Virus record (IMG/VR): IMGVR_UViG_3300021197_001489
Span: 186,001-250,000 of that record
DNA: 64,000 nt
Direction: 5' to 3' (one strand)
Shown here: positions 1 through 64,000 of the stretch, piece after piece
Layout of the letters: each line of letters starts with the position of its first letter
Position numbering within the stretch: the first letter of the stretch is position 1
Program-made: the position numbers and the translations under genes
Notes under the pieces: generated by a model
Databases searched by the model: none
What the model saw: the letters and a program-made list of their open reading frames with translations, nothing else
What the model was told of the DNA's origin: nothing

Positions 1-1
1 C

Positions 2-1471
2 ATGGCGGCTGTTGATGCAAGCAAAATGAACAAGCAGGCAAACTATACGCCGTTTAGCGACAAACAAAGTCCAGATGGGTTACCAGAGAAGAAAAAAGAT
101 AACAAGATGTTTGAAAAAGAGTCTGATGTTGAAAGAGATGATCGTGCAGAAAAAGCAGGACGTGAAGTAAAGCGTGATGCAAAATATGATCACTATCGGC
201 ATGCTGGTAAAGATGGCAAGTCAGTAACCAAAGACATTGAGTATGATGAGAAGCATGACAAAGATGGAATGCACGAAGCTCAAGGCTATGACGATAAAGA
301 AGACGAGTCAATGGGTATGCGTACTGGCAAAGAGTCAGACAAAAAGCAGTCAATGAAAGATCGTAGAGATGATTCCTATGGGAAATTTGGCAAACGTGAT
401 AAAGAACACGAAGATGGAAAGATGCACATGGGTGAAAACTCAGGCACACTTAAAGACGCAGCCAGACAAGGCGTGTTAGCACGTTTAGCAGAACTAGCCG
501 GTGTACCAGCACAAGAAATTGAAGAAGCACTAGGTACTCCACAAGAGATTGCAAACAAGATTATGTCTGAAAATCCACTTGATGAAGCAGACGTCGAAGA
601 AGGTAATGCATTCTCAGGTGCTATGGCACAAGCTAAAAAAGATGGCAAAGATGATTTTGAAGTTGACGGCAAGAAGTACAAAGTATCTGAAGCTGAGATG
701 GAAGAAGATCACATGGACATGAAAACACTCAAATGTAAAGAGTGTGGTGATATGCTTGGCATGCCAACTACAGATTGTGAATGTGACAGTATGGATCCAA
801 AAGGTGACAACTGGATTATGGTTGATGTTGACAATGATGGCGATATGGATATGGCAGTTGCAAACGAAGCAGCCAAGCCAGATTTTGCAGATATTGACGG
901 AGACGGCGACAAAAAAGAAGATATGAAAAAAGCTGCCAAAGACAAAGCCAAGAACGAAGACAAAGTTGAAGAAACCACAGTAGCTGGAGCAATTGCAACA
1001 GATGCTAGCGGCAACGGAAAAGCATTATACAAGCAGGCAAGTGTTTATGAGTCAAACGAAATTGCCCGTGCAGCAAGCAAACTAATGGAAGGCATGGACA
1101 TCAATGTTAGTTTAAGTGACCGAGCTGGTCCCAGTCTAACCATTAATGCAACTGATGAAGATGCAATGAAATTAGGTGGATTGCTTAAACTAGCCGGAAT
1201 TGGTATGAACATGCAGAATGAAATGACTGAAGAGATGGAATTTGCAAATGGTGCAGATGATACTGCAACAGCAGATACAGACACATTGGTTAACGGTATT
1301 GCTGGCGGACTAAACGGTCCAAAGATGCAAGTGAACCCAAACAACATGGCTGATAATCCGCTTGCTATGAAAGGTATGAAAAATAACTCAGTCAACCTTG
1401 GTGAGTCAGAGCTTGAAGAAACAAGTGCAAGTCATTTAATGGAACTTTACAAGGAATACAAAGCAAAATGA
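2..1471 (+). CDS. Acidic low-complexity putative internal head/virion protein (may be 5'-truncated by the window)
   Basis: D/E/K-rich ORF with many (L/V/M)xE|A/G motifs and DxDGDGD motifs; upstream of terminase. Confidence 0.6.
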   Translation: MAAVDASKMNKQANYTPFSDKQSPDGLPEKKKDNKMFEKESDVERDDRAEKAGREVKRDAKYDHYRHAGKDGKSVTKDIEYDEKHDKDGMHEAQGYDDKEDESMGMRTGKESDKKQSMKDRRDDSYGKFGKRDKEHEDGKMHMGENSGTLKDAARQGVLARLAELAGVPAQEIEEALGTPQEIANKIMSENPLDEADVEEGNAFSGAMAQAKKDGKDDFEVDGKKYKVSEAEMEEDHMDMKTLKCKECGDMLGMPTTDCECDSMDPKGDNWIMVDVDNDGDMDMAVANEAAKPDFADIDGDGDKKEDMKKAAKDKAKNEDKVEETTVAGAIATDASGNGKALYKQASVYESNEIARAASKLMEGMDINVSLSDRAGPSLTINATDEDAMKLGGLLKLAGIGMNMQNEMTEEMEFANGADDTATADTDTLVNGIAGGLNGPKMQVNPNNMADNPLAMKGMKNNSVNLGESELEETSASHLMELYKEYKAK

Positions 1472-2622
1472 GTCTAAAGAAATACATCACTGAGAGTGAA
1501 AGAGCGCAAGCCTTTATGGTCGAAGGCGATGTGTTTACAGTTGCAGTCAATGAAGAACTTGCACTGGAGTTTGATGTGGTTAGCCACACAGATGACAGCG
1601 TAGTTGTCGAAACAGATGACTTTGGGACAACAGTGCTTGAGCATTGCGGTTGCCACATGATTGCAGACGACGATAAGGAAGTTACAGAAGATACTATAGA
1701 CGAAGCAAGAAATTGTGGTTGTGGACAGACACCTTGTATAACATACGGTAATAAAAATGAATCAAATGAAGAAGTTGCTGAAGATCGTGAAGTAATGGTT
1801 AGAGCAAGAGACATTCGTTTTGCTGGGTCAGCACTTGATAAACTTCCAACAGACTTAAATGTAAAAGTAATGGCCAATCCTGGTGATGATGACGAAGCAA
1901 TTTATGATATGGTTGCAGATGAACTAGAAGATCGATATGGGGTCAAAGTAAGTGGCTTTCATATGCAGATGACAGAAGCTGAAGACAGTCATGTACACGA
2001 TGGTGACATGGACAAGGCTGCTGACTACAAGCGTAAATCAGCTTACCACAGGCGTATGGGCAACGATGACGCAGCCGACTTTTATAAGAAAAAAGTCGAT
2101 GCTATTTTTGCCAAGGGCCTAAACATAAATCGTGCATTAGACGAAGACGCTGACGATGCCGCAGATGCTATCAAGCGTAGAATTATGAACATGGAAGACT
2201 TCAGTGAAATGGTAAGAAACTACGGTATTGAGCGTATTGTTGATGCTATCAATGATGAAGCTGAAGATCACGATGATGATGAACTAGGTAGCAGTGATGT
2301 TAGCGCAATGGTTAACAGTGTGATCCGCTCATTGGAACGTAGCAAAACCAACGAAGCTGAATACCAAGGACGTAAAGTTAAACTTGGCAAGCCAACACGT
2401 GGCGATGTTAAAAAGTACAAAGTATATGTTAAGAATCCAAAGACAGGCAATGTTAAAAAAGTTAATTTTGGAGATCCAAACATGGAAATCCGCAGAGACA
2501 ACCCCAAAGCCCGCAAGAGCTTTAGAGCAAGACATAACTGTTCAGACAAAAAAGATAGAACAAAGGCTGGTTACTGGAGCTGCCGTATGTGGAGTTCCAA
2601 ACCAGTTAGCAAGATAGTATAA
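1468..2622 (+). CDS. Putative internal head protein with basic C-terminal domain seen in T4-like phages (AEYQGRKVKL...YWSCRMW)
   Basis: ATGA overlap with previous gene; modules separated by xxE|A motifs; C-terminal module recognised from memory. Confidence 0.6.
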   Translation: MSLKKYITESERAQAFMVEGDVFTVAVNEELALEFDVVSHTDDSVVVETDDFGTTVLEHCGCHMIADDDKEVTEDTIDEARNCGCGQTPCITYGNKNESNEEVAEDREVMVRARDIRFAGSALDKLPTDLNVKVMANPGDDDEAIYDMVADELEDRYGVKVSGFHMQMTEAEDSHVHDGDMDKAADYKRKSAYHRRMGNDDAADFYKKKVDAIFAKGLNINRALDEDADDAADAIKRRIMNMEDFSEMVRNYGIERIVDAINDEAEDHDDDELGSSDVSAMVNSVIRSLERSKTNEAEYQGRKVKLGKPTRGDVKKYKVYVKNPKTGNVKKVNFGDPNMEIRRDNPKARKSFRARHNCSDKKDRTKAGYWSCRMWSSKPVSKIV

Positions 2623-2634
2623 GGAAAAAAATAA

Positions 2635-2925
2635 ATGGCTAGTCAAACAAACACATATGCAGGCGCAATATCAGCCCAAGCCTGGACAACAGACAAAGCA
2701 ATGATCTCAACCGGCGTGACCAGTGTAACAGCACAAGTCATACTTGCTGGTAAGCCAAATGAAAACACAGACACTATTTACAGTGCCGCAATTGTTATTC
2801 CGGCAAACAGTGTGCAATACATTTATGTAGGTGTTGGCAACCAACTTACCATTACTGGCGGTTCAGGAACAGCAACCGAAATGGGAACAGCATCAAGTGC
2901 AGACTCAGGCGTTTACCAAAGCTAA
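2635..2925 (+). CDS. Small putative virion protein
   Basis: AAGGA RBS; A/T/S/G-rich, beta-strand-like composition. Confidence 0.55.
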   Translation: MASQTNTYAGAISAQAWTTDKAMISTGVTSVTAQVILAGKPNENTDTIYSAAIVIPANSVQYIYVGVGNQLTITGGSGTATEMGTASSADSGVYQS

Positions 2926-3302
2926 TGAGAGCTAGCGAATTCTTACAAGAAGAAAGAGGTCTGCGCCTCAAGCACAAAAAAGGCAAAGCGCCTCATGTGC
3001 ATCAGGCAGCAAGTCCTGGTCATGTAAGAAGTAAAGGTTACTACGACATGTATCGTGCTACCATGGCAATGGCAGGCATGGACTCAGACGGCAACAACGA
3101 AAACATGCCTGATCCAGAAAGTTGGATCGGCGGCGACGGTCTTGTTAATGCGTTAACTGACGAAGAGCGCAGCATGGCAAAGAAAGCATTTAGCGCACTT
3201 GGAATGCCCAGCAAGGAAGATAGTAGCCACACAGGCAGCCGCGAACCAGATGGAGTCAATTCAGGGTCACCAATAGTGGCATTCAAAGGCTACCCTCGTT
3301 AA
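2925..3302 (+). CDS. Hypothetical, probable head-packaged protein
   Basis: TAATG coupling; N-terminus MRASEFLQE resembles a capsid-targeting/cleavage leader. Confidence 0.55.
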   Translation: MRASEFLQEERGLRLKHKKGKAPHVHQAASPGHVRSKGYYDMYRATMAMAGMDSDGNNENMPDPESWIGGDGLVNALTDEERSMAKKAFSALGMPSKEDSSHTGSREPDGVNSGSPIVAFKGYPR

Positions 3303-3327
3303 TAAATACTCCTAATAACAGGAGTAT
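3303..3327 (+). promoter_or_regulatory. Late promoter TAAATA overlapping an SD-sequestering hairpin
   Basis: TAAATA 3303-3308; ATACTCCT 3306-3313 pairs with AGGAGTAT 3320-3327. Confidence 0.65.
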
Positions 3328-3330
3328 AAC

Positions 3331-3777
3331 ATGTACGAGTACAGAGCAAAACTAATAAACATAGTTGACGGAGACACAGTAGACGTAGATATCGATCTTG
3401 GGTTTGGTATCTGGATGAGAGACGAGCGTGTGAGAATCATGGGCATTGACACACCTGAAAGCCGCACAAGAGATTTAATAGAAAAAAAGTTTGGATTAGC
3501 AGCAAAAAAACGCATGGCTGAACTATTAGGCGAAGCCGACGTTGTTCTCAAAACACAAATTGCCAGAGATGGTGAAGATATGAAAGGCAAGTTCGGGCGT
3601 ATCCTAGGCGACTTTGATGTGTATTATAGCCCACAAGATCGTACAATGCGGGTTACTGAAATTATGATGCTAGAAGGACATGCAGTACCTTACATGGGCG
3701 GCAGCAAAGAAGAACTGCTAGAACAGCACATGGCTAACAGAGCAAAACTAATTGCAGAAGGTGTAGTGGAAGCATGA
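3331..3777 (+). CDS. Thermonuclease (SNase-family) nuclease
   Basis: IVDGDTV and VRIMGIDTPE motifs, K(F)GRILG. Confidence 0.85.
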   Translation: MYEYRAKLINIVDGDTVDVDIDLGFGIWMRDERVRIMGIDTPESRTRDLIEKKFGLAAKKRMAELLGEADVVLKTQIARDGEDMKGKFGRILGDFDVYYSPQDRTMRVTEIMMLEGHAVPYMGGSKEELLEQHMANRAKLIAEGVVEA

Positions 3778-3914
3778 TTGCAAGTGTAAACTTTGGAGGA
3801 TTAGGCAAACCGGCACCCAACGTAGCACCACTTGTTGCACCAACTCCCCCAGAACACAAGAAGCCTAAAATGCAACATATAAAAAACACCTATCCTAAGC
3901 AGATCGACGAGTAA
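3774..3914 (+). CDS. Small Pro-rich hypothetical protein (46 aa, not in ORF track)
   Basis: ATGA-coupled ORF MIASVNFGGLGKPAP... fills the gap. Confidence 0.35.
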   Translation: MIASVNFGGLGKPAPNVAPLVAPTPPEHKKPKMQHIKNTYPKQIDE

Positions 3915-4443
3915 CAATCACATTTTTAACACCAAGGTATTGCTCCCAACTAGGATGCGGTACATGCATTGTTACACTTTGGATATTTTTTACAACACGC
4001 CAGTAGTCAGGCTGTGAAGGTTGTTTAATAGGTTTCCATCCTTTGCTACTGCCTTTAGCAATATTGCAAGTTCGGCATGCAGTTACACTGTTTTCCCAAG
4101 TAGTTTTCCCGCCACGACTAATAGGAATCACATGATCCAGTGTAAGTTCTTTGCCGCTTACTGTATCTTCACAATACTGACAGGTGTACAAATCACGCAA
4201 ATAAAGATTCTGTCTGCTAAAACGCATCTTGCCTCTATCACGCTTGAAGCCACGCTTTGCAACTACTACAGCAGGCACACGCATATCCAGTTTAGCACTG
4301 TGAACAATCCAGTCGTCGTGCCACTCTAACACAGTTACCTTGTCAAGAAAGAACAGTTTGACAGCTATTTGCCAACTGACCGTACTAAGCGGCAAATAAC
4401 TGACCGGTTGATAGTCCGGTGCTAATACTAGTGTGCTACCCAT
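3895..4443 (-). CDS. HNH endonuclease (McrA-like, stand-alone)
   Basis: RDLYTCQYC, LTLDHVIPISRGG, WENSVTACRTCNIAKG; start set at ATG 4443, 5 nt after TAAATA. Confidence 0.9.
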   Translation of the reverse strand: MGSTLVLAPDYQPVSYLPLSTVSWQIAVKLFFLDKVTVLEWHDDWIVHSAKLDMRVPAVVVAKRGFKRDRGKMRFSRQNLYLRDLYTCQYCEDTVSGKELTLDHVIPISRGGKTTWENSVTACRTCNIAKGSSKGWKPIKQPSQPDYWRVVKNIQSVTMHVPHPSWEQYLGVKNVIVTRRSA

Positions 4444-4448
4444 ACTGG

Positions 4449-4485
4449 TATTTAACAACATAGGGCAGGTGCTAATACATAAGTA
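4449..4485. promoter_or_regulatory. Back-to-back late promoters (TAAATA minus strand 4449-4454; TAAGTA plus strand 4480-4485)
   Basis: Each hexamer lies exactly 5 nt before an ATG with no SD. Confidence 0.6.
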
Positions 4486-4490
4486 TTAGT

Positions 4491-5366
4491 ATGGTTAATA
4501 TTTGGTTAAGTTTTGTTCCCGGCAGTGCTGCCAGCACCATAGAATTAATATTGCGTAGTTGTACAGATCTCGATACGTTACCTCTTAACGCAGATATTAC
4601 ACTTAATAATAAGGATCCTGATGCAGTAAACGGGCACGGATACAAACAGTGGCATCCTTTAGATAAACAACAGTTAATGCATCCAACCTTTGAACCGGCA
4701 GCTAATAATATATTTACGCCCATAGTTCCTATGTTAGATTTTAAAGGAAAAGAAATATTTGAATACATTTCGCAATCATATACAACTGAACAACGTTTTT
4801 TTTATCTAGGTCCTAGCAATGCTACCAGTAGTGAATTTGCACTAATTACTCAACAAAAAACTGGAAAAAATATAACAAACTTTAAAGACGCAATGAAATC
4901 AGACACAGGAAACTGGTCTGAAAAAGAGTTAGATCACTGGGAATGGAGAGAATACTTTAGTTTAACTATTCCACAGTGGTGGTTCCCTGAGATGCAAGCC
5001 CAATGGGACTTGGCAAAAAGTTTAGGATTTTATTGTATTGATACACAGGATATATTTGATAATTTTAAAAAGATTAATCTTGATGTTATAGAGCACATCG
5101 GGTGTAATATAGTTGACGATAATTCGTTTGAACAAAAAATAAATCAATGGCAACATGGTCAAAATAAAATTTGGAAACAATGGGAAAATTATATACAATA
5201 TAAAGATACTATACTAGGCAAGGCTAAGTACGATGTAGACTTGTTTGGAGACTTAGTTCTTGAAAGTTTGATACAATATCATTTGCGAGAAGTTGGAATC
5301 GAATTAAAGTGTGATGGTTTAAATAGATTTCCTACCAGCGGAGAAATTAAAAAATATTATGAGTAA
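4491..5366 (+). CDS. Hypothetical protein, possibly sulfotransferase/P-loop-like; paralog of 29457-30206
   Basis: N-terminal FVPGSAAS; shared C-terminal motif E..Q..LR..G.E..CDGL..FPT. Confidence 0.55.
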   Translation: MVNIWLSFVPGSAASTIELILRSCTDLDTLPLNADITLNNKDPDAVNGHGYKQWHPLDKQQLMHPTFEPAANNIFTPIVPMLDFKGKEIFEYISQSYTTEQRFFYLGPSNATSSEFALITQQKTGKNITNFKDAMKSDTGNWSEKELDHWEWREYFSLTIPQWWFPEMQAQWDLAKSLGFYCIDTQDIFDNFKKINLDVIEHIGCNIVDDNSFEQKINQWQHGQNKIWKQWENYIQYKDTILGKAKYDVDLFGDLVLESLIQYHLREVGIELKCDGLNRFPTSGEIKKYYE

Positions 5367-6918
5367 AAGCCTGGATGGGGTACTGGTAAAAAGTGCCTAT
5401 AAAAAACAAGAATTTACTGAACAGCAACTTCAAGAGTTTGCTGCTTGTGCCGATCCGGTAACAGGACCTGAATATTTTATGAGAAATTTCTTCTATATTC
5501 AGCATCCAGTGCAAGGAAAAATGAAGTACGATCCTTGGGAGTTTCAAGAAAGGCTGATCAGTACCTATCACAACTATAGATTTTCAATATCAATGATGCC
5601 AAGACAGACTGGCAAGAGTACAAGTGCTGCTGGATATCTATTGTGGTATGCAATGTTTAGACCAGATAGTACCATATTGGTAGCAGCACACAAGTATGCA
5701 GGCGCACAAGAAATTATGCAGCGTGTTCGTTATGCGTACGAAGACTGCCCTGATCACATCCGCGCTGGCGCTACAAGTTACAATAAAGGGTCGATTGAAT
5801 TTGACAATGGTTCAAGAATAGTTGCGCAAACCACAACTGAAAATACCGGACGTGGTATGAGTATTACACTGCTATACTGTGATGAGTTTGCATTTGTGAG
5901 ACCTACAATTGCCAAAGAATTTTGGACATCAATATCTCCCACATTGAGTACAGGTGGTGGTGCTATTATTACTAGTACACCTAACAGTGACGAGGATCAG
6001 TTTGCGTTTATTTGGAAAGGTGCAAACAAAACAGAAGACAACTACGGCAATGAAACAGAGCTAGGTGTAAACGGCTTTAAAGCCTTCAGAGCATACTGGG
6101 CAGAACACCCTGACAGAGATGATGACTGGGCCGACGAACAGCGCAATATACTAGGTATCGAACGTTTTCGTAGAGAGATGGATTGCGAGTTTATTATCAA
6201 CGATGAAACACTTATCGCGCCAACCAAACTGATTGACCTTGAAGGAATAGAACCACAGTATAGAACAGGACAAGTACGTTGGTATAAACGTCCTGAACTA
6301 GGAAAAATCTACGTTGTTGGACTTGATCCAAGTCTTGGCACAGGCGGAGATCCTTGTGCCATACAGGTATGGGAAGCAAACAGTAATGTGCAGATTGCTG
6401 AATGGAAACATAACCGAACAACCATCCCAGAGCAAATACGCATCCTAGCTGATATTTGCAAACACATCAACGAAACAGTCAAACATCCTCCAAGTATCTA
6501 CTACAGTGTTGAAAACAATACTATTGGCGAAGCAAGTTTGATATCAATTAGAGATTATGGTGAAGAAAACATACAAGGATACTTTCTCAGCGATATTGGC
6601 AAAGGTCGTAGCGGTCGCAAAGGATTTAATACCACACACAAAGTTAAACTAGCCGCATGTGCAAAGTTCAAAAACCTACTAGAACAAGATAGATTAAAAA
6701 TTAACAGCCTAAGTTTGATCAGCGAACTCAAAAACTTTGTGGCACATGGTACTAGCTATGCTGCAAAACCTGGCGAAACAGACGATCTTGTAATGGCAAC
6801 TTTGCTAGTGGTGCGTATGATGCAGGTATTGCAAAGTTATCACAATGAATTAGACGGGCAAATGACTGATCATGAAGATATGGGTATTGAACCTATGCCG
6901 TTTGTGGCAATGTTTTAA
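5359..6918 (+). CDS. terL: Terminase large subunit (T4 gp17-like)
   Basis: Walker A PRQTGKST, Walker B LLYCDEFAF, TSTPN, nuclease GLDP and DDLVMA motifs. Confidence 0.95.
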   Translation: MSKSLDGVLVKSAYKKQEFTEQQLQEFAACADPVTGPEYFMRNFFYIQHPVQGKMKYDPWEFQERLISTYHNYRFSISMMPRQTGKSTSAAGYLLWYAMFRPDSTILVAAHKYAGAQEIMQRVRYAYEDCPDHIRAGATSYNKGSIEFDNGSRIVAQTTTENTGRGMSITLLYCDEFAFVRPTIAKEFWTSISPTLSTGGGAIITSTPNSDEDQFAFIWKGANKTEDNYGNETELGVNGFKAFRAYWAEHPDRDDDWADEQRNILGIERFRREMDCEFIINDETLIAPTKLIDLEGIEPQYRTGQVRWYKRPELGKIYVVGLDPSLGTGGDPCAIQVWEANSNVQIAEWKHNRTTIPEQIRILADICKHINETVKHPPSIYYSVENNTIGEASLISIRDYGEENIQGYFLSDIGKGRSGRKGFNTTHKVKLAACAKFKNLLEQDRLKINSLSLISELKNFVAHGTSYAAKPGETDDLVMATLLVVRMMQVLQSYHNELDGQMTDHEDMGIEPMPFVAMF

Positions 6919-6929
6919 TAAATAGTATT

Positions 6930-8840
6930 ATGGCACAAGAAAATAACGCATCACAACAACTTTACGACACACTGGTCACACGGGACTTTGATCCAAAGAG
7001 CCTAGACGCTATGGGTAAACCTACAGTCAATCCTGGTGAAGCCGATCTGTTTTCGTTCAACTACAAAACTGAAAACAGCGACTATGGTACAGTGGTTATA
7101 CTGGTAAACGGTGATAATGATCTTGAAGTTTTCTATGGCGACAATCTTGGACGAGGTATGGAACGTGGGGATCGTGGCGACTGGTATGATTTTCTTGGTA
7201 TTATTAGAAATATAGCCAAGCGCAATCTACTAACATTTAGCCTGAACAACATGAACAGATTGAAGTATTCAATGAAAAGCATGGCACAGTTAGCTGAAGG
7301 CTGGAAAGGTCACAGCAAAACAAGAAGTTCTAGCAGTCAACCAGGCAATGCTCGAGTGGTAATACAACATTCAAGAGCACTTGGCGAAGGCGAAGCACGT
7401 TTTCGAAATATTGAAAGTTTGTTTGTTGAAAATGCAGCGGGTGAAAGATTCCGTATGCCTTTCAAAAGTATTGCTGGCGCAAAGGCAATGGCAAGACATG
7501 TTAGTGAAGGCGGCAATCCATATGATAGTTTTGGACAGCATATCAGTGCTACTATCAACGAGATGGGAACACTGTCAAGATTTATAAGAGCAAGCAGAAG
7601 CAATGCATTTGCACAAAACGAAAGTGCATTAGGCATTGTAGAAGATGCAGTAAAGCATTACAGTGACATCAAGCGTAAAGCAAAGAAAATGATCAGTCGC
7701 AGAGGATATAAAGATATCTTTGCAGCATTTGATCCTTTGCAGGTTACTGACCTTGATGAAACAGTTGATCGGGTAAGAGAAGTATTTGTTAACAGCGCAC
7801 TTGACAGGCGCATTGAAGAAGCTCTTCCTATCCTAGCAAAGATACAGGAAGAGAACATGAAAGAAGCAGACATTTTTGAACAGTGGGCTGACCGTATTAC
7901 GGAAGGTACCTGGGCGTTACCTGACTCAGAGGAACAAATGTCCAAACTTAAAAAGCTCATGAGCGAGCCCCTTATGTGTGGACCTGACGGAGAGTATGCA
8001 ACAGAGCAGTTATATGATCTAATTGGTGACGATGAATTGTTCGATGACATCAGCGCACTTGCTGACCGCGATCCAAATGCAGATTGTAGAGAGCTAGTAA
8101 AAGCAAGACTTGCAGACTTTGACATTGTCATTGATGAATCAATGAGCGAAGGTGCAATGAGCGATCTACATCAGCACATAGGTGAAATGATTGCAGATGG
8201 TGACAGCAACGAAGAAATCAAGAAAATGCATCCTGGCGTTAGTGATCAAAACATTAACAGTATTCGCAAACAAATGGAAGAATCAGTTGATATCAATACA
8301 GGAAAACCAGTACCTAAAACTAATTTTATGGGCGTTAATGTAAGAAGTAAAGAAGATAGAATCAGAGACAAAAAAACACAGATTGAATTGGCAAAACGTG
8401 ATGCTCCTAAGAGCGGATTAACACAAAAAGACGTACCACAGTTAGAAAAAGAACTTAAAGATCTAATGAAAGAAGAATCAGTAACTGAAGACCCAACACA
8501 GGAAGATCCGGCAAGTGGTTATGCAGCAGGACAAGCAGATGCAGCCGCAGGCAAAGCTCGCAGTTTGGGAATGAATTTAGGCGGTGACAACAGCGCAGTT
8601 CCAAAAACAGCAGGCGGTGACGACGTTGAAGAATCAATGGGGGATTCATTTGTAAACCCTGATGAACAAGATGGCACAGATGATGCAAACAAAATTAGCA
8701 ACAGTGAAGAGCAAGACTTAGACGATGAAGACATGACCGAAGTAACAGACATTGACACAGGAAAAACAGCATTAAAAGCAGAACGTGATCCAATGTTAGA
8801 AGCAGAGCTAGACAGACTACTACAACTAGCTCGAGGATAA
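6930..8840 (+). CDS. Conserved post-terminase virion/head protein with acidic C-terminus
   Basis: TAAATA-N5-ATG start; repeated xxE|G/S motifs; genomic position. Confidence 0.6.
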   Translation: MAQENNASQQLYDTLVTRDFDPKSLDAMGKPTVNPGEADLFSFNYKTENSDYGTVVILVNGDNDLEVFYGDNLGRGMERGDRGDWYDFLGIIRNIAKRNLLTFSLNNMNRLKYSMKSMAQLAEGWKGHSKTRSSSSQPGNARVVIQHSRALGEGEARFRNIESLFVENAAGERFRMPFKSIAGAKAMARHVSEGGNPYDSFGQHISATINEMGTLSRFIRASRSNAFAQNESALGIVEDAVKHYSDIKRKAKKMISRRGYKDIFAAFDPLQVTDLDETVDRVREVFVNSALDRRIEEALPILAKIQEENMKEADIFEQWADRITEGTWALPDSEEQMSKLKKLMSEPLMCGPDGEYATEQLYDLIGDDELFDDISALADRDPNADCRELVKARLADFDIVIDESMSEGAMSDLHQHIGEMIADGDSNEEIKKMHPGVSDQNINSIRKQMEESVDINTGKPVPKTNFMGVNVRSKEDRIRDKKTQIELAKRDAPKSGLTQKDVPQLEKELKDLMKEESVTEDPTQEDPASGYAAGQADAAAGKARSLGMNLGGDNSAVPKTAGGDDVEESMGDSFVNPDEQDGTDDANKISNSEEQDLDDEDMTEVTDIDTGKTALKAERDPMLEAELDRLLQLARG

Positions 8841-8841
8841 C

Positions 8842-9405
8842 ATGACTCCAGAAATAATTATCCCTAGTCAGTTATGGCTGATTAGGGATTTCTTTCCCCT
8901 AGAGCAATATTCTTTTGTTCGCAAACTATATCGCAATGCAGAAAACAACAAACTCAAAATGCTCTACGACAACCGTTTATTAACGGATTGGAGTGAGACT
9001 CGAGAGCCCAATGACATTTGTGCAGTGTGGGCACCGTATTTTAGCGAACTTGCTGGTATTGATCTAAAGCCGCAAGTGGGCTATGTTGACATTACGTTAT
9101 CGCATGCAAAAATCATGATGCATAGAATACACAGTAATATTAAACTGCAAGTACAAATACCACTATGCACACAAGCAGCAGACACCAACCAGTATGCGTT
9201 TTGTATTGAAGATGCAGTTAACACTGCTACTGGGGAGAATGATCATAGCCCTGCTCGTGCTATTGAAAGTAGTGAATGTGTGTATGTGCCACACGAGCCG
9301 CGCAGTGCTATTGTATATCTGAACAATCCAAGGATTTTCAATGGTATGATGAATCCAATACCTGAAAACAGCATCCGCGAAACGCTGTGGCTTAACTATC
9401 AGTGA
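8842..9405 (+). CDS. 2OG-Fe(II) oxygenase-fold protein with degenerate metal triad
   Basis: Aligns by eye with 9392-9895 and 44133-44756 but has HRI for HxD and N for the distal His. Confidence 0.55.
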   Translation: MTPEIIIPSQLWLIRDFFPLEQYSFVRKLYRNAENNKLKMLYDNRLLTDWSETREPNDICAVWAPYFSELAGIDLKPQVGYVDITLSHAKIMMHRIHSNIKLQVQIPLCTQAADTNQYAFCIEDAVNTATGENDHSPARAIESSECVYVPHEPRSAIVYLNNPRIFNGMMNPIPENSIRETLWLNYQ

Positions 9406-9895
9406 CGTTGTATTGAAACACCACACTAGTTCGTGTGCCATTGCTAGCAATAACTTGATGTTCTTTTAGGTCTGTGTTTAAATTCAAGTAACCGCAGTTT
9501 GGCTCAATTGGTATTTGTATACTTGGATCAACATGCAAGAACTCTGCACCAACTGTATCGCCGTCATTGTCAATGTATACTTGTAGTGTAACAGCGATAT
9601 CAGCAGCATCGTGATGTACTTGGCAACCAAAGCCGGGCAGGTCTAACCAAAATTTACTAACCATAAAGTTTAAATTTTGGCCTGTTAGTTTATCGAGCCC
9701 TGGTACTAGGTCAAGCCCAACTTGTTGTAGTCTTCGGTGATCATTGCTGTCTTGTAACAGCATGCGCAAATGAGGCCGCGTTACCGAAAAGCTGTTATCC
9801 GTATTGGTCTTAATATCCTTTAACCAAATCAGTGTGTCTGGATCAAAGCAGTCCTTGACAATCCATAAATTAGATGCTATATTAAACGTATTCAT
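9392..9895 (-). CDS. 2OG-Fe(II) oxygenase
   Basis: VHHD...LQVY...NCGY...H...RTS pattern; TAAATA-N5-ATG start. Confidence 0.7.
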   Translation of the reverse strand: MNTFNIASNLWIVKDCFDPDTLIWLKDIKTNTDNSFSVTRPHLRMLLQDSNDHRRLQQVGLDLVPGLDKLTGQNLNFMVSKFWLDLPGFGCQVHHDAADIAVTLQVYIDNDGDTVGAEFLHVDPSIQIPIEPNCGYLNLNTDLKEHQVIASNGTRTSVVFQYNVTDS

Positions 9896-9945
9896 GTGTA
9901 TATTTAATCCATATCAAAAGAGCCAACAAACTTTGCCGTATTGGC

Positions 9946-9974
9946 TTGACGGACTAAATAAAATTGCATATACT
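9946..9974 (+). promoter_or_regulatory. Sigma70-type promoter of gp32 with embedded late TAAATA
   Basis: TTGACG 9946-9951, 17-nt spacer, TATACT 9969-9974; TAAATA at 9955-9960. Confidence 0.75.
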
Positions 9975-9980
9975 AGTACA

Positions 9981-10073
9981 GTGTATGTTAGGCTATACAC
10001 AGATGCGTAGTAGCGCATCACAGGCAAATGATAGAGTAGTAGTTGCTACTCGTAGGCACATAGGAGAAATAAA
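9981..10073 (+). promoter_or_regulatory. Structured gp32 5' leader: three tandem hairpins and AGGCA repeats (putative translational operator)
   Basis: Hairpins 9981-10000 (loop TTAGGC), 10002-10019 (loop TAGTAG), 10034-10051 (loop TAGTTG); SD AGGAG. Confidence 0.65.
10022..10063 (+). repeat. 42-bp element, copy 1 (perfect inverted copy at 44022-44063)
   Basis: AGGCAAATGATAGAGTAGTAGTTGCTACTCGTAGGCACATAG is identical to the reverse complement of 44022-44063. Confidence 0.97.
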
Positions 10074-11060
10074 ATGGCTTCATTAGCAGAAATCCGCGCA
10101 CGCCTTGCAGCGGCAGATAACAGACAAGGCAATCAGTCATCCGGTGGTGATGGCGCAATTTATCCACATTGGAATATGAACGAAGGCGATAGTGCAGTGC
10201 TACGCTTCCTTCCTGATCTGGATACAACTAATACGTTCTTCTGGATTGAACGTGCAATGATTAAACTTCCTTTCAATGGCATTAAAGGGCAAATGGATAG
10301 CAAAAGCATCCAGGTGCAAATTCCTTGTATTGAGATGTGGGGCGAGACTTGTCCAATCCTCACAGAAGTACGCACATGGTTTAAGGACAAAAGTCTTGAA
10401 GATATGGGTCGCAAGTATTGGAAAAAGCGTTCATATATCATGCAAGGTTTTGTGCGCGAAAACCCAATTGCTGATGACAAAAGCGAAAAAGCGATCCGAC
10501 GCTTTATTATTGGTCCTCAGATTTTCCAGACTATCAAGTCAGCATTGATGGACCCAGAGTTGGAAGAACTTCCAACTGATTACGAGCGTGGTTTAGACTT
10601 TCGCGTAAGTAAAACACAAAAAGGTGGATACGCTGACTATTCCACAAGCAAGTGGGCTCGCAAAGAGACTCCACTTACTGCACAGGAAGCAGAAGCAATT
10701 GAATCACAAGGTTTGTATAACCTAGGTGATTTCTTGCCAAAGCGTCCAAGCGAAGAAGATCTCCGTGTAATGAAAGAGATGTTTGAAGCAAGCGTTGACG
10801 GACAAAGCTATGACGCAGAGCGTTGGTCTAACTACTTCCGTCCAGCGGGTATGCAGAAGCCTGAAGGTTCCTCCGGCTCAGCACCAGCACCACAGGCAGC
10901 ACCTGCACCAGCAGCACCCGCAGTAAAAGAAGATGTTCCTTTTGAAGTTGCACCAGCAACGCCAACTGCTCCAGTTGAAGCACCTGCTCCAGCAGCAGAT
11001 AGCAGCAACAAAGCAGAAGACATACTTGCTATGATTCGTAGCAGACAGTCTGCATCTTAA
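10074..11060 (+). CDS. gp32: Single-stranded DNA-binding protein (T4 gp32-like)
   Basis: AVLRFLP, C...CPI, YWKKRSY, G.DF...K...GGYADYSTSKW; Pro/Ala linker; adjacent to uvsX. Confidence 0.9.
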   Translation: MASLAEIRARLAAADNRQGNQSSGGDGAIYPHWNMNEGDSAVLRFLPDLDTTNTFFWIERAMIKLPFNGIKGQMDSKSIQVQIPCIEMWGETCPILTEVRTWFKDKSLEDMGRKYWKKRSYIMQGFVRENPIADDKSEKAIRRFIIGPQIFQTIKSALMDPELEELPTDYERGLDFRVSKTQKGGYADYSTSKWARKETPLTAQEAEAIESQGLYNLGDFLPKRPSEEDLRVMKEMFEASVDGQSYDAERWSNYFRPAGMQKPEGSSGSAPAPQAAPAPAAPAVKEDVPFEVAPATPTAPVEAPAPAADSSNKAEDILAMIRSRQSAS

Positions 11061-11067
11061 CTAGCAG

Positions 11068-11106
11068 TGAGGGCAGGGCTTTATTCCCTTTTTCTCCCTG
11101 CCCTCA
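11068..11106 (+). other. Intergenic 11-bp hairpin with a 17-nt pyrimidine-rich loop (terminator, processing or stability element)
   Basis: TGAGGGCAGGG / CCCTGCCCTCA; only a weak U tail. Confidence 0.6.
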
Positions 11107-11143
11107 TATTTGCATATATACGATCATAAACTAGGAGAATACA

Positions 11144-12250
11144 GTGGCAAAACCATTTGACGTAAGCAAGTTCCGCAAGGACATTACTAAAAGCATTGAC
11201 GGACTCAGTATTGGGTTCAATGATCCTACAGACTGGATCAGCACAGGCAACTATGCACTTAACTATCTTATCTCGGGAGATTTCCACAAAGGTTGTCCAC
11301 TAGGTAAAGTTACAGTGTTTGCTGGAGAATCAGGTGCAGGCAAAAGTTACTTTGCCGCAGGTAACATTGTTAAACATGCCCAAGAGCAAGGCATCTTTGT
11401 TGTGCTTATCGACACTGAGAACGCACTTGATGAAGCATGGTTAACTGCACTTGGTGTAGATACTGATGAAAGCAAACTGCTTAAACTGGCAATGAGCATG
11501 ATCGACGATGTTGCTAAAACAATTAGCACGTTTATGAAAGACTACAAAGCAATGGCCGACGGCGAACGTCCTAAGGTGTTGTTTGTAATTGATTCGTTAG
11601 GCATGATGCTTACTCCAACAGATGTTAATCAGTTTGAATCAGGTGACATGAAAGGTGATTTGGGCAGAAAGCCTAAAGCACTAACAGCATTGGTGCGTAA
11701 TACTGTAAACATGTTTGGCAGTTACAACGTTGGTATGGTGTGTACCAACCACACATATGCATCACAAGATATGTTTGATCCAGATGATAAGATCTCGGGT
11801 GGACAAGGCTTTATCTATGCAAGTTCAATCGTGGTTGCAATGCGCAAGCTCAAGCTCAAAGAGGATGAAGATGGCAACAAGATTTCGCAAGTAAAAGGTA
11901 TTCGTGCAGCATGTAAAGTTATGAAAACACGCTATGCTAAACCGTTTGAAAGTGTACAAGTTAAGATTCCTTATGAAACTGGCATGAACCCATATAGTGG
12001 GCTTGTTGATCTTGCCGAAAGTGTAGACTTGCTTAAAAAGTCTGGCAACAGACTGAGCTTTATTAAATCTGATGGCAGCGAAATTATCCAGTTCCGCAAA
12101 GCATGGGAACGCAATGAAAATGGCTGCCTTGACGAATTGATGCTAGAGTTTGCTAAAATTGGTGACGAAACGGTAAGTATAGACGAAGTTGTTGATGTGC
12201 ATGAAGTCATTGATGCCGAGACAGGCGAAATATTACAAGAGAATGCATAA
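11144..12250 (+). CDS. uvsX: RecA-like recombinase UvsX
   Basis: ISTGNYALN, Walker A GESGAGKS, IDTENA, VIDSLG, SGGQG. Confidence 0.95.
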   Translation: MAKPFDVSKFRKDITKSIDGLSIGFNDPTDWISTGNYALNYLISGDFHKGCPLGKVTVFAGESGAGKSYFAAGNIVKHAQEQGIFVVLIDTENALDEAWLTALGVDTDESKLLKLAMSMIDDVAKTISTFMKDYKAMADGERPKVLFVIDSLGMMLTPTDVNQFESGDMKGDLGRKPKALTALVRNTVNMFGSYNVGMVCTNHTYASQDMFDPDDKISGGQGFIYASSIVVAMRKLKLKEDEDGNKISQVKGIRAACKVMKTRYAKPFESVQVKIPYETGMNPYSGLVDLAESVDLLKKSGNRLSFIKSDGSEIIQFRKAWERNENGCLDELMLEFAKIGDETVSIDEVVDVHEVIDAETGEILQENA

Positions 12251-13469
12251 TAATAAAGACACATTCTGTGTTGCTCCGTGGTTTCAAGTAAGAAACAATA
12301 ATGACATGGCTAAAAGAGTTTGTTGTTCAATGTCTCATGAAATAACTGAACACATGCCTAGTCAAAACATGAGTTCATTGGAGTATTTAAATTCTCAACC
12401 AATACGAGATTTGAAAAAAGATTTGGCCAACGGAGTAAGATCAAAGCATTGTCGACTCTGTTGGATGCAAGAAGAAAATGGAATACAGAGTTTGCGACAA
12501 CATCTAAATTCATTGATATCAATGCAACAAGATATCAACAAACCAAATTGGATAGATGTGTACTTTAGCAAGAAAGACGACTTTGACAGTGATATGATTG
12601 TGTCTGCAGATATCAAAGTTGGTAATACTTGTAACTATGCCTGTGTGATGTGTGTTCCTGAAGATAGTTCGTTGATTTATGCAAATTGGATGGCTAGTAT
12701 CGATCACCCAGTTGTACAGCGCAAACTAGCAAAGGATCCTGAATACTTAACAAGGGCCAAGTCATTTACATTTAAGAATAAACAGTATATTGAGTACTTG
12801 GATGACATTCTGGAAAACAACAAGCATATCAAATTTTTGAAGTTCCTTGGCGGAGAGCCGTTTTTAGATAAGTTCTTGATAGATAAATTACGCCAGTTGC
12901 CCAACAGTACCAAAAGTAAACTGAGTTTGCTGTTTGTTACCAATGCTAGTAAGGATTTTTCAGCAATAATTGATTCGCTTGGAGACTTTAAGTACATTCA
13001 ATGCAGTGTTAGTCTTGAAGGAATAGGAGAAGTCCAGGAATGGGCAAGGTACGGAAGTAATTGGCAAGAGGTTGAGCAGCACGTTATCAAAGCTGTTGAT
13101 AACCCTCGAATAGATATGGCAGTATTGTATACACTTCAAACAGCAACAGTCCTAGGGTTTAGAGATCTTGCAACCTGGTGTAGAAACAATAACATTAAAT
13201 TGAAAACTAACATAGTAGACAATCCTGTATGCCTAGGCATGAAAACACTGCCTGATCATATGAAGAAAAATTTGCTAAAGGATATAGAGATTAATCGTAA
13301 CATCATAGATAACACTGAAACTACATACGAAGACTTATTGGTAGGAGTCAATGATTCAAAGTTTGATCTATCCTTGCGTGACGATTTCTTTGAGTACATT
13401 GAATGGTACGAAACTAACAAAAATATTAAAAAATTAAAAAATATTTTTCCAGAACTGTTTGTAGAATAG
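12243..13469 (+). CDS. Radical SAM protein with N-terminal twitch/SPASM-like Cys domain
   Basis: FCVAPW..CC..C..CW; CNYACVMC; GGEPF; TNAS; SLEG..EWARYG; start moved to ATG 12243. Confidence 0.85.
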   Translation: MHNNKDTFCVAPWFQVRNNNDMAKRVCCSMSHEITEHMPSQNMSSLEYLNSQPIRDLKKDLANGVRSKHCRLCWMQEENGIQSLRQHLNSLISMQQDINKPNWIDVYFSKKDDFDSDMIVSADIKVGNTCNYACVMCVPEDSSLIYANWMASIDHPVVQRKLAKDPEYLTRAKSFTFKNKQYIEYLDDILENNKHIKFLKFLGGEPFLDKFLIDKLRQLPNSTKSKLSLLFVTNASKDFSAIIDSLGDFKYIQCSVSLEGIGEVQEWARYGSNWQEVEQHVIKAVDNPRIDMAVLYTLQTATVLGFRDLATWCRNNNIKLKTNIVDNPVCLGMKTLPDHMKKNLLKDIEINRNIIDNTETTYEDLLVGVNDSKFDLSLRDDFFEYIEWYETNKNIKKLKNIFPELFVE

Positions 13470-13480
13470 GAGCAAAAAAC

Positions 13481-13759
13481 GTGTCATTAGAAATAGCTGC
13501 AATGGTGTGGAAAGACTGCCGCACTTTTATACTGGAAAATGGAGACATTCGAGAAGCTGCTGATACAGTAGTAGCAACTCTAATGGAAAACCATAGTGCC
13601 GACGAAATACGAGAGGCATTTAAATGGGACGGTGCTATAAAAATGGCAGTTGGTTCCTATGTTGGTGAGCATGATGAAGACGATCTTGAAGAGGAAGAAG
13701 AGGATGAACTACTTGATCAGTTCAATGACGATGGCGAGTTTGACTACGACGAGTACTAA
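13481..13759 (+). CDS. Hypothetical protein with acidic tail
   Basis: AGGAG RBS, GTG start; sits between uvsX and uvsY. Confidence 0.7.
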   Translation: MSLEIAAMVWKDCRTFILENGDIREAADTVVATLMENHSADEIREAFKWDGAIKMAVGSYVGEHDEDDLEEEEEDELLDQFNDDGEFDYDEY

Positions 13760-13764
13760 TACAC

Positions 13765-14217
13765 ATGTGGTATAGCAAAGTAACAAACAATCTTGGCAAC
13801 ATTCCTGGCTTTATCACGCACTTTGAAGCAGAACTTGAAGTTGCTAAAAGTGAGTGTCAGGTTGGAGGACTCATTGAAAAAAATATCAAGGCTTTGCCGG
13901 GTGTAACGGAGCATCGTTTCAATCAACTGCAAGAGATTGAAGCAGTGCTTAACTTCTTAAACATACAGTTACGCAAGATTAGACGCCGGCATTTCCAAAA
14001 GTATTTGGAAGGATATGCCAGAGCGTTAACAAGTCGTGATGCAGAAAAGTATGTAGACGGCGAAGATGAAGTCATTGACTTTGAAACACTGATCAACGAA
14101 GTTGCATTATTGCGCAACAAATATTTGGGCATCATGAAAGGCTTGGATACAAAGCAGTGGCAAATGGGCCACATTGTGCGATTGCGCACAGCAGGCATGG
14201 AAGATGTGCAAGTCTAA
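13765..14217 (+). CDS. uvsY: Recombination mediator UvsY-like
   Basis: Helical protein with AEKYVDGEDE and KGLDTKQWQMGHIVRLR; near uvsX. Confidence 0.75.
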   Translation: MWYSKVTNNLGNIPGFITHFEAELEVAKSECQVGGLIEKNIKALPGVTEHRFNQLQEIEAVLNFLNIQLRKIRRRHFQKYLEGYARALTSRDAEKYVDGEDEVIDFETLINEVALLRNKYLGIMKGLDTKQWQMGHIVRLRTAGMEDVQV

Positions 14218-15239
14218 TGCGTATACGTTATATCAACAATACGACTGTTTTTTATGATATTTGGAAATGGATAGCCACTCAAGACTTGCGTAATGGCGAC
14301 ATAGCAAAATACGTCCTTGATGATCTTGCAAAAGCAAATATCTCAGTTGATAAAGTAAAAGACTTTACCTGGATAGTTGATGCTCATGTTGAAGGTCATG
14401 ACGCAGACGACGTTGAACACTTAAGGCAATACTTAATTGGGCATGGTGTTACTCGCTTTGGTGCAGTATATACCTGTTATGTCGATACTGATAAATTGCC
14501 TTATCCTGCGGTGTGCTTGCCTAACAAGATGATCTATAATGACTGGTACCAGCACTTACAACTGCAACAAGTCGATTGGCAAAATATGCCAATGACACAC
14601 AAATTAGTTTGTCCAATGCGCCGTCCTAGTTTATCGCGAGTTCATCTTGCTAAAAGATTACTTGGTATATTTGATCCTAGCGAAATAATTATCAGTTTGG
14701 GCACCAATAACGACTACGTTCGAGAAGACATAAAGCAACTTATTCAGCCGCATCCTTGGCCTCTCATGGTTGATCATCCTATTGTGGACAATAAGCAACA
14801 GCATCGTTTAAAACATGAAAAGTTTTACACAGCACCAGTTAAGTTGGTAGTTGAAAGCAGCAACGAGATAGATCCTGGTGTGTGGACCAGTCAATTTATA
14901 ACTGAAAAATCATATAAAGCATTGTGCTGGCGGCAACTTCCTGTATGGTATGCCGTCCCAGGGCTAGTTGAGCGTATAAGAGAACAAGGATTTGATGTTT
15001 TTGATGATGTAATCGATCACAGTTATGATCTTGAAGTCGATCCTTGGAAGCGCATGGTAATGGTTCTTATTGAAATAAAACGATTAACATTGTTGAATAC
15101 TGTGCAGATACGCAATGATGTTTGGTCACGCCTAGAAAGTAATGCTGACTTAATAAACGGCATACATAATACTGCACACAGTCAACATGAGGCTGCGATT
15201 ACAGGATTAATAAATGAGCTCATTCACGAGTCCACATGA
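14217..15239 (+). CDS. Putative glycosyltransferase (GT10-like ITEK motif)
   Basis: LVVES...FITEKSYKAL...GFDVFDDVIDHSYD; TAATG coupling. Confidence 0.55.
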   Translation: MRIRYINNTTVFYDIWKWIATQDLRNGDIAKYVLDDLAKANISVDKVKDFTWIVDAHVEGHDADDVEHLRQYLIGHGVTRFGAVYTCYVDTDKLPYPAVCLPNKMIYNDWYQHLQLQQVDWQNMPMTHKLVCPMRRPSLSRVHLAKRLLGIFDPSEIIISLGTNNDYVREDIKQLIQPHPWPLMVDHPIVDNKQQHRLKHEKFYTAPVKLVVESSNEIDPGVWTSQFITEKSYKALCWRQLPVWYAVPGLVERIREQGFDVFDDVIDHSYDLEVDPWKRMVMVLIEIKRLTLLNTVQIRNDVWSRLESNADLINGIHNTAHSQHEAAITGLINELIHEST

Positions 15240-15972
15240 AAAACACAAACACAGTTTGAAAAATGTACTGAGTTACATGTATGAATATGATGATTTTATG
15301 GACAGTGTTGGGCGTGTTATTGATCTTGGTTGCGACGTTGAAGCAACCGATATGCTGTGGTGGGCAAGTGCTACCACAAGAGATGAAGCAAAAACTCCGC
15401 TAGGCATTAAATGCGTTGGTGTTAACACATTTAAAAGACTTAATAGTAGTCACAATAGTATATCATACCAAAATCACAACATCGAATCTCTAAACCGTGT
15501 TAAAAAATCATTTGATATAGTATATTGCTACGATCAATTGCAGTATTTGTTAAACCCGTACCAAGCATTGTCAAATTGGTGGCATATTGCAAACAAAGAT
15601 GCTATGTTGGTACTGGCAGTGCCGCAAACTGTTAACACAGAATATCACATTCAAGAATACAACCTAGCCTTGGATCACAAATATCATTACACAATGCCGC
15701 AGTTAATCTATATGCTGGCTGTTAGTGGCTGGGATTGTCGTGATGGATTTTTTAAGAAAACACCTGGAGATCCGTGGCTGTATGCCATTGTGTACAAGAG
15801 CAACATCGAACCAATGAATCCTCAACAAGTTAACTTGTATAATCTTATAGAAGAAACTGAATTGTTACCGCAGTGTGCAGTGGATGGAATTAACAAATAC
15901 GGAAAGTTAAGACAGCGTGATCTTGTACTTCCGTGGTTAGACAAAAGCCTTATGGTTATGGAGCAACACTAA
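15214..15972 (+). CDS. Class I SAM methyltransferase-like protein
   Basis: VIDLGC, FDIVYC, NPYQAL, LVLAVP. Confidence 0.65.
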   Translation: MSSFTSPHEKHKHSLKNVLSYMYEYDDFMDSVGRVIDLGCDVEATDMLWWASATTRDEAKTPLGIKCVGVNTFKRLNSSHNSISYQNHNIESLNRVKKSFDIVYCYDQLQYLLNPYQALSNWWHIANKDAMLVLAVPQTVNTEYHIQEYNLALDHKYHYTMPQLIYMLAVSGWDCRDGFFKKTPGDPWLYAIVYKSNIEPMNPQQVNLYNLIEETELLPQCAVDGINKYGKLRQRDLVLPWLDKSLMVMEQH

Positions 15973-16331
15973 TGGGAATCAAAGCAGGAAAAATATGGGG
16001 TAAGACCGAGCTTATCCACGCCAATGGCGTACTAGAGTTTCATCGTATAGAATTTAAAAAAGGATACAAGTGTAGCGAACACGAACATTCCTACAAATGG
16101 AACGGTTTCTTTATTGAGTCGGGTAAGATGATTGTGCGTGTGTGGCAAGATGGTGAGCAACAAGGGTTAGTTGATGAAACTGTGCTTGAAGCTGGAGATT
16201 TTACACAAGTAAAGCCAGGCAAGATACATCAGTTTGAGGGTCTGGAAGATGGAGTAGCCTTTGAACTGTATTGGGCAGAATTTTGCCATGATGACATCAA
16301 ACGGCGCAGTGTTGGCACCAAAGCTAAATGA
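15972..16331 (+). CDS. Cupin-fold protein (sugar isomerase/epimerase-like)
   Basis: CSEHEH...G...VKPGKIHQF; start at TAATG. Confidence 0.75.
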   Translation: MGIKAGKIWGKTELIHANGVLEFHRIEFKKGYKCSEHEHSYKWNGFFIESGKMIVRVWQDGEQQGLVDETVLEAGDFTQVKPGKIHQFEGLEDGVAFELYWAEFCHDDIKRRSVGTKAK

Positions 16332-16341
16332 GTGAGGGATC

Positions 16342-16533
16342 ATGACTAAAAACGTGCAAGAAAGAATGGAAGAACTTTGCAAACCAATTGATAGACAAAT
16401 TATGATGTGTGACGATAGAGAAGATATTCTAATGATGGCATGTGCAATGCTTATGAAAGTGAAAACAATGTTGGACGCACAAATAGGTACCGAAGGCCGT
16501 AAAATCATAATAGCAGATTCTAACAAAGACTGA
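16342..16533 (+). CDS. Hypothetical protein
   Basis: GAGG RBS; in operon. Confidence 0.6.
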   Translation: MTKNVQERMEELCKPIDRQIMMCDDREDILMMACAMLMKVKTMLDAQIGTEGRKIIIADSNKD

Positions 16534-16540
16534 TACAGCT

Positions 16541-17092
16541 ATGAAAAACAGTGAAGAATACACAAAACAATTAGAAAAACTACACTCACGCAAGAGCTTT
16601 GGTACCGCAACCGGTGCGCCAAATATACTCACTGACTTTTTAAAGGACCATCCAGTAAATAGCATACTTGATTTTGGTTGCGGCAAAGGCACACCATTGG
16701 ATAGTTTGAAGTCAGATACAATGGACATATACAGCTATGATCCTATAACACATCCAATTGAACTACCAGAACAAGTTGATCTTGTGTACAGTCGTGATGT
16801 ACTTGAACACATTGAACCAGAGCAGATTGACGCTGTGTTAGAAGAACTATTTGAAATTGGCACAAAGTATCAGCATCATTTTATTGCGTGTCATCCTGCA
16901 AAGAAACGACTCAGTGACGGACGGAATGCACATCTTATCATTGAAGACCCACAATGGTGGAAAGACAAAATTGAACAGATACCAGGTTGGAAAATTATAC
17001 ATGAAAACATCAATGGCCCAAAGCAGTTTGTACGAGGTAATCTTACAATAGATATTGTGAAATACACAGTGATACTAGAGAGGCAAGACTAA
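16541..17092 (+). CDS. Class I SAM methyltransferase
   Basis: ILDFGCGKG, YDP, DVLEHIEP. Confidence 0.85.
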   Translation: MKNSEEYTKQLEKLHSRKSFGTATGAPNILTDFLKDHPVNSILDFGCGKGTPLDSLKSDTMDIYSYDPITHPIELPEQVDLVYSRDVLEHIEPEQIDAVLEELFEIGTKYQHHFIACHPAKKRLSDGRNAHLIIEDPQWWKDKIEQIPGWKIIHENINGPKQFVRGNLTIDIVKYTVILERQD

Positions 17093-17094
17093 TC

Positions 17095-17679
17095 GTGAAA
17101 ATTTTAGCAGTTGGGTGCAGTTTTATGTGTAGACACGAACACGTGATTCCTCAATGCGAAGTAGTTGCAAAACGTTTAGGTGCAGATATAGACAACAGGA
17201 GCAAAGCAGGTAATGGAAACACTCATATAGTTTACAACACGATTGATGCTTTGTTAGAAAACAGTTATGATTTAGTTTTAGTTGGATGGAGCAATGCTCT
17301 TAGATGGGATTATATAACTGCACCACACAAGTGGTTTTCATTTAAAGTAAGCGATAATTTATCATCAGTGAAAGCCGGTATAGATGTTGAAGGATCAATG
17401 TACAGACACTGGAGTAGTAAGGTAATACTGTTAGTTAATTATTTTCGCACCAAAGGCATTTCTTTTGTAATGTGGAATAGCTTGGATTGTTGGCATTACG
17501 AAGATACTATGTTGAACAAAGAGTTAAAAAATATAAAAGAATTTATAGATATAGAAACAAGTCAAATTACCGACTTACGAAGTAAAGCACAATGGTTTTC
17601 TACAGATGATCACCATCCTAATCAACAAAGCCAAGATGAATGGGCAGATAAGATATTAGAAAGAGTAATAGGATGTTAA
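17095..17679 (+). CDS. SGNH/GDSL hydrolase-like protein
   Basis: GCSF, G.GN, V.WS, DHHPN. Confidence 0.65.
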   Translation: MKILAVGCSFMCRHEHVIPQCEVVAKRLGADIDNRSKAGNGNTHIVYNTIDALLENSYDLVLVGWSNALRWDYITAPHKWFSFKVSDNLSSVKAGIDVEGSMYRHWSSKVILLVNYFRTKGISFVMWNSLDCWHYEDTMLNKELKNIKEFIDIETSQITDLRSKAQWFSTDDHHPNQQSQDEWADKILERVIGC

Positions 17680-18350
17680 TGAGAAACGGAAATTGGTGGA
17701 CACCAAAAGGCACTGCCGGCAAATCTGGTGACCAGATCAGGGAAGAAAATTTCAGTTGCATTGAGCCTATAAAAAAAGCAGTGGCCTATTGTACAAAACA
17801 TGAAAATGCAATTGATGTAGGTACATGGATAGGTGACAGTACAGTGCTCATGGCTGGCTTATTTACGAATGTAATTGGATTCGAACCGCATCCGATAGTG
17901 CATGTTTGTTGCGAAAAGAATTTACAAGAACGCGGCATAGATAATGTTGCAGTGTATAATATAGCACTAAGCAATGAAAACAAGTTGATTGATTTGCATA
18001 CTGGTAAAAGCACATTTATGGGATGGGTAAGTGATAAAGACGAAAAGCCAAAGGATATTGCAGTACACAACACACAGAAAGTACAAAGTTTATACTTAGA
18101 CAGTTATGATTTTGAAGACATAGACTTTATCAAGATAGATGTTGACAGTCACGAAGGATATCTATTGCAAGGCGCGCAGAACTTTTTTGAAACTAATTCA
18201 CCTGTGGTTTTGATAGAATATAAACAAAGAATAATACTAGACAGACAACCAGAAGATACGCCCGATGCATTTGAATTATTGAATAGTTACGGGTATTCAT
18301 TGAAGGAAAAAGTGGAAAAAGCAGACTGGGTGTTTACTCGTGATAAATGA
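17673..18350 (+). CDS. FkbM-family methyltransferase
   Basis: AIDVGTWIG, FEPHP, DFIKIDVD.HE, PVVLIE. Confidence 0.85.
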   Translation: MLMRNGNWWTPKGTAGKSGDQIREENFSCIEPIKKAVAYCTKHENAIDVGTWIGDSTVLMAGLFTNVIGFEPHPIVHVCCEKNLQERGIDNVAVYNIALSNENKLIDLHTGKSTFMGWVSDKDEKPKDIAVHNTQKVQSLYLDSYDFEDIDFIKIDVDSHEGYLLQGAQNFFETNSPVVLIEYKQRIILDRQPEDTPDAFELLNSYGYSLKEKVEKADWVFTRDK

Positions 18351-18371
18351 TAATAAGGACCACGGATTACA

Positions 18372-18548
18372 ATGACTGAAATGACTGAAACAAAACAATC
18401 TAAAATGGAACGTATCTTTGCATTAGAAGATGAAATTGCCTATGCACAAACACAACTACAGCCACAAGATACTGGATGGATCAGCACTGGAATAAGTTGG
18501 CTGCGGCACCGGGTGCGTGAATTGAAGGAAGAACTAGATGGTAGATAA
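18372..18548 (+). CDS. Small hypothetical protein (58 aa, not in ORF track)
   Basis: AAGGA upstream; MTEMTETKQSKMERIFALEDEIAYAQTQLQPQDTG...; fills the gap. Confidence 0.6.
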   Translation: MTEMTETKQSKMERIFALEDEIAYAQTQLQPQDTGWISTGISWLRHRVRELKEELDGR

Positions 18549-19398
18549 TAGAAGACAGCCCAAGTCGGAACCCGGAGAATTTCTTCCAGGCGTGAAATTT
18601 AAAGATATTGATTATACTATTGTGCTAGTAACAGGTGGATTTGATCCACTACATACTGGACACATTGAATATTTTAAAGCGGCAGCAACTTACGGCAACA
18701 TACTGCTAGTAGGTGTTAATTCAGATAGTTGGCTCGAACGCAAAAAAGGGCGCAGCTTTATGCCCATTGCTGAACGTGCAGACATTATTGGTCATTTAGG
18801 AATGGTTGGCGGTGTCGTGAGTTTTGACAACGAATTTGATGCTGACGGCAGTGCAAAAAAGTTTATACAAACAACATTGGACAACTATCCAACAGCCAAA
18901 GTGGTATTTGCCAATGGCGGTGACAGAACAGACAACAACATTCCAGAAATGGATATCCAAGATCCAAGATTGAAGTTTATTTTTGGTGTGGGTGGAGAAA
19001 ACAAAAAGAACTCAAGTTCCTGGATTCTCAAAGAATGGGAAGCACCAAAAATAGAACGCGAATGGGGACACTATAGAGAACTTTACAGTGGCGAAGGCTT
19101 TCAAGTTAAGGAATTGGTTATTGCTCCGCATAGTAAACTTAGTATGCAGCGGCACAAACACCGTAGCGAAACTTGGAATTTGGTAAGCGGCGTTGCACAT
19201 GTACTAACCAGCACCAACAACAGTGATCCTTTAGACGGTGCACAAAGACAAATATTGACCCCGCCTAATCCTGTAGACATTCCCAAGGGTGTGTGGCACC
19301 AAGGAGTTAATGACAGCGACGAACCAGCCCACATTGTTGAAGTGTGGAAGGGTGTAAGCCCATTATTATCAGAAAGTGACATTGAAAGATGGAATTAG
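18538..19398 (+). CDS. Cytidylyltransferase (HxGH) fused to mannose-6-P-isomerase-type cupin
   Basis: GGFDPLHTGH, VGVNSD, FANGGDR, NSSS; R.WG.Y...LSMQRHKHRSETW. Confidence 0.85.
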   Translation: MVDNRRQPKSEPGEFLPGVKFKDIDYTIVLVTGGFDPLHTGHIEYFKAAATYGNILLVGVNSDSWLERKKGRSFMPIAERADIIGHLGMVGGVVSFDNEFDADGSAKKFIQTTLDNYPTAKVVFANGGDRTDNNIPEMDIQDPRLKFIFGVGGENKKNSSSWILKEWEAPKIEREWGHYRELYSGEGFQVKELVIAPHSKLSMQRHKHRSETWNLVSGVAHVLTSTNNSDPLDGAQRQILTPPNPVDIPKGVWHQGVNDSDEPAHIVEVWKGVSPLLSESDIERWN

Positions 19399-21071
19399 AA
19401 TTGCTTACAGTTTATATTGGATGGGATAGTAGAGAACCTATTGCTGCAGATGTTTGTCGACACAGTATCCTTGAACACGCAAGTATACCAGTTAATATTG
19501 TTATGCTAAAGCAAGATGAACTACGTGAAAGAGAGCTGTATTGGCGTGATGTTGATAAACTAGCAAGCACTGAGTTTACGTTTACTAGATTCCTTGTTCC
19601 TGAACTTAACTGCTTCGAAGGTACAGCTATATTCATGGACAGTGATATGATTATTACTACAGATATTGCTGAATTAATTGCAGATGTAGACCCTAACAAA
19701 GCAGTTAGTTGTGTGCAACATGACTATACTCCGCCAGAAGGTGTTAAGATGGACGGACAACAACAGTTGGCCTATCCACGTAAAAACTGGAGCTCAATGG
19801 TTGTGTGGAACTGTGCGCATCCTGCTAACCAGCAAGTAACCAAAGAATTAGTAAATGATCCTGAAATTACTGGTGCATACTTACATAGGTTTAGTTGGCT
19901 TGAGGATGACTATATTGGATTGCTTGGGCCACAATGGAACTGGCTTGTAGATTGGTATGTTGAAGGCAGAGATGGTTCACCTTTATTGTTACACTACACT
20001 GAAGGCGGTCCTTGGTTTCCAAATCACGAAAATTGTGGTTATGCAGACGTTTGGAACAACTATCATAATGATTACTTAATGTCAAAACCTCAGGCAAGTG
20101 TAAGTATTAAAGATTTAAGTTTGCCAGAAGAAATTACGAATACCCTACACAACATTTTAGAATCTGCAAAAGATCCGTTTAATATCTACACAGATGGAAG
20201 TATGAAACAGTATATGAAGGATCTGACATTCCAGTATGAACAACAAAAGGTTGTAGGTATAGTTGATGCAGGGCTTGTTCCCAAGGAGGATGAAGTGGTT
20301 AAAGAACCTAAAAAAGATGCAATACTTGATAATTTTCTCACAGGAGCTCAAGGAGTTTTTGCTGGTAGTAAACACTTAGATGACTTAGACACTAAAACAC
20401 CTATAGTGGTTCGAGGCATTGCAAAAAAGAAAGTAATGCATAAAGCCCTCAAAGATGGCAGAGACTTTTATTATATTGACACAGGATACTTTGGAAACCA
20501 AAAAACGAAATTGTATCACAGATGTGTAAAAAATGGATTGCAGTTTAATTTGCCAATTTGGAAAGATTGTCCAGACGACAGGTTCATTAGAACTAACACA
20601 ACAATACGTAGAAAAAGCTCAGGTAGGAATATACTTGTATGTCCGCCAAGCCAGAAAGCATTGAGCTATTGGGGAGTAAATTTGCAAGAATGGTTAGAAT
20701 CTACCAAACAAGAAATAGCAAAACACACTGACAGACCGATTGTAATACGTGAAAAACAAAAACGTCATGTGCGTACAAACGAAGACACTATGGAAATGGC
20801 ACTGCAACGTGATGTACACTGTTTGGTTACATACAATAGTATTGCCGCAGTTGAAGCACTAATAATGGGTAAACCAGTTTTCACAATGGGGCCTAATGCT
20901 GCAGAACCTTTAGCAAACACTAGTTTGAAACGTTTAGACAACCCATTAATGCCTACCGTGGAAAGAATAAGACAACTCTGTTGTAATCTTGCATATGGAC
21001 AGTTTACACCCGCTGAAATGGTCGATGGTACTGCTTGGAGAATACTCCAGGAGTTCAATGAACGAGAGTAA
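19389..21071 (+). CDS. Two-domain glycosyltransferase (GT8-like GT-A + KpsS/KpsC-like domain)
   Basis: YIGWDSRE, STEFTFTRF, FMDSD, RKNWSS, HYTEGGPW; C-terminal IDTGYF..VTYNS.AAVEA..G.PVF. Confidence 0.8.
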   Translation: MELELLTVYIGWDSREPIAADVCRHSILEHASIPVNIVMLKQDELRERELYWRDVDKLASTEFTFTRFLVPELNCFEGTAIFMDSDMIITTDIAELIADVDPNKAVSCVQHDYTPPEGVKMDGQQQLAYPRKNWSSMVVWNCAHPANQQVTKELVNDPEITGAYLHRFSWLEDDYIGLLGPQWNWLVDWYVEGRDGSPLLLHYTEGGPWFPNHENCGYADVWNNYHNDYLMSKPQASVSIKDLSLPEEITNTLHNILESAKDPFNIYTDGSMKQYMKDLTFQYEQQKVVGIVDAGLVPKEDEVVKEPKKDAILDNFLTGAQGVFAGSKHLDDLDTKTPIVVRGIAKKKVMHKALKDGRDFYYIDTGYFGNQKTKLYHRCVKNGLQFNLPIWKDCPDDRFIRTNTTIRRKSSGRNILVCPPSQKALSYWGVNLQEWLESTKQEIAKHTDRPIVIREKQKRHVRTNEDTMEMALQRDVHCLVTYNSIAAVEALIMGKPVFTMGPNAAEPLANTSLKRLDNPLMPTVERIRQLCCNLAYGQFTPAEMVDGTAWRILQEFNERE

Positions 21072-21073
21072 AA

Positions 21074-22030
21074 ATGACAACATGGGATTATGATGTTGTC
21101 GTCTACTTGGGCACTTTACCAAAAATTAGAAATCACAACATCAAAGTACAAGTTATGAGAGCTTTTGGAACAGGCGCTGCTAAATGCGGAGTGCGTTGTC
21201 TTGTTGACGATAATTTACAAAATAGGCAAGTGTACAATACAAGACTAGCAGTCATACTTGGATGGGTTGGCATGAGCTACAGTGGTCCTCATATATACTT
21301 TCGGGAAGCAATAATACAGCAGCAGGAACGAACTGGCGCCAAAGTGATGAGTATAGACGGCAGTTGTTTCAAGTTTCATAAAGATCACGAAAACATGTGG
21401 TTAAGATACAGTCTTGACAATGTGTTTTGGAACAGTGGCAACTATGCCAACCGTAATAGTACTAGCAAACACTGGGACATGGTTAAGAGCAGTTTGAACC
21501 TTGTTGAAAAACCTTGGCGCAATGATGGTGATAACATCCTTGTGTGCTTGCAAAGGGACAACGGATGGAATGCAAAAGGTTTTGATCAAGAAGCGTGGCT
21601 TAAGAAGACTATTAAAAAGATACGTCATCTTACTGACGAACCAATTAAAATCAGAGCTCATCCTGGAGATCTAAACCCAAGTGGCAAAAAATCAAAACGT
21701 GATTGGAGTTGGGTAAATCAGTTTTCTGGATGCGAACTTGTTGATAGTATGCACACAACATTACATCAAAGCATGAAGACTGCAAGATGCGCAGTATATT
21801 ATAATAGTTCGAGCAGTGTATTGAGTGTGCTAGAGGGAATACCAACGTTTGTAAGTGAAGAAGGTGCAGTTACTTGGGACGTAGCAAATCACAACATTAA
21901 GAATATTTTAAATCCATTTATGCCTGATCGTACACAATGGTTTAACGACTTAGCACAAGCACATTGGACACTAAAGCAAAGTCAAAATGGTGAAATATAT
22001 CGCCACTTTGCACAGTATCTACCAACCTAG
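21074..22030 (+). CDS. Capsule-synthesis KpsS/KpsC-like GT-B protein
   Basis: ILVCLQ, IRAHPG, YNSSSSV..VLEGIPTF. Confidence 0.6.
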   Translation: MTTWDYDVVVYLGTLPKIRNHNIKVQVMRAFGTGAAKCGVRCLVDDNLQNRQVYNTRLAVILGWVGMSYSGPHIYFREAIIQQQERTGAKVMSIDGSCFKFHKDHENMWLRYSLDNVFWNSGNYANRNSTSKHWDMVKSSLNLVEKPWRNDGDNILVCLQRDNGWNAKGFDQEAWLKKTIKKIRHLTDEPIKIRAHPGDLNPSGKKSKRDWSWVNQFSGCELVDSMHTTLHQSMKTARCAVYYNSSSSVLSVLEGIPTFVSEEGAVTWDVANHNIKNILNPFMPDRTQWFNDLAQAHWTLKQSQNGEIYRHFAQYLPT

Positions 22031-22669
22031 TATACAATCATCGCGCACTTGCGCAAGTTTACTAGCACCCCAACTTTGTAACAAATCAACGCAATTATAT
22101 TGCGTATCTTTGGTAATACCTATGTCTTTGTGCAATTTTTGTTCAACTACAATTACAGGTTTGTGATGCTTGATAGTTTCTTGAGCACCTTCTAGTATTG
22201 ACAATTCATAGCCTTCACAGTCAATCTTAATATAGTCAATTCTTTCAAATTCCAAACCGTCTAAACGCCACATTTTAATGTTGCCTGTGCCAATAGTGCT
22301 GTTGTCAACATGACTGTGTCCAGTATTACCTTCGGTAACAATCATATTGATAGTTGTGTCGGTGGATCCTAGTGCATAAGGACGTATGTCAATATTACTA
22401 GCAGTAGCATTTTTAATCAAGCAGTTGCGAAAGTCTGCTACAGGTTCAAATGCAATAACCTTTTTGAACTGTTGTGCAAGATCTCTGCTCCACAATCCAA
22501 TGTTTGCACCAATATCCAGTGCAACATCTTTTTGTTTTACAAATTGCAAACTTTTTGTACGCACTGGCTCCTGATATACAGGACCGCCGCCTTTTTTAAT
22601 ATTTTTTGTCAGCATTGCTGCAAAGTGTGTATCCTGATCAGGAAACCACCAACCATGTTTTTCATACAT
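22019..22669 (-). CDS. FkbM-family methyltransferase
   Basis: ALDIGANIG, FEP, IKIDCEGYE, PVIVVE. Confidence 0.88.
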   Translation of the reverse strand: MYEKHGWWFPDQDTHFAAMLTKNIKKGGGPVYQEPVRTKSLQFVKQKDVALDIGANIGLWSRDLAQQFKKVIAFEPVADFRNCLIKNATASNIDIRPYALGSTDTTINMIVTEGNTGHSHVDNSTIGTGNIKMWRLDGLEFERIDYIKIDCEGYELSILEGAQETIKHHKPVIVVEQKLHKDIGITKDTQYNCVDLLQSWGASKLAQVRDDCILGW

Positions 22670-23061
22670 CAAAAATCAATCTCCAATCCAAGGCCTATAT
22701 TGTCACTGGCAGCTTTGCTGTGTACAATAGTGGTAAAAGACAAACTCCATTTATCCCAAGGATCTGGCAAGTATCGTGCCATCTGGTAGTTCAGCATTGT
22801 CCTGGCAACAAAGTACTTATTTACATCGCCTCTACTGGGATGACGCCCAAGTAGGGGATTTGTCTCATGGTAGTTTTCGTCATATCGTTCTGTTAAGTTT
22901 AGTGTACTACCCCAGTCGGCTGCAATTGCAATATTGCTAGCAACAAACACAGTGCGTTTTTCTGTATCCCACTCTTTCCAGTTACTGGCGTGTGTGCTAC
23001 ATCCTGCTAATGTGATGCACACCAGCAGAAATGCTATGCAATATTTAAAAATGTAGGTCAC
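22669..23061 (-). CDS. Putative lipoprotein
   Basis: Hydrophobic signal with LAGC lipobox; ETNPLLG motif. Confidence 0.55.
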   Translation of the reverse strand: MTYIFKYCIAFLLVCITLAGCSTHASNWKEWDTEKRTVFVASNIAIAADWGSTLNLTERYDENYHETNPLLGRHPSRGDVNKYFVARTMLNYQMARYLPDPWDKWSLSFTTIVHSKAASDNIGLGLEIDF

Positions 23062-23888
23062 TTGGGTTTTATACTTTTCCAGTATGCATTATTTTCGTGT
23101 AGCTTCATATCACTGCGTTCGGAGTGGCCTTGTTGTTTCCTGTCACCCTTCATGTGATCTATGTACTTGCCTAACTCACTGTTGATAAACGGATGGCCAG
23201 CCAGTCCTTTGGTGTCGGGTTGCGGGTTAAGATCATGAAAAACAGCGCCTTTGGTATCTCTGTACAGTTTACGCTGAACGTCGAACAAGTAACTGTCGTG
23301 CCACTCTTTTTGTTCAAACATAGTATCGTTGATATACATGTTAGCAAAGTCGTTTACAAAGTCAATACCCAACGGATGTCTGCGATTATACCCTACCCAA
23401 CCACATTCGCTATGGTACATGTCTGTTCTTCCTAGGTGTGTTGCAACACATGAGTCATTGCTCACTGTGTCAAGAAAGTTTTCTGGTATTGGTGTGTGGG
23501 TCCGAGTATCAGCATCCAGCCAAATAATCCAATCACTGTCAATGTTGTTTACTGCATGATGCACTGCAAAAACCTTGTAACAAAATCTTAAACCTTGCCA
23601 TTTAAAATGTTTATTTGGTTTCCAAATACGTTCGTTATGAGGGCCGAGACCACCGTTTGCTTCTGGATTGTTTTTGTGCCGTTTTGTAAACCGTTTGCAA
23701 TGTTTGCTGTTGGCAATTAAATCTATGCAACGAACATTACGCTTGGAAACAACAGGTGTACAGTTTTCTGTATACACTACTAAATCAACACTGTTAGGCC
23801 AGAACTGTTCAAATGTATTGATCATTCGTTGGCCATACAATTTCAAGCCTTCCTTGTGAAATGTGGTAACTACAGTATAACGTTTCAT
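23058..23888 (-). CDS. GT-A fold glycosyltransferase
   Basis: KVFA, WIIWLDADT (DxD), ECG, EWHDS, H.KG; start at TAAATA-N5-ATG. Confidence 0.75.
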   Translation of the reverse strand: MKRYTVVTTFHKEGLKLYGQRMINTFEQFWPNSVDLVVYTENCTPVVSKRNVRCIDLIANSKHCKRFTKRHKNNPEANGGLGPHNERIWKPNKHFKWQGLRFCYKVFAVHHAVNNIDSDWIIWLDADTRTHTPIPENFLDTVSNDSCVATHLGRTDMYHSECGWVGYNRRHPLGIDFVNDFANMYINDTMFEQKEWHDSYLFDVQRKLYRDTKGAVFHDLNPQPDTKGLAGHPFINSELGKYIDHMKGDRKQQGHSERSDMKLHENNAYWKSIKPK

Positions 23889-23904
23889 ATGAGTATTTAT
23901 AGTC

Positions 23905-24774
23905 GTGATCATTAACTGTGCATATTATCCAGAGCAGTGTGCTAAGAACAGCCCTACAGTTTTGCAAGCATTTCTAAACAGCCTTAGAGTTGCTGGTATT
24001 ACTCCAGTGGAAAACAGTTTGGATTGTGATGCTGTGGTTATATGGAGTGTGCTGTGGAACGGTCGTATGGCAAAGAACCAAAGTGTGTACGAACACTATC
24101 GCATGCAGGGCAAGCCAGTAATTGTAATTGATGTAGGCGCACTTAAACGTGACACAACTTGGAAAATTGCAATTAACAATATAAATGCTGATGGATACTA
24201 CGGGCATCAACAAAATCTTGATTGGGATCGTCCTGCAAAACTGGGATTCCAACTACACGATATTCCTTACAGGAAGCGTGACAGCATACTGATAGCAATG
24301 CAACACACAAAAAGCCTCCAGTGGCATAATATGCCTGCTCCTATTGAATGGCTGAAAGATACAGTAAACAAGTTGCGACAGTACACTGAGCGTCATATTA
24401 GGGTTCGACCGCATCCACGCAGTCCAGTGTTTATTCCTGTACACAGGTTTGGCATGGCAAATTTAGATAATTGCAGCTTGGAAGAACCAATGAGGATCAA
24501 TGATACATACGACCAGTATGATATTGACTATGAATATCATCTGGTGGTCAATCATTGCAGCGGACCCGGAATCAAGGCTGCAATTGACGGAACATCTGTA
24601 CTTACAGATCCAAGCAGTCTTGCGCACCCTGTAAGTACACGTTTAGAATATGTTGAAAACCCTCCACCACCAACAAGAGATCAGTGGTTTGTGGAAATAT
24701 GCCACACTGAATACACTGTGGAAGAAATAGAACAAGGTTTATGGCTAAAAAGATTAAGCGACTCTCTGGAGTAG
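23905..24774 (+). CDS. Capsule-synthesis KpsS/KpsC-like GT-B protein
   Basis: ILIAMQ, VRPHPR, NHCSGPGIKAAIDG; paralog of 21074-22030. Confidence 0.6.
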   Translation: MIINCAYYPEQCAKNSPTVLQAFLNSLRVAGITPVENSLDCDAVVIWSVLWNGRMAKNQSVYEHYRMQGKPVIVIDVGALKRDTTWKIAINNINADGYYGHQQNLDWDRPAKLGFQLHDIPYRKRDSILIAMQHTKSLQWHNMPAPIEWLKDTVNKLRQYTERHIRVRPHPRSPVFIPVHRFGMANLDNCSLEEPMRINDTYDQYDIDYEYHLVVNHCSGPGIKAAIDGTSVLTDPSSLAHPVSTRLEYVENPPPPTRDQWFVEICHTEYTVEEIEQGLWLKRLSDSLE

Positions 24775-25496
24775 ATGACGTTATTGACTGTGCTTGTCTA
24801 ATACATGACAGACTCTATGACTGGACATACGTCGATAGGCTTTACAAAAGTCTATGTCGCAATCTCACACCCACAGTGCGAATGCATGTGTACACAGAAA
24901 GCAACAGGCCAGTACCAAATCCTTATATTAAACATGATTTACAAGAGTGGGATGGTGTGCGAGGACCAAAGCGTTCATGGTGGTACAAAGTGCAATTGTT
25001 TAATCACAAACACTGGGCCAGAGGCTACACCAAAATGCTTTATTTTGATTTAGATACTGTGATTGTTGGCAACATTGATTGGCTATGGCAAAAGCCAGAC
25101 ACCAAGTTTTGGGCAGCACGAGATTTCAAATACCTTATGAAAGGTTCTCGTTGGTGTATTAATAGCAGTGTAATGTGGTTTGATCCTGTAAAGTATAATT
25201 ATGTATACAGCGAATTCGATGTGAAACAGATAGTGAATAACCCCCGGTGTCTATGGCATGGCGATCAAGACTATATTTTTAGCAAAATAAAAGATGATGT
25301 TGCTTATTATAGCACAGATCAGATATTAAGCTACCGCTGGCAGGTAATGGAAGGCGGATTTGATTTTCGCTACAGAAAACACCTAGACCCTGGCGGGCCT
25401 TCGGTGCTACCAAGTGATGCAAGCATACTGATATTTCATGGCAATCCCAAGCCACTCGAAGTTAAAGATAATATAATATCCCAACACTGGCGATAA
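24741..25496 (+). CDS. GT8-like glycosyltransferase
   Basis: WWYK, LYFDLDTVI, NSSVM, GDQDY, FHGNPKP. Confidence 0.8.
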   Translation: MAKKIKRLSGVDDVIDCACLIHDRLYDWTYVDRLYKSLCRNLTPTVRMHVYTESNRPVPNPYIKHDLQEWDGVRGPKRSWWYKVQLFNHKHWARGYTKMLYFDLDTVIVGNIDWLWQKPDTKFWAARDFKYLMKGSRWCINSSVMWFDPVKYNYVYSEFDVKQIVNNPRCLWHGDQDYIFSKIKDDVAYYSTDQILSYRWQVMEGGFDFRYRKHLDPGGPSVLPSDASILIFHGNPKPLEVKDNIISQHWR

Positions 25497-25620
25497 ATAT
25501 GTTTAGTTACAGTGTGTGGCCGCAGTTACACATTGTCATTGATTATTTCCGGGTATGCTATGCAAATGCGGCTGCCTAATACTGCGGTAAGTTAAACATA
25601 AAACAAAAGGAAATAATTTT
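25494..25620 (+). ncRNA. Putative structured cis-regulatory leader RNA (pseudoknot-like) after late promoter TAAATA
   Basis: Stem 25509-17/25528-36; loop pairs with 25581-87 or 25567-73; the longest GC-enriched intergenic gap in the region. Confidence 0.45.
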
Positions 25621-26112
25621 ATGGGAACAAAAACTCTTATTTTAGACGGTGAAAACCTGGTTGCAGATAGCAATGTTACAGTATTGTGTGATGGCGTATC
25701 AGTTGCTTCTGGCGCACTTTCAAAAGCAGTTACTAGCGGCAATGGCGACAACATAGGCGAATTAGCTACTTGGACAATTGACGTACCTACTGTAACAGAA
25801 TGGTCCTCTTCTCTTAAAACGGATGGTTGGCCTACTACTGATCACAGTATCAGTATTTCAGTTGTTAGCGGAAGTGTCAACGTTGGCTCAATCAGAATAA
25901 TTAACCCTCAAAACTCCAATCCTGTACTTACCACGTGGGATTATAAGGACCAGCGGAAAAACGTTTTACTTGATGGTTCAGCACCTACAGATCCAACTGA
26001 GGCAGATTTTGAGGGCGAGGTTTGGACTCTGAGCGCAGGCGAAACGCTAACTTGCGTTGTCACAGTTACAAGTAATTCCACCCTTCTAAGCCCTGATCCA
26101 GCATACGCTTAA
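25621..26112 (+). CDS. Hypothetical beta-rich (S/T/V) protein, possibly virion-associated
   Basis: AAGGA RBS; own promoter and terminator. Confidence 0.6.
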   Translation: MGTKTLILDGENLVADSNVTVLCDGVSVASGALSKAVTSGNGDNIGELATWTIDVPTVTEWSSSLKTDGWPTTDHSISISVVSGSVNVGSIRIINPQNSNPVLTTWDYKDQRKNVLLDGSAPTDPTEADFEGEVWTLSAGETLTCVVTVTSNSTLLSPDPAYA

Positions 26113-26126
26113 TTTGTTGGAACCTT

Positions 26127-26154
26127 AAAAAGCACCCAATAGGGTGCTTTTTTT
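26127..26154 (+). terminator. Rho-independent terminator
   Basis: AAAAAGCACCC-AATA-GGGTGCTTTTTTT. Confidence 0.9.
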
Positions 26155-26174
26155 GTGGCCAAACTGTAGAAAAC

Positions 26175-26204
26175 GGTTGACCTTTTATCTATATGTGTTA
26201 TACT
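26175..26204 (+). promoter_or_regulatory. Early sigma70-type promoter 1
   Basis: GGTTGACCTTTT; TTGACC 26177-82, 16 nt, TATACT 26199-26204. Confidence 0.75.
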
Positions 26205-26233
26205 GTATGTACAGTTAGAAAAAAGGAGCAGAC

Positions 26234-26539
26234 ATGCGCTACGCAGATACACCAGAACTTCAAGCCGCAATTGATACAATTCGTGCTATTAAAACCCAAG
26301 CAGATCTCAATGTACTTGCTGATGTATGGAAACAGCAGATGACTTTTATTGGGCGTCAAGCAAGTTCAGGACTGGCTAAAGGCGACACAATCACTTGGGA
26401 ATATGGCGGCATTGTTAAGCAAGGTATCATTACAAAAATGAACCGCAAAACTGTTGAAGTTGTTAACGCAGGTGCAACTCCATTTGGCGCAACTCGCACT
26501 AAGATCCATAACAGCATGATTACTGGAAAAATTTCTTAA
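26234..26539 (+). CDS. Early hypothetical protein (SH3-like C-terminus)
   Basis: AGGAG RBS; KGDTITW..G.ITKMNRKTVEV. Confidence 0.7.
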   Translation: MRYADTPELQAAIDTIRAIKTQADLNVLADVWKQQMTFIGRQASSGLAKGDTITWEYGGIVKQGIITKMNRKTVEVVNAGATPFGATRTKIHNSMITGKIS

Positions 26540-26555
26540 AAAAGTTGCATTTAGA

Positions 26556-26586
26556 GGTTGACCTTTTTGTAAATATCGGTTATACT
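26556..26586 (+). promoter_or_regulatory. Early sigma70-type promoter 2
   Basis: GGTTGACCTTTT; TTGACC 26558-63, 17 nt, TATACT 26581-86. Confidence 0.8.
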
Positions 26587-26616
26587 ATATATAACAGTTA
26601 GGAAATAGGAGCTAGT

Positions 26617-26967
26617 ATGCAACACGAAATTAGAAAATTGATCCAAGATATTGTTAAAGATTATGCTAATTGGCAGGGACTTTGTGCTGCAAATCGTGCA
26701 GACACTTGTAGCAAAGTGCAAAAAGACATGTTTGATCGCTTTAAGTCTCGTATTACTTTCAAAGAAGGTAACAAGTATATTAAAATCTTCTCTGAAGGCG
26801 GAAGTGTTTGGGGATTTGTTGTTAACACTGATAAAGATAACAAGTTCCGCAAAGGTGATATTCTTAAAGCAGCTGGTTACAATGCTCCAGCTCGTAACCA
26901 AGCACGTGGTAACATCTTAGATGGTGATTATACAATCGAGTGGACAGGTCCACTTTACTTAAACTAG
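26617..26967 (+). CDS. Early conserved phage protein
   Basis: AGGAGCTAG RBS; G.KYIKI..SVWGF..GDILKAAG..APA...ARGNI. Confidence 0.75.
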   Translation: MQHEIRKLIQDIVKDYANWQGLCAANRADTCSKVQKDMFDRFKSRITFKEGNKYIKIFSEGGSVWGFVVNTDKDNKFRKGDILKAAGYNAPARNQARGNILDGDYTIEWTGPLYLN

Positions 26968-26975
26968 GAGACAGT

Positions 26976-27161
26976 ATGTCAGATAAAAAAATTATTGCTA
27001 GCGATCCTGAAGACCAAGCCGCCTATGATGAGTTTTTTGCCAAGGGCGGCAAGGTTACAGTGTGCGATACAAATGCTCGCACAGAAGATTTGGTAATTAA
27101 TCCTTGGCAGCGCGGCCGCGGTCGTCCAAAAGCTAAGCCAGAAGCAAAGGCAAAAAAATAA
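26976..27161 (+). CDS. Small early protein (FFAKGGKVTVC motif)
   Basis: AGGAG RBS before ATG 26976. Confidence 0.65.
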   Translation: MSDKKIIASDPEDQAAYDEFFAKGGKVTVCDTNARTEDLVINPWQRGRGRPKAKPEAKAKK

Positions 27162-27316
27162 TGTATTATGTAATTGGAGAAGATGAAAACGGCGAGTTTG
27201 ATGCATGGGAGCATCTTACTGCTGAACAGGCAATGGCAGTTAGAAATGAGTACATGCTGCTAGGACGTGAAAATAGATTGGGTAAAATGCCTGACCAAAT
27301 TCAACAAACTGGTTGA
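27161..27316 (+). CDS. Small hypothetical protein (51 aa, not in ORF track)
   Basis: TAATG-coupled ORF MYYVIGEDENGEFDAWEHL... Confidence 0.55.
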   Translation: MYYVIGEDENGEFDAWEHLTAEQAMAVRNEYMLLGRENRLGKMPDQIQQTG

Positions 27317-27341
27317 CCTTTTGTAAAAACTGTCGTATAAT
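27311..27341 (+). promoter_or_regulatory. Early sigma70-type promoter 3
   Basis: GGTTGACCTTTT; TTGACC 27313-18, 17 nt, TATAAT 27336-41. Confidence 0.82.
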
Positions 27342-27382
27342 CAATTATAAGCTGAAAAAGCAAACACATTGAGGAGCTAGAC

Positions 27383-28195
27383 ATGCGTAATGCAAAACAA
27401 GAATCAAAAACTATCAAATTTGAAACAGACGAGCAGGTAATCAAGCGTATTGCTACTCGCTTTAATATTCTACATGACATGACCAAAGCAGTTATTGCAG
27501 GCGATGTCCGTGCAATGATTGTAACTGGTCCTCCGGGTGTGGGCAAAAGTTACGGTGTAGAGCAAGAACTTGACAAAAGTTCTATGCTGGATCAAATTGC
27601 CGGACGTGGCATAAAGTTTGAAGTTGTTAAAGGTGCAATGACTGCACTGGGTTTGTATGCCAAACTGTACGAGCATGCAGACAAGAACCATGTTATTGTG
27701 TTTGACGACTGTGACAGTGTGCTTATGGACGAACTTAGCCTTAACATACTCAAAGCTGCACTGGATTCAGGCAAGAAACGTACACTACATTGGAATGCAG
27801 ACAGTGCAAAACTTCGTGCAGAAGGTATTCCAAACAAATTTGAATTCAAGGGTGGTGTTATCTTTATTACCAATGTTAAGTTTGAGAACATCCGCAGCAA
27901 AAAACTGCAAGACCATCTTGAGGCACTGCAAAGTCGTTGTCACTATCTAGATCTTACACTGGATACAATGCGGGACAAGTTTTTGCGTATTAAACAGATC
28001 TGCGCTACAGGTGAACTGTTTGCGGGTTATGATATCAGCACAGACCAACAAAACGAAGTGCTTGACTTTATGAATGAAAAGAAAGATATACTTCGTGAAA
28101 TGAGTTTGCGTATGGCGCTAAAGATAGCTGATCTTACCAAAGTCTCTCCTAATTGGAAAGAACTTGCTGAGAATACAGTAATGCGTCGTAGGTAA
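27383..28195 (+). CDS. AAA+ family ATPase (early)
   Basis: Walker A GPPGVGKS, Walker B VIVFDDCD, FITN, ALQSR arginine finger. Confidence 0.88.
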   Translation: MRNAKQESKTIKFETDEQVIKRIATRFNILHDMTKAVIAGDVRAMIVTGPPGVGKSYGVEQELDKSSMLDQIAGRGIKFEVVKGAMTALGLYAKLYEHADKNHVIVFDDCDSVLMDELSLNILKAALDSGKKRTLHWNADSAKLRAEGIPNKFEFKGGVIFITNVKFENIRSKKLQDHLEALQSRCHYLDLTLDTMRDKFLRIKQICATGELFAGYDISTDQQNEVLDFMNEKKDILREMSLRMALKIADLTKVSPNWKELAENTVMRRR

Positions 28196-28197
28196 AA

Positions 28198-28237
28198 CGG
28201 ATTGTCATTTAAACAGATCTAGCTCCTGGACAATCTG
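28198..28237 (+). ncRNA. Putative 3'-UTR regulatory hairpin displaying an anti-Shine-Dalgarno loop
   Basis: Stem CGGATTGTC/GACAATCTG; loop TCTAGCTCCT is the reverse complement of AGGAGCTAGA 27372-81. Confidence 0.5.
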
Positions 28238-28243
28238 AACCTT

Positions 28244-28277
28244 AGTGGGCAGTTGAAACATACTGCCCACTCTTTTT
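28244..28277 (+). terminator. Rho-independent terminator
   Basis: AGTGGGCAGT-N8-ACTGCCCACT-CTTTTT. Confidence 0.85.
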
Positions 28278-28294
28278 ACAAGATAAGTATTTGT

Positions 28295-29455
28295 ATGCCA
28301 TACTGTCATTCCCCATGGACAAACTTAGATATTGACCCCCAAGGCTATATGTCGCCTTGCTGTAAATTTGACTACAGTAAATATGATGATAGTCCTCTCA
28401 ATATCAAGGACAACAGCATCAATGACTATCTTAACAGCAATGTTGTGCTACAAGCCAAGGAAGATTTTGAAAACAATCGCTGGCCTGCTGGCTGCATACG
28501 CTGTAAAATAGAAGAAGAAAGCAATGTGCAAAGCAAGCGCCAACTGGATTATGAACGCTGGCAAGACCAATATAACAATTATGCAAAAGAGCAGAAACTT
28601 ATTACTGCGAGTATTGCTTTTGGTAACACTTGTAATTTAAAATGCATTACATGCGGCCCAGGTTCAAGCAGTAAGTGGTACAACGAGTCACAAGCAATAA
28701 ACAAAAAAACTCCAGAAGTAAAGCATTTTTATGCCAATAACAAAGCAAATCATTTTTATAAACAAAACTTTGTAGAAAACTTTTTAGCACAGACACCTAA
28801 TTTAAGTCATCTTGACATACCAGGTGGGGAACCGTTCTTGAGCGGTGTAAAGCAACAAAAAGATCTATTAGGCTGGTATATAAAAAACAATCAGGCAAAA
28901 GACATTAGTATTCATTACACAACCAATGCACAGTTATATCCAGATGATGAATGGTGGAATCTATGGCAGCATTTCAAAGAAATTGACATACAACTTAGTA
29001 TTGACGGTATTGATGCAAGGTACGAATATATCAGATTTCCTGGAAACTGGAATAAATTTATTGAAAACTGTAAACAATTCCAAACAGCCGAAAAGTCAAA
29101 TAAAAATATCAGGCTTAGTTTAAGTCATACGTTAAGTGCCTATAATATTTACTATCTTGATGAATTCTTTACATGGTGTGAATCTATGCATTTGCCAAGA
29201 CCGTGGGTTGGCAGGGTTCAAAACCCTCCGCACATGAGGGTTAGTGTTTTTCCAACTGATATAAAGAATCTGATTGTTAGCCACTTGTCTACTTCTCAAT
29301 TCGATGACGTAAAAACTTGGGCAAAACATCTCAATGAGACTGATGATAGTACATATTACAAAGACTTTCTCACACGTTTAGAAGCACATGATGAATATCG
29401 TAGTATCTCTTTTCAAAATACGTTTCCTGAATTAGCCAAAATACTTGCTAATTAA
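28295..29455 (+). CDS. Radical SAM protein with twitch/SPASM-like N-terminal domain
   Basis: YCHSPW..PCC..C.RC; CNLKCITC; GGEPF; YTTN; SIDG..EYIR; TAAGTA-N5-ATG. Confidence 0.87.
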   Translation: MPYCHSPWTNLDIDPQGYMSPCCKFDYSKYDDSPLNIKDNSINDYLNSNVVLQAKEDFENNRWPAGCIRCKIEEESNVQSKRQLDYERWQDQYNNYAKEQKLITASIAFGNTCNLKCITCGPGSSSKWYNESQAINKKTPEVKHFYANNKANHFYKQNFVENFLAQTPNLSHLDIPGGEPFLSGVKQQKDLLGWYIKNNQAKDISIHYTTNAQLYPDDEWWNLWQHFKEIDIQLSIDGIDARYEYIRFPGNWNKFIENCKQFQTAEKSNKNIRLSLSHTLSAYNIYYLDEFFTWCESMHLPRPWVGRVQNPPHMRVSVFPTDIKNLIVSHLSTSQFDDVKTWAKHLNETDDSTYYKDFLTRLEAHDEYRSISFQNTFPELAKILAN

Positions 29456-29456
29456 G

Positions 29457-30206
29457 ATGATACATGTAACTTGGCAACCAGGATGTTATGGTAATTATGT
29501 CATGCAATCGATATATGCATACAGTAATCTTAGCAACGGTACTGATATACATATCGAATCCACTGGTAGTAGTCATGGATTTAATATTCGGAACAAATTT
29601 TTTATATACGATCATAGTTGCAGTCCAACAGCAGATGTAATTATTTCAGCAAATTGTAGACATCAACTTGACTACGCAAATAACCAACTTGTGAAATTTT
29701 TTTACAATGATATTCACAACTATGTGGAAAGGTCCTTTCCTAATTATTCAATGGACTCTAATGGACTCTGGCCACACGGTAGTAGATGGGCAACGCGAGA
29801 ATGGATTAGTTTTTGGTTAGTAGATGCATTGGAAAATGCATACGGCACTATAGAAGGTCACTTTGATACTGTCGACTTATTTGATGACAATGTTTTTCCT
29901 GCATTAATTAACCGTTTGGGCTTGACTATGGCCGTTGATAATGCTACAATGAAACTCAATCAAGCAAGATGGGTTGAACAACAACGTTTCCATAATTCGC
30001 AACAACGGTGTGAACTATGGATACAGGACATTAGATATCAGTTATCTTCAGACTCACCTTGCCAAACTTTATTAGATGAAGCATATGTACAACATCGTTT
30101 AAGACAACAAGGATATGAAATACGCTGTGATGGACTTGATGTTTTTCCGACAAACAGTAGAGATTTACGAGAATTAATTTATGAGAACAGCCACACTAAT
30201 AATTAA
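29457..30206 (+). CDS. Hypothetical protein, possibly sulfotransferase-like; paralog of 4491-5366
   Basis: WQPGCYG; C-terminal EAYVQHRLRQQGYEIRCDGLDVFPT. Confidence 0.55.
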   Translation: MIHVTWQPGCYGNYVMQSIYAYSNLSNGTDIHIESTGSSHGFNIRNKFFIYDHSCSPTADVIISANCRHQLDYANNQLVKFFYNDIHNYVERSFPNYSMDSNGLWPHGSRWATREWISFWLVDALENAYGTIEGHFDTVDLFDDNVFPALINRLGLTMAVDNATMKLNQARWVEQQRFHNSQQRCELWIQDIRYQLSSDSPCQTLLDEAYVQHRLRQQGYEIRCDGLDVFPTNSRDLRELIYENSHTNN

Positions 30207-31644
30207 TGATGAGGTAAACCTAAAAGTATCAGGCTTAGAACTTGATGTTCGCAAAAAGCTGGTCAATACATTTAAGTATGATGTTCCACATGCACGTTAC
30301 TTGCCAGCAGTTCGTCTTGGCCGCTGGGATGGCAAAGTTGCATACTTTCAGATGGGCGGCAGCACATATTTAAACTTGCTTCCTAACATTATTCCTATCC
30401 TGGAAGACTTTAACTATGACATTGAAGTAGAAGACAACAGAGACTATCAAACTGTGTTCAAGTTTGAGCCTATTACTGAAGATTCATACAGCGATATACT
30501 TTGGCCAAAGAACCACCCAGCTGCTGGGCAACCAGTTATGTTGCGTGATTATCAAGTTGAGATTATAAACAGCTTTTTGGAAAACCCACAGTGCATACAG
30601 GAAATTGCAACTGGCGCAGGCAAAACTATCATGACTGCGGCATTAAGTGAGCGTGTGGAAAACTATGGTCGTTCAATTGTTATTGTGCCAAACAAAAGTC
30701 TAGTGACACAAACTGAAGCAGACTATGCAAACATGCAACTGGATGTTGGTGTGTTCTATGGTGACAGAAAAGAGTTTGGGCACAAGCACACTATTTGCAC
30801 TTGGCAAAGTCTAAATGTGCTGTTAAAGAATACTAAAAATCAAACTGTAGATATTACTATACATGAATTTTTAGAAGACGTTGTATGTGTAATGGTAGAC
30901 GAAGTACATATGGCCAAAGCAGATGCACTCAAAACACTGCTAACAGGTGTAATGAGCAAGATACCCATGCGTTGGGGATTGACAGGCACAATACCCAAAG
31001 AGCCATTTGAGTTTCAAGCACTGCATTGCAGTTTAGGTCCTGTTATCAATCAACTTGCAGCCAGTGAATTGCAAGACAAAGGTGTGCTTGCAAACTGTCA
31101 TGTAAATGTTGTGCAGTTGATTGATCACGCCGAATTTTCAAACTATCAAAGCGAATTAAAATATCTTTTTGAAGAAAAAGGCAGACTTGATACAATTGCA
31201 GGCTTGGTTGCAGAAGTAAATAAAACTGGTAATACACTTGTGCTGGTAGACAGAATATCAGCAGGACAAGAACTGTTAAGCAGACTGGGCGATGATGCTG
31301 TGTTTGTAAGCGGCAGTACCAAAGCAAAAGCAAGGCAGGATGAATATGATGAAGTGGCTACTGCGACGGGTAAAATCATTGTTGCAACATACGGTGTCGC
31401 TGCCGTTGGCATTAATCTACCACGTATTTTTAATCTTGTATTACTGGAGCCAGGTAAAAGTTTTGTACGGGTTATACAAAGTATTGGTCGCGGTATTCGG
31501 AAAGCGGAAGACAAAGACCACGTCCAAATCTGGGACATAACAAGCACCTGTAGATTTGCCAAGCGGCATTTAACAAAACGCAAAGCATTTTATCGAGAAG
31601 CAAACTATCCATTTACTGTAGAAAAGTTGGATTGGAATGGGTGA
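30181..31644 (+). CDS. uvsW: SF2 DNA helicase UvsW
   Basis: WDGK, LRDYQ, ATGAGKT, DEVH, GLTGT, QSIGRGIR. Confidence 0.92.
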   Translation: MRTATLIINDEVNLKVSGLELDVRKKLVNTFKYDVPHARYLPAVRLGRWDGKVAYFQMGGSTYLNLLPNIIPILEDFNYDIEVEDNRDYQTVFKFEPITEDSYSDILWPKNHPAAGQPVMLRDYQVEIINSFLENPQCIQEIATGAGKTIMTAALSERVENYGRSIVIVPNKSLVTQTEADYANMQLDVGVFYGDRKEFGHKHTICTWQSLNVLLKNTKNQTVDITIHEFLEDVVCVMVDEVHMAKADALKTLLTGVMSKIPMRWGLTGTIPKEPFEFQALHCSLGPVINQLAASELQDKGVLANCHVNVVQLIDHAEFSNYQSELKYLFEEKGRLDTIAGLVAEVNKTGNTLVLVDRISAGQELLSRLGDDAVFVSGSTKAKARQDEYDEVATATGKIIVATYGVAAVGINLPRIFNLVLLEPGKSFVRVIQSIGRGIRKAEDKDHVQIWDITSTCRFAKRHLTKRKAFYREANYPFTVEKLDWNG

Positions 31645-32221
31645 TTGTTACAAACAGGTAAAGAACTATGTAAACAACAGTCACAGTGGAATTGTATTAG
31701 AAATAGGCAGTGATCGCTACGAAGGTTCCAGTGCATACTTTGCTGAAATTGCCGAACAGTTAGGCACACAGTTTATTACACTGGACTTGGATGAAAATAT
31801 GCCACGCAGATTGGCACAGTGCATCCCGGCTCATCTAAAACCCATTACAGAATTTATCCATTGTGATGGAACAGAGTGGACAAAGACTTGCAAACACCAA
31901 ATTAGCGTGTTATATTTAGATAACTTCGATTGGGACTGGGAAGTTGGTACCCAAGACAAAATGATTAAAGACCAACGTGCTTGGTATCAAGAACGCGGAA
32001 TTGAAATGAATAATGTTAACTGTCAAGTTGCACATTTAACACAGATGCAAAATTTATTACCGCATATGACTGACAATTGTGTTGTATGCTTAGACGACAC
32101 CTACTTACACAACGGCGTGTATATAGGCAAAGGAGGGGCTGTTGTACCATACTTATTGGTCAATGGATTTGAAATTTTACTAACTCAAGACTACGGAGTT
32201 ATTATGGGTAGGACTACATGA
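31637..32221 (+). CDS. Class I methyltransferase-like protein
   Basis: VLEIGS, VLYLD, CLDDT, GKG..VPYL. Confidence 0.7.
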   Translation: MGDCYKQVKNYVNNSHSGIVLEIGSDRYEGSSAYFAEIAEQLGTQFITLDLDENMPRRLAQCIPAHLKPITEFIHCDGTEWTKTCKHQISVLYLDNFDWDWEVGTQDKMIKDQRAWYQERGIEMNNVNCQVAHLTQMQNLLPHMTDNCVVCLDDTYLHNGVYIGKGGAVVPYLLVNGFEILLTQDYGVIMGRTT

Positions 32222-32718
32222 GAATATTAACACTGGACAACACTGTATTTGATTTGGATACACTGCCAGAAGAAATTGATGATTTGCGTTTTGCAATTTT
32301 TGATAACAGTGATCCTAACAATCCAGATCACATGTACATTCCTTTAATCTTCTTGGAAACATTCAATAGCCCAGCATTGGTTTTAAAGATTGGCGACAAC
32401 ATTATGAAGATGCCAATTGATTGGCAAGTGCTAATTGGAGAAGAAGAAGTTGGCGATCTTGAAATGCTAGCAATGACCAGTATCAATGACAGAGGATTTA
32501 AAACTTTTGAATTTAATCCGCTAACCAGCTTCTCTCCAACATACATGCCCATTGAGATTATTGACGTATACCAAGACGTTACTTGGTATGTGCCTAAACT
32601 GAAAAATGGGCAGATGTTAGCTGTACCAGTCGAAGACAAAGATAATCCACGTTGTGTGTACTTTGTTAAAGACATCAGTCGCAACTGCGAAGTGGTAGAT
32701 TACAACAAAGCATGGTAG
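32218..32718 (+). CDS. Conserved hypothetical protein of the replication module
   Basis: ATGA coupling; position between uvsW and clamp-loader subunit. Confidence 0.7.
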   Translation: MRILTLDNTVFDLDTLPEEIDDLRFAIFDNSDPNNPDHMYIPLIFLETFNSPALVLKIGDNIMKMPIDWQVLIGEEEVGDLEMLAMTSINDRGFKTFEFNPLTSFSPTYMPIEIIDVYQDVTWYVPKLKNGQMLAVPVEDKDNPRCVYFVKDISRNCEVVDYNKAW

Positions 32719-32722
32719 GGTC

Positions 32723-32953
32723 ATGGAATTTACAAAAGGAATATTTAACGTAATAAAAAACAAGAGCAACACCAGTGCAGTTTTAGCATTGATTTATACC
32801 TGTGGTCATGTTATAATAGCAATGAATGTTGTATATTGGATGACTGGCGCAAGCATATGGGAGGCTGGCGCAGTGGCACTGGTTGAGCCTTGCATAAACG
32901 GTTTTTGGTTTTATATATTGCATAGAATGTGGACAAAATACAGTGAGCGATAA
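32723..32953 (+). CDS. DUF2061-like small membrane protein
   Basis: ALIYTCGH...AGAVALVEP..N..WFY..HR.W. Confidence 0.65.
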   Translation: MEFTKGIFNVIKNKSNTSAVLALIYTCGHVIIAMNVVYWMTGASIWEAGAVALVEPCINGFWFYILHRMWTKYSER

Positions 32954-33392
32954 ACTAAACATAGCAAACGAAATGCGCTGTTTTGACAGCAAGGATCGCA
33001 GTTTCTATGACAGCCTCACTGATGAGGAACGCAAGAAGTTTTCAAACTATCTCATGGTACGTTGGGGCAGTGCAGTACAAGGTCCTAGTGAACTGCAAGA
33101 ATACTATTTGGTTGCCTGCAATGAAAGATTGAACAAATATTTCTTTGACATCAACCGGCATCCCAAGTTACAATGGTTATGTGCTACAAGTGTTAGTCCC
33201 GGAATGGGCAATCACAGGCACCAATGGATTGCACCAAAGAAGAAAGAAAAAGGCAACAACGAAGGCAAGAAAATGCTTATGGAACTGTATCCTGCAATGA
33301 AAGCAGACGAGATAGAACTGTTAAGCAAGCTCATGACAAACAAAGAACTAAAGGAATACATGCGTGACAGCGGAGTTGCAGACAAAAAGTGA
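32943..33392 (+). CDS. Putative clamp-loader small subunit (T4 gp62-like)
   Basis: F..YLMVRW, N..., HP.LQW, HQWI..KK; replication context. Confidence 0.55.
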   Translation: MSDKLNIANEMRCFDSKDRSFYDSLTDEERKKFSNYLMVRWGSAVQGPSELQEYYLVACNERLNKYFFDINRHPKLQWLCATSVSPGMGNHRHQWIAPKKKEKGNNEGKKMLMELYPAMKADEIELLSKLMTNKELKEYMRDSGVADKK

Positions 33393-33393
33393 A

Positions 33394-34065
33394 ATGTATG
33401 CATGCAAGTATTGCGGACGCGAGTTTAGACGCGAAAGCACACTGGCAGTTCATGTTTGCGAACAAAAGAAACGTTTCCAAGAAGAAAAAGAAGTAGGCGT
33501 GCAAATTGGTTTGCAGGCTTATCTGCGCTTCTATACTGTAACACAAGGCAGTGCTAAACTGAAAACATACAATGACTTTGCAAAATCACCGTACTACAAA
33601 GCGTTTGTAAAGTTTGGCAGGTACACTGTAGACATTAACGCTATCAATGTGCCAAAGTTTTTAGATTGGCTGCTTAAACACAACAAGAAAATTGATCACT
33701 GGGCCAGAGACAGTGTGTATGACGAATACTTGTTGCACTACATCAAAATTGAAGCACTACAAGATGCACTTGAAAGAGGAATCCAACATTCAATAAAGTG
33801 GAGCGAAGACACAGGAAATCCAGCACATGACTTCCTACGCTATGGAAATGAAAACAGGATTGCATTTGCTATAAGTACTGGGCGTATCAGCCCGTGGTTA
33901 TTGTTTAACAGTGAATCAGGACAGGCATATTTGGCTAACATGAATCCAGATCAAACAAAAATAGTTATGCCCTGGATTGATCCAGATTTTTGGACTAAAA
34001 AGTTTAGAGACTATCCAGCAGACCAAGTCTACTGCGAAGAAATACTAAAACAGGCAGGATGGTAA
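33394..34065 (+). CDS. Conserved protein with N-terminal C2H2/C2HC zinc finger
   Basis: CKYCGREF....L..HVC; GRISPW. Confidence 0.7.
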   Translation: MYACKYCGREFRRESTLAVHVCEQKKRFQEEKEVGVQIGLQAYLRFYTVTQGSAKLKTYNDFAKSPYYKAFVKFGRYTVDINAINVPKFLDWLLKHNKKIDHWARDSVYDEYLLHYIKIEALQDALERGIQHSIKWSEDTGNPAHDFLRYGNENRIAFAISTGRISPWLLFNSESGQAYLANMNPDQTKIVMPWIDPDFWTKKFRDYPADQVYCEEILKQAGW

Positions 34066-34066
34066 A

Positions 34067-34909
34067 ATGGAACAACATGGTAATGGTAATATCCGAACAA
34101 ATTTATTACTCAATGATTTCTTAAAATATAATGAACACATGATAAAAAACAAAACAGTGTTAGATTTAGCATGTCACGATGGTGTATCCACTGGTAACAT
34201 AAAAAACCTTGGCTCCAAATACATATATGGAGTTGAAGCAAGAAAAGAATTAATCGACACTGCAAAAAATAATGTTCAGGAAAATGTTGAATTTTTTGTT
34301 GGCGATATACAGGACGACAGCTTAATAAGTCCATTGGTTAAAAAAAGTGATACTGTCATAGTACTGGGTGCATTGTATCATTTGTATAATCATTTTGGGT
34401 TTTTTTCTTTAATATTAAAACCTAATATCGAACATGTATTAATTGAAACTATTGCTGGACCAGAAACGTTAAATCCAGAAATGTTTTGGGGATTTGAAAA
34501 AGTAGATTCAAGCAAGATGGGATGGCACGATACAGCTAATGTTATTCCAAATGGTACTCCAAATTTGTCTTGGATTTTACAGGCCGCCAAGGCATTTGGA
34601 TTTGATTGTGATTGGGTAAAATACTACGGATTTTTACGTCCAAAAACTAGATACACTGTAACATTAAGCGAGTATACAAGTATTAAAGACGAAAGTTGGC
34701 CAGACTATGCAGATTTTCTTACCAGAGATAGGTTACCAGATAATATTCTAAATGATATATCCACCTTGTTAGGAGACAACACCGATTCAGGATCATCTAA
34801 AAGGGTTTTAATACGATTGTACAATAAAAATTTAGTGAAGTCTACTCCGATAGATATAGAAAAACATTATGTTTGGGATCCGTCTGTTGACAAACAAGGA
34901 GATTTATAG
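34067..34909 (+). CDS. Class I SAM methyltransferase with C-terminal Y..IKD.SWPD module
   Basis: VLDLACHDG, GVEAR, LGALYHL, LIET. Confidence 0.8.
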   Translation: MEQHGNGNIRTNLLLNDFLKYNEHMIKNKTVLDLACHDGVSTGNIKNLGSKYIYGVEARKELIDTAKNNVQENVEFFVGDIQDDSLISPLVKKSDTVIVLGALYHLYNHFGFFSLILKPNIEHVLIETIAGPETLNPEMFWGFEKVDSSKMGWHDTANVIPNGTPNLSWILQAAKAFGFDCDWVKYYGFLRPKTRYTVTLSEYTSIKDESWPDYADFLTRDRLPDNILNDISTLLGDNTDSGSSKRVLIRLYNKNLVKSTPIDIEKHYVWDPSVDKQGDL

Positions 34910-34915
34910 TATAAT
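34887..34915 (+). promoter_or_regulatory. Consensus sigma70 promoter
   Basis: TTGACA 34887-92, 17 nt, TATAAT 34910-15. Confidence 0.85.
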
Positions 34916-34961
34916 GTTTCACACAGATAGAATTACAATTTACATTCCAAAGGAGAAAAAA

Positions 34962-35186
34962 ATGGGATTGACAAGACCTAAAGTATCACAAGTTGAAAAA
35001 AAGCCCAAAAGCCAAGATGGACATTTTTGGGTAAGCATGGTAAAGAGTGTACTGCGACTGATTGGATGCTATGCACTGTGGACTGCCGCAACCGTAATTG
35101 GTGGTGTAGTAGCCGTTCCGCTAGTACTAGCAGCAGGGTTGTTTGCAGCCGCCGAAGTGCTAGGCATTGTTGAAGAATTGGTATGA
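34962..35186 (+). CDS. Small membrane protein
   Basis: AAGGAG RBS; two hydrophobic segments; AEVLGIVEELV end. Confidence 0.7.
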   Translation: MGLTRPKVSQVEKKPKSQDGHFWVSMVKSVLRLIGCYALWTAATVIGGVVAVPLVLAAGLFAAAEVLGIVEELV

Positions 35187-35743
35187 GTGCTGACGTAGAC
35201 ATTGACTTTGCTGACAGACAGCAAATAATTGACTTGATTCGGTGTACACCTGCACGACAAAATGCAGATGGCCGCAAGCATAACAGTGGTGTCTACGTTA
35301 CTCCAATTCCACGAGATGCACAACATGATTGTGCTAGCATAACATACGAAGAAGCAGAAGATCGAGGATACTTCAAACTGGACTTGCTCAATATGAGTGT
35401 GTACAGTTTGATTCGTAACCAAGCACACTATGACAGTTTGCTAGCACAAGAACCACAGTGGCAGCTGATGTGGGAGCAACCAGGAATTGTTGAACAATTG
35501 GTACATGTGGGCAACTATGCACAACTGCTAAAAGAAATGCAACCAGACAGCATACAACGTATGGCTGCATTTATATCAATTATTCGTCCAGGAAAAGCAC
35601 ATCTAAAGAACAAGCCCTGGGACGAAGTGTTTGCCAGTGTGTGGGATGGTGATAGCACAGATGGATTTGTGTTTAAGAAAAGTCATGCAATTAGCTATGC
35701 AACGCTAGTAGCATTGCATCTCAACTTATTAACGGAAATATAA
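35183..35743 (+). CDS. Miniature family-C (DnaE-like) DNA polymerase core, 186 aa
   Basis: DVDIDF, KHNSGVY, GYFKLDLL, IIRPG, FKKSHAISY. Confidence 0.8.
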   Translation: MSADVDIDFADRQQIIDLIRCTPARQNADGRKHNSGVYVTPIPRDAQHDCASITYEEAEDRGYFKLDLLNMSVYSLIRNQAHYDSLLAQEPQWQLMWEQPGIVEQLVHVGNYAQLLKEMQPDSIQRMAAFISIIRPGKAHLKNKPWDEVFASVWDGDSTDGFVFKKSHAISYATLVALHLNLLTEI

Positions 35744-35746
35744 TTA

Positions 35747-36475
35747 ATGGCTATTCTTTACAGTAACGGTTGTAGTTTTACTGCTAACTTTGATGTTGAC
35801 CGCAGTATGCGATATCCAACACTAATTGGCAAACACTTTGTCTGGGAAGTGATTGATCATGCACTGCCTCAAAGTTGCAATAGCAAGATCATTAGGTGCA
35901 CAATACGTGATTGTTTGCAACTGCTGGACCGGAATGAAAAGATCACAGCATTAATACAATTAACGTTTCTTGAAAGATTTGAATATGCAGGCGACCCTAA
36001 TGGGGCAAACCAGTGGCAATACAGTAATGGTACAATAAGGGACGAGTTTGAAGTAATTAAATCTAACGATGACGCCAATTGGCCAAAAGAAATTAGAAAG
36101 TATGCTAACAGCATTTTTATGCATCAACGCTATAATGCATTATGTGCGCAACTATTTTCTAACTTAGTAGGATTGATTAGTTTCTTTAAGGCTAACAATA
36201 TCAAATACCGTATTTTTTCAGGACCTTCTCTTGTTAATGGTGTCAATCACAATGTGCCTATTAACCCGGTCAATAGCCGGGCTATTGAATGTAAAGACAC
36301 TATATTACAAGATGCGTTTTACCAGCATTGTATATCAAAAGATACTAATGTATTATCATTAATTGACTTTAACATGCTAAGTGTTGCAGACGCAAATGTG
36401 CCTGCACATCCAACACCCGAAGGCATGCAAAAAATAGCTGATTACTTTATTAATCTACTTTGCGAACAAGCGTAA
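35747..36475 (+). CDS. SGNH/GDSL hydrolase-like protein
   Basis: NGCSFT, CN..IIR, IQLT..ER, HPT..G...IA. Confidence 0.65.
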   Translation: MAILYSNGCSFTANFDVDRSMRYPTLIGKHFVWEVIDHALPQSCNSKIIRCTIRDCLQLLDRNEKITALIQLTFLERFEYAGDPNGANQWQYSNGTIRDEFEVIKSNDDANWPKEIRKYANSIFMHQRYNALCAQLFSNLVGLISFFKANNIKYRIFSGPSLVNGVNHNVPINPVNSRAIECKDTILQDAFYQHCISKDTNVLSLIDFNMLSVADANVPAHPTPEGMQKIADYFINLLCEQA

Positions 36476-36827
36476 TACTGCGTCGTTTAATTTTTTTGCG
36501 CGATAGTTCTGCTAAACTGGTAGCAGGTCCCAGAATGATATCCAAATCTTTATTGATAAACGTTTTAAGGAAGGGTCTGAACTGTTCCCAGTCTTGTTTG
36601 AGGAATATGTTGATAGGTATGCTTCTATTGCTTTCCCACCACCACTGATTTGCGTACTCCAAAAAGTCACGCTTTTGCTGGTCGTTGATAATGCCGCCAA
36701 AGTCATAGATTGTTGTGATTTGATCATCTCTGTTCTGAATCACACCCACGTACTCATTGCCTGCATAAGTGCAGAAAGTAATAAATGGGTATCGCTCAGC
36801 GATTTTTTCGAATAGCTCTACGCCCAT
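36450..36827 (-). CDS. Conserved hypothetical protein
   Basis: EYVGVIQN, WWWESNRSIPINIFL; clean ORF. Confidence 0.75.
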   Translation of the reverse strand: MGVELFEKIAERYPFITFCTYAGNEYVGVIQNRDDQITTIYDFGGIINDQQKRDFLEYANQWWWESNRSIPINIFLKQDWEQFRPFLKTFINKDLDIILGPATSLAELSRKKIKRRSITLVRKVD

Positions 36828-36854
36828 AAATACCTTGTAACCGGAGTTATATTA

Positions 36855-37850
36855 ATGTATTCTACCACCGTCTATTTATATCAGCAAAAGCAGCAGGTGC
36901 TATTACCTGACACGAGTGGTGCTTACTTTCAGAGGAGATGGCAACCAGTGTATGCTAAAAAACTTAAAGTAAACCGTGGTGTTGATAATGTCATATTGTT
37001 TGAATTTATCAACCAGGATCAAAAGCCTGTTAACATTTCAGGTAGTACAGTAACATTTAGAATGATGAGTACTGATGGCGATGAGTTGCTTATTGCAAAA
37101 GACTTAGTCACACTAAGCGCAGCCTACGGCAGAGCCAAAGTGACTCTTACAGTTGCAGAGCTTGACATAATTGAAGAGCAAACTGCAACCTGGAGTTTGG
37201 AACGTGCCAGTGGAGATTTGCATGAAGCAGTGTTCACAGATGCATACAGTGCTGGCAGAGGACAGGTTGATATCGTTGACAGTGTGTATCCAGACTATGT
37301 GGAAAGCACAATACTAGAACTACCAGAGCCAAACACATACGGCAACACTCCAGCAGAAAGCGCCGATAGAAATGTCACCAGCATAGCGTACACTGCCCAG
37401 AATACGTTAACCACCTTCCAACTTGATTTTGATAACTTCACTGGTAATGTCAAAGCACAAGGCAGCGACACACAACTTGGCCCATGGTACGATATTGGAT
37501 CACAAACAGTATACACAAATCAAGACACTCGTGCATTTATCAACGTCGACGGCAGACACAACTGGATGCGTCTTGAATACAATCAATACGGCTACAGTGT
37601 AGCGGCTGTTGCTAAAGTTTCTGGTGGTGCTGTAAGCTCAGTAACACTGAATGGCGGCGGAGTTGAGTTTTATGGCACAGGCAATCCGCGAGTCACGTTT
37701 GAAGGATTAGGCACTGGCGCCGCTGCAACAGCTACAGTGACAGGCAATGCAGTATCAACTTTAACACTGACAGCCAGCGGACAGGGCTATATAGAAGTAC
37801 CCACAGTTAAAGTGGATAATGGAGAAATTACACAGATTCTCTATAGATAG
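36855..37850 (+). CDS. Virion structural protein (Ig-like/baseplate-type N-terminus, G.GY..P.V repeats)
   Basis: TAAATA 36827-32 and GGAG RBS; RGVDN...NQDQKP; GTGAAATATV..GQGY. Confidence 0.6.
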   Translation: MYSTTVYLYQQKQQVLLPDTSGAYFQRRWQPVYAKKLKVNRGVDNVILFEFINQDQKPVNISGSTVTFRMMSTDGDELLIAKDLVTLSAAYGRAKVTLTVAELDIIEEQTATWSLERASGDLHEAVFTDAYSAGRGQVDIVDSVYPDYVESTILELPEPNTYGNTPAESADRNVTSIAYTAQNTLTTFQLDFDNFTGNVKAQGSDTQLGPWYDIGSQTVYTNQDTRAFINVDGRHNWMRLEYNQYGYSVAAVAKVSGGAVSSVTLNGGGVEFYGTGNPRVTFEGLGTGAAATATVTGNAVSTLTLTASGQGYIEVPTVKVDNGEITQILYR

Positions 37851-37858
37851 GAGGACGA

Positions 37859-38602
37859 GTGTCAATCAAACGTGTTATAGCATTTGGCGATAGTTGGACA
37901 TATGGCGACGAGCTTGTTGATCCTGCGCTGCGCCACTTAGACGAAGACCAATTCCGAGATCATTATGACAGTAACAAACCATGGCGTCTGGCTAACTGCT
38001 ATGCTGGACTTGTTGCTGATCATTATGGCGTTGAACTAGACAACATGGCTTTTCCTGGCAGCAGTCTTGAAAGCATGCGCTGGACATTGCAATGGTTAAT
38101 CAAACACAGTGGGCAAGATTTGCAGGATGCATTGTTGCTTGTGGGACTAACTGATAGTAGCAGACAAAGTTGGTTTAATCCTTTACACGAATCCAGCATG
38201 AAAGATCCACCTTGGAACAGACACATGCACGGAACGTGGCTTACACAACCCAATTCAGATATAAATGATAACTGGTTTAAATTGCAAAAATTATGGTTAG
38301 GCATGAGTTATCACAAAGAGTGGAGCGAGTTCAACTTTCAACAAACAATTAATCTGTTTGATTATGCTTCAATGACCACTGGCGCTACTGTAATACAATT
38401 CAGTGTTCTTGAAAATAATTGGACAGCTAATGTACCAACACTGCTTTATCCAGGCATGAACTGGCGCACTATATTGCAGCAAAAAAAGATGTCTGAAGGT
38501 ATACAACCTTTTGCTTCGGGCGGCCACCCCAATGAAAAAGGACATGAAATTATATCAAAACACTTGATTGAACACATAAAGCATGCTAAAATAATAGCAT
38601 AA
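37859..38602 (+). CDS. SGNH/GDSL hydrolase-like protein
   Basis: AFGDSWT, A.PGSS, VGLT..SR, GHPNEKGH. Confidence 0.7.
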   Translation: MSIKRVIAFGDSWTYGDELVDPALRHLDEDQFRDHYDSNKPWRLANCYAGLVADHYGVELDNMAFPGSSLESMRWTLQWLIKHSGQDLQDALLLVGLTDSSRQSWFNPLHESSMKDPPWNRHMHGTWLTQPNSDINDNWFKLQKLWLGMSYHKEWSEFNFQQTINLFDYASMTTGATVIQFSVLENNWTANVPTLLYPGMNWRTILQQKKMSEGIQPFASGGHPNEKGHEIISKHLIEHIKHAKIIA

Positions 38603-39579
38603 TGATAGATGTTCTAAGTTACTTGCCTAATGAGCGTAAAGCTACAGTATCTGGCTGGGTCAGTTTCAATGGGCCTTGCTGTGTTCACAACGGCGAAAGT
38701 CAGGACAAACGCAAACGTGGTGGCATACGCCAACAAGATGATGAGTGGAGTTATCACTGTTTTAACTGTGGCTTCACTGCTAGTTTTACACCCGGGCGTC
38801 CAGTAAGCTACAAAGCAAGACGGCTACTTGAATGGTTAGGCGTTGACAGTGTAGACATTGAACGTCTTAACTTAGAAAGTCTCAAGCGTAAAAGTTTGCT
38901 GGATTTAACCACTGAACGCAACCAGATACGTCATGTAGATATCAGTTTTAACGAAACTGAAGTACCCGAAGGTGTGGAACTGATTGATCCTGAACTAGAG
39001 CAGCATCAACGCTATGTTGAGTACCTGGCAAACAGGGGCATAGTGTTAGAGTATCCATTTCTAGTTGATCGCAAACGTAAACCGCGTGATAGGATTGTGG
39101 TTCCGTTTACATACAAGAACAGAATTGTAGGACATACATCACGCTACTTGGACAATCGCATGCCCAAGTTTATCAACAGTCAGCAGCAGGGTTATGTGTT
39201 TGGTTATGATTTACAAAAGCCACATTGGACAAGTGCTATTGTTACAGAAGGCATATTTGATGCACTCAGTATCAGTGGTTTGGCTGTTATGCATGACACT
39301 ATCAGCCCACAGCAAGCACAGTTACTAAAACAATTAAAGCGCAAGATCATTGTTGTGCCAGATCAGGACAAGGCCGGGTTGAGTATTATAGACGCAGCAA
39401 TTGAAAATCGTTTTGCAGTAAGCATACCAGAATGGCCCAATGCTGTTAAAGATGTTAACGATGCTGTGGTAAAATATGGTGTTGCAAGTACAATGTTGCA
39501 GATACACAACAACGCAGAAACAAGCAAGATCAAAATTGAAATGTATAAGAAACGTCTGCAAAGGAAACTAAGTGAGTAG
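38602..39579 (+). CDS. DNA primase (zinc ribbon + TOPRIM)
   Basis: PCC..YHCFNCG; VTEGIFDA; PDQDKAG; KDVND. Confidence 0.9.
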   Translation: MIDVLSYLPNERKATVSGWVSFNGPCCVHNGESQDKRKRGGIRQQDDEWSYHCFNCGFTASFTPGRPVSYKARRLLEWLGVDSVDIERLNLESLKRKSLLDLTTERNQIRHVDISFNETEVPEGVELIDPELEQHQRYVEYLANRGIVLEYPFLVDRKRKPRDRIVVPFTYKNRIVGHTSRYLDNRMPKFINSQQQGYVFGYDLQKPHWTSAIVTEGIFDALSISGLAVMHDTISPQQAQLLKQLKRKIIVVPDQDKAGLSIIDAAIENRFAVSIPEWPNAVKDVNDAVVKYGVASTMLQIHNNAETSKIKIEMYKKRLQRKLSE

Positions 39580-40261
39580 ACTTTACATATTTGGAGATAG
39601 CTACAGCACACCATACTACTGTGTTGAACCGCAGCAAAGTTGGTGGGGGCTTATAGCGAAACAACTTGGTCTTCCGGTAAGCAACTACAGCTGGCCAGGC
39701 AACAACATTGACAGTATACAGCACATTATTGTTAGCAACCAAGATCAGTTTAACAAAGATGATTTTGTTATAATTGGAATACCACCTGTAGAAAGACAAA
39801 CCATATTTAAAAAAGACGCTGCTCCAAAATCTGTAACACATTTCAATAAAGACGTAGTACAAACACACATATCTGATGTATTAAGCCACCAGGGATTAGA
39901 TCAGTGTACCATGCACGAGATGGGCAAAGACATTGTTAATGTATACAATGTTAGTTGGCAAGAAGCCAAAATACTTAAAGATATAATTATGTTGAGTCAC
40001 TGGCTTGATTCAGTTGTGGACAAACATCTTATAGTGAATCTAAGTGTACCGTTTCAACAGCCCACTGAGTGGCCTACACTTAAACATTTACAAGATCAAG
40101 CACGGAAAAATAAAAACATAAAAGTGTTTGCTGACACTTACTACAGTGTTAACCACTCAGTGAACAAACCAGTAGATTATGATACACACGGTTGGTTTGG
40201 ACATCATGGTGCTGAAGGAAACGCATTATGGTATAACAGTGTACTTAGGACAATGATATGA
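39572..40261 (+). CDS. SGNH/GDSL hydrolase-like protein
   Basis: IFGDSYS, PGNN, ER, GHHG..GN. Confidence 0.6.
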   Translation: MSRLYIFGDSYSTPYYCVEPQQSWWGLIAKQLGLPVSNYSWPGNNIDSIQHIIVSNQDQFNKDDFVIIGIPPVERQTIFKKDAAPKSVTHFNKDVVQTHISDVLSHQGLDQCTMHEMGKDIVNVYNVSWQEAKILKDIIMLSHWLDSVVDKHLIVNLSVPFQQPTEWPTLKHLQDQARKNKNIKVFADTYYSVNHSVNKPVDYDTHGWFGHHGAEGNALWYNSVLRTMI

Positions 40262-40911
40262 GATTTTATTTTAATGGATGTAGTATTACCCAAGGCGCTG
40301 GCTTTGCTAACGAAAAGTTAAATCCAAACATTTATCCTAACTTGATTGCAACTGATTATATCAATGATGCATCAGGCGGAGCAAGCAATTTAAAGATATT
40401 TTTACATTCAAGTAGAGCAATTATTGACAACTTGGCTGATATTTATATTGTGCAATGGAGCGCATTGCACCGTCATTGGGTTTATGCAGCACCAGATCAA
40501 GGTACCTATATAGGATCAGTGGCAGATTCACATCAATTAAAAGACTTTGTTGCTCAATATCAGTTGCTCAATCACGATTATGGTAATATACTACAACTAA
40601 TAGATTTTTGTCGTATTCTTCAGGCCTTGGCAAACAGTTGTAATGCCAAGTTGTTGTTTGTTAATGGACTTGTTGATTGGAGTAACAAAATTGATTGGAT
40701 GCACAAACTAGTAGAGGATGCTAGCAGTGATCATGAAAGATTTGTTGAAAACTTGCAAAACAATATGGAATTGGTAGATTGGAACTTGTGGATAAATCCC
40801 TGGAGCAGCATGTATGACAGTAGACTTGATGAAGCTAACGATGGATTACATCCAGGGCCGTTAACACATAAACACATAGCCGACCAAATAAGGGATAAAT
40901 TAATAGCATGA
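40258..40911 (+). CDS. SGNH/GDSL hydrolase-like protein
   Basis: NGCSIT, GGASN, VQWS..R, DGLHPG...H..IA. Confidence 0.7.
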   Translation: MRFYFNGCSITQGAGFANEKLNPNIYPNLIATDYINDASGGASNLKIFLHSSRAIIDNLADIYIVQWSALHRHWVYAAPDQGTYIGSVADSHQLKDFVAQYQLLNHDYGNILQLIDFCRILQALANSCNAKLLFVNGLVDWSNKIDWMHKLVEDASSDHERFVENLQNNMELVDWNLWINPWSSMYDSRLDEANDGLHPGPLTHKHIADQIRDKLIA

Positions 40912-42314
40912 CTGATTACACATATGACGTACAAAAATTATTCCTAGAGATGATAATGCAAGATGCAGAAAGCTATCTGCGTGTGCAAAATATTTTCAAT
41001 GTGGAAAACTTTGACAGAGACTTACGCGATGCAGCCGAGCTTATTTACAACCACGCTGACCAACACAAAACACTTCCAGAACGCTCGCAGCTAAAAGCAG
41101 TAACAGGTACTGACTTGCTGGAGATTCCAGATCTCAATGAGGGCCACACTGATTGGTTTTTGGGAGAGTTTGAAGCATTTACTAGGCGCAGTGAACTAGA
41201 ACGAGCTATCTTAAAAAGTGCAGACTTGCTAGAAAAAGGCGAGTATGACCCAGTTGAAAAGCTAATCAAGGACGCAGTGCAAATAAGTTTAACAAAAGAC
41301 TTGGGCACAGATTATTTTGAAGATCCGAGAGCAAGACTTGCAGCACTCAAAGACAATAACGGACAGAACAGTACTGGCTGGAACAACTTAGACAAGTTGT
41401 TGTATGGCGGATTTAACAGAGGCGAACTACAGATATTTGCTGGCGGCTCTGGATCGGGTAAAAGTTTGTTTATGCAAAACCTAGCAGTGAACTGGATGGA
41501 AGCTGGACTAAGCGGAGTTTACATTACACTTGAATTAAGTGAAGGTTTGACTGCTATGCGTATTGATAGTATGTTGACAAATACGCCAAGTAAACAGCTA
41601 TTCAAAGATCTAGATACTGTTGAAATGAAAGTAAAGATGATGGGCAAGAAAGCAGGAGGTCTGCAAATAAAGTACATGCCTGCACAAAGCAACGTCAATG
41701 ACATAAGAGCATTTGTAAAAGAACTAAGCATCAAACAAGGCAAAAGCATAGACTTTATGTGCATTGACTACTTGGATTTGCTTATGCCAGTAAGTGCTAA
41801 GGTATCGCCAAATGATCTGTTTGTGAAAGACAAGTATGTATCAGAAGAACTGCGTAACTTGGCAAGAGAACTTAACATACTGTTTGTTACAGCATCTCAG
41901 CTGAACAGAGGTGCTGTAGAAGAAGTAGAGTTTGATCACAGTCATATATCTGGTGGTATTAGCAAGATCAATACTGCTGACAATGTGTTTGGTATCTTTA
42001 CAAGCAGAGCAATGCGTGAAAGAGGACGTTATCAACTACAGCTAATGAAGACCAGAAGTTCAAGCGGTGTTGGAATGAAAGTTGATTTGGAGTTTGATGC
42101 TGAAAGTTTGCGTATACGTGACTTAGGAGATGATGAAGAGTATCAACAGTTTAAGAAACAATCAAGTTCGATTTATGATCAAATAAAAGCAAAGTCGCTT
42201 GTAACAGACAGCGAAACAGAAGCAACTGTGGCGGATGAGCCTGGCAAGATTGTTGCTGACGTACAAAGCACAAAACTTAAACAGATGTTAGCTGGCATTA
42301 AGCAAAAAGGTTAA
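40908..42314 (+). CDS. gp41: Replicative DnaB-like helicase (T4 gp41-like)
   Basis: STGW..LD, GGSGSGKS, YITLE, IDYLDL, TASQLNR, MKTR. Confidence 0.93.
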   Translation: MTDYTYDVQKLFLEMIMQDAESYLRVQNIFNVENFDRDLRDAAELIYNHADQHKTLPERSQLKAVTGTDLLEIPDLNEGHTDWFLGEFEAFTRRSELERAILKSADLLEKGEYDPVEKLIKDAVQISLTKDLGTDYFEDPRARLAALKDNNGQNSTGWNNLDKLLYGGFNRGELQIFAGGSGSGKSLFMQNLAVNWMEAGLSGVYITLELSEGLTAMRIDSMLTNTPSKQLFKDLDTVEMKVKMMGKKAGGLQIKYMPAQSNVNDIRAFVKELSIKQGKSIDFMCIDYLDLLMPVSAKVSPNDLFVKDKYVSEELRNLARELNILFVTASQLNRGAVEEVEFDHSHISGGISKINTADNVFGIFTSRAMRERGRYQLQLMKTRSSSGVGMKVDLEFDAESLRIRDLGDDEEYQQFKKQSSSIYDQIKAKSLVTDSETEATVADEPGKIVADVQSTKLKQMLAGIKQKG

Positions 42315-44005
42315 GCATACTGATCAATAGGCATTGCTTTTACGTTCTTGCGTTTTACTTTTAAAAAGTTGCTGTTGTCTTTGGTCCACATTTGTCCTTC
42401 GCCAACTATAACACTGTTACGAGCATACTTCACAGGACGGTCGACCACAAGATCAACATAACGCCCTTCGCCAACACCCAGTGTTATAAAATGTATGTAA
42501 TTTTTACTATCGCTTTTAAACACTCTACTGTTTGCTACTATTCCGGCAAACTGAAACTTGTCTAAAAACAAGTTTTGCAATCCCATGTTTGGCAAAAAGC
42601 CAGGGCTGTTCCATGCACCGTGCTCTTTGAAACTCTCAACAGGATCTTCTGTGATCCAGTTGTCAAAGCCTAAGTCACGTAGATCCCAGCCAGCACGTTT
42701 TGCTTCGTTGCGATATACCCAACGTGCATATGATCCTTGACAGTGCTTCAAGCAAGCACGCCAAAATTCTTTTGGATTGTGTACTTTATGATATGCCAAC
42801 GCCCATATAAGTCTACCCAAGTTAACTGCGTGTGCTCGGCACAAGCCAAATCCACTTAGGCTTTGCATTTGTTCGTAGATGTCATGCTTGTCTGGATGAT
42901 CACCTAGTTTTGCCATAAACTGCATCATCTTTTCTTCGTTCTTTTTGGCAAATGCTCGTCTGTACATGTCCGCTTCATAGGGATTGATGCCAATCAGTTT
43001 CATTATTTTGTGTATGGCATCGTCTTCATATACTATGGCATTCTTTTGTATGCCTTTTTCACTCCAGTCACGGAACCAACTGGCCTTGCGTCTACCTTCC
43101 ATAGCAACAGGACGTACCAAAGCACTAGCAAACACACAGTCTTCGACTCCTGTTGGCTGCAACGCTCGGAACAGTCTTTTCATGGTCGGCGATTCACCTT
43201 GTGTGACACCAAGTACATCGCCTCTGCACAACAAGTCACTGACTGCTTCATCTTGTTTTGGATATGAGTCTAGTCTTGTGTGAGGATCTATTTCTAATAG
43301 CTGTGATAATCCTCTGTTGGCCAGTATATCTACTTTCAAATGTTCCAGGTCTTCAACTTCGTTTTTGTCTAACAGTATGAGATTGTCGTCACGGAATAGA
43401 CTTTTGGGTAATGCTCTGTCAAACACAAGCACACCCCCACAGTGCTTGCTTATGCAACGTTTCTTGCCCATTAATTTGCGTTCAATGCGTTTTGCTTCTT
43501 TTTCGTCGACACCCAGTTTTGCATAATCTATGTCTTTTGGCAATCTGCCTTTTGCACCTAGACGTTTTGCTGCTTCGCGTTTTGCACTCTTTTCTCTGTA
43601 AAGCACATAGTTTGATATCCTGGCACTCTGTGTTGGCCATTTATCAAATACACGTTGCATTGCAAGTTCTTGTTTGTGATGCGGTATATCAATATCCACA
43701 TCAGGCAAGTCGTCTCTGTGTGGGTTTAAGAAACGTGCCAGTGGTATGTTCCACTCAATCGGATCAACATCAGTTATGCCCATGAGGTAGCAAACCAAAC
43801 TGCTACCAGCACTGCCGCGTGTCATGTGTGGTATGTCACTGTTGAGATCAAGTATAAGTCTTATTTTGAGAAAGTAATCTGTAAAACGCTGCTGAAGTAT
43901 AATTTCAAATTCTTCTGCTAGTCTATCTTGATATTCGTTGCCTACAGGAGTAGGTCTTCTAAATTGTTCTAATAATAATTCTATTTGCTCTAGTTCTGTT
44001 TTCAT
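42311..44005 (-). CDS. dnaE: PHP-less family-C DNA polymerase (DnaE-like), 564 aa
   Basis: RGSAGSSLVCYLMGITDVDP, PDVDID, KHCGG, KVDIL, QGES, ALVRP, GLCRAHA, C-terminal OB-like strands. Confidence 0.9.
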   Translation of the reverse strand: MKTELEQIELLLEQFRRPTPVGNEYQDRLAEEFEIILQQRFTDYFLKIRLILDLNSDIPHMTRGSAGSSLVCYLMGITDVDPIEWNIPLARFLNPHRDDLPDVDIDIPHHKQELAMQRVFDKWPTQSARISNYVLYREKSAKREAAKRLGAKGRLPKDIDYAKLGVDEKEAKRIERKLMGKKRCISKHCGGVLVFDRALPKSLFRDDNLILLDKNEVEDLEHLKVDILANRGLSQLLEIDPHTRLDSYPKQDEAVSDLLCRGDVLGVTQGESPTMKRLFRALQPTGVEDCVFASALVRPVAMEGRRKASWFRDWSEKGIQKNAIVYEDDAIHKIMKLIGINPYEADMYRRAFAKKNEEKMMQFMAKLGDHPDKHDIYEQMQSLSGFGLCRAHAVNLGRLIWALAYHKVHNPKEFWRACLKHCQGSYARWVYRNEAKRAGWDLRDLGFDNWITEDPVESFKEHGAWNSPGFLPNMGLQNLFLDKFQFAGIVANSRVFKSDSKNYIHFITLGVGEGRYVDLVVDRPVKYARNSVIVGEGQMWTKDNSNFLKVKRKNVKAMPIDQYA

Positions 44006-44021
44006 TTATTTGCCTGTTTTT

Positions 44022-44063
44022 CTATGTGCCTACGAGTAGCAACTACTACTCTATCATTTGCCT
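44022..44063 (-). repeat. 42-bp element, copy 2, in the dnaE 5' leader
   Basis: Identical in sense to gp32 leader 10022-10063; ends 16 nt before the dnaE ATG. Confidence 0.97.
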
Positions 44064-44072
44064 TAATAGGTA

Positions 44073-44104
44073 TATTTACTCCAAGAAATATGCTACTATA
44101 AATA
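44073..44104. promoter_or_regulatory. Divergent late promoters (TAAATA minus strand 44073-78; TATAAATA plus strand 44097-104)
   Basis: Match to the T4 late consensus and to the motif recurring across the window. Confidence 0.6.
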
Positions 44105-44132
44105 TTTGCAGTTAGAAGGATAATAGATCGCT

Positions 44133-44756
44133 GTGATAGATCAAAATTTAATCAACGAAAATACTAACAGTATTATTCAATCATTGACTAATGGCTTCGA
44201 ACATGACAAAGGATTTATAGAACTTTACAATATAAATTGCAGTCTTGCAGCAGAAAAATTAGATCATTATCTTGCAACTGTGCCAGAAGACCAATGGATT
44301 CCTGAAACAACCACTAAAAAAGATAAAAACGTAAATCTGAGAAAAAAAATAAATTGGCAAAGTGATAGCATAATAGAAGAACTGCACCTTAGTTACGAAG
44401 CAGTAACTCCAATTATCAATCAACTTTTTACCCAAACCAAAGAGAAAGTTTTTATTGGATTAAATGTTTGGCAAGATATCGAAGGCTATAGAATGCCTAT
44501 GCACACTGATAATCCTATAATTGCAGTAGCATTACAAGCCTATCACGGTAATACTGCACCTGAAGATTGTGGTACAAGTTTTTGTGTGCAAGATTGTATC
44601 ATTGAAATACCGTACAAACACAACAATGGTTATATTCTTGAACAGTCTGATGATTTAACAAAACGCCTGTTACATGCACCTAGCAAAACTACACCTGCAG
44701 AAGCAAAACGTCAAAGCATTTATGCAGTATGGAGCTACCCAGAATTTAAGGATTAG
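44133..44756 (+). CDS. 2OG-Fe(II) oxygenase
   Basis: WQD..GY.M.MHTD..ALQ.Y, GT.F, NNGY, H, RQSIY. Confidence 0.72.
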   Translation: MIDQNLINENTNSIIQSLTNGFEHDKGFIELYNINCSLAAEKLDHYLATVPEDQWIPETTTKKDKNVNLRKKINWQSDSIIEELHLSYEAVTPIINQLFTQTKEKVFIGLNVWQDIEGYRMPMHTDNPIIAVALQAYHGNTAPEDCGTSFCVQDCIIEIPYKHNNGYILEQSDDLTKRLLHAPSKTTPAEAKRQSIYAVWSYPEFKD

Positions 44757-45570
44757 TATCGTAATAGGAGTTGATTAACGATCCAATTCCCACTAGTTTT
44801 TCTTGATCTTTAACAACGTGAATAATTTTTGTTGGTTGCAAATTGAGTTGTTTACAAATTTCTTGGTGTGCTTTTCCGTATGTGTTCCAGTGATAGTCTC
44901 TAGGTATGCTGTTAATAATATGGTAGCCTGCACTAGCAACATTGATATTTGTTGTTGGATAATAATGATTGAGCATGGTTATGCTATCCATACGCCGTTG
45001 CCTAGACCACCTAAGGCCGCAGCGATTCCAGTCATTGGCATACTTGCTTAAACTCATTGCAACGCTTTTTATGCAAGGATGCGATAAATCAAGTTCAAAA
45101 TCCTTGCCAGCTAGCAGCCAAGCACAATCCAAATGTACATCAATGTTTTTTTGTTCGCATTCAAGTAAAATATCATTCCAGTCTTTGCGAATGTCAAGAT
45201 ATCTCCACTGCGGAATACTTACTAGCAACGGTACACCTGGTTCGAGATCACCCGGGTGCGTGGTGTTTATACCCATATAAGTGTATACACTATAATCATC
45301 AGGCAATACCTGAATTTTCCAGCCGTGAGCTCCTGCTGTGCTTTCAATAAAGTGTGTACACCCCAGTGTAAAATCAACACAGTCAAACTTATCCCAGCCG
45401 TGTACAGTGTTTAATTGTGTGCTTTTAAACCATTCGTCGGCTGCTGGGACAAAGGCTTTCATTGACAATGATTTATGTCCTTTGGCAAACCAATCTTGTT
45501 GAACACCAATTAGTAATTTATCTTTTATTGGGTTAAATCTGTTGTATTCTAAATTGTCACGAGTATACAT
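44746..45570 (-). CDS. PLP-dependent (fold I) aminotransferase/decarboxylase-like protein
   Basis: VHLDCAW, SLSK, R.G; TAATG coupling at 45570. Confidence 0.7.
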   Translation of the reverse strand: MYTRDNLEYNRFNPIKDKLLIGVQQDWFAKGHKSLSMKAFVPAADEWFKSTQLNTVHGWDKFDCVDFTLGCTHFIESTAGAHGWKIQVLPDDYSVYTYMGINTTHPGDLEPGVPLLVSIPQWRYLDIRKDWNDILLECEQKNIDVHLDCAWLLAGKDFELDLSHPCIKSVAMSLSKYANDWNRCGLRWSRQRRMDSITMLNHYYPTTNINVASAGYHIINSIPRDYHWNTYGKAHQEICKQLNLQPTKIIHVVKDQEKLVGIGSLINSYYDTNP

Positions 45571-46037
45571 TATCTTGTACCTTTGCATAAATCAATAAGC
45601 CATTGGTAAAACAAACTACCAAATTCAAATTCCCAAGTTCCGTTATGTCCAAAAATGCATTCACCATATATTGGATTTTCTAATTCAATACCAGCTGCTT
45701 TTTGCTCACTGGCCCAAGGTTCAGGATAATCTGCGTAGTACAAACTGCGATGCCAGACAATGTCTCTCACACTTATACTGTCAATAATTACGTCTGCAAT
45801 TTTTGTGATTTGATCTTGCCCTGGTTCTTTTCCGGTCCGATTTACCGTTAATTTGTGTATTTTATTGGCATCAAGCGTTACTGTGAAATCTATGCTATGA
45901 TTGCCGTTGGGCAAAATTTCGTTGCAGAAACTTTGTTCGTTGAGCAAAATTTCTACCTTTGGCGCAGCGTCAGTGTAGGCACTGTCAAATACAACGCTTA
46001 CTGCAACAGTTTCTTGGATAATAGGATTTAAGTCCAT
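45570..46037 (-). CDS. Hypothetical protein
   Basis: Overlap-coupled in operon; YPEPWA..GHNGTW motif. Confidence 0.65.
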   Translation of the reverse strand: MDLNPIIQETVAVSVVFDSAYTDAAPKVEILLNEQSFCNEILPNGNHSIDFTVTLDANKIHKLTVNRTGKEPGQDQITKIADVIIDSISVRDIVWHRSLYYADYPEPWASEQKAAGIELENPIYGECIFGHNGTWEFEFGSLFYQWLIDLCKGTR

Positions 46038-47074
46038 TCGTCTATTATATATACTCCGTTACTGCCACGATCTGGCCAATAGTCTTCGCAAGGACCAACT
46101 CGATAAATGTCTGATGTACAACAATGAATTCCTGCATCCCAGTAATACTTGGTTTTAAAATCACTGACATGCGCATTGACACCAATGCTCTCCAAATACT
46201 TAGCAGTGCTGTCATTCAGTGCGCTTACTATTATGGTGTTTTCGTCGACGGCTAAGTTGTTTACATCAAACACTGTTTCTTCAGGCATACCAATCCACTC
46301 TTCGCTAATTGAAAGTAATTGCTCGTTGTATGCTGCATAATCAACGCCTGGTAACCACCAACGTTGTCCCACCCCGTGAAACTTTGGTACAACATTTTTT
46401 AAAAAGTATACATTCCAATTTGGAAAACTTTGTTGATAGGTTTGCTGATAGTGCGAACTTATCATATGTCCTGGCTTAAATGGAAAAAAGATTCCATCCT
46501 GATGGTCGCCTGTAGTACTAAGATGCACTCGATAATCCGCACTAAGTTTTTCAGCAAAAAGGTAAGCATTTACTTTTCTTTCGGCCACTGTTGGATCATA
46601 GTCTATAATAATATCTTTGCCGGCTCGCACCACACACGGAAATTCGACCCAGGCTATTGGGTCTTGATCACGGTCTGTGATTTTTACTTTTTGCCCATTG
46701 GCTCGATAACGATCAATTGCATGTTGATACGGATCTATTCCACTATGATATTGCGGTAAGACATGCAGTGTATCGTTTAGAGTTAGAGAAAAATCACAAG
46801 GAGATATTGGAGGTTTACCCAAGCGGTCTTCGTTGTCTAGATAATCGTCAACACGGTTAAACTGCGGTTCAACAACGCTTACACCTAATTGCTCAAGTGT
46901 GTTGCGTAATACCTTAAAATCTTCTCTAGTCAATTCATTTATGTGGCAAAAAATATCTTGTATTTTAGCTGAGTAATGATCAAAAAATTTATCAGGATAT
47001 ACACCGCCAATCCAAACTTCTTTTAGCGATTGCCATTGACTGTGACTAGAAATTTTGCTATACTGTGTATGCAT
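46028..47074 (-). CDS. Amidinotransferase (glycine/inosamine-phosphate amidinotransferase family)
   Basis: SH.QW..LKEVWIG, P.D, HQDG, FDVN, WDAGIHCCT. Confidence 0.82.
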   Translation of the reverse strand: MHTQYSKISSHSQWQSLKEVWIGGVYPDKFFDHYSAKIQDIFCHINELTREDFKVLRNTLEQLGVSVVEPQFNRVDDYLDNEDRLGKPPISPCDFSLTLNDTLHVLPQYHSGIDPYQHAIDRYRANGQKVKITDRDQDPIAWVEFPCVVRAGKDIIIDYDPTVAERKVNAYLFAEKLSADYRVHLSTTGDHQDGIFFPFKPGHMISSHYQQTYQQSFPNWNVYFLKNVVPKFHGVGQRWWLPGVDYAAYNEQLLSISEEWIGMPEETVFDVNNLAVDENTIIVSALNDSTAKYLESIGVNAHVSDFKTKYYWDAGIHCCTSDIYRVGPCEDYWPDRGSNGVYIIDEWT

Positions 47075-47156
47075 CAAGTATTTACATATGTAACATAACC
47101 AGGCAATTTATTATTTAAAAAGCTACATGCGATAAATACTTCAAAGGGATAAAGCA

Positions 47157-47417
47157 ATGCAAAAAAAGACTCGTAGCATCTTTGAAGAACTTGATGGTAT
47201 CTACACTGAACGTCACAGCAATCTGGCAGAACGCAAGTACATTGTGGAAAGCCGTGCAAGCAATGTTATTGTTAGTGCCGTACGTCTGATGGAACAAATC
47301 GAAGAGCTTTACGATACCGAGCAAGCTGAAAATCTGCACCGTAAATTGCTAAATGCAATTCGCCTGCGTGACCCTAACAAATTTTCAAGGTCAGTGAGAC
47401 GCGCAGATGAGAAGTAA
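47157..47417 (+). CDS. Conserved hypothetical (virion module)
   Basis: TAAATA 47133-38 upstream; clean ORF. Confidence 0.7.
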   Translation: MQKKTRSIFEELDGIYTERHSNLAERKYIVESRASNVIVSAVRLMEQIEELYDTEQAENLHRKLLNAIRLRDPNKFSRSVRRADEK

Positions 47418-48432
47418 TGAACAACTGGTACAAGAAGCATTGCTAGCACAACTTAGCGAATATCAGCATCAACAACAGCAACAATTAGATGAAATCAATC
47501 CCTTCACTGGTGCTGCTAAAGCAGCTGGTGCAGTTTCGGGTGCAGTTAAAGGCGCTGGACAAAAAGTCGCAGGCACAGCAAAACGTGCAAAAAGTGCAAT
47601 AGGACAAGCCTATCAACAAGGACAAACTGGCGCACAAAAAGCAGTAGCCGGACAGGACTACAAAGCACCGGCAGCAAGACCAGCAGCCAGCGCAGCAAAA
47701 GCTGGTGGTTCTGCTGTAATGAAAGGCCTACAAGGTCTCGGGCGTGGCATTGGGGCATTAGGTGACCTCAAAGACAAAGTTGACGCATACGATGTTTCAA
47801 AAGGAACTGCTCTCCAGCAACGAGCTAGTGCTAATAACCTTACAGTGGCTCAGCAAAAACAAAAAGAAAAAGATGAAAAAGATGCCAAAGACAAAGCAGC
47901 AACGCCACAAGCACAGGCTGAACTTAAACGTAAACAAGACTTAGAAGCACAACTAGGAACAACTGGCGCAGCGGCCGCAGCTGGTAATGCTGCTGCTAAT
48001 GCTGCTAGGACAACAGCTCAAGCTGATAATAAGGCCATTAACAAAAGCATTGCTCGGCAACGAGCAAAAGTTGGTGCAACAGGCGTGCCAGGTCAAAAAT
48101 CAGCAAGCACTGGCACAACTCCAACTGCAACGCAAGTACCTGGACAACAACCAGCAAGCAGTGGCACAACCACAACAGCAAGCGGTCGTCCCGTAAATGT
48201 TAACGTTAACACTCCAAAAGCACAAAGTGACACAGCAAAAGATATTGCAGCAAAGACTGGCGCCACTGCTACAGCCAAGCAACCCAATTTAAAAATTGCT
48301 GGACAAAAAGTCAAGCCCGGTGATCCACTTTATGATAAGTTGGTTGCAATGATCCCAGCAGAAACACGTTCCAGTATCGATGGACTCAGCGACTTTGAAA
48401 AAGGCAGACTGAAAAAGGAGCTGTCAGCATGA
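47407..48432 (+). CDS. Ala/Lys/Gln-rich low-complexity putative internal head protein
   Basis: LDE|I cleavage-like site followed by a basic low-complexity region. Confidence 0.6.
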   Translation: MRSNEQLVQEALLAQLSEYQHQQQQQLDEINPFTGAAKAAGAVSGAVKGAGQKVAGTAKRAKSAIGQAYQQGQTGAQKAVAGQDYKAPAARPAASAAKAGGSAVMKGLQGLGRGIGALGDLKDKVDAYDVSKGTALQQRASANNLTVAQQKQKEKDEKDAKDKAATPQAQAELKRKQDLEAQLGTTGAAAAAGNAAANAARTTAQADNKAINKSIARQRAKVGATGVPGQKSASTGTTPTATQVPGQQPASSGTTTTASGRPVNVNVNTPKAQSDTAKDIAAKTGATATAKQPNLKIAGQKVKPGDPLYDKLVAMIPAETRSSIDGLSDFEKGRLKKELSA

Positions 48433-50027
48433 AACTAACTGAAGCAAAAATCATTGAACAGCGTGTAGCCTATAACCAACTCGTCGAGTCTATCTGCAAG
48501 GGAATGGATACTTCACAGCGTAACACAATTCTCGAAGCCAAAGCCAGTGCAAAAAACATCAACCGCGTATTGCGTGAAGCACAACTTAGTGCAGCGCAAA
48601 TTAACACACTGTTTGGTGCTATTGAACAAAATGCAACGGATAGTGGTAGTAATCGCACAGTAGTCGGCAAGGGCAAAGACGTTGTGGATGCAGTCAATAA
48701 CGGTATTAACAAAGTTGGCAAAGCATTACAAAACACTGCACCAGTAAAAGCATTTGATCAAAAGTTTGAACAACTCAAAGATTCAGTGAGTGCTAAGTTT
48801 CCAGAATTAGAAAAACAACTAAGTTCAATAGGCGAGTATGCCAAACAAAACCCTGGCAAAACTCAAGCAATTGTTACTGCTCTTACAATACTTGCTGGTG
48901 TAGCAACAGGTGGCGTTGGCGGCGCTATCGCAGGTCAATTATTACGCGGTAGCTTAGAACTTGTGAAAGGTGAAAAACTTTCAACCGCAGTTGGCAAAGG
49001 TGCTAAAACAGCAGCCGTTGGTTTTGTTACTGGTGTAATCTCAGACAAGATTGGCGACATGTTCTCAGGCGATCCAGAAACAGTAGCACAAGTATCTGGC
49101 GGTATTACCAGCGATGACATGCAAGGTGTAAGTGGTCAAGGTATTGACTTTGCTACAGCTAGAGAAGTTCTTAAACTGGACGATGCAGGAGCACAAGATT
49201 ACATTATAAGTGTGCAAGCCAATCAATTGTCAGACAGCTTGGCAAGCAGCACAGGATCAGTGTCACTGGGCGGAGAAATGCTAGACAAGGTCAAAGATGC
49301 AATTGAATTTACAGGTGATGTAAACGGTGATTGGTCGACTTCACTTGATGGTAATTTTCTTAGAGGTAATTTGTTTTTAACACCAGATGAAATGGCAGCA
49401 TTTGATGCATCGGGTCTTGATATAATGAGCAGCGAAGCAACCAGTTGGTTGGCTGACAATGTAGAAGGCGCAGCTGATCAGTTTCGCGTAAACGCAGTGT
49501 ACGACAGTGTTGACTATTCTGGCAAGAATACACTGTCAGAAACAGCTATCTTCAAACTATTTACAGCCGTTGCATACAAGCAGCCATTGGTAGAATCACA
49601 GCAACTAGATGAAGCACCAATCGGTGACATGATCAAAAAAGGTGCAAGTGCAGTAGCCGGCGCAGCCAAGAGCGCAGCCGGTGCAGTAGCACAAAAAGCA
49701 CAAACAGTTGGCAAAAACATCACAACCAAAGTCACAGTTGACAAACTTATGACTGCATGGAAAAAAGCAGGCTCACCAAACAACGATGCAAAAATGGCAC
49801 AATTCCTTGCAGGCTTTGGCATTGAACCAAGAGCAGTACAATCAGCATTTAAGACTGCTAAACTTGAAGTTCCTAAAGAGATACCAATGGATCAAGTTGA
49901 TGTTATTGTGTCGCAGACCAAACAAAATTCAAAACTAAAAGATGCTATTATGGCATACCTTGAAGGACCGACTAAGCGAACACCAGACACTGCACTTGGG
50001 CAGCAACAACAAACGGCAACGGCATGA
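48429..50027 (+). CDS. Putative injected virion protein with Gly-rich hydrophobic segment
   Basis: MKLTE leader; LRE|A and LDE|A; AIVTALTILAGVATGGVGGAIAG. Confidence 0.6.
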   Translation: MKLTEAKIIEQRVAYNQLVESICKGMDTSQRNTILEAKASAKNINRVLREAQLSAAQINTLFGAIEQNATDSGSNRTVVGKGKDVVDAVNNGINKVGKALQNTAPVKAFDQKFEQLKDSVSAKFPELEKQLSSIGEYAKQNPGKTQAIVTALTILAGVATGGVGGAIAGQLLRGSLELVKGEKLSTAVGKGAKTAAVGFVTGVISDKIGDMFSGDPETVAQVSGGITSDDMQGVSGQGIDFATAREVLKLDDAGAQDYIISVQANQLSDSLASSTGSVSLGGEMLDKVKDAIEFTGDVNGDWSTSLDGNFLRGNLFLTPDEMAAFDASGLDIMSSEATSWLADNVEGAADQFRVNAVYDSVDYSGKNTLSETAIFKLFTAVAYKQPLVESQQLDEAPIGDMIKKGASAVAGAAKSAAGAVAQKAQTVGKNITTKVTVDKLMTAWKKAGSPNNDAKMAQFLAGFGIEPRAVQSAFKTAKLEVPKEIPMDQVDVIVSQTKQNSKLKDAIMAYLEGPTKRTPDTALGQQQQTATA

Positions 50028-51901
50028 AACTAAATGAGGGTGGCAACGTTTTCAAAACCGCTGAAGGCGCGCCTGCCACACAACGCATTAATCAAACTGA
50101 CATCAAGCCAACTGTACAGTGGCTAGAGCAAGTCACTGGGCTGCCACTCATGGACAACATGCTGGGCAGCACAGGACAAAAGCCAACATCAGGTGACCTG
50201 GACCTTGCAGTTGACAGTGCAGTGATCAGCAAAGATGAACTCAGCAACAGATTAACAAAGTGGGCAGAAAGTCATAACTTTGATCCCAACGAATGGACCA
50301 AAAAGTCGGGTATTAGTGTACACTTTAAAACACCTATTACAGGACGAGAGGAACGCGGTTATGTGCAAACAGACTTTATGTTTGTGCAAAAGCCAGAATT
50401 CAGCAAATTTATATTGCGCAGTGATCCACAAAGTGAATACAAAGGCGCAACAAGAAACATTTTAATTAATAGTATCGCGAAAGCTCAAGGGCTTAAACTC
50501 AATCAAAATGCAGGCTTGTTCCGTCGGAGTGACAATGCATTTATTACAGACGATCCTGATCAGATAGCAAAAATGTTGTTGAATAAGAGTGCAACACAAG
50601 TTGACCTGGGCAGTGTCGAATCTATATTAGGTCAGCTGAGATCTGATCCGCAGCGCGATGCTAAACTAGATGACTTCCGTGGCTATGCCGAACGCGAAGG
50701 TTTTCAATTTGAAGAAGTAAATGAAGGCGGAGCGCATTGGCTTGCACGTTTGCGTGATAGAATTGTTCACCAGGGCATGGAAGTCATCACAGAAAATCCA
50801 TACACACCATACAAACTCACTGAAGGCGTGCGCATTGAGCATCCAGAAGATCTGGTATTTGATTATGGTTCAAAGGGCATTACACAAGCACTTGCTGGCA
50901 TACAGCGGTCCGCAGCAGAGCCTGCCAAAACAAACACTATCAAGTGGGATGGCAAACCAGCAGTAATATGGGGACGTGACGATGCAGGTGAATTTGTACT
51001 TACTGACAAATCCGGCTTCCTTGCTAAAGGCTACAACGGCATGGCAAAGTCACCGCAGGATATTGAACGCATCATGAACATGCGCAAAGGAGATAGAACA
51101 GACTTAATTGGCATTTATGCTAAACTGTTTCCATTGCTTAGCCGCACAGTACCCAAAGACTTCCGTGGTTATGTGCAGGGAGACTTGCTGTACAGCGACA
51201 CACCTCCGGTGGAAAATGGCAATTATGTGTTTACTCCAAACACAGTAACATACAGAGTCAGTGCCGATACACCACTGGGCAAAGCAATTGGTTCTTCAGA
51301 AGCAGGTGTTGCAGTACACACAACCATTGATGCGCCGGGAGGCAGTGTAAAGCCTACAACCAGTGCTATACTGGACAAAGCACCAGGAGTGCTAATACTT
51401 GATCCTACAATGAAAGACACTGGCAGTGCAATAGAACTTAACAGTGATTTGGTCAAGCAGATACAAGATACCTATGCCAATTACGCTCCAGAAATTGACG
51501 CATTGTTCAACCCAGGCGAACTAAGAGCAAGAAGAATAACCAACACTCCTGCACTGCTAAAGCAGTATATCAATAGCAAAGTACGAGCAGGCAACTACAA
51601 CAACATGGTCAAGGACTTTGGTCCTTGGATAACTGCCAAAGAAAAAACCAAAGCACCTCGTATCATTGAATGGATGAACGAAAACAAAGGTGGTGTTGCA
51701 GCATTGTTTAGCAGTTTTATAAACATCAGTCAACTTAAAAATGATCTAGTGCGTCAACTGGATGCACAGGATCAAGACGTAAAAGCTGCAATTGGAGATG
51801 AACCTGGACACGAAGGGTATGTGGGCGCAGGTATGAAGTTTGTGGATAGAATGCGATTCTCACAGGCTAACTTCGCACAAAACAATCCGGGAGGTGCATA
51901 A
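50024..51901 (+). CDS. Fusion of Pol-beta-like nucleotidyltransferase and RNA-ligase-like (KxDG) domain
   Basis: LGSTG...SGDLDLAV...VQTDFM; IKWDG, QGDLL, HEGYV, KFVDR. Confidence 0.7.
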   Translation: MKLNEGGNVFKTAEGAPATQRINQTDIKPTVQWLEQVTGLPLMDNMLGSTGQKPTSGDLDLAVDSAVISKDELSNRLTKWAESHNFDPNEWTKKSGISVHFKTPITGREERGYVQTDFMFVQKPEFSKFILRSDPQSEYKGATRNILINSIAKAQGLKLNQNAGLFRRSDNAFITDDPDQIAKMLLNKSATQVDLGSVESILGQLRSDPQRDAKLDDFRGYAEREGFQFEEVNEGGAHWLARLRDRIVHQGMEVITENPYTPYKLTEGVRIEHPEDLVFDYGSKGITQALAGIQRSAAEPAKTNTIKWDGKPAVIWGRDDAGEFVLTDKSGFLAKGYNGMAKSPQDIERIMNMRKGDRTDLIGIYAKLFPLLSRTVPKDFRGYVQGDLLYSDTPPVENGNYVFTPNTVTYRVSADTPLGKAIGSSEAGVAVHTTIDAPGGSVKPTTSAILDKAPGVLILDPTMKDTGSAIELNSDLVKQIQDTYANYAPEIDALFNPGELRARRITNTPALLKQYINSKVRAGNYNNMVKDFGPWITAKEKTKAPRIIEWMNENKGGVAALFSSFINISQLKNDLVRQLDAQDQDVKAAIGDEPGHEGYVGAGMKFVDRMRFSQANFAQNNPGGA

Positions 51902-52032
51902 TGGGTGACGCAGAAGCAGGAATAGAATTTATCTATCATATGAGAGAGCATCTTGTAGATGTTAGTATAGCCACTGTGTATTTGATTGCAGTGTATGCAA
52001 TAGTGCTGTGGATAAAGCGGAAGTTAAAGTAG
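51901..52032 (+). CDS. Small single-pass membrane protein (43 aa, not in ORF track)
   Basis: GGAGG RBS, TAATG coupling; VSIATVYLIAVYAIVLWIKRK. Confidence 0.6.
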   Translation: MGDAEAGIEFIYHMREHLVDVSIATVYLIAVYAIVLWIKRKLK

Positions 52033-53234
52033 TGGCTGTAACTCCTGTAGATATCAAACAACTGGAAACGTTTGCAGACAGAATGTTTGGCAAAGTAGGC
52101 ATTGACGTTGAATTTACACGGCACTTCCTAGACAGAGCCAATGACGAGCGCAATGACCGTGAGATTATGCCTGCTGAACTAACACGTTTGTTCAAACAGG
52201 AGTACAAGCGTTGGGCTAAACCTATTGCACAACTTGGACCAGACAGTGAAGCAGTAATGCGTGACACAGCTACAAATATCAACGTGCCGTTTGCACTGGT
52301 ATGGGATAACGAAAACCAAGAACTAGATCTAATTGCCAAAACTGTTATGCGCAAAGATGACTTCAAAACTGCTGATCAAGTTTTTGCTGTAGAAGATTCA
52401 CCGTTTGCAATTGCTAAACGCTATGTAATGCCAAGGATGTACGGCGGCAGTTATAAACAAGCAGCAGCAAGGTTGCACAGGATGTTAGCAGCACAAGGCG
52501 ATAAACTCAAACACGATCCGCGCTACTATGCAATGCAAATTGCAAGAACATTTGAAAAAATGGATACAAGAGCATTGTTTCAGTACTACAAAGAACAGTA
52601 TGGCAATGAAGCCATTACTGAAGCACCAGTTGTGATTGAGGAAGCTGAAGAAACTCCAGTGGAAGTAGTCGAGCAAAACATATTCCAAGAGCTCGACGAA
52701 AGTCGTATGTGGAAGCAGATCAAACAGCTAAATGGTTTGAAAATGAGCAAGGTTGGCGAATATGCATTTGAACAGTTGCTTGCATTGCAAATACTAGCCC
52801 AAAGTGATCCTGTATATGCTGCACGTCAAGCAGGGCAAATTATGAAACTGCAAAACTTTGATGGCTTCCGCACCAGTCAACCAGACCTTTACAATGTGCT
52901 TTGCGTCCTGCTAAAGCCGTCACAGTTCGACAAGCGTATTGATCAAGATGTAAAGATCACCATGCCTGAGCTACGCCTGAAACGTAATCTCAGAGCCATT
53001 GCCAAAGGTGAATTAAACAACAGTGATTACAGTTACATGATGCTGATGTTGCAGCGCGAAATGCAAGATTATTTGCCTGCTCCACTGGTGCAATTGCGCA
53101 GACAGGCTAGCAATTGGGATCGTATCGTGCCTTCGGATAGAAACACAATCACTGATAGACTGATGTTGCAAATGCGCGAAAAGGGTTTTCAGAACGAATA
53201 CTATGAACGATTGCGCACATCCAATTTCTCCTAA
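52032..53234 (+). CDS. Multidomain virion-module protein with N-terminal putative RNase-like (FTRHFLDR) domain
   Basis: GTG start overlapping previous stop; domains separated by xxE motifs. Confidence 0.55.
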   Translation: MAVTPVDIKQLETFADRMFGKVGIDVEFTRHFLDRANDERNDREIMPAELTRLFKQEYKRWAKPIAQLGPDSEAVMRDTATNINVPFALVWDNENQELDLIAKTVMRKDDFKTADQVFAVEDSPFAIAKRYVMPRMYGGSYKQAAARLHRMLAAQGDKLKHDPRYYAMQIARTFEKMDTRALFQYYKEQYGNEAITEAPVVIEEAEETPVEVVEQNIFQELDESRMWKQIKQLNGLKMSKVGEYAFEQLLALQILAQSDPVYAARQAGQIMKLQNFDGFRTSQPDLYNVLCVLLKPSQFDKRIDQDVKITMPELRLKRNLRAIAKGELNNSDYSYMMLMLQREMQDYLPAPLVQLRRQASNWDRIVPSDRNTITDRLMLQMREKGFQNEYYERLRTSNFS

Positions 53235-53289
53235 ACGGGCTAAATAAAAGTAGGAACTAAGGTTCCACCATTATTAAGGAGAAATCAAA

Positions 53290-53643
53290 ATGGCTTCATT
53301 TACAAGAACACACGGTGACTTTAAACCAGTCCTACACCTTGATACAGCATCATACACTTCAGGTGCAATCAACCTTCCAACATCAGCTGCTACAGTTAAT
53401 CCAGCTGGTCCTAAGTTAGACTTTTTCACAATCGCGCTAGCTACTGTTGCTACAGACGGTACTGTTGCTAAGACAGCTATCGATGCAATCCAAGGCAAAG
53501 CTACTATTGCTATCATGGAATTCACTGATACAGGTACAGACACACTGGCTATTGCTGTTTACCCAACAGAAGCTTGGACAACAGCTACACTTGACACAGC
53601 TACAGGCGGAACAACTTCTGCTACAGCTACATTCACTAACTAA
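53290..53643 (+). CDS. Highly expressed small structural protein (decoration-like)
   Basis: TAAATA promoter, AAGGAG RBS, biased codons (GCT/ACA), own terminator. Confidence 0.65.
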   Translation: MASFTRTHGDFKPVLHLDTASYTSGAINLPTSAATVNPAGPKLDFFTIALATVATDGTVAKTAIDAIQGKATIAIMEFTDTGTDTLAIAVYPTEAWTTATLDTATGGTTSATATFTN

Positions 53644-53666
53644 TTTTAGTTACTGAATAATTTATT

Positions 53667-53698
53667 AAAACCCTAGTTATTGCAACTGGGGTTTTTTT
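53667..53698 (+). terminator. Rho-independent terminator
   Basis: AAAACCCTAGTT-ATTGC-AACTGGGGTTTTTTT. Confidence 0.85.
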
Positions 53699-53714
53699 GT
53701 GACTAAGTAATAGT

Positions 53715-53939
53715 ATGGTAAAGACTAAATGGATATACGAAAGTCCAGACAAGGGGCAAACTGTTTATCGCAGACGTTTTGGTACACATCATAGGGAACT
53801 GGTAAGCAAAGCGCCAGAACCGCACAGTGTCGCAGCGCACATGAGTGAAATTGTTGCAGCAAGCGAACATGATACAGCGTTAAAAGAAATGCTGGACCAA
53901 CTAATGGTATATTGGAGATTGAAGCATGCAACTGATTGA
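53715..53939 (+). CDS. Hypothetical protein (IYESPDKG.TVYRR motif)
   Basis: TAAGTA-N5-ATG start. Confidence 0.7.
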   Translation: MVKTKWIYESPDKGQTVYRRRFGTHHRELVSKAPEPHSVAAHMSEIVAASEHDTALKEMLDQLMVYWRLKHATD

Positions 53940-54387
53940 TGTAGTAACACTGTTTGATTGCACTCCAACTGGCACAAAGAGTTACAGAAAATTATCAACG
54001 CCTGTGACAAACAATGTAGGAAAAAAAATTAAAACGCTAGATGATTGGAACTACAGTCGTAACCAACAACGCAACTGGGAAACTATCCTTCAGTGCATCA
54101 GTTTAAAAACACAAACTATTGAAGTAACAGAGCCAAACTGTTTTAGCAAAGACAATATCAACGTGTGGCAGTTTTCCTTTTGTATTGAACATCCTGGCAT
54201 CTTTGATGACGGAAACGATCCCTTAGGTTTATTGAAACAAGATGTACATGGTGTACCAATGATTGTTGGTCTGAGTGAAACCTATCAAGAAGGGTTTTTG
54301 ATGCCATATTTACTGTCAACTGGCGATAAAGCCAATGTGTATTTTAAGTTAATACAAGAAATACAAGACACTAGCCAAGATATTTAA
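53926..54387 (+). CDS. Conserved hypothetical protein
   Basis: TLFDCT.TG, RNQQRNWET, VPMIVGL.ET. Confidence 0.7.
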   Translation: MQLIDVVTLFDCTPTGTKSYRKLSTPVTNNVGKKIKTLDDWNYSRNQQRNWETILQCISLKTQTIEVTEPNCFSKDNINVWQFSFCIEHPGIFDDGNDPLGLLKQDVHGVPMIVGLSETYQEGFLMPYLLSTGDKANVYFKLIQEIQDTSQDI

Positions 54388-54429
54388 ATTTTTGGTAAAT
54401 AATATTAACAAATTTATGTAGAGAACAGA

Positions 54430-54693
54430 ATGGCTGATACCACACCAATTGAAAAAAAGAGTTTAGAAGCGCACGTTGACTTATGCGCTGAGCGATATAA
54501 AGCAATGGCCAAAAACATTGAAACTTTGGATTCCAAAGTTGACCATTTAGAAATGCTAATTAACCAAGTGCATGTTATGGTTGAAAAAATGGCACAACGC
54601 AGAAATGACCAGCTTATCGGCTGGGGCACTGGCATAATTGCATCTCTTTTAGGAGTAGTTGGATGGTTGATAATAACATACGTGGTCGGGTAA
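54430..54693 (+). CDS. Coiled-coil protein with C-terminal TM helix
   Basis: LEAHVDLCAERY, heptads, GIIASLLGVVGWLII. Confidence 0.7.
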   Translation: MADTTPIEKKSLEAHVDLCAERYKAMAKNIETLDSKVDHLEMLINQVHVMVEKMAQRRNDQLIGWGTGIIASLLGVVGWLIITYVVG

Positions 54694-55178
54694 CAGAAAA
54701 AGCCTCACGCCTATTACAACAAATTGCTGATGATATTTTAAATACCAATCCTAATGCAATTTTTAGGGATGGCAATAGTATTATGGCGTTTGCTGACTAT
54801 GAAATAGTCAAGTGTGAGGATTCAGTATACGAAATTTACAAACTTGATGACTACGCTGTTACCTTTAACAGTTGTCGGCTTGCACTTGCTTGGTGTATAT
54901 TTGACAAATACCAGCAGAGGCTGGATGCAAACAACTTGATATTGCTTGAATCAGATTTAATCCGCAAGCAAAGTGAAATGATGCACTATAGGCACTATAT
55001 AAACAGCAGGAAAATTACACAAATACAAAGAGAAGTTACTCTTGACAGATTGGATCTTGCAAAAGACCAACACCACCAACTGAGAAAACAAATTGATAAA
55101 TGCATAAATGTTGCTAAATACTGGCAGCAAAAAGGATTTGATAATGAAACTATTCGACCTAGAATCACCGCAGACTGA
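54663..55178 (+). CDS. Hypothetical protein
   Basis: Fills operon; start uncertain. Confidence 0.6.
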   Translation: MVDNNIRGRVTEKASRLLQQIADDILNTNPNAIFRDGNSIMAFADYEIVKCEDSVYEIYKLDDYAVTFNSCRLALAWCIFDKYQQRLDANNLILLESDLIRKQSEMMHYRHYINSRKITQIQREVTLDRLDLAKDQHHQLRKQIDKCINVAKYWQQKGFDNETIRPRITAD

Positions 55179-56130
55179 ACAGTCGCAGAAAGTTTTAGAG
55201 AGTTATTTTGGCAACAGTGTTGACTTTGCAAAAATGGCTCCAGTAGCAGCACAGAGCATGCTTACAAAAGTACGCAGTTTAATCAGTGAGCATCGCACAC
55301 ATACCAGTGAACGCGATCCTGGTTTTGTAAAACTGTTGGTTATGGAAAGAGGCCTTACAGCAAGACTTGCAATGCGTGAAGCAAACATTACACTTGAACC
55401 ACAAACAGGTGCAACACAGATCAAAGCTGATGGTGATGTAATCGGATCAACTGACGATCAAGCAACTGCTATGCAGTTCAAGAAAGATGTTGAAGATGGC
55501 AAAATTAAACTTGGTGAGAAAAAAGCAGACTACAGTGCAAAGAAAGCTGCCGCTGGTAAAGACATTGGCAAGCCAGGTAAAAACTTTTCCAAGATTGCTA
55601 AAAGTGCTGCCAAGAAATATGGATCAAAAGCAGCAGGCGAAAGAGTTGCCGGTTCAATCCTTAACAAGCTACGCAATGAAAATATAAAACTAAAAATGAA
55701 TGGCTCATATCTAACTGAAAATGAAGTACAGCAGGCTCAGGTCGTACTTGCTGCACAAGACATGGTCGATAGAATCCAGGACATGCTAGAAGACGTAACT
55801 GCTATGCAGTTTAAAGATCTGCCTGCGTTGAGTGCAAGTATCTCAAGCACAGTTGGCACAAACGAATCACAGGCTTTCAACAATGCTGCAAGTGCAGCAC
55901 TTGCTAGTCTAGTTGACGCAATCCAGTCTTCCAAAGTTGGCATGGAAACTGCACAAGGCACACTAACAGGACAAGAGCCTGTTGTGCCTGGAGCCGAAGA
56001 AGTTGCTACTCCAGTTGACCCAATGGCAGCTGATCCAATTGATGCAGTTGCTACTGATGTCGACGACGTTGAAGTTGATGTAGATGTTGAAGCACCAGCA
56101 GCAAACAGTCTAGGTAGAGCTCGCAGATAA
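55144..56130 (+). CDS. Putative prohead core/scaffold-like protein
   Basis: TAAATA and AAGGA upstream; MKLFDLE leader; many xxE sites; ends GRARR. Confidence 0.6.
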   Translation: MKLFDLESPQTEQSQKVLESYFGNSVDFAKMAPVAAQSMLTKVRSLISEHRTHTSERDPGFVKLLVMERGLTARLAMREANITLEPQTGATQIKADGDVIGSTDDQATAMQFKKDVEDGKIKLGEKKADYSAKKAAAGKDIGKPGKNFSKIAKSAAKKYGSKAAGERVAGSILNKLRNENIKLKMNGSYLTENEVQQAQVVLAAQDMVDRIQDMLEDVTAMQFKDLPALSASISSTVGTNESQAFNNAASAALASLVDAIQSSKVGMETAQGTLTGQEPVVPGAEEVATPVDPMAADPIDAVATDVDDVEVDVDVEAPAANSLGRARR

Positions 56131-56478
56131 ATGCAGATTCGCGAGTTTACTGAAAGATCGGACAGACCGTCTGCTCAACAGCTTACAGCACTCGCAGAAT
56201 ATCTGCTAGGTCGCACCGACGACACTGACAGCAACAAAACAGTGCCTATCAATGCATTTCTCAGTATGGCACACAATATGGGTGTGAACATCACAGACAC
56301 ACAACTGCGTACACTGGCTAGCGAAGATCCCCTTAAGAATATAATTGTCAATGTAACAGATGACGAAATCATACTTAGTGGTGCTGGCGAAAACGATGCA
56401 GAGGCAGATACTATGACTGTTGACCAAGCACAAGACACAGTTGCTGGCATGGCAAATTCGGCTAACGATCTTACATAA
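56131..56478 (+). CDS. Hypothetical head-associated protein
   Basis: MQIREFTE leader; abuts previous gene. Confidence 0.6.
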   Translation: MQIREFTERSDRPSAQQLTALAEYLLGRTDDTDSNKTVPINAFLSMAHNMGVNITDTQLRTLASEDPLKNIIVNVTDDEIILSGAGENDAEADTMTVDQAQDTVAGMANSANDLT

Positions 56479-56483
56479 ACTAC

Positions 56484-56511
56484 TTGACTTCTGTTGTGAT
56501 TCCTGTACAAT
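56484..56511 (+). promoter_or_regulatory. Sigma70-type promoter, probably leaderless transcript
   Basis: TTGACT 56484-89, 16 nt, TACAAT 56506-11, 6 nt, ATG. Confidence 0.65.
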
Positions 56512-56517
56512 AGTATT

Positions 56518-57231
56518 ATGTTAATAGAAAAATTCCAATATAAATCTCTGTCCCGTACCAACATTGACGGTAAGCGGCATTATAAAACACCCACTGGTGC
56601 ACCTGTGCCCAGTGTTACCACAATACTTGATAAAACCAAAAGCAAGGAAAAAATGGAAGCCCTTGCTAACTGGCGTCGACGAGTGGGAGAGCAAAAAGCG
56701 CAAGCAATTACCACAGAAGCAGCCAACCGCGGTACAAGAATGCACACCTACTTGGAAAATTATTGTGTTGACGGAACTATCAAAGAGCGTGGCAATAATC
56801 CGTTCAGTTGGCAAAGCCATGCCATGGCTGAGACTGTGATACGTGAAGGCATGTGCAACGTTGACGAAGTATGGGGTGTTGAAGTTCCTATGTACTTTCC
56901 AGGCATATATGCTGGAACAACAGACTGCGTTGGAATACACAGCGGTGAACATGCAATCATGGACTTTAAGCAAAGCAACAAGCCCAAAAAAGAAGAATGG
57001 ATTGAGGATTACAAGCTGCAACTGTGCGCATATGCAGAAGCACACAATGAAGTGTATGGCACAAACATACGCAAGGGTGTAGTGCTTATGGCTGTAAAAC
57101 CTGAGGTTGATCAACAAGGACATCTCAAAAACAACCCTGTGTATCAGGAGTTTGTAGTTGAAGGTGATGATTTTGAACATTGGCGGCAGCAATGGTGGAA
57201 GAGAGTTGAACAATACTACACAAGCAGCTAA
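56518..57231 (+). CDS. PD-(D/E)XK exonuclease
   Basis: PSVTTIL, RGTRMH, E, AGTTDC, DFKQS, QLCAYA. Confidence 0.88.
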   Translation: MLIEKFQYKSLSRTNIDGKRHYKTPTGAPVPSVTTILDKTKSKEKMEALANWRRRVGEQKAQAITTEAANRGTRMHTYLENYCVDGTIKERGNNPFSWQSHAMAETVIREGMCNVDEVWGVEVPMYFPGIYAGTTDCVGIHSGEHAIMDFKQSNKPKKEEWIEDYKLQLCAYAEAHNEVYGTNIRKGVVLMAVKPEVDQQGHLKNNPVYQEFVVEGDDFEHWRQQWWKRVEQYYTSS

Positions 57232-57262
57232 ATACACTTAGATTCCGGAGTTTAGATAAAAG

Positions 57263-58858
57263 ATGGCAATAGTTCAAGTATCCCGTATTACCAACCGTAA
57301 AGGCCTCAGTGAGAACCTACCTCAGCTTGCAGGCGCAGAGTTTGGTTGGGTAATCGATCAGCGTAAACTTTACATTGGTAACGGTACGCTCGCAGACGGC
57401 GCACCAGCAGTAGGTAATACAGAAGTACTAACACAGTACAGCGATATTTTAAGCCTTGGAACTAGCTATACCTATAAAGGTCTGCATGCTGGATACACAG
57501 TGCAAACTGGAGATACAACAGGTTCACCAGTAACACAAACACTGCAAGCAAAACTGGACAACTTTGCTAGCGTTCTCGACTTTGGTGCAACTGGCGATGG
57601 ATCAACTGATGATACTAATGCAATTAACAGAGCATTGTTTCAACTGTTTTGCATACAAACCAACACCACTATTAGACGCAGTCTTTATTTTCCTGGAGGA
57701 ACGTACAGAATAACAGCGCCAATTGCAGTACCACCATTTGCGCAACTGTGGGGCGACGGTCCAGACAGTGCAATATTAGAAATGGATGTAGGATCTGACA
57801 GTTCGTTTGGTGCATATGTAATTCAAACTGCTGATAGCTTACAACAAACAGGTGTCAATATTGGAACCAATAGTGCTACTGCTCCGAGAGATATAGTAAT
57901 AAGTGGCATGAGCTTTACCAGTTTAGAGCCAGGTGTTGACATGATGCTTATTGATAGAGCAGAGGGTGTAAGTGTTAGCAACTGTAACTTTAAAGGCAAT
58001 CTAGCCACTAATCCTGCAAACGCAGGTGACGATATTGCCGGGGTGCGCTTTGATAGTACTGTAAGTAATACCTGTAAACAAATAGAATTCAATAACTGTA
58101 AGTTTAGTTTTTTAACATACGGACTTATTACAGACGAAAATATACAAGGCGTAACTGTTCAAAATTCACAGTTTACAAACTTGTATCAAGGCGTGATGCT
58201 AGGCACAGGAACGCCAGACAATGGTGGCCCTGAAGGTGTACGCATTGTGCAAAACTTGTTTGATAATATTGGCAAAGAAGGTATTAGCGTTGGTGCAGTT
58301 GCATACAATGTAAGTGCATACAATATATTCTTAGACGTGGCAAACGATTACTTAGGAGCAGGAAATGCTGCTGCTCCAGTTATACAAATCAATGGGGACA
58401 ACAATGTAAGCATTGGTGACATGTTTGAACGCAGTGATGTTGACAATCTAGTACAGCCGCGTGTTAAACTTAACGATAAGGCATGCTATGCACTGATTAA
58501 CGGTGAAGAAGTTGAGTTTGGCACATATCACAGACTTGCTGGAGTAAGTGCAAGTTTGACGGTGCAAGGTTCAGCAACAACAATCTTTACTGTGAATACA
58601 GGAAATGCAACAGCATTTAACTGTATCTACCAATTTAAAGATCCAGTGACAAACATCATACGTTTTGGAACACTGAGAGTGGTTGGACAAGACACCGACG
58701 ACAGTGCAGGCACCCTAGCATATGTCGATGACTACAGCGAAGACAACACAAGCGCAATTGTACTAAGCGTTGTACAAAGCGGAAGCACCATAAGCGTACA
58801 ATATACATCAACTGCCGCAGGCACATTTAAATATTCACTTGAACATTTAGGCATCTAA
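57263..58858 (+). CDS. Tail/baseplate-associated protein with pectin-lyase-like beta-helix
   Basis: LAGAEFG..D.RKLYIGNG; SVLDFGATGDGSTDDTNAIN..LYFPGGTY; NCxF repeats. Confidence 0.75.
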   Translation: MAIVQVSRITNRKGLSENLPQLAGAEFGWVIDQRKLYIGNGTLADGAPAVGNTEVLTQYSDILSLGTSYTYKGLHAGYTVQTGDTTGSPVTQTLQAKLDNFASVLDFGATGDGSTDDTNAINRALFQLFCIQTNTTIRRSLYFPGGTYRITAPIAVPPFAQLWGDGPDSAILEMDVGSDSSFGAYVIQTADSLQQTGVNIGTNSATAPRDIVISGMSFTSLEPGVDMMLIDRAEGVSVSNCNFKGNLATNPANAGDDIAGVRFDSTVSNTCKQIEFNNCKFSFLTYGLITDENIQGVTVQNSQFTNLYQGVMLGTGTPDNGGPEGVRIVQNLFDNIGKEGISVGAVAYNVSAYNIFLDVANDYLGAGNAAAPVIQINGDNNVSIGDMFERSDVDNLVQPRVKLNDKACYALINGEEVEFGTYHRLAGVSASLTVQGSATTIFTVNTGNATAFNCIYQFKDPVTNIIRFGTLRVVGQDTDDSAGTLAYVDDYSEDNTSAIVLSVVQSGSTISVQYTSTAAGTFKYSLEHLGI

Positions 58859-58864
58859 ACTTAT

Positions 58865-59299
58865 ATGTGGCAACGCCATTCACAGACTAGACTTATCGCC
58901 TGGGCTGATTTACGGAATCAATGTAAATTAGAGCCTGATCTTGATACAGTGATAAACACAATACACAGTTGGTGGCAGCATGCACCATTGGTATTGCACT
59001 ATTTGCATTGGGATTTGGTAAAAGATTGGCCTGATCCTTGGGATTTAATTGCCGAAGACACCTATTGTGATCTTGCAAAATGTCTCGGTATCAGTTATAC
59101 TATACTAATGCTGGATCGTACAGATATCAATAGCTTATCTATTCAAGAAACAAAAGAAAACGAGTATATAGTGTCGTTGAACCAGGGGAAATATATATTG
59201 AATTGGGATGTTGGCCAAGTGTTAAATATCAATTCAACAAACAGTTTAAAAATTGCTCGTAGCATGGATTCTGCCATGTTTAAAAACAAAATTCGATAG
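58865..59299 (+). CDS. Conserved hypothetical protein
   Basis: WW..AP, WPDPWDLI, C..A..LG..YT. Confidence 0.7.
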   Translation: MWQRHSQTRLIAWADLRNQCKLEPDLDTVINTIHSWWQHAPLVLHYLHWDLVKDWPDPWDLIAEDTYCDLAKCLGISYTILMLDRTDINSLSIQETKENEYIVSLNQGKYILNWDVGQVLNINSTNSLKIARSMDSAMFKNKIR

Positions 59300-59308
59300 G
59301 GGTATCAC

Positions 59309-61609
59309 ATGGAAATACTAGTAACTAAACGCGATGGTAGCAAAGAGCCGCTAGACATTGAAAAACTGCACAAGGTAGTTTTTTGGGCCACACAAGGCAT
59401 CACAGGCGTTAGTGCTAGTCAAGTGGAAATCAAAAGTCACATTCAATTTTATCAAGGTATTAGTACCAGTGACATCCAAGAAACACTTATTAAAAGTGCA
59501 GCCGATCTAATTTCAGAAGAAACTCCTAACTATCAATACGTTGCTGGACGGCTAATATCCTATCACATTCGCAAAATGGTCTATGGCGACTTTGGACCGT
59601 GGCACGTTTATGATCTAGTAAAACACAATGTCAAAGCTGGTTTTTATGATGCAGAACTGCTCAGTGAGTACACCGAAGCAGAATGGAACGCAATCAATAA
59701 TTGGATCAAACACGACCGCGATGAAGAACTAACCTATGCTGCTATGGAACAGTTCCGTGGCAAGTATCTTGTGCAAAATCGTGTAACCAAGCAGTTATAC
59801 GAAACACCACAAATGACATACATGTTGATCGCCGCTACACTGTTTCAAGACTACCCGCATGAAACAAGAATGCAATATGTCAAAGACTACTATGATGTTA
59901 TCTCAACACATCAAGTAAGTCTTCCAACTCCTGTTATGGCAGGTGTGCGTACACCACAACGCCAGTTTAGCAGTTGTGTGCTAATTGAAACAGATGACAG
60001 TCTTGATTCAATCAATGCTACGTCAAGTTCAATTGTTAAGTATGTGTCGGCAAAGGCAGGTATTGGCATCAATGGCGGACGCATTAGAGCATTAGGTTCG
60101 CCTATTAGAAACGGTGATGCATACCATACAGGTGTTATTCCGTTTTACAAAATGTTTCAAGCAGCAACACGTTCATGCAGCCAAGGCGGCGTGCGTAACG
60201 GTGCTGCAACACTTTATTATCCAATTTGGCACTATGAGGTTGAAGATCTACTAGTGCTAAAGAACAACAAAGGCACCGAAGATAATCGTGTACGTCACAT
60301 GGATTATGGTGTACAGTTTAACAAGCTGATGTACGAGCGTCTTATGACAGGAGACAACATTACACTATTCTCTCCGCATGATGTACCAGGGTTGTATGAT
60401 GCTTTCTTTGCTGACCAAGACGAGTTCAAACGCCTGTACGAAACAGCAGAGCGTAACACACGACTTCGCAAGAAAACAATAAACGCACAGGAACTATTTG
60501 GCGCATTTATGCAGGAACGCAAAGATACAGGACGTATCTATCTTATGAACGTTGACCATGCAAACAGTCATAGCAGTTTTAAAACTGAAGTGGCTCCAAT
60601 CAAACAAAGCAACTTGTGTTGTGAAATTGATCTACCGACTAAGCCATTGAATGATGTGAATGATCCAAATGGTGAAATTGCACTGTGTACACTCAGCGCA
60701 ATCAACTGGGGTGTGTTTAAGTCACCTGAAGAAATGGAAAAGGCTTGTACACTAGCAGTACGCGGTCTTGATGCACTGCTAACTTATCAAAACTATCCAA
60801 TTATTGCAGCACAAATGGCAACAGAAGGCCGACGTCCACTTGGGGTTGGTATAATTAATCTTGCATACTTCTTGGCAAAGAACGACACCAGCTACACGGA
60901 TCCTGCTGCACTTAAATTAGTGGATACATGGTCACAGCACTGGAGTTACTATCTAATCAAAGCAAGTGCAGACTTAGCAGTTGAGTTTGGTGCATGTCCT
61001 ATGAATAACGAAACAAAGTATTCGGATGGTATCCTTCCTGTTGACACTTACAAGAAAGATGTCGACGAGCTTGTGGCACACAAGGACTGTGTTGATTGGA
61101 CTGGCTTGCGCAAGCAACTCAAAGATACAGGCATTCGCAACTCAACACTGATGGCACTTATGCCTGCTGAAACTTCAGCACAGATATCAAACAGCACAAA
61201 CGGCATTGAGCCACCTCGTGCGTTTGTTAGTATCAAACAAAGCAAAGACGGTGTACTAAAGCAGGTTGTTCCAGGCTACCCAAGACTTAAAAACAAGTAT
61301 GAGCTAATGTGGGATCAGAAGTCACCAGAGGGTTATATAAAAATTACTGCAATTTTACAGAAGTACATTGATCAAGGCATCAGTGTAAACACTTCATACA
61401 ATCCGCAGCACTATGAAGATGAAAAGATTCCAATGAGTACCATGTTACAACATCTATTGTTGTGCTATAAATATGGACACAAGCAGTTGTACTATTTTAA
61501 CACCTTTGATGGTTCTGGTGAAATAGACATAGACAAAATGAACGCAACAGAAAGCATACTGATCGAGCTTCCATACGAAGAAGAAGCCTGCGACAGTTGT
61601 ACAATTTAA
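59309..61609 (+). CDS. nrdA: Ribonucleotide reductase class Ia alpha subunit with ATP cone
   Basis: VTKRDG, QFSSC, SNLCCEI, ALCTL, MPAETS, LYY, C-terminal CDSC. Confidence 0.97.
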   Translation: MEILVTKRDGSKEPLDIEKLHKVVFWATQGITGVSASQVEIKSHIQFYQGISTSDIQETLIKSAADLISEETPNYQYVAGRLISYHIRKMVYGDFGPWHVYDLVKHNVKAGFYDAELLSEYTEAEWNAINNWIKHDRDEELTYAAMEQFRGKYLVQNRVTKQLYETPQMTYMLIAATLFQDYPHETRMQYVKDYYDVISTHQVSLPTPVMAGVRTPQRQFSSCVLIETDDSLDSINATSSSIVKYVSAKAGIGINGGRIRALGSPIRNGDAYHTGVIPFYKMFQAATRSCSQGGVRNGAATLYYPIWHYEVEDLLVLKNNKGTEDNRVRHMDYGVQFNKLMYERLMTGDNITLFSPHDVPGLYDAFFADQDEFKRLYETAERNTRLRKKTINAQELFGAFMQERKDTGRIYLMNVDHANSHSSFKTEVAPIKQSNLCCEIDLPTKPLNDVNDPNGEIALCTLSAINWGVFKSPEEMEKACTLAVRGLDALLTYQNYPIIAAQMATEGRRPLGVGIINLAYFLAKNDTSYTDPAALKLVDTWSQHWSYYLIKASADLAVEFGACPMNNETKYSDGILPVDTYKKDVDELVAHKDCVDWTGLRKQLKDTGIRNSTLMALMPAETSAQISNSTNGIEPPRAFVSIKQSKDGVLKQVVPGYPRLKNKYELMWDQKSPEGYIKITAILQKYIDQGISVNTSYNPQHYEDEKIPMSTMLQHLLLCYKYGHKQLYYFNTFDGSGEIDIDKMNATESILIELPYEEEACDSCTI

Positions 61610-61619
61610 GGGTAGCAAA

Positions 61620-62744
61620 ATGAGTGTATTAAATTCAACAAAACGTGACCACACAGATAGTTTGGCATTCCTAGATCCCAACGGTGGTGTCGGGCTACAG
61701 CGTTATGACACGCTAAAGTATCGGCAGTTTGATAAACTAACTGACAAGCAGTTGGGATTCTTTTGGCGCCCCGAAGAAGTAGATGTACTACGTGATGCCA
61801 AAGACTTCAAAGAACTCACTGACAACGAAAAGCATATCTTTACAAGCAACCTTAAGAGACAGATCTTGTTGGATAGTGTGCAAGGTCGTGCGCCAGTGGA
61901 GAGCTTTGGACCTATTGTCAGTTTGCCCGAGTTGGAAAACTGGATTATCACTTGGACTTTCTCAGAAACAATTCACTCAAGGAGTTACACACATATTATT
62001 CGCAACGTGTACAGCGATCCAAGCAAAATTTTTGACACCATGATGGATATCAAAGAGATCAATGAATGTGGTGACGACATTACTGCATATTACGATGATT
62101 TGATTGAATATAGCTCGTGGTATAATCTGCTAGGTGAAGGCAAGCACAAAGTAAATGGCAAGACCATTGAGATTGACTTGTACGAACTTAAGAAGAAACT
62201 GTGGATGTGTATTGCAAGTGTAAACGTGCTTGAAGGTATACGCTTTTATGTCAGTTTTGCTTGCAGCTGGGCGTTTGCTGAACTTAAGAAGATGGAAGGC
62301 AATGCTAAAATTATCAAGTTTATTGCCCGTGACGAAAACGTACACCTAGCTAGCACACAGCAACTTATGAAACTGTTGCCAAGCGATGATCCAGATTATG
62401 CAAAAATTGCAAAAGAGACTGAAGCGGAATTGATCACAATGTTTGAAGATGCTGTTGAGCAAGAAAAACAGTGGGCAAACTATCTGTTCAAGGACGGATC
62501 AATGATTGGACTTAATGCACAACTGCTCAAAGAATATGTTGAGTGGATTGCACACAAGCGCATGACAGCCGTTGGATTGCCTAGCAGTTACAAAGGTGGA
62601 TCAAATCCTCTTCCGTGGACACAAAAATGGATTGCAGGCGGCGATGTACAAGTTGCTCCTCAAGAAACAGAAATTTCATCATATGTTGTTGGTGGTACCA
62701 AGCAAGACGTAGACAGTGAAACATTTAAAGGATTCAGCCTATGA
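61620..62744 (+). CDS. nrdB: Ribonucleotide reductase class Ia beta subunit
   Basis: FFWRPEE, LLDSVQ, ETIHSRSY, EGIRFY, RDENVH, APQETE. Confidence 0.97.
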   Translation: MSVLNSTKRDHTDSLAFLDPNGGVGLQRYDTLKYRQFDKLTDKQLGFFWRPEEVDVLRDAKDFKELTDNEKHIFTSNLKRQILLDSVQGRAPVESFGPIVSLPELENWIITWTFSETIHSRSYTHIIRNVYSDPSKIFDTMMDIKEINECGDDITAYYDDLIEYSSWYNLLGEGKHKVNGKTIEIDLYELKKKLWMCIASVNVLEGIRFYVSFACSWAFAELKKMEGNAKIIKFIARDENVHLASTQQLMKLLPSDDPDYAKIAKETEAELITMFEDAVEQEKQWANYLFKDGSMIGLNAQLLKEYVEWIAHKRMTAVGLPSSYKGGSNPLPWTQKWIAGGDVQVAPQETEISSYVVGGTKQDVDSETFKGFSL

Positions 62745-63007
62745 TGTCAGTGACAGTATACACCAAAGACTATTGTTCTTATTGTGAGGCAGCCAAACGT
62801 TTGTTAAACAAATTGAATATAGCATTTGAAACAAAAAAAGTTGGTGTAGATGTCACTCGAGAGCAACTGCTAGAGGTTGCACCTAATGCAAGAACTGTAC
62901 CGCAGATTGTTATTGGTGGTAAAGTGATTGGCGGATTTGATGAACTTCAAGAGTATATTGACGAAACAAATTTTAACGGAACTGGCTACGGTAACATTTC
63001 TTTTTAA
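62741..63007 (+). CDS. Glutaredoxin
   Basis: CSYC, RTVPQI, IGGF. Confidence 0.93.
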   Translation: MMSVTVYTKDYCSYCEAAKRLLNKLNIAFETKKVGVDVTREQLLEVAPNARTVPQIVIGGKVIGGFDELQEYIDETNFNGTGYGNISF

Positions 63008-63035
63008 CCACAGGTTGCTGTAGGTAACTACTAGC

Positions 63036-63335
63036 ATGACTTTAGAAAAACACAAAATTTACACACTTAAACTTTCTGACAGCACAGAAGTTGTTGCCAA
63101 AATTGTGAAAGCTGATGCATTCAGCGTTGATATTATCAGTCCAATGTCACTAGTTGCAACACAGCAAGGCTTGCAGATGCTCCCAAGCCTTATGAGTGGA
63201 GATCCCGACAAAAATGTCACCATAAATACAGCTAGTATTATGATGCATGTGGAAGCACACAAAGATATTGTTGCAACCTACATCCAAGCAACCACAGGTA
63301 TTGTAACACAACCGAAAACACTACTAAAGGGTTAA
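63036..63335 (+). CDS. Small conserved protein (Sm-like fold suspected)
   Basis: TLKL...EVVAK..P...Y..ATTGIV; TAACTA-N5-ATG. Confidence 0.65.
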   Translation: MTLEKHKIYTLKLSDSTEVVAKIVKADAFSVDIISPMSLVATQQGLQMLPSLMSGDPDKNVTINTASIMMHVEAHKDIVATYIQATTGIVTQPKTLLKG

Positions 63336-63337
63336 CA

Positions 63338-63628
63338 ATGCCGGGAGCGGTACGAATAGGTGATACAAACAGCGCAGGTGGGGCAGCATCAGGTAAAGGT
63401 GCCGCCAGTGTATTGATCAACGGCCGCGCTGCATGCATTAAAGGCACCAGTGTTACTCCACATCCTTGCTGCGGTGCTCCTGGTTGTAGTAAACATTGCA
63501 GTGCTAAAACAGTACGCGGCGCACGAAGTGTACTAGCCGAAGGTATTGAAATCAATTTTATTGGCAGCACAGATACTTGCGGACATGCACGAGCCACTGG
63601 TAGTCGTGACGTGATCATTCCAGGATAA
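63338..63628 (+). CDS. PAAR-domain spike tip protein
   Basis: AVRIGD, SVLINGRAA, H..C..H, G..DTCGH..TGS.DV. Confidence 0.88.
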   Translation: MPGAVRIGDTNSAGGAASGKGAASVLINGRAACIKGTSVTPHPCCGAPGCSKHCSAKTVRGARSVLAEGIEINFIGSTDTCGHARATGSRDVIIPG

Positions 63629-63631
63629 ACT

Positions 63632-64000
63632 ATGGCAACTGGTACAATTACATCAATGATATTAACGGCTGGTGCTAGCATGATAGCCAACGGCAGTGAT
63701 GCTGATCTTGGTGGCAAACCTATTGCTTCAAACAGTGGTGCGCCATTGAGTGTAACTGACAGTGTTAACAGTGAAGTTGGAGCACCAACATTAAAAGTCA
63801 TGAATGACTCCACACTAGAGATACAAGCACTACAAAGTGTTCTGTACACAGTCACAGCCAAGATTACATCAAATCTCAGCACAGCACAAATCAATGAATT
63901 TAGCAGCATGGCAAGCGGATTAGGCGAAAATGTGTTCACTGCGCCATTTGATCTGTATTCAGGAAATGCCTATGCAATACTACACACTGCTGATACTATC
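63632..64000 (+). CDS. Hypothetical virion protein, truncated by window end
   Basis: AGGA RBS; open frame MATGTITSMILTAG... to the end. Confidence 0.65.
   Translation, partial: MATGTITSMILTAGASMIANGSDADLGGKPIASNSGAPLSVTDSVNSEVGAPTLKVMNDSTLEIQALQSVLYTVTAKITSNLSTAQINEFSSMASGLGENVFTAPFDLYSGNAYAILHTADTI

What the first reader, a model, noticed from the sequence alone, without database searches (positions are those of the whole stretch)
44133..47084. Oxygenase + PLP enzyme + amidinotransferase cassette: possible guanidino-modification pathway in a phage
Seen in sequence: a coupled minus-strand operon of amidinotransferase (catalytic-type HQDG and GIHCC), a hypothetical protein and a PLP fold-I enzyme (DxA, SLSK). 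It converges on a 2OG-Fe(II) oxygenase, and each end has a TAAATA promoter. Established: oxidation, transamination and then amidino transfer is the logic of streptidine synthesis. Inference: the phage may build a guanidinylated sugar or amino acid late in infection, to decorate virion proteins, glycans or the host surface.
Basis: partly seen in the sequence, partly recalled or inferred. Interest (0 to 1): 0.6.

Follow-up and report, generated by a model that had tools for sequence, protein, structure and literature searches.

The report
Phage amidinotransferase, PLP enzyme, oxygenase module
A marine jumbo phage carries a conserved, almost virus-only set of four genes (an arginine amidinotransferase, a stripped-down vitamin-B6 enzyme with a small partner protein, and an iron/2-oxoglutarate-oxygenase-like protein) that probably makes a guanidino compound late in infection; what that compound is, or what it decorates, is unknown.

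Summary
Window 44133-47077 contains four real genes.
- **ORF-D** is an AGAT/StrB1-type amidinotransferase. A family profile matches AGAT at 1e-20, the fold matches at 1e-18, and the Cys-His-Asp triad is invariant.
- **ORF-C** is a 155-aa protein seen only in viruses.
- **ORF-B** is a minimal 274-aa PLP fold-type-I enzyme. Its model aligns to class I/II aminotransferases at Z about 16, and the Asp and the S-x-S-K lysine are invariant.
- **ORF-A** converges on the operon and is 2OG/Fe(II)-oxygenase-like. HxD...H...RxS is invariant across 71 relatives, but its fold was not tested.

No curated family model recognises any of the four.

The genes travel together in shuffled orders in many viral contigs, in a fixed slot between DnaB and the virion genes of a jumbo myovirus lineage. 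B is the constant member. Within 5 kb of B, A is present in 60 of 78 loci, C in 53 and the amidinotransferase in 39. B is nearly absent from cellular genomes.

TAAATA-type motifs mark structural genes genome-wide and flank the cassette.

The best reading is a late-expressed tailoring route: oxidation, then PLP-dependent amine formation, then arginine-dependent amidination. The acceptor is unresolved. B resembles amino-acid enzymes rather than sugar aminotransferases, yet the genome's two other amidinotransferase paralogues lie among nucleotide-sugar genes. Known DNA-hypermodification entry enzymes are absent.

The parts
44097..44104 (+). TATAAATA late-type promoter motif, 36 nt upstream of ORF-A
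   Evidence: Read directly. ATAAATA is enriched 14.5-fold upstream of ORFs. It typically lies 25-35 nt before the start codon of virion genes.
44133..44756 (+). ORF-A, 207 aa, 2OG/Fe(II)-oxygenase-like protein (H124-x-D126, H181, R193-x-S195)
   Evidence: The motif residues are invariant in 15 close relatives and in 71 distant ones. The nearest language-model neighbours include 2OG-FeII_Oxy_3/4 clusters. The family profile hits S-SCSM2R ORF267, which passes Pfam PF13640, and hhalign aligns all three motifs at E 0.0035. The fold was not predicted.
44746..45570 (-). ORF-B, 274 aa from the ATG at 45570 (the ORF is open to 45588): a minimal PLP fold-type-I enzyme of the class I/II aminotransferase kind
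   Evidence: AF2 model pLDDT 92.6. All Foldseek hits are PLP fold-type-I enzymes. VIA gives Z about 16 with 250-260 residues aligned to C-S lyases, AspAT, HisC, CobD and ACC synthase. G76, T78, D154, S179, S181, K182, R189 and R193 are invariant.
45570..46037 (-). ORF-C, 155 aa, virus-only protein of unknown fold, translationally coupled between D and B
   Evidence: Overlaps read. A C homologue lies within 5 kb of B in 53 of 78 B loci, nearly always immediately upstream on the same strand. No Pfam, PDB or atlas family was found. Conserved YPEPWA, GHNGxW and SPFY motifs.
46028..47074 (-). ORF-D, 348 aa from the ATG at 47074 (a TTG lies at 47077): L-arginine-type amidinotransferase with D95, D155, H192, D194 and C319
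   Evidence: A family profile matches AGAT at 1.2e-20, and also SxtG, StrB1 and HsvA. AF2 pLDDT 89.9. The top Foldseek hits are amidinotransferases at 1e-18, against 1e-8 for arginine deiminases. The catalytic residues are invariant.
47078..47085 (-). GTAAATAC promoter-like motif just upstream of ORF-D; a second TAAATA lies at 47112-47117 on the same strand
   Evidence: Read. Seven of the 8 genomic GTAAATAC copies lie within 80 nt upstream of an ORF. It sits closer to the start codon than the usual 25-35 nt.

Best explanation
The four genes form one virus-specific enzymatic module. It is expressed from late-type promoters and converts a small-molecule position into a guanidino group in three steps.
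1. ORF-A is an Fe(II)/2-oxoglutarate-type oxygenase that oxidises a carbon of the substrate. In some relatives a radical-SAM/SPASM enzyme stands beside it or in its place.
2. ORF-B is a minimal PLP enzyme of the class I/II aminotransferase fold, probably working with its coupled partner ORF-C. It produces the primary amine, by transamination of the new carbonyl or by decarboxylation of an amino acid.
3. ORF-D takes the amidino group of L-arginine onto Cys319 and passes it to that amine, releasing ornithine.

**Shown here:** the gene structure, the family and fold of D and B, the conserved catalytic residues, the co-occurrence of the genes, and the promoter motifs.

**Inferred:** that A is a true oxygenase, the order of steps, arginine as donor, and a small-molecule acceptor.

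My split for the acceptor is roughly 35-40% an amino-sugar or cyclitol-type compound, 35% an amino acid or polyamine, about 15% a macromolecule (DNA or virion protein), and the rest something else.
For: **ORF-D (amidinotransferase)**
- A family profile hits only amidinotransferases in the PDB, at 1e-20 to 1e-15.
- The fold ranks amidinotransferases ten orders of magnitude above the hydrolases of the same superfamily.
- D155, H192 and C319 align with AGAT D254, H303 and C407. D95 and D194 align with the guanidinium-binding D170 and D305 (AGAT numbering recalled from memory).

**ORF-B (PLP enzyme)**
- The model is confident and PLP fold type I.
- The invariant residues fit the PLP-binding pattern: G-x-T phosphate loop, Asp at a strand end, S-x-S-K, then Arg.
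- Twelve of 32 family members give weak Pyridoxal_deC hits.

**ORF-A (oxygenase-like)**
- The HxD...H...RxS spacing is invariant down to 20% identity.
- It links weakly to PF13640.

**Linkage between the genes**
- 15 of the 17 amidinotransferases in ORF-D's clade lie beside B, and B-linked amidinotransferases occur in at least 5 clades.
- In 78 B loci, A is within 5 kb in 60, C in 53 and the amidinotransferase in 39, in at least seven different gene orders.
- Amidinotransferase-oxygenase coupling recurs independently in cyanophage S-SCSM2R, where the two genes overlap.

**Oxidise-then-transaminate logic**
- Radical-SAM/SPASM genes share the slot.
- In a Bacteriovoracaceae MAG a B homologue overlaps a radical SAM gene whose best solved matches include anaerobic sulfatase-maturating enzymes.
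- Campylobacter phage amidinotransferases sit among radical SAM genes, one annotated BtrN.

**Late timing**
- The promoter motif is shared with portal, sheath and baseplate genes.
- The S-SCSM2R amidinotransferase, and a neighbouring protein that the record annotates as a 2OG oxygenase (no Pfam hit here), were detected in purified virions (PMC12801897).
Against: - No enzyme activity, substrate or product is known for any member of these families.
Curated models barely see it: 1 of 71 members hits PF13640 at E 0.009, and hhalign probability is only 9%.
- The amidinotransferase is absent within 5 kb in half of the B loci. So amidination may be an optional add-on rather than the purpose of the module.
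- B is 80-150 residues shorter than characterised class I/II enzymes. No sequence profile links it to them, and its Lys/Asp mapping rests on motif position rather than a residue-level superposition.
- 2OG oxygenases usually hydroxylate rather than produce a carbonyl for transamination.
- RNA-library contigs cover parts of A, B and C but not D, and DNA carry-over cannot be excluded.
Confidence: 0.5

Rival explanations
1. An amino-acid or polyamine route rather than a sugar route. B decarboxylates or transaminates an amino acid such as Lys, Orn or Arg, A hydroxylates it, and D amidinates the amine. The product would be an agmatine- or homoarginine-like cation used as a DNA counter-ion in the large capsid or as a metabolic effector. 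This is a sub-case of the best explanation with a specified acceptor.
For: - The nearest folds to B are all alpha-amino-acid enzymes: C-S lyases, AspAT, HisC, CobD, ACC synthase and the arginine oxidases RohP and Plu4. No DegT sugar aminotransferase is in the top 50.
- Twelve of 32 B family members give weak Pyridoxal_deC hits.
- The polyamine amidinotransferase HsvA is among the top matches to D.
- The cassette holds no nucleotide-sugar gene.
Against: - The Z-scores of the B matches are tied within 1 unit, so the subfamily is not resolved.
- The AGAT R322 position, which binds the substrate carboxylate, is Q211 in this protein although it is R in most relatives (AGAT numbering from memory).
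- The other amidinotransferase paralogues and many viral relatives lie beside sugar genes.
Confidence: 0.3
2. Post-replicative DNA hypermodification. An amino acid or amine tethered to a base is processed by the PLP enzyme, as in the thymidine hypermodification pathways, and is then guanidinylated by D to protect or condense the genome.
For: - The module abuts DnaB, primase and a DnaE-like gene.
- PLP and radical SAM enzymes that act on DNA-tethered amino acids are known from phage thymidine hypermodification (my recollection of Lee et al. 2018, not checked here).
- Radical SAM genes share the slot.
Against: - The 91%-complete genome has no match to TGT/DpdA, Thymidylat_synt (hydroxymethylase type), HMUDK_hel or Tet_JBP.
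- The promoters are of the virion-gene type, not the TTGAC-N17-TATAAT class found elsewhere in the genome.
- ORF-A is closer to P4H-type 2OG oxygenases than to TET/JBP.
Confidence: 0.08
3. Direct modification of virion proteins. The oxygenase hydroxylates residues and the amidinotransferase converts lysine side chains to homoarginine on capsid or tail proteins.
For: - The promoters are late and the module sits beside the structural block.
- The S-SCSM2R amidinotransferase, and a neighbouring protein annotated as a 2OG oxygenase, were found in CsCl-purified virions.
- PF13640-type oxygenases are often protein hydroxylases (general knowledge).
- ORF-A paralogues lie next to a virion structural gene.
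Against: - No known amidinotransferase acts on proteins; their active sites are narrow channels (general knowledge).
- A PLP enzyme, the most constant member of the module, has no obvious role in protein modification.
Confidence: 0.07
4. There is no common pathway. The genes are independent accessory genes that accumulate in a hypervariable slot between the replication and structural modules.
For: - The slot also takes up unrelated cargo: a DnaE-like fragment, radical SAM genes and unknown ORFs.
- The amidinotransferase occurs alone next to DnaB in L017 and L018, and with quite different partners in other phages.
Against: - C-B and D-C are translationally coupled.
- B, A, C and the amidinotransferase stay adjacent through at least seven rearranged orders and in a second genomic context, loci L147-L177.
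- B-linked amidinotransferases are found in at least 5 clades.
Confidence: 0.08

Closest known systems
L-arginine amidinotransferases (AGAT 1JDW, StrB1 1BWD, SxtG 6U1R, HsvA 5WPI)
   Same: Same fold, the same Cys-His-Asp triad and the same two guanidinium-binding Asp residues. These are the best profile and structure matches.
   Different: - Only 14-19% identity.
- Not recognised by Pfam, NCBIfam or named PHROGs.
- A virus-wide family: at least 579 viral contigs encode relatives.
- The acceptor is unknown.
- The AGAT R322 position is not conserved in this copy.
Class I/II PLP aminotransferase family (C-S lyases MalY/PatB, AspAT, HisC, CobD, ACC synthase)
   Same: Fold-type-I core with Z about 16 over 250-260 residues. 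D-x-A and S-x-S-K...R motifs.
   Different: - Only 274 aa against 360-420.
- 7-14% identity.
- No sequence-profile link.
- Usually paired with a 155-aa partner (ORF-C) that has no counterpart in the known enzymes.
- Almost confined to viruses.
2OG-FeII_Oxy_3 (PF13640, prolyl-4-hydroxylase-like) oxygenases, e.g. cyanophage S-SCSM2R ORF267
   Same: HxD...H...R motifs align. As in the window, the gene is coupled to an amidinotransferase gene.
   Different: The statistical link is weak (E 0.0035, probability 9%), no fold model was made, and the substrate is unknown in both.
Aminocyclitol logic of streptidine and 2-deoxystreptamine synthesis (dehydrogenase or BtrN, then StsC/BtrS aminotransferase, then StrB1)
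   Same: The same order of chemistry is plausible: oxidise, transaminate, amidinate. Radical-SAM/SPASM genes and StrB1-like enzymes co-occur in relatives.
   Different: - The aminotransferase here is not of the DegT/StsC family.
- The oxidant is an oxygenase-like protein.
- The cassette holds no cyclitol or sugar synthase and no kinase or phosphatase.
Radical SAM plus amidinotransferase clusters of Campylobacter phages CP220 and CPt10 (PMC2853527), and the amidinotransferase loci of cyanophage S-SCSM2R (PMC12801897)
   Same: Phage-borne amidinotransferases of the same family with oxidative partner enzymes. Function is unknown in the literature too.
   Different: Those loci have no B or C homologue. 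They correspond better to this genome's second amidinotransferase cluster at 76-98 kb.

Membership tests
Amidinotransferase (AGAT/StrB1 family, guanidino-group-modifying 'pentein' superfamily) | Five-fold pseudo-symmetric pentein fold | tested here: met
   AF2 model pLDDT 89.9. Foldseek probability is 1.00 and TM 0.64-0.67 to SxtG, StrB1, AGAT and HsvA.
Amidinotransferase (AGAT/StrB1 family, guanidino-group-modifying 'pentein' superfamily) | Catalytic Cys-His-Asp triad and two guanidinium-binding Asp residues | tested here: met
   C319, H192, D155 and D95/D194 are invariant in 31 sequences. They align to the AGAT motifs GFHC, HID, RAGRD and PRD.
Amidinotransferase (AGAT/StrB1 family, guanidino-group-modifying 'pentein' superfamily) | Closer to transferases than to the deiminase and hydrolase branches | tested here: met
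   The profile hits only amidinotransferases. Foldseek gives 1e-18 for transferases against 1e-8 for deiminases and DDAH.
Amidinotransferase (AGAT/StrB1 family, guanidino-group-modifying 'pentein' superfamily) | Recognised by a curated family model | tested here: not met
   No Pfam or NCBIfam hit for the single sequence. Only phrog_25854, of unknown function, matched.
Amidinotransferase (AGAT/StrB1 family, guanidino-group-modifying 'pentein' superfamily) | Arginine-dependent amidino transfer to an amine | not testable with these tools
   Needs an enzyme assay.
PLP fold-type I, class I/II aminotransferase family | Fold-type-I large domain plus C-terminal small domain | tested here: met
   pLDDT 92.6. 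All 500 Foldseek hits at E below 0.001 are of this fold. VIA gives Z 15-16 with 250-260 residues aligned.
PLP fold-type I, class I/II aminotransferase family | Schiff-base Lys and pyridine-N Asp in their canonical places | tested here: inconclusive
   K182 (in S-L-S-K) and D154 (at the strand end, D-x-A-W) are invariant and lie 28 residues apart on adjacent strands. No residue-level superposition was available. hhalign to the genome's own DegT enzyme places D154 on its D-A motif, but at E 0.44.
PLP fold-type I, class I/II aminotransferase family | Recognised by sequence profiles (Aminotran_1_2 or the PDB) | tested here: not met
   No Pfam hit for the protein itself. Twelve of 32 relatives hit Pyridoxal_deC at E 0.0076 or weaker. 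There were no PDB profile hits.
PLP fold-type I, class I/II aminotransferase family | Full-length architecture of about 360-420 aa with an N-terminal arm | tested here: not met
   B is 274 aa. Model residues 11-278 span chain residues of about 29-377 with many deletions.
2OG/Fe(II)-dependent oxygenase | HxD/E...H iron triad and a basic residue for the 2OG C5 carboxylate | tested here: met
   H124, D126, H181 and R193 are invariant, and S195 is at least 90% conserved, in 71 sequences down to about 20% identity.
2OG/Fe(II)-dependent oxygenase | Double-stranded beta-helix fold | not tested
2OG/Fe(II)-dependent oxygenase | Significant similarity to a curated 2OG family | tested here: inconclusive
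   - PF13640 was hit by 1 of 71 members at E 0.009.
- PF13640 found no match in the phage's own genome.
- The family profile scores 22 bits on S-SCSM2R ORF267, which itself passes PF13640 at 29.5 bits.
- hhalign gives E 0.0035 and probability 9%.
- Atlas feature neighbours carry PF13640 and PF13661.
Streptidine-type aminocyclitol pathway | DegT/StsC-family aminotransferase and a cyclitol or sugar-forming enzyme in the cluster | tested here: not met
   B is class I/II-like, with no DegT enzyme in the top 50. There is no sugar or cyclitol gene between DnaB and the virion genes. Such genes lie only with the paralogue at 76-98 kb.
Known phage DNA hypermodification systems | An entry enzyme: DpdA/TGT, hydroxymethylase (TS-like), 5-hmdU DNA kinase or TET/JBP | tested here: not met
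   No match in the 91%-complete genome.

The most novel reading that the evidence does not exclude
The module writes a guanidino group onto a macromolecule or its precursor. The target could be a virion glycan or protein, or the packaged DNA. This would be a new kind of viral hypermodification, carried out by a virus-only PLP enzyme with its own small subunit and spread through marine and freshwater jumbo phages.
Probability: 0.2. Interest if true: 0.85.

Novelty: new variant of a known kind. Interest (0 to 1): 0.6.

Why it matters
Hundreds of viral contigs carry these families: at least 579 encode an amidinotransferase relative and 275 encode a B relative. The window stretch itself is found in marine metagenomes from 12 studies. 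The papers found here give no function for any phage amidinotransferase.

The module combines three well-understood chemistries in enzymes too divergent for curated models to recognise. The PLP enzyme and its partner are almost confined to viruses. Working out the product would:
- add a new metabolic capability to phages;
- explain a recurrent set of "hypothetical" genes in jumbo phages, cyanophages and Campylobacter phages;
- possibly reveal a new guanidino natural product or virion or DNA modification.

The minimal 274-aa fold-type-I enzyme is also of interest for enzymology.

Tried and rejected
**Searches that found nothing or too little**
- Single-sequence Pfam, NCBIfam and PHROG scans of the four proteins found only one PHROG of unknown function, for D.
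- DNA similarity to deposited phage genomes: none.
- PDB profile searches for B, A and C found no meaningful hits.
- PF13640 against the phage's own genome: no match.
- hhalign of B against the genome's own DegT enzyme found only a 22-column local match at E 0.44.

**Ideas checked and dropped**
- Neighbours of the S-SCSM2R and CP20 amidinotransferases are not B or C homologues by BLAST or HMM.
- A suspected C-B fusion, suggested by odd offsets, was rejected. No ORF carries both domains. The offsets came from over-extended ORF starts.
- A contig joint 44109->47156 in run X5 would delete the cassette. Only 21 letters fit on its shorter side, and it most likely reflects similar late promoters in a more abundant relative. 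I do not count it as a deletion variant.
- Metatranscriptome evidence is weak. Only contigs are held, they cover parts of A, B and C but not D, and DNA carry-over cannot be excluded.

**Jobs that could not run**
- The atlas structure library was unavailable.

Full report
**1. What is there**

The window is part of a 316,012-bp virus record that CheckV rates 91% complete. It is a jumbo myovirus with tail sheath, baseplate wedge and portal genes. The genome runs almost entirely on the plus strand. The finding is one of its few minus-strand islands.
- ORF-D is at 46028..47077, ORF-C at 45570..46037 and ORF-B at 44746..45588, all on the minus strand.
- ORF-A at 44133..44756 lies on the plus strand and converges on ORF-B.
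- D and C overlap by 10 nt.
- The C stop and B start form TAATG. This sets the B start at the ATG at 45570, giving 274 aa, as in a 99%-identical database protein.
- The 3' ends of A and B overlap by 11 nt.
- On one side lie primase, DnaB and a minus-strand DnaE-like fragment. On the other lie an 86-aa virion protein and a DUF6267 protein.

**2. Family assignments**

None of the four proteins is recognised by Pfam, NCBIfam or a named PHROG.

*ORF-D, amidinotransferase.*
- A profile of 31 relatives (alignment A1) hits only amidinotransferases in the PDB: AGAT at 1.2e-20, then SxtG, StrB1 and HsvA.
- The AlphaFold model has pLDDT 89.9.
- Foldseek ranks those same four enzymes at about 1e-18. Arginine deiminases, DDAH and agmatine deiminases follow at about 1e-8.
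- The invariant D155, H192 and C319 align with the AGAT catalytic residues. D95 and D194 align with its guanidinium-binding aspartates (AGAT numbering is from my memory).

*ORF-B, PLP enzyme.*
- The model built on 32 relatives has pLDDT 92.6.
- Every significant Foldseek hit is a PLP fold-type-I enzyme.
- VIA-align gives Z 15-16 with 250-260 of 280 residues aligned. The matches are class I/II aminotransferase-family proteins: C-S lyases, AspAT, kynurenine aminotransferases, HisC, CobD, ACC synthase, and the arginine-oxidising RohP and Plu4.
- No DegT-type sugar aminotransferase is in the top 50.
- The invariant residues G76, T78, D154, S179, S181, K182, R189 and R193 fit the phosphate loop, the pyridine-N Asp, the S-x-S-K lysine and the phosphate Arg of that family. 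That pattern is recalled from memory.
- I could not obtain a residue-level superposition.
- B is 80-150 residues shorter than its structural relatives.

*ORF-A, oxygenase-like.*
- In 15 close relatives, and in 71 relatives from the exhaustive search (391 hits at E 1e-3 or better), H124, D126, H181 and R193 are invariant. S195 is nearly invariant. This is the iron triad and 2OG-binding RxS spacing of 2OG oxygenases.
- Sequence statistics are weak. One of 71 members hits PF13640 at E 0.009.
- The family profile scores 22 bits on cyanophage S-SCSM2R ORF267, which itself passes PF13640.
- hhalign aligns all three motifs at E 0.0035 but with 9% probability.
- Language-model neighbours include PF13640 and PF13661 clusters.
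- I rate the assignment at about 0.7. The fold was not tested.

*ORF-C.* It belongs to large virus-only clusters and has no recognisable family.

**3. Do the genes belong together?**

*Starting from the amidinotransferase.*
- At least 579 viral contigs encode relatives.
- In the 80 best loci, close relatives of D (46% identity or more) carry C and B downstream, with A convergent. Some instead have the same-strand order A-D-B without C.
- More distant relatives have other partners:
  - radical-SAM/SPASM enzymes;
  - a 143-aa protein with a near-threshold match to the arginyl-tRNA-protein transferase C-terminal domain, together with a 166-aa partner;
  - nucleotide-sugar epimerase/dehydratases;
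  - an NAD-synthase-like protein.

*Starting from B.*
- 275 viral contigs encode relatives.
- In 78 loci, an A-family gene lies within 5 kb in 60 and C in 53, nearly always immediately upstream on the same strand. The amidinotransferase lies within 5 kb in 39.
- At least seven gene orders occur: D-C-B|A, C-B-D, B-D, A-D-B, D-A-B, C-B-A, and C-B|A without D.
- Nearly all sit in the same slot between DnaB and the small virion gene plus DUF6267. A second lineage has a different context.

*Phylogeny and distribution.*
- On a quick maximum-likelihood tree, ORF-D lies in a clade of 17 sequences (SH-aLRT 99), of which 15 are next to B. B-linked amidinotransferases appear in at least five clades.
- B is almost absent from 185,579 cellular species genomes. 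There were three hits. One is on a short, probably viral contig. Two are in Bacteriovoracaceae MAGs. In one of those MAGs the B gene overlaps a radical SAM gene whose best solved matches include anaerobic sulfatase-maturating enzymes.

Co-occurrence through rearrangement, translational coupling and independent recurrence support a common function. The recurrence includes the overlapping amidinotransferase and 2OG oxygenase genes of S-SCSM2R. The caveat is that B, usually with A, is the core. The amidinotransferase is a frequent member of the module, not a universal one.

**4. Timing**

- ATAAATA is the most enriched 7-mer upstream of ORFs in this genome: 30 windows against 2.1 expected.
- 31 of its 47 copies lie within 80 nt upstream of ORFs, mostly 25-35 nt before the start codon.
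- The genes it precedes include portal, tail sheath, baseplate wedge, decoration or fibre, and other virion genes.
- A separate set of 29 genes has TTGAC-N16-19-TAnnnT sites.
- ORF-A has a perfect TATAAATA 36 nt upstream.
- The operon has GTAAATAC 11 nt before its TTG. Seven of the 8 genomic copies of that octamer are upstream of ORFs. A second TAAATA lies farther up.
- The resemblance to the T4 late promoter is from general knowledge. Late expression is inferred, not shown.
- Two marine metatranscriptome libraries hold contigs over parts of A, B and C but not D. This cannot prove transcription.
- In cultured cyanophage S-SCSM2R, the amidinotransferase and a neighbouring protein annotated as a 2OG oxygenase were detected in purified virions. 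That fits high late expression (PMC12801897).

**5. Mechanism**

The best-supported reading has three steps.
1. An oxidative step is carried out by A, or by radical SAM enzymes in relatives.
2. B, perhaps with C as a subunit, forms a primary amine.
3. D transfers an amidino group from arginine through the Cys319 thiouronium intermediate.

The radical-SAM associations add some support, because radical SAM dehydrogenases followed by aminotransferases are the 2-deoxystreptamine logic (general knowledge).

The acceptor is open.
- *For a sugar or cyclitol:*
  - The genome has two more amidinotransferase paralogues.
  - One lies in a 76-98 kb cluster with an epimerase/dehydratase, a DegT aminotransferase, a GFO-type oxidoreductase, a carbamoyltransferase and at least five radical SAM genes.
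  - The other lies beside a UDP-glucose-dehydrogenase-like gene and a cupin hydroxylase-like gene.
  - Viral relatives abut epimerase/dehydratases.
  - The S-SCSM2R gene lies by KdsA and KdsB.
- *For an amino acid or polyamine:*
  - B's nearest folds are all amino-acid enzymes.
  - Weak decarboxylase hits occur in the B family.
  - HsvA is among the matches to D.
  - The cassette itself has no sugar gene.
- *Against DNA hypermodification:* TGT/DpdA, TS-like hydroxymethylase, 5-hmdU DNA kinase and TET/JBP are all absent.

**6. Comparison with what is known, and novelty**

- D is a member of the amidinotransferase family. All defining sequence and fold features that I tested were met, apart from recognition by curated models.
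- B has the class I/II aminotransferase fold and cofactor motifs, but it is a truncated, virus-specific outlier.
- A works like a 2OG oxygenase by its motifs, but membership is unproven.
- The module is not a streptidine pathway. It lacks the DegT/StsC aminotransferase and any cyclitol or sugar enzyme.
- In the papers I found, phage amidinotransferases are only noted as annotations in Campylobacter phages and in S-SCSM2R, without function. The one BFVD family member is "uncharacterized".
- I class the finding as a new variant of a known kind: known chemistries in an undescribed, virus-specific combination.
- Interest is 0.6. It is widespread, testable and of unknown product, but nothing here shows a new principle.

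**7. Limits**

- There is no fold for A or C.
- There is no complex prediction.
- There is no residue-level superposition for B.
- Contigs are fragments, so "no amidinotransferase within 5 kb" does not mean the genome lacks one.
- The tree is the quick version.
- AGAT residue numbers and the class-I motif are recalled from memory.

Noticed in passing
G000:C1:76000-98000 (outside the window; loci L007, L100, L102, L105, L106): A second amidinotransferase paralogue (83449-84474, E 8e-77 to the ORF-D profile) lies in a large cluster. The cluster holds an NAD epimerase/dehydratase, a DegT aminotransferase, a GFO-type oxidoreductase, a carbamoyltransferase, at least five radical SAM genes and a weak GT2 hit. 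It mirrors the 'five radical SAM plus amidinotransferase' clusters of Campylobacter phages CP220 and CPt10, and the AHBA_syn, radical SAM and amidinotransferase trio of S-SCSM2R.
   Followed up: partly
G000:C1:270007-273988 (locus L008): A third, more divergent amidinotransferase paralogue (271825-272745). It follows a UDP-glucose/GDP-mannose-dehydrogenase-like gene and a 174-aa protein with a weak Asp/Arg-hydroxylase hit.
   Followed up: partly
window 44022-44063 and window 10022-10063 (inverted): An exact 42-nt repeat (about 44 nt in the alignment) containing a hairpin. It lies 10-20 nt upstream of the start codons of two replication genes: the minus-strand DnaE-like gene (42311-44005) and a gp32-like gene (10074-11060). 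It may be a shared 5' regulatory element. It also explains the depth spike and loose ends in the read layout.
   Followed up: partly
window 42311-44005 (-): A 564-aa DNA polymerase III alpha fragment with the NTPase and finger domains but no PHP domain, on the minus strand between DnaB and the cassette. Homologues come and go in the same slot in related phages (clusters c59 and c35).
   Followed up: no
window 8842-9405 (+) and 9392-9895 (-); G000:C1:69888-70457: Three paralogues of ORF-A (family-profile E 8.5e-6, 5e-26 and 2e-18). Two of them form a convergent pair right after a virion structural gene that carries the late motif.
   Followed up: partly
whole genome G000: Two promoter-like classes are present. 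ATAAATAC precedes virion genes. TTGAC-N16-19-TAnnnT precedes 29 mostly small genes, often as GGTTGAC...TATAATG.
   Followed up: partly
viral loci L035, L055, L064, L066-L068, L073, L075, L079, L080, L087, L089: Another recurrent trio in other phages: a 166-aa protein, a 143-aa protein with a near-threshold match to the arginyl-tRNA-protein transferase C-terminal domain (PF04377, 24 bits against a cut-off of 25), and an amidinotransferase, all on one strand.
   Followed up: no
L186:4833-6873 (Bacteriovoracaceae MAG, 230-kb contig): One of the very few cellular homologues of ORF-B overlaps a radical SAM gene whose best solved matches include anaerobic sulfatase-maturating enzymes. There is no amidinotransferase, A or C nearby.
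   Followed up: partly
window 47407-48432 (+): A 341-aa Ala/Gln/Lys-rich low-complexity protein directly after the 86-aa virion protein, with no family hit. It may be a scaffold or internal protein.
   Followed up: no
window 44109 / 47156 (run X5): One abundant contig joins 21 letters ending at 44109 (the ORF-A promoter) to the start of the 86-aa virion gene at 47156. This would skip the whole cassette. The short side makes a similar promoter in a relative more likely than a true deletion variant.
   Followed up: no
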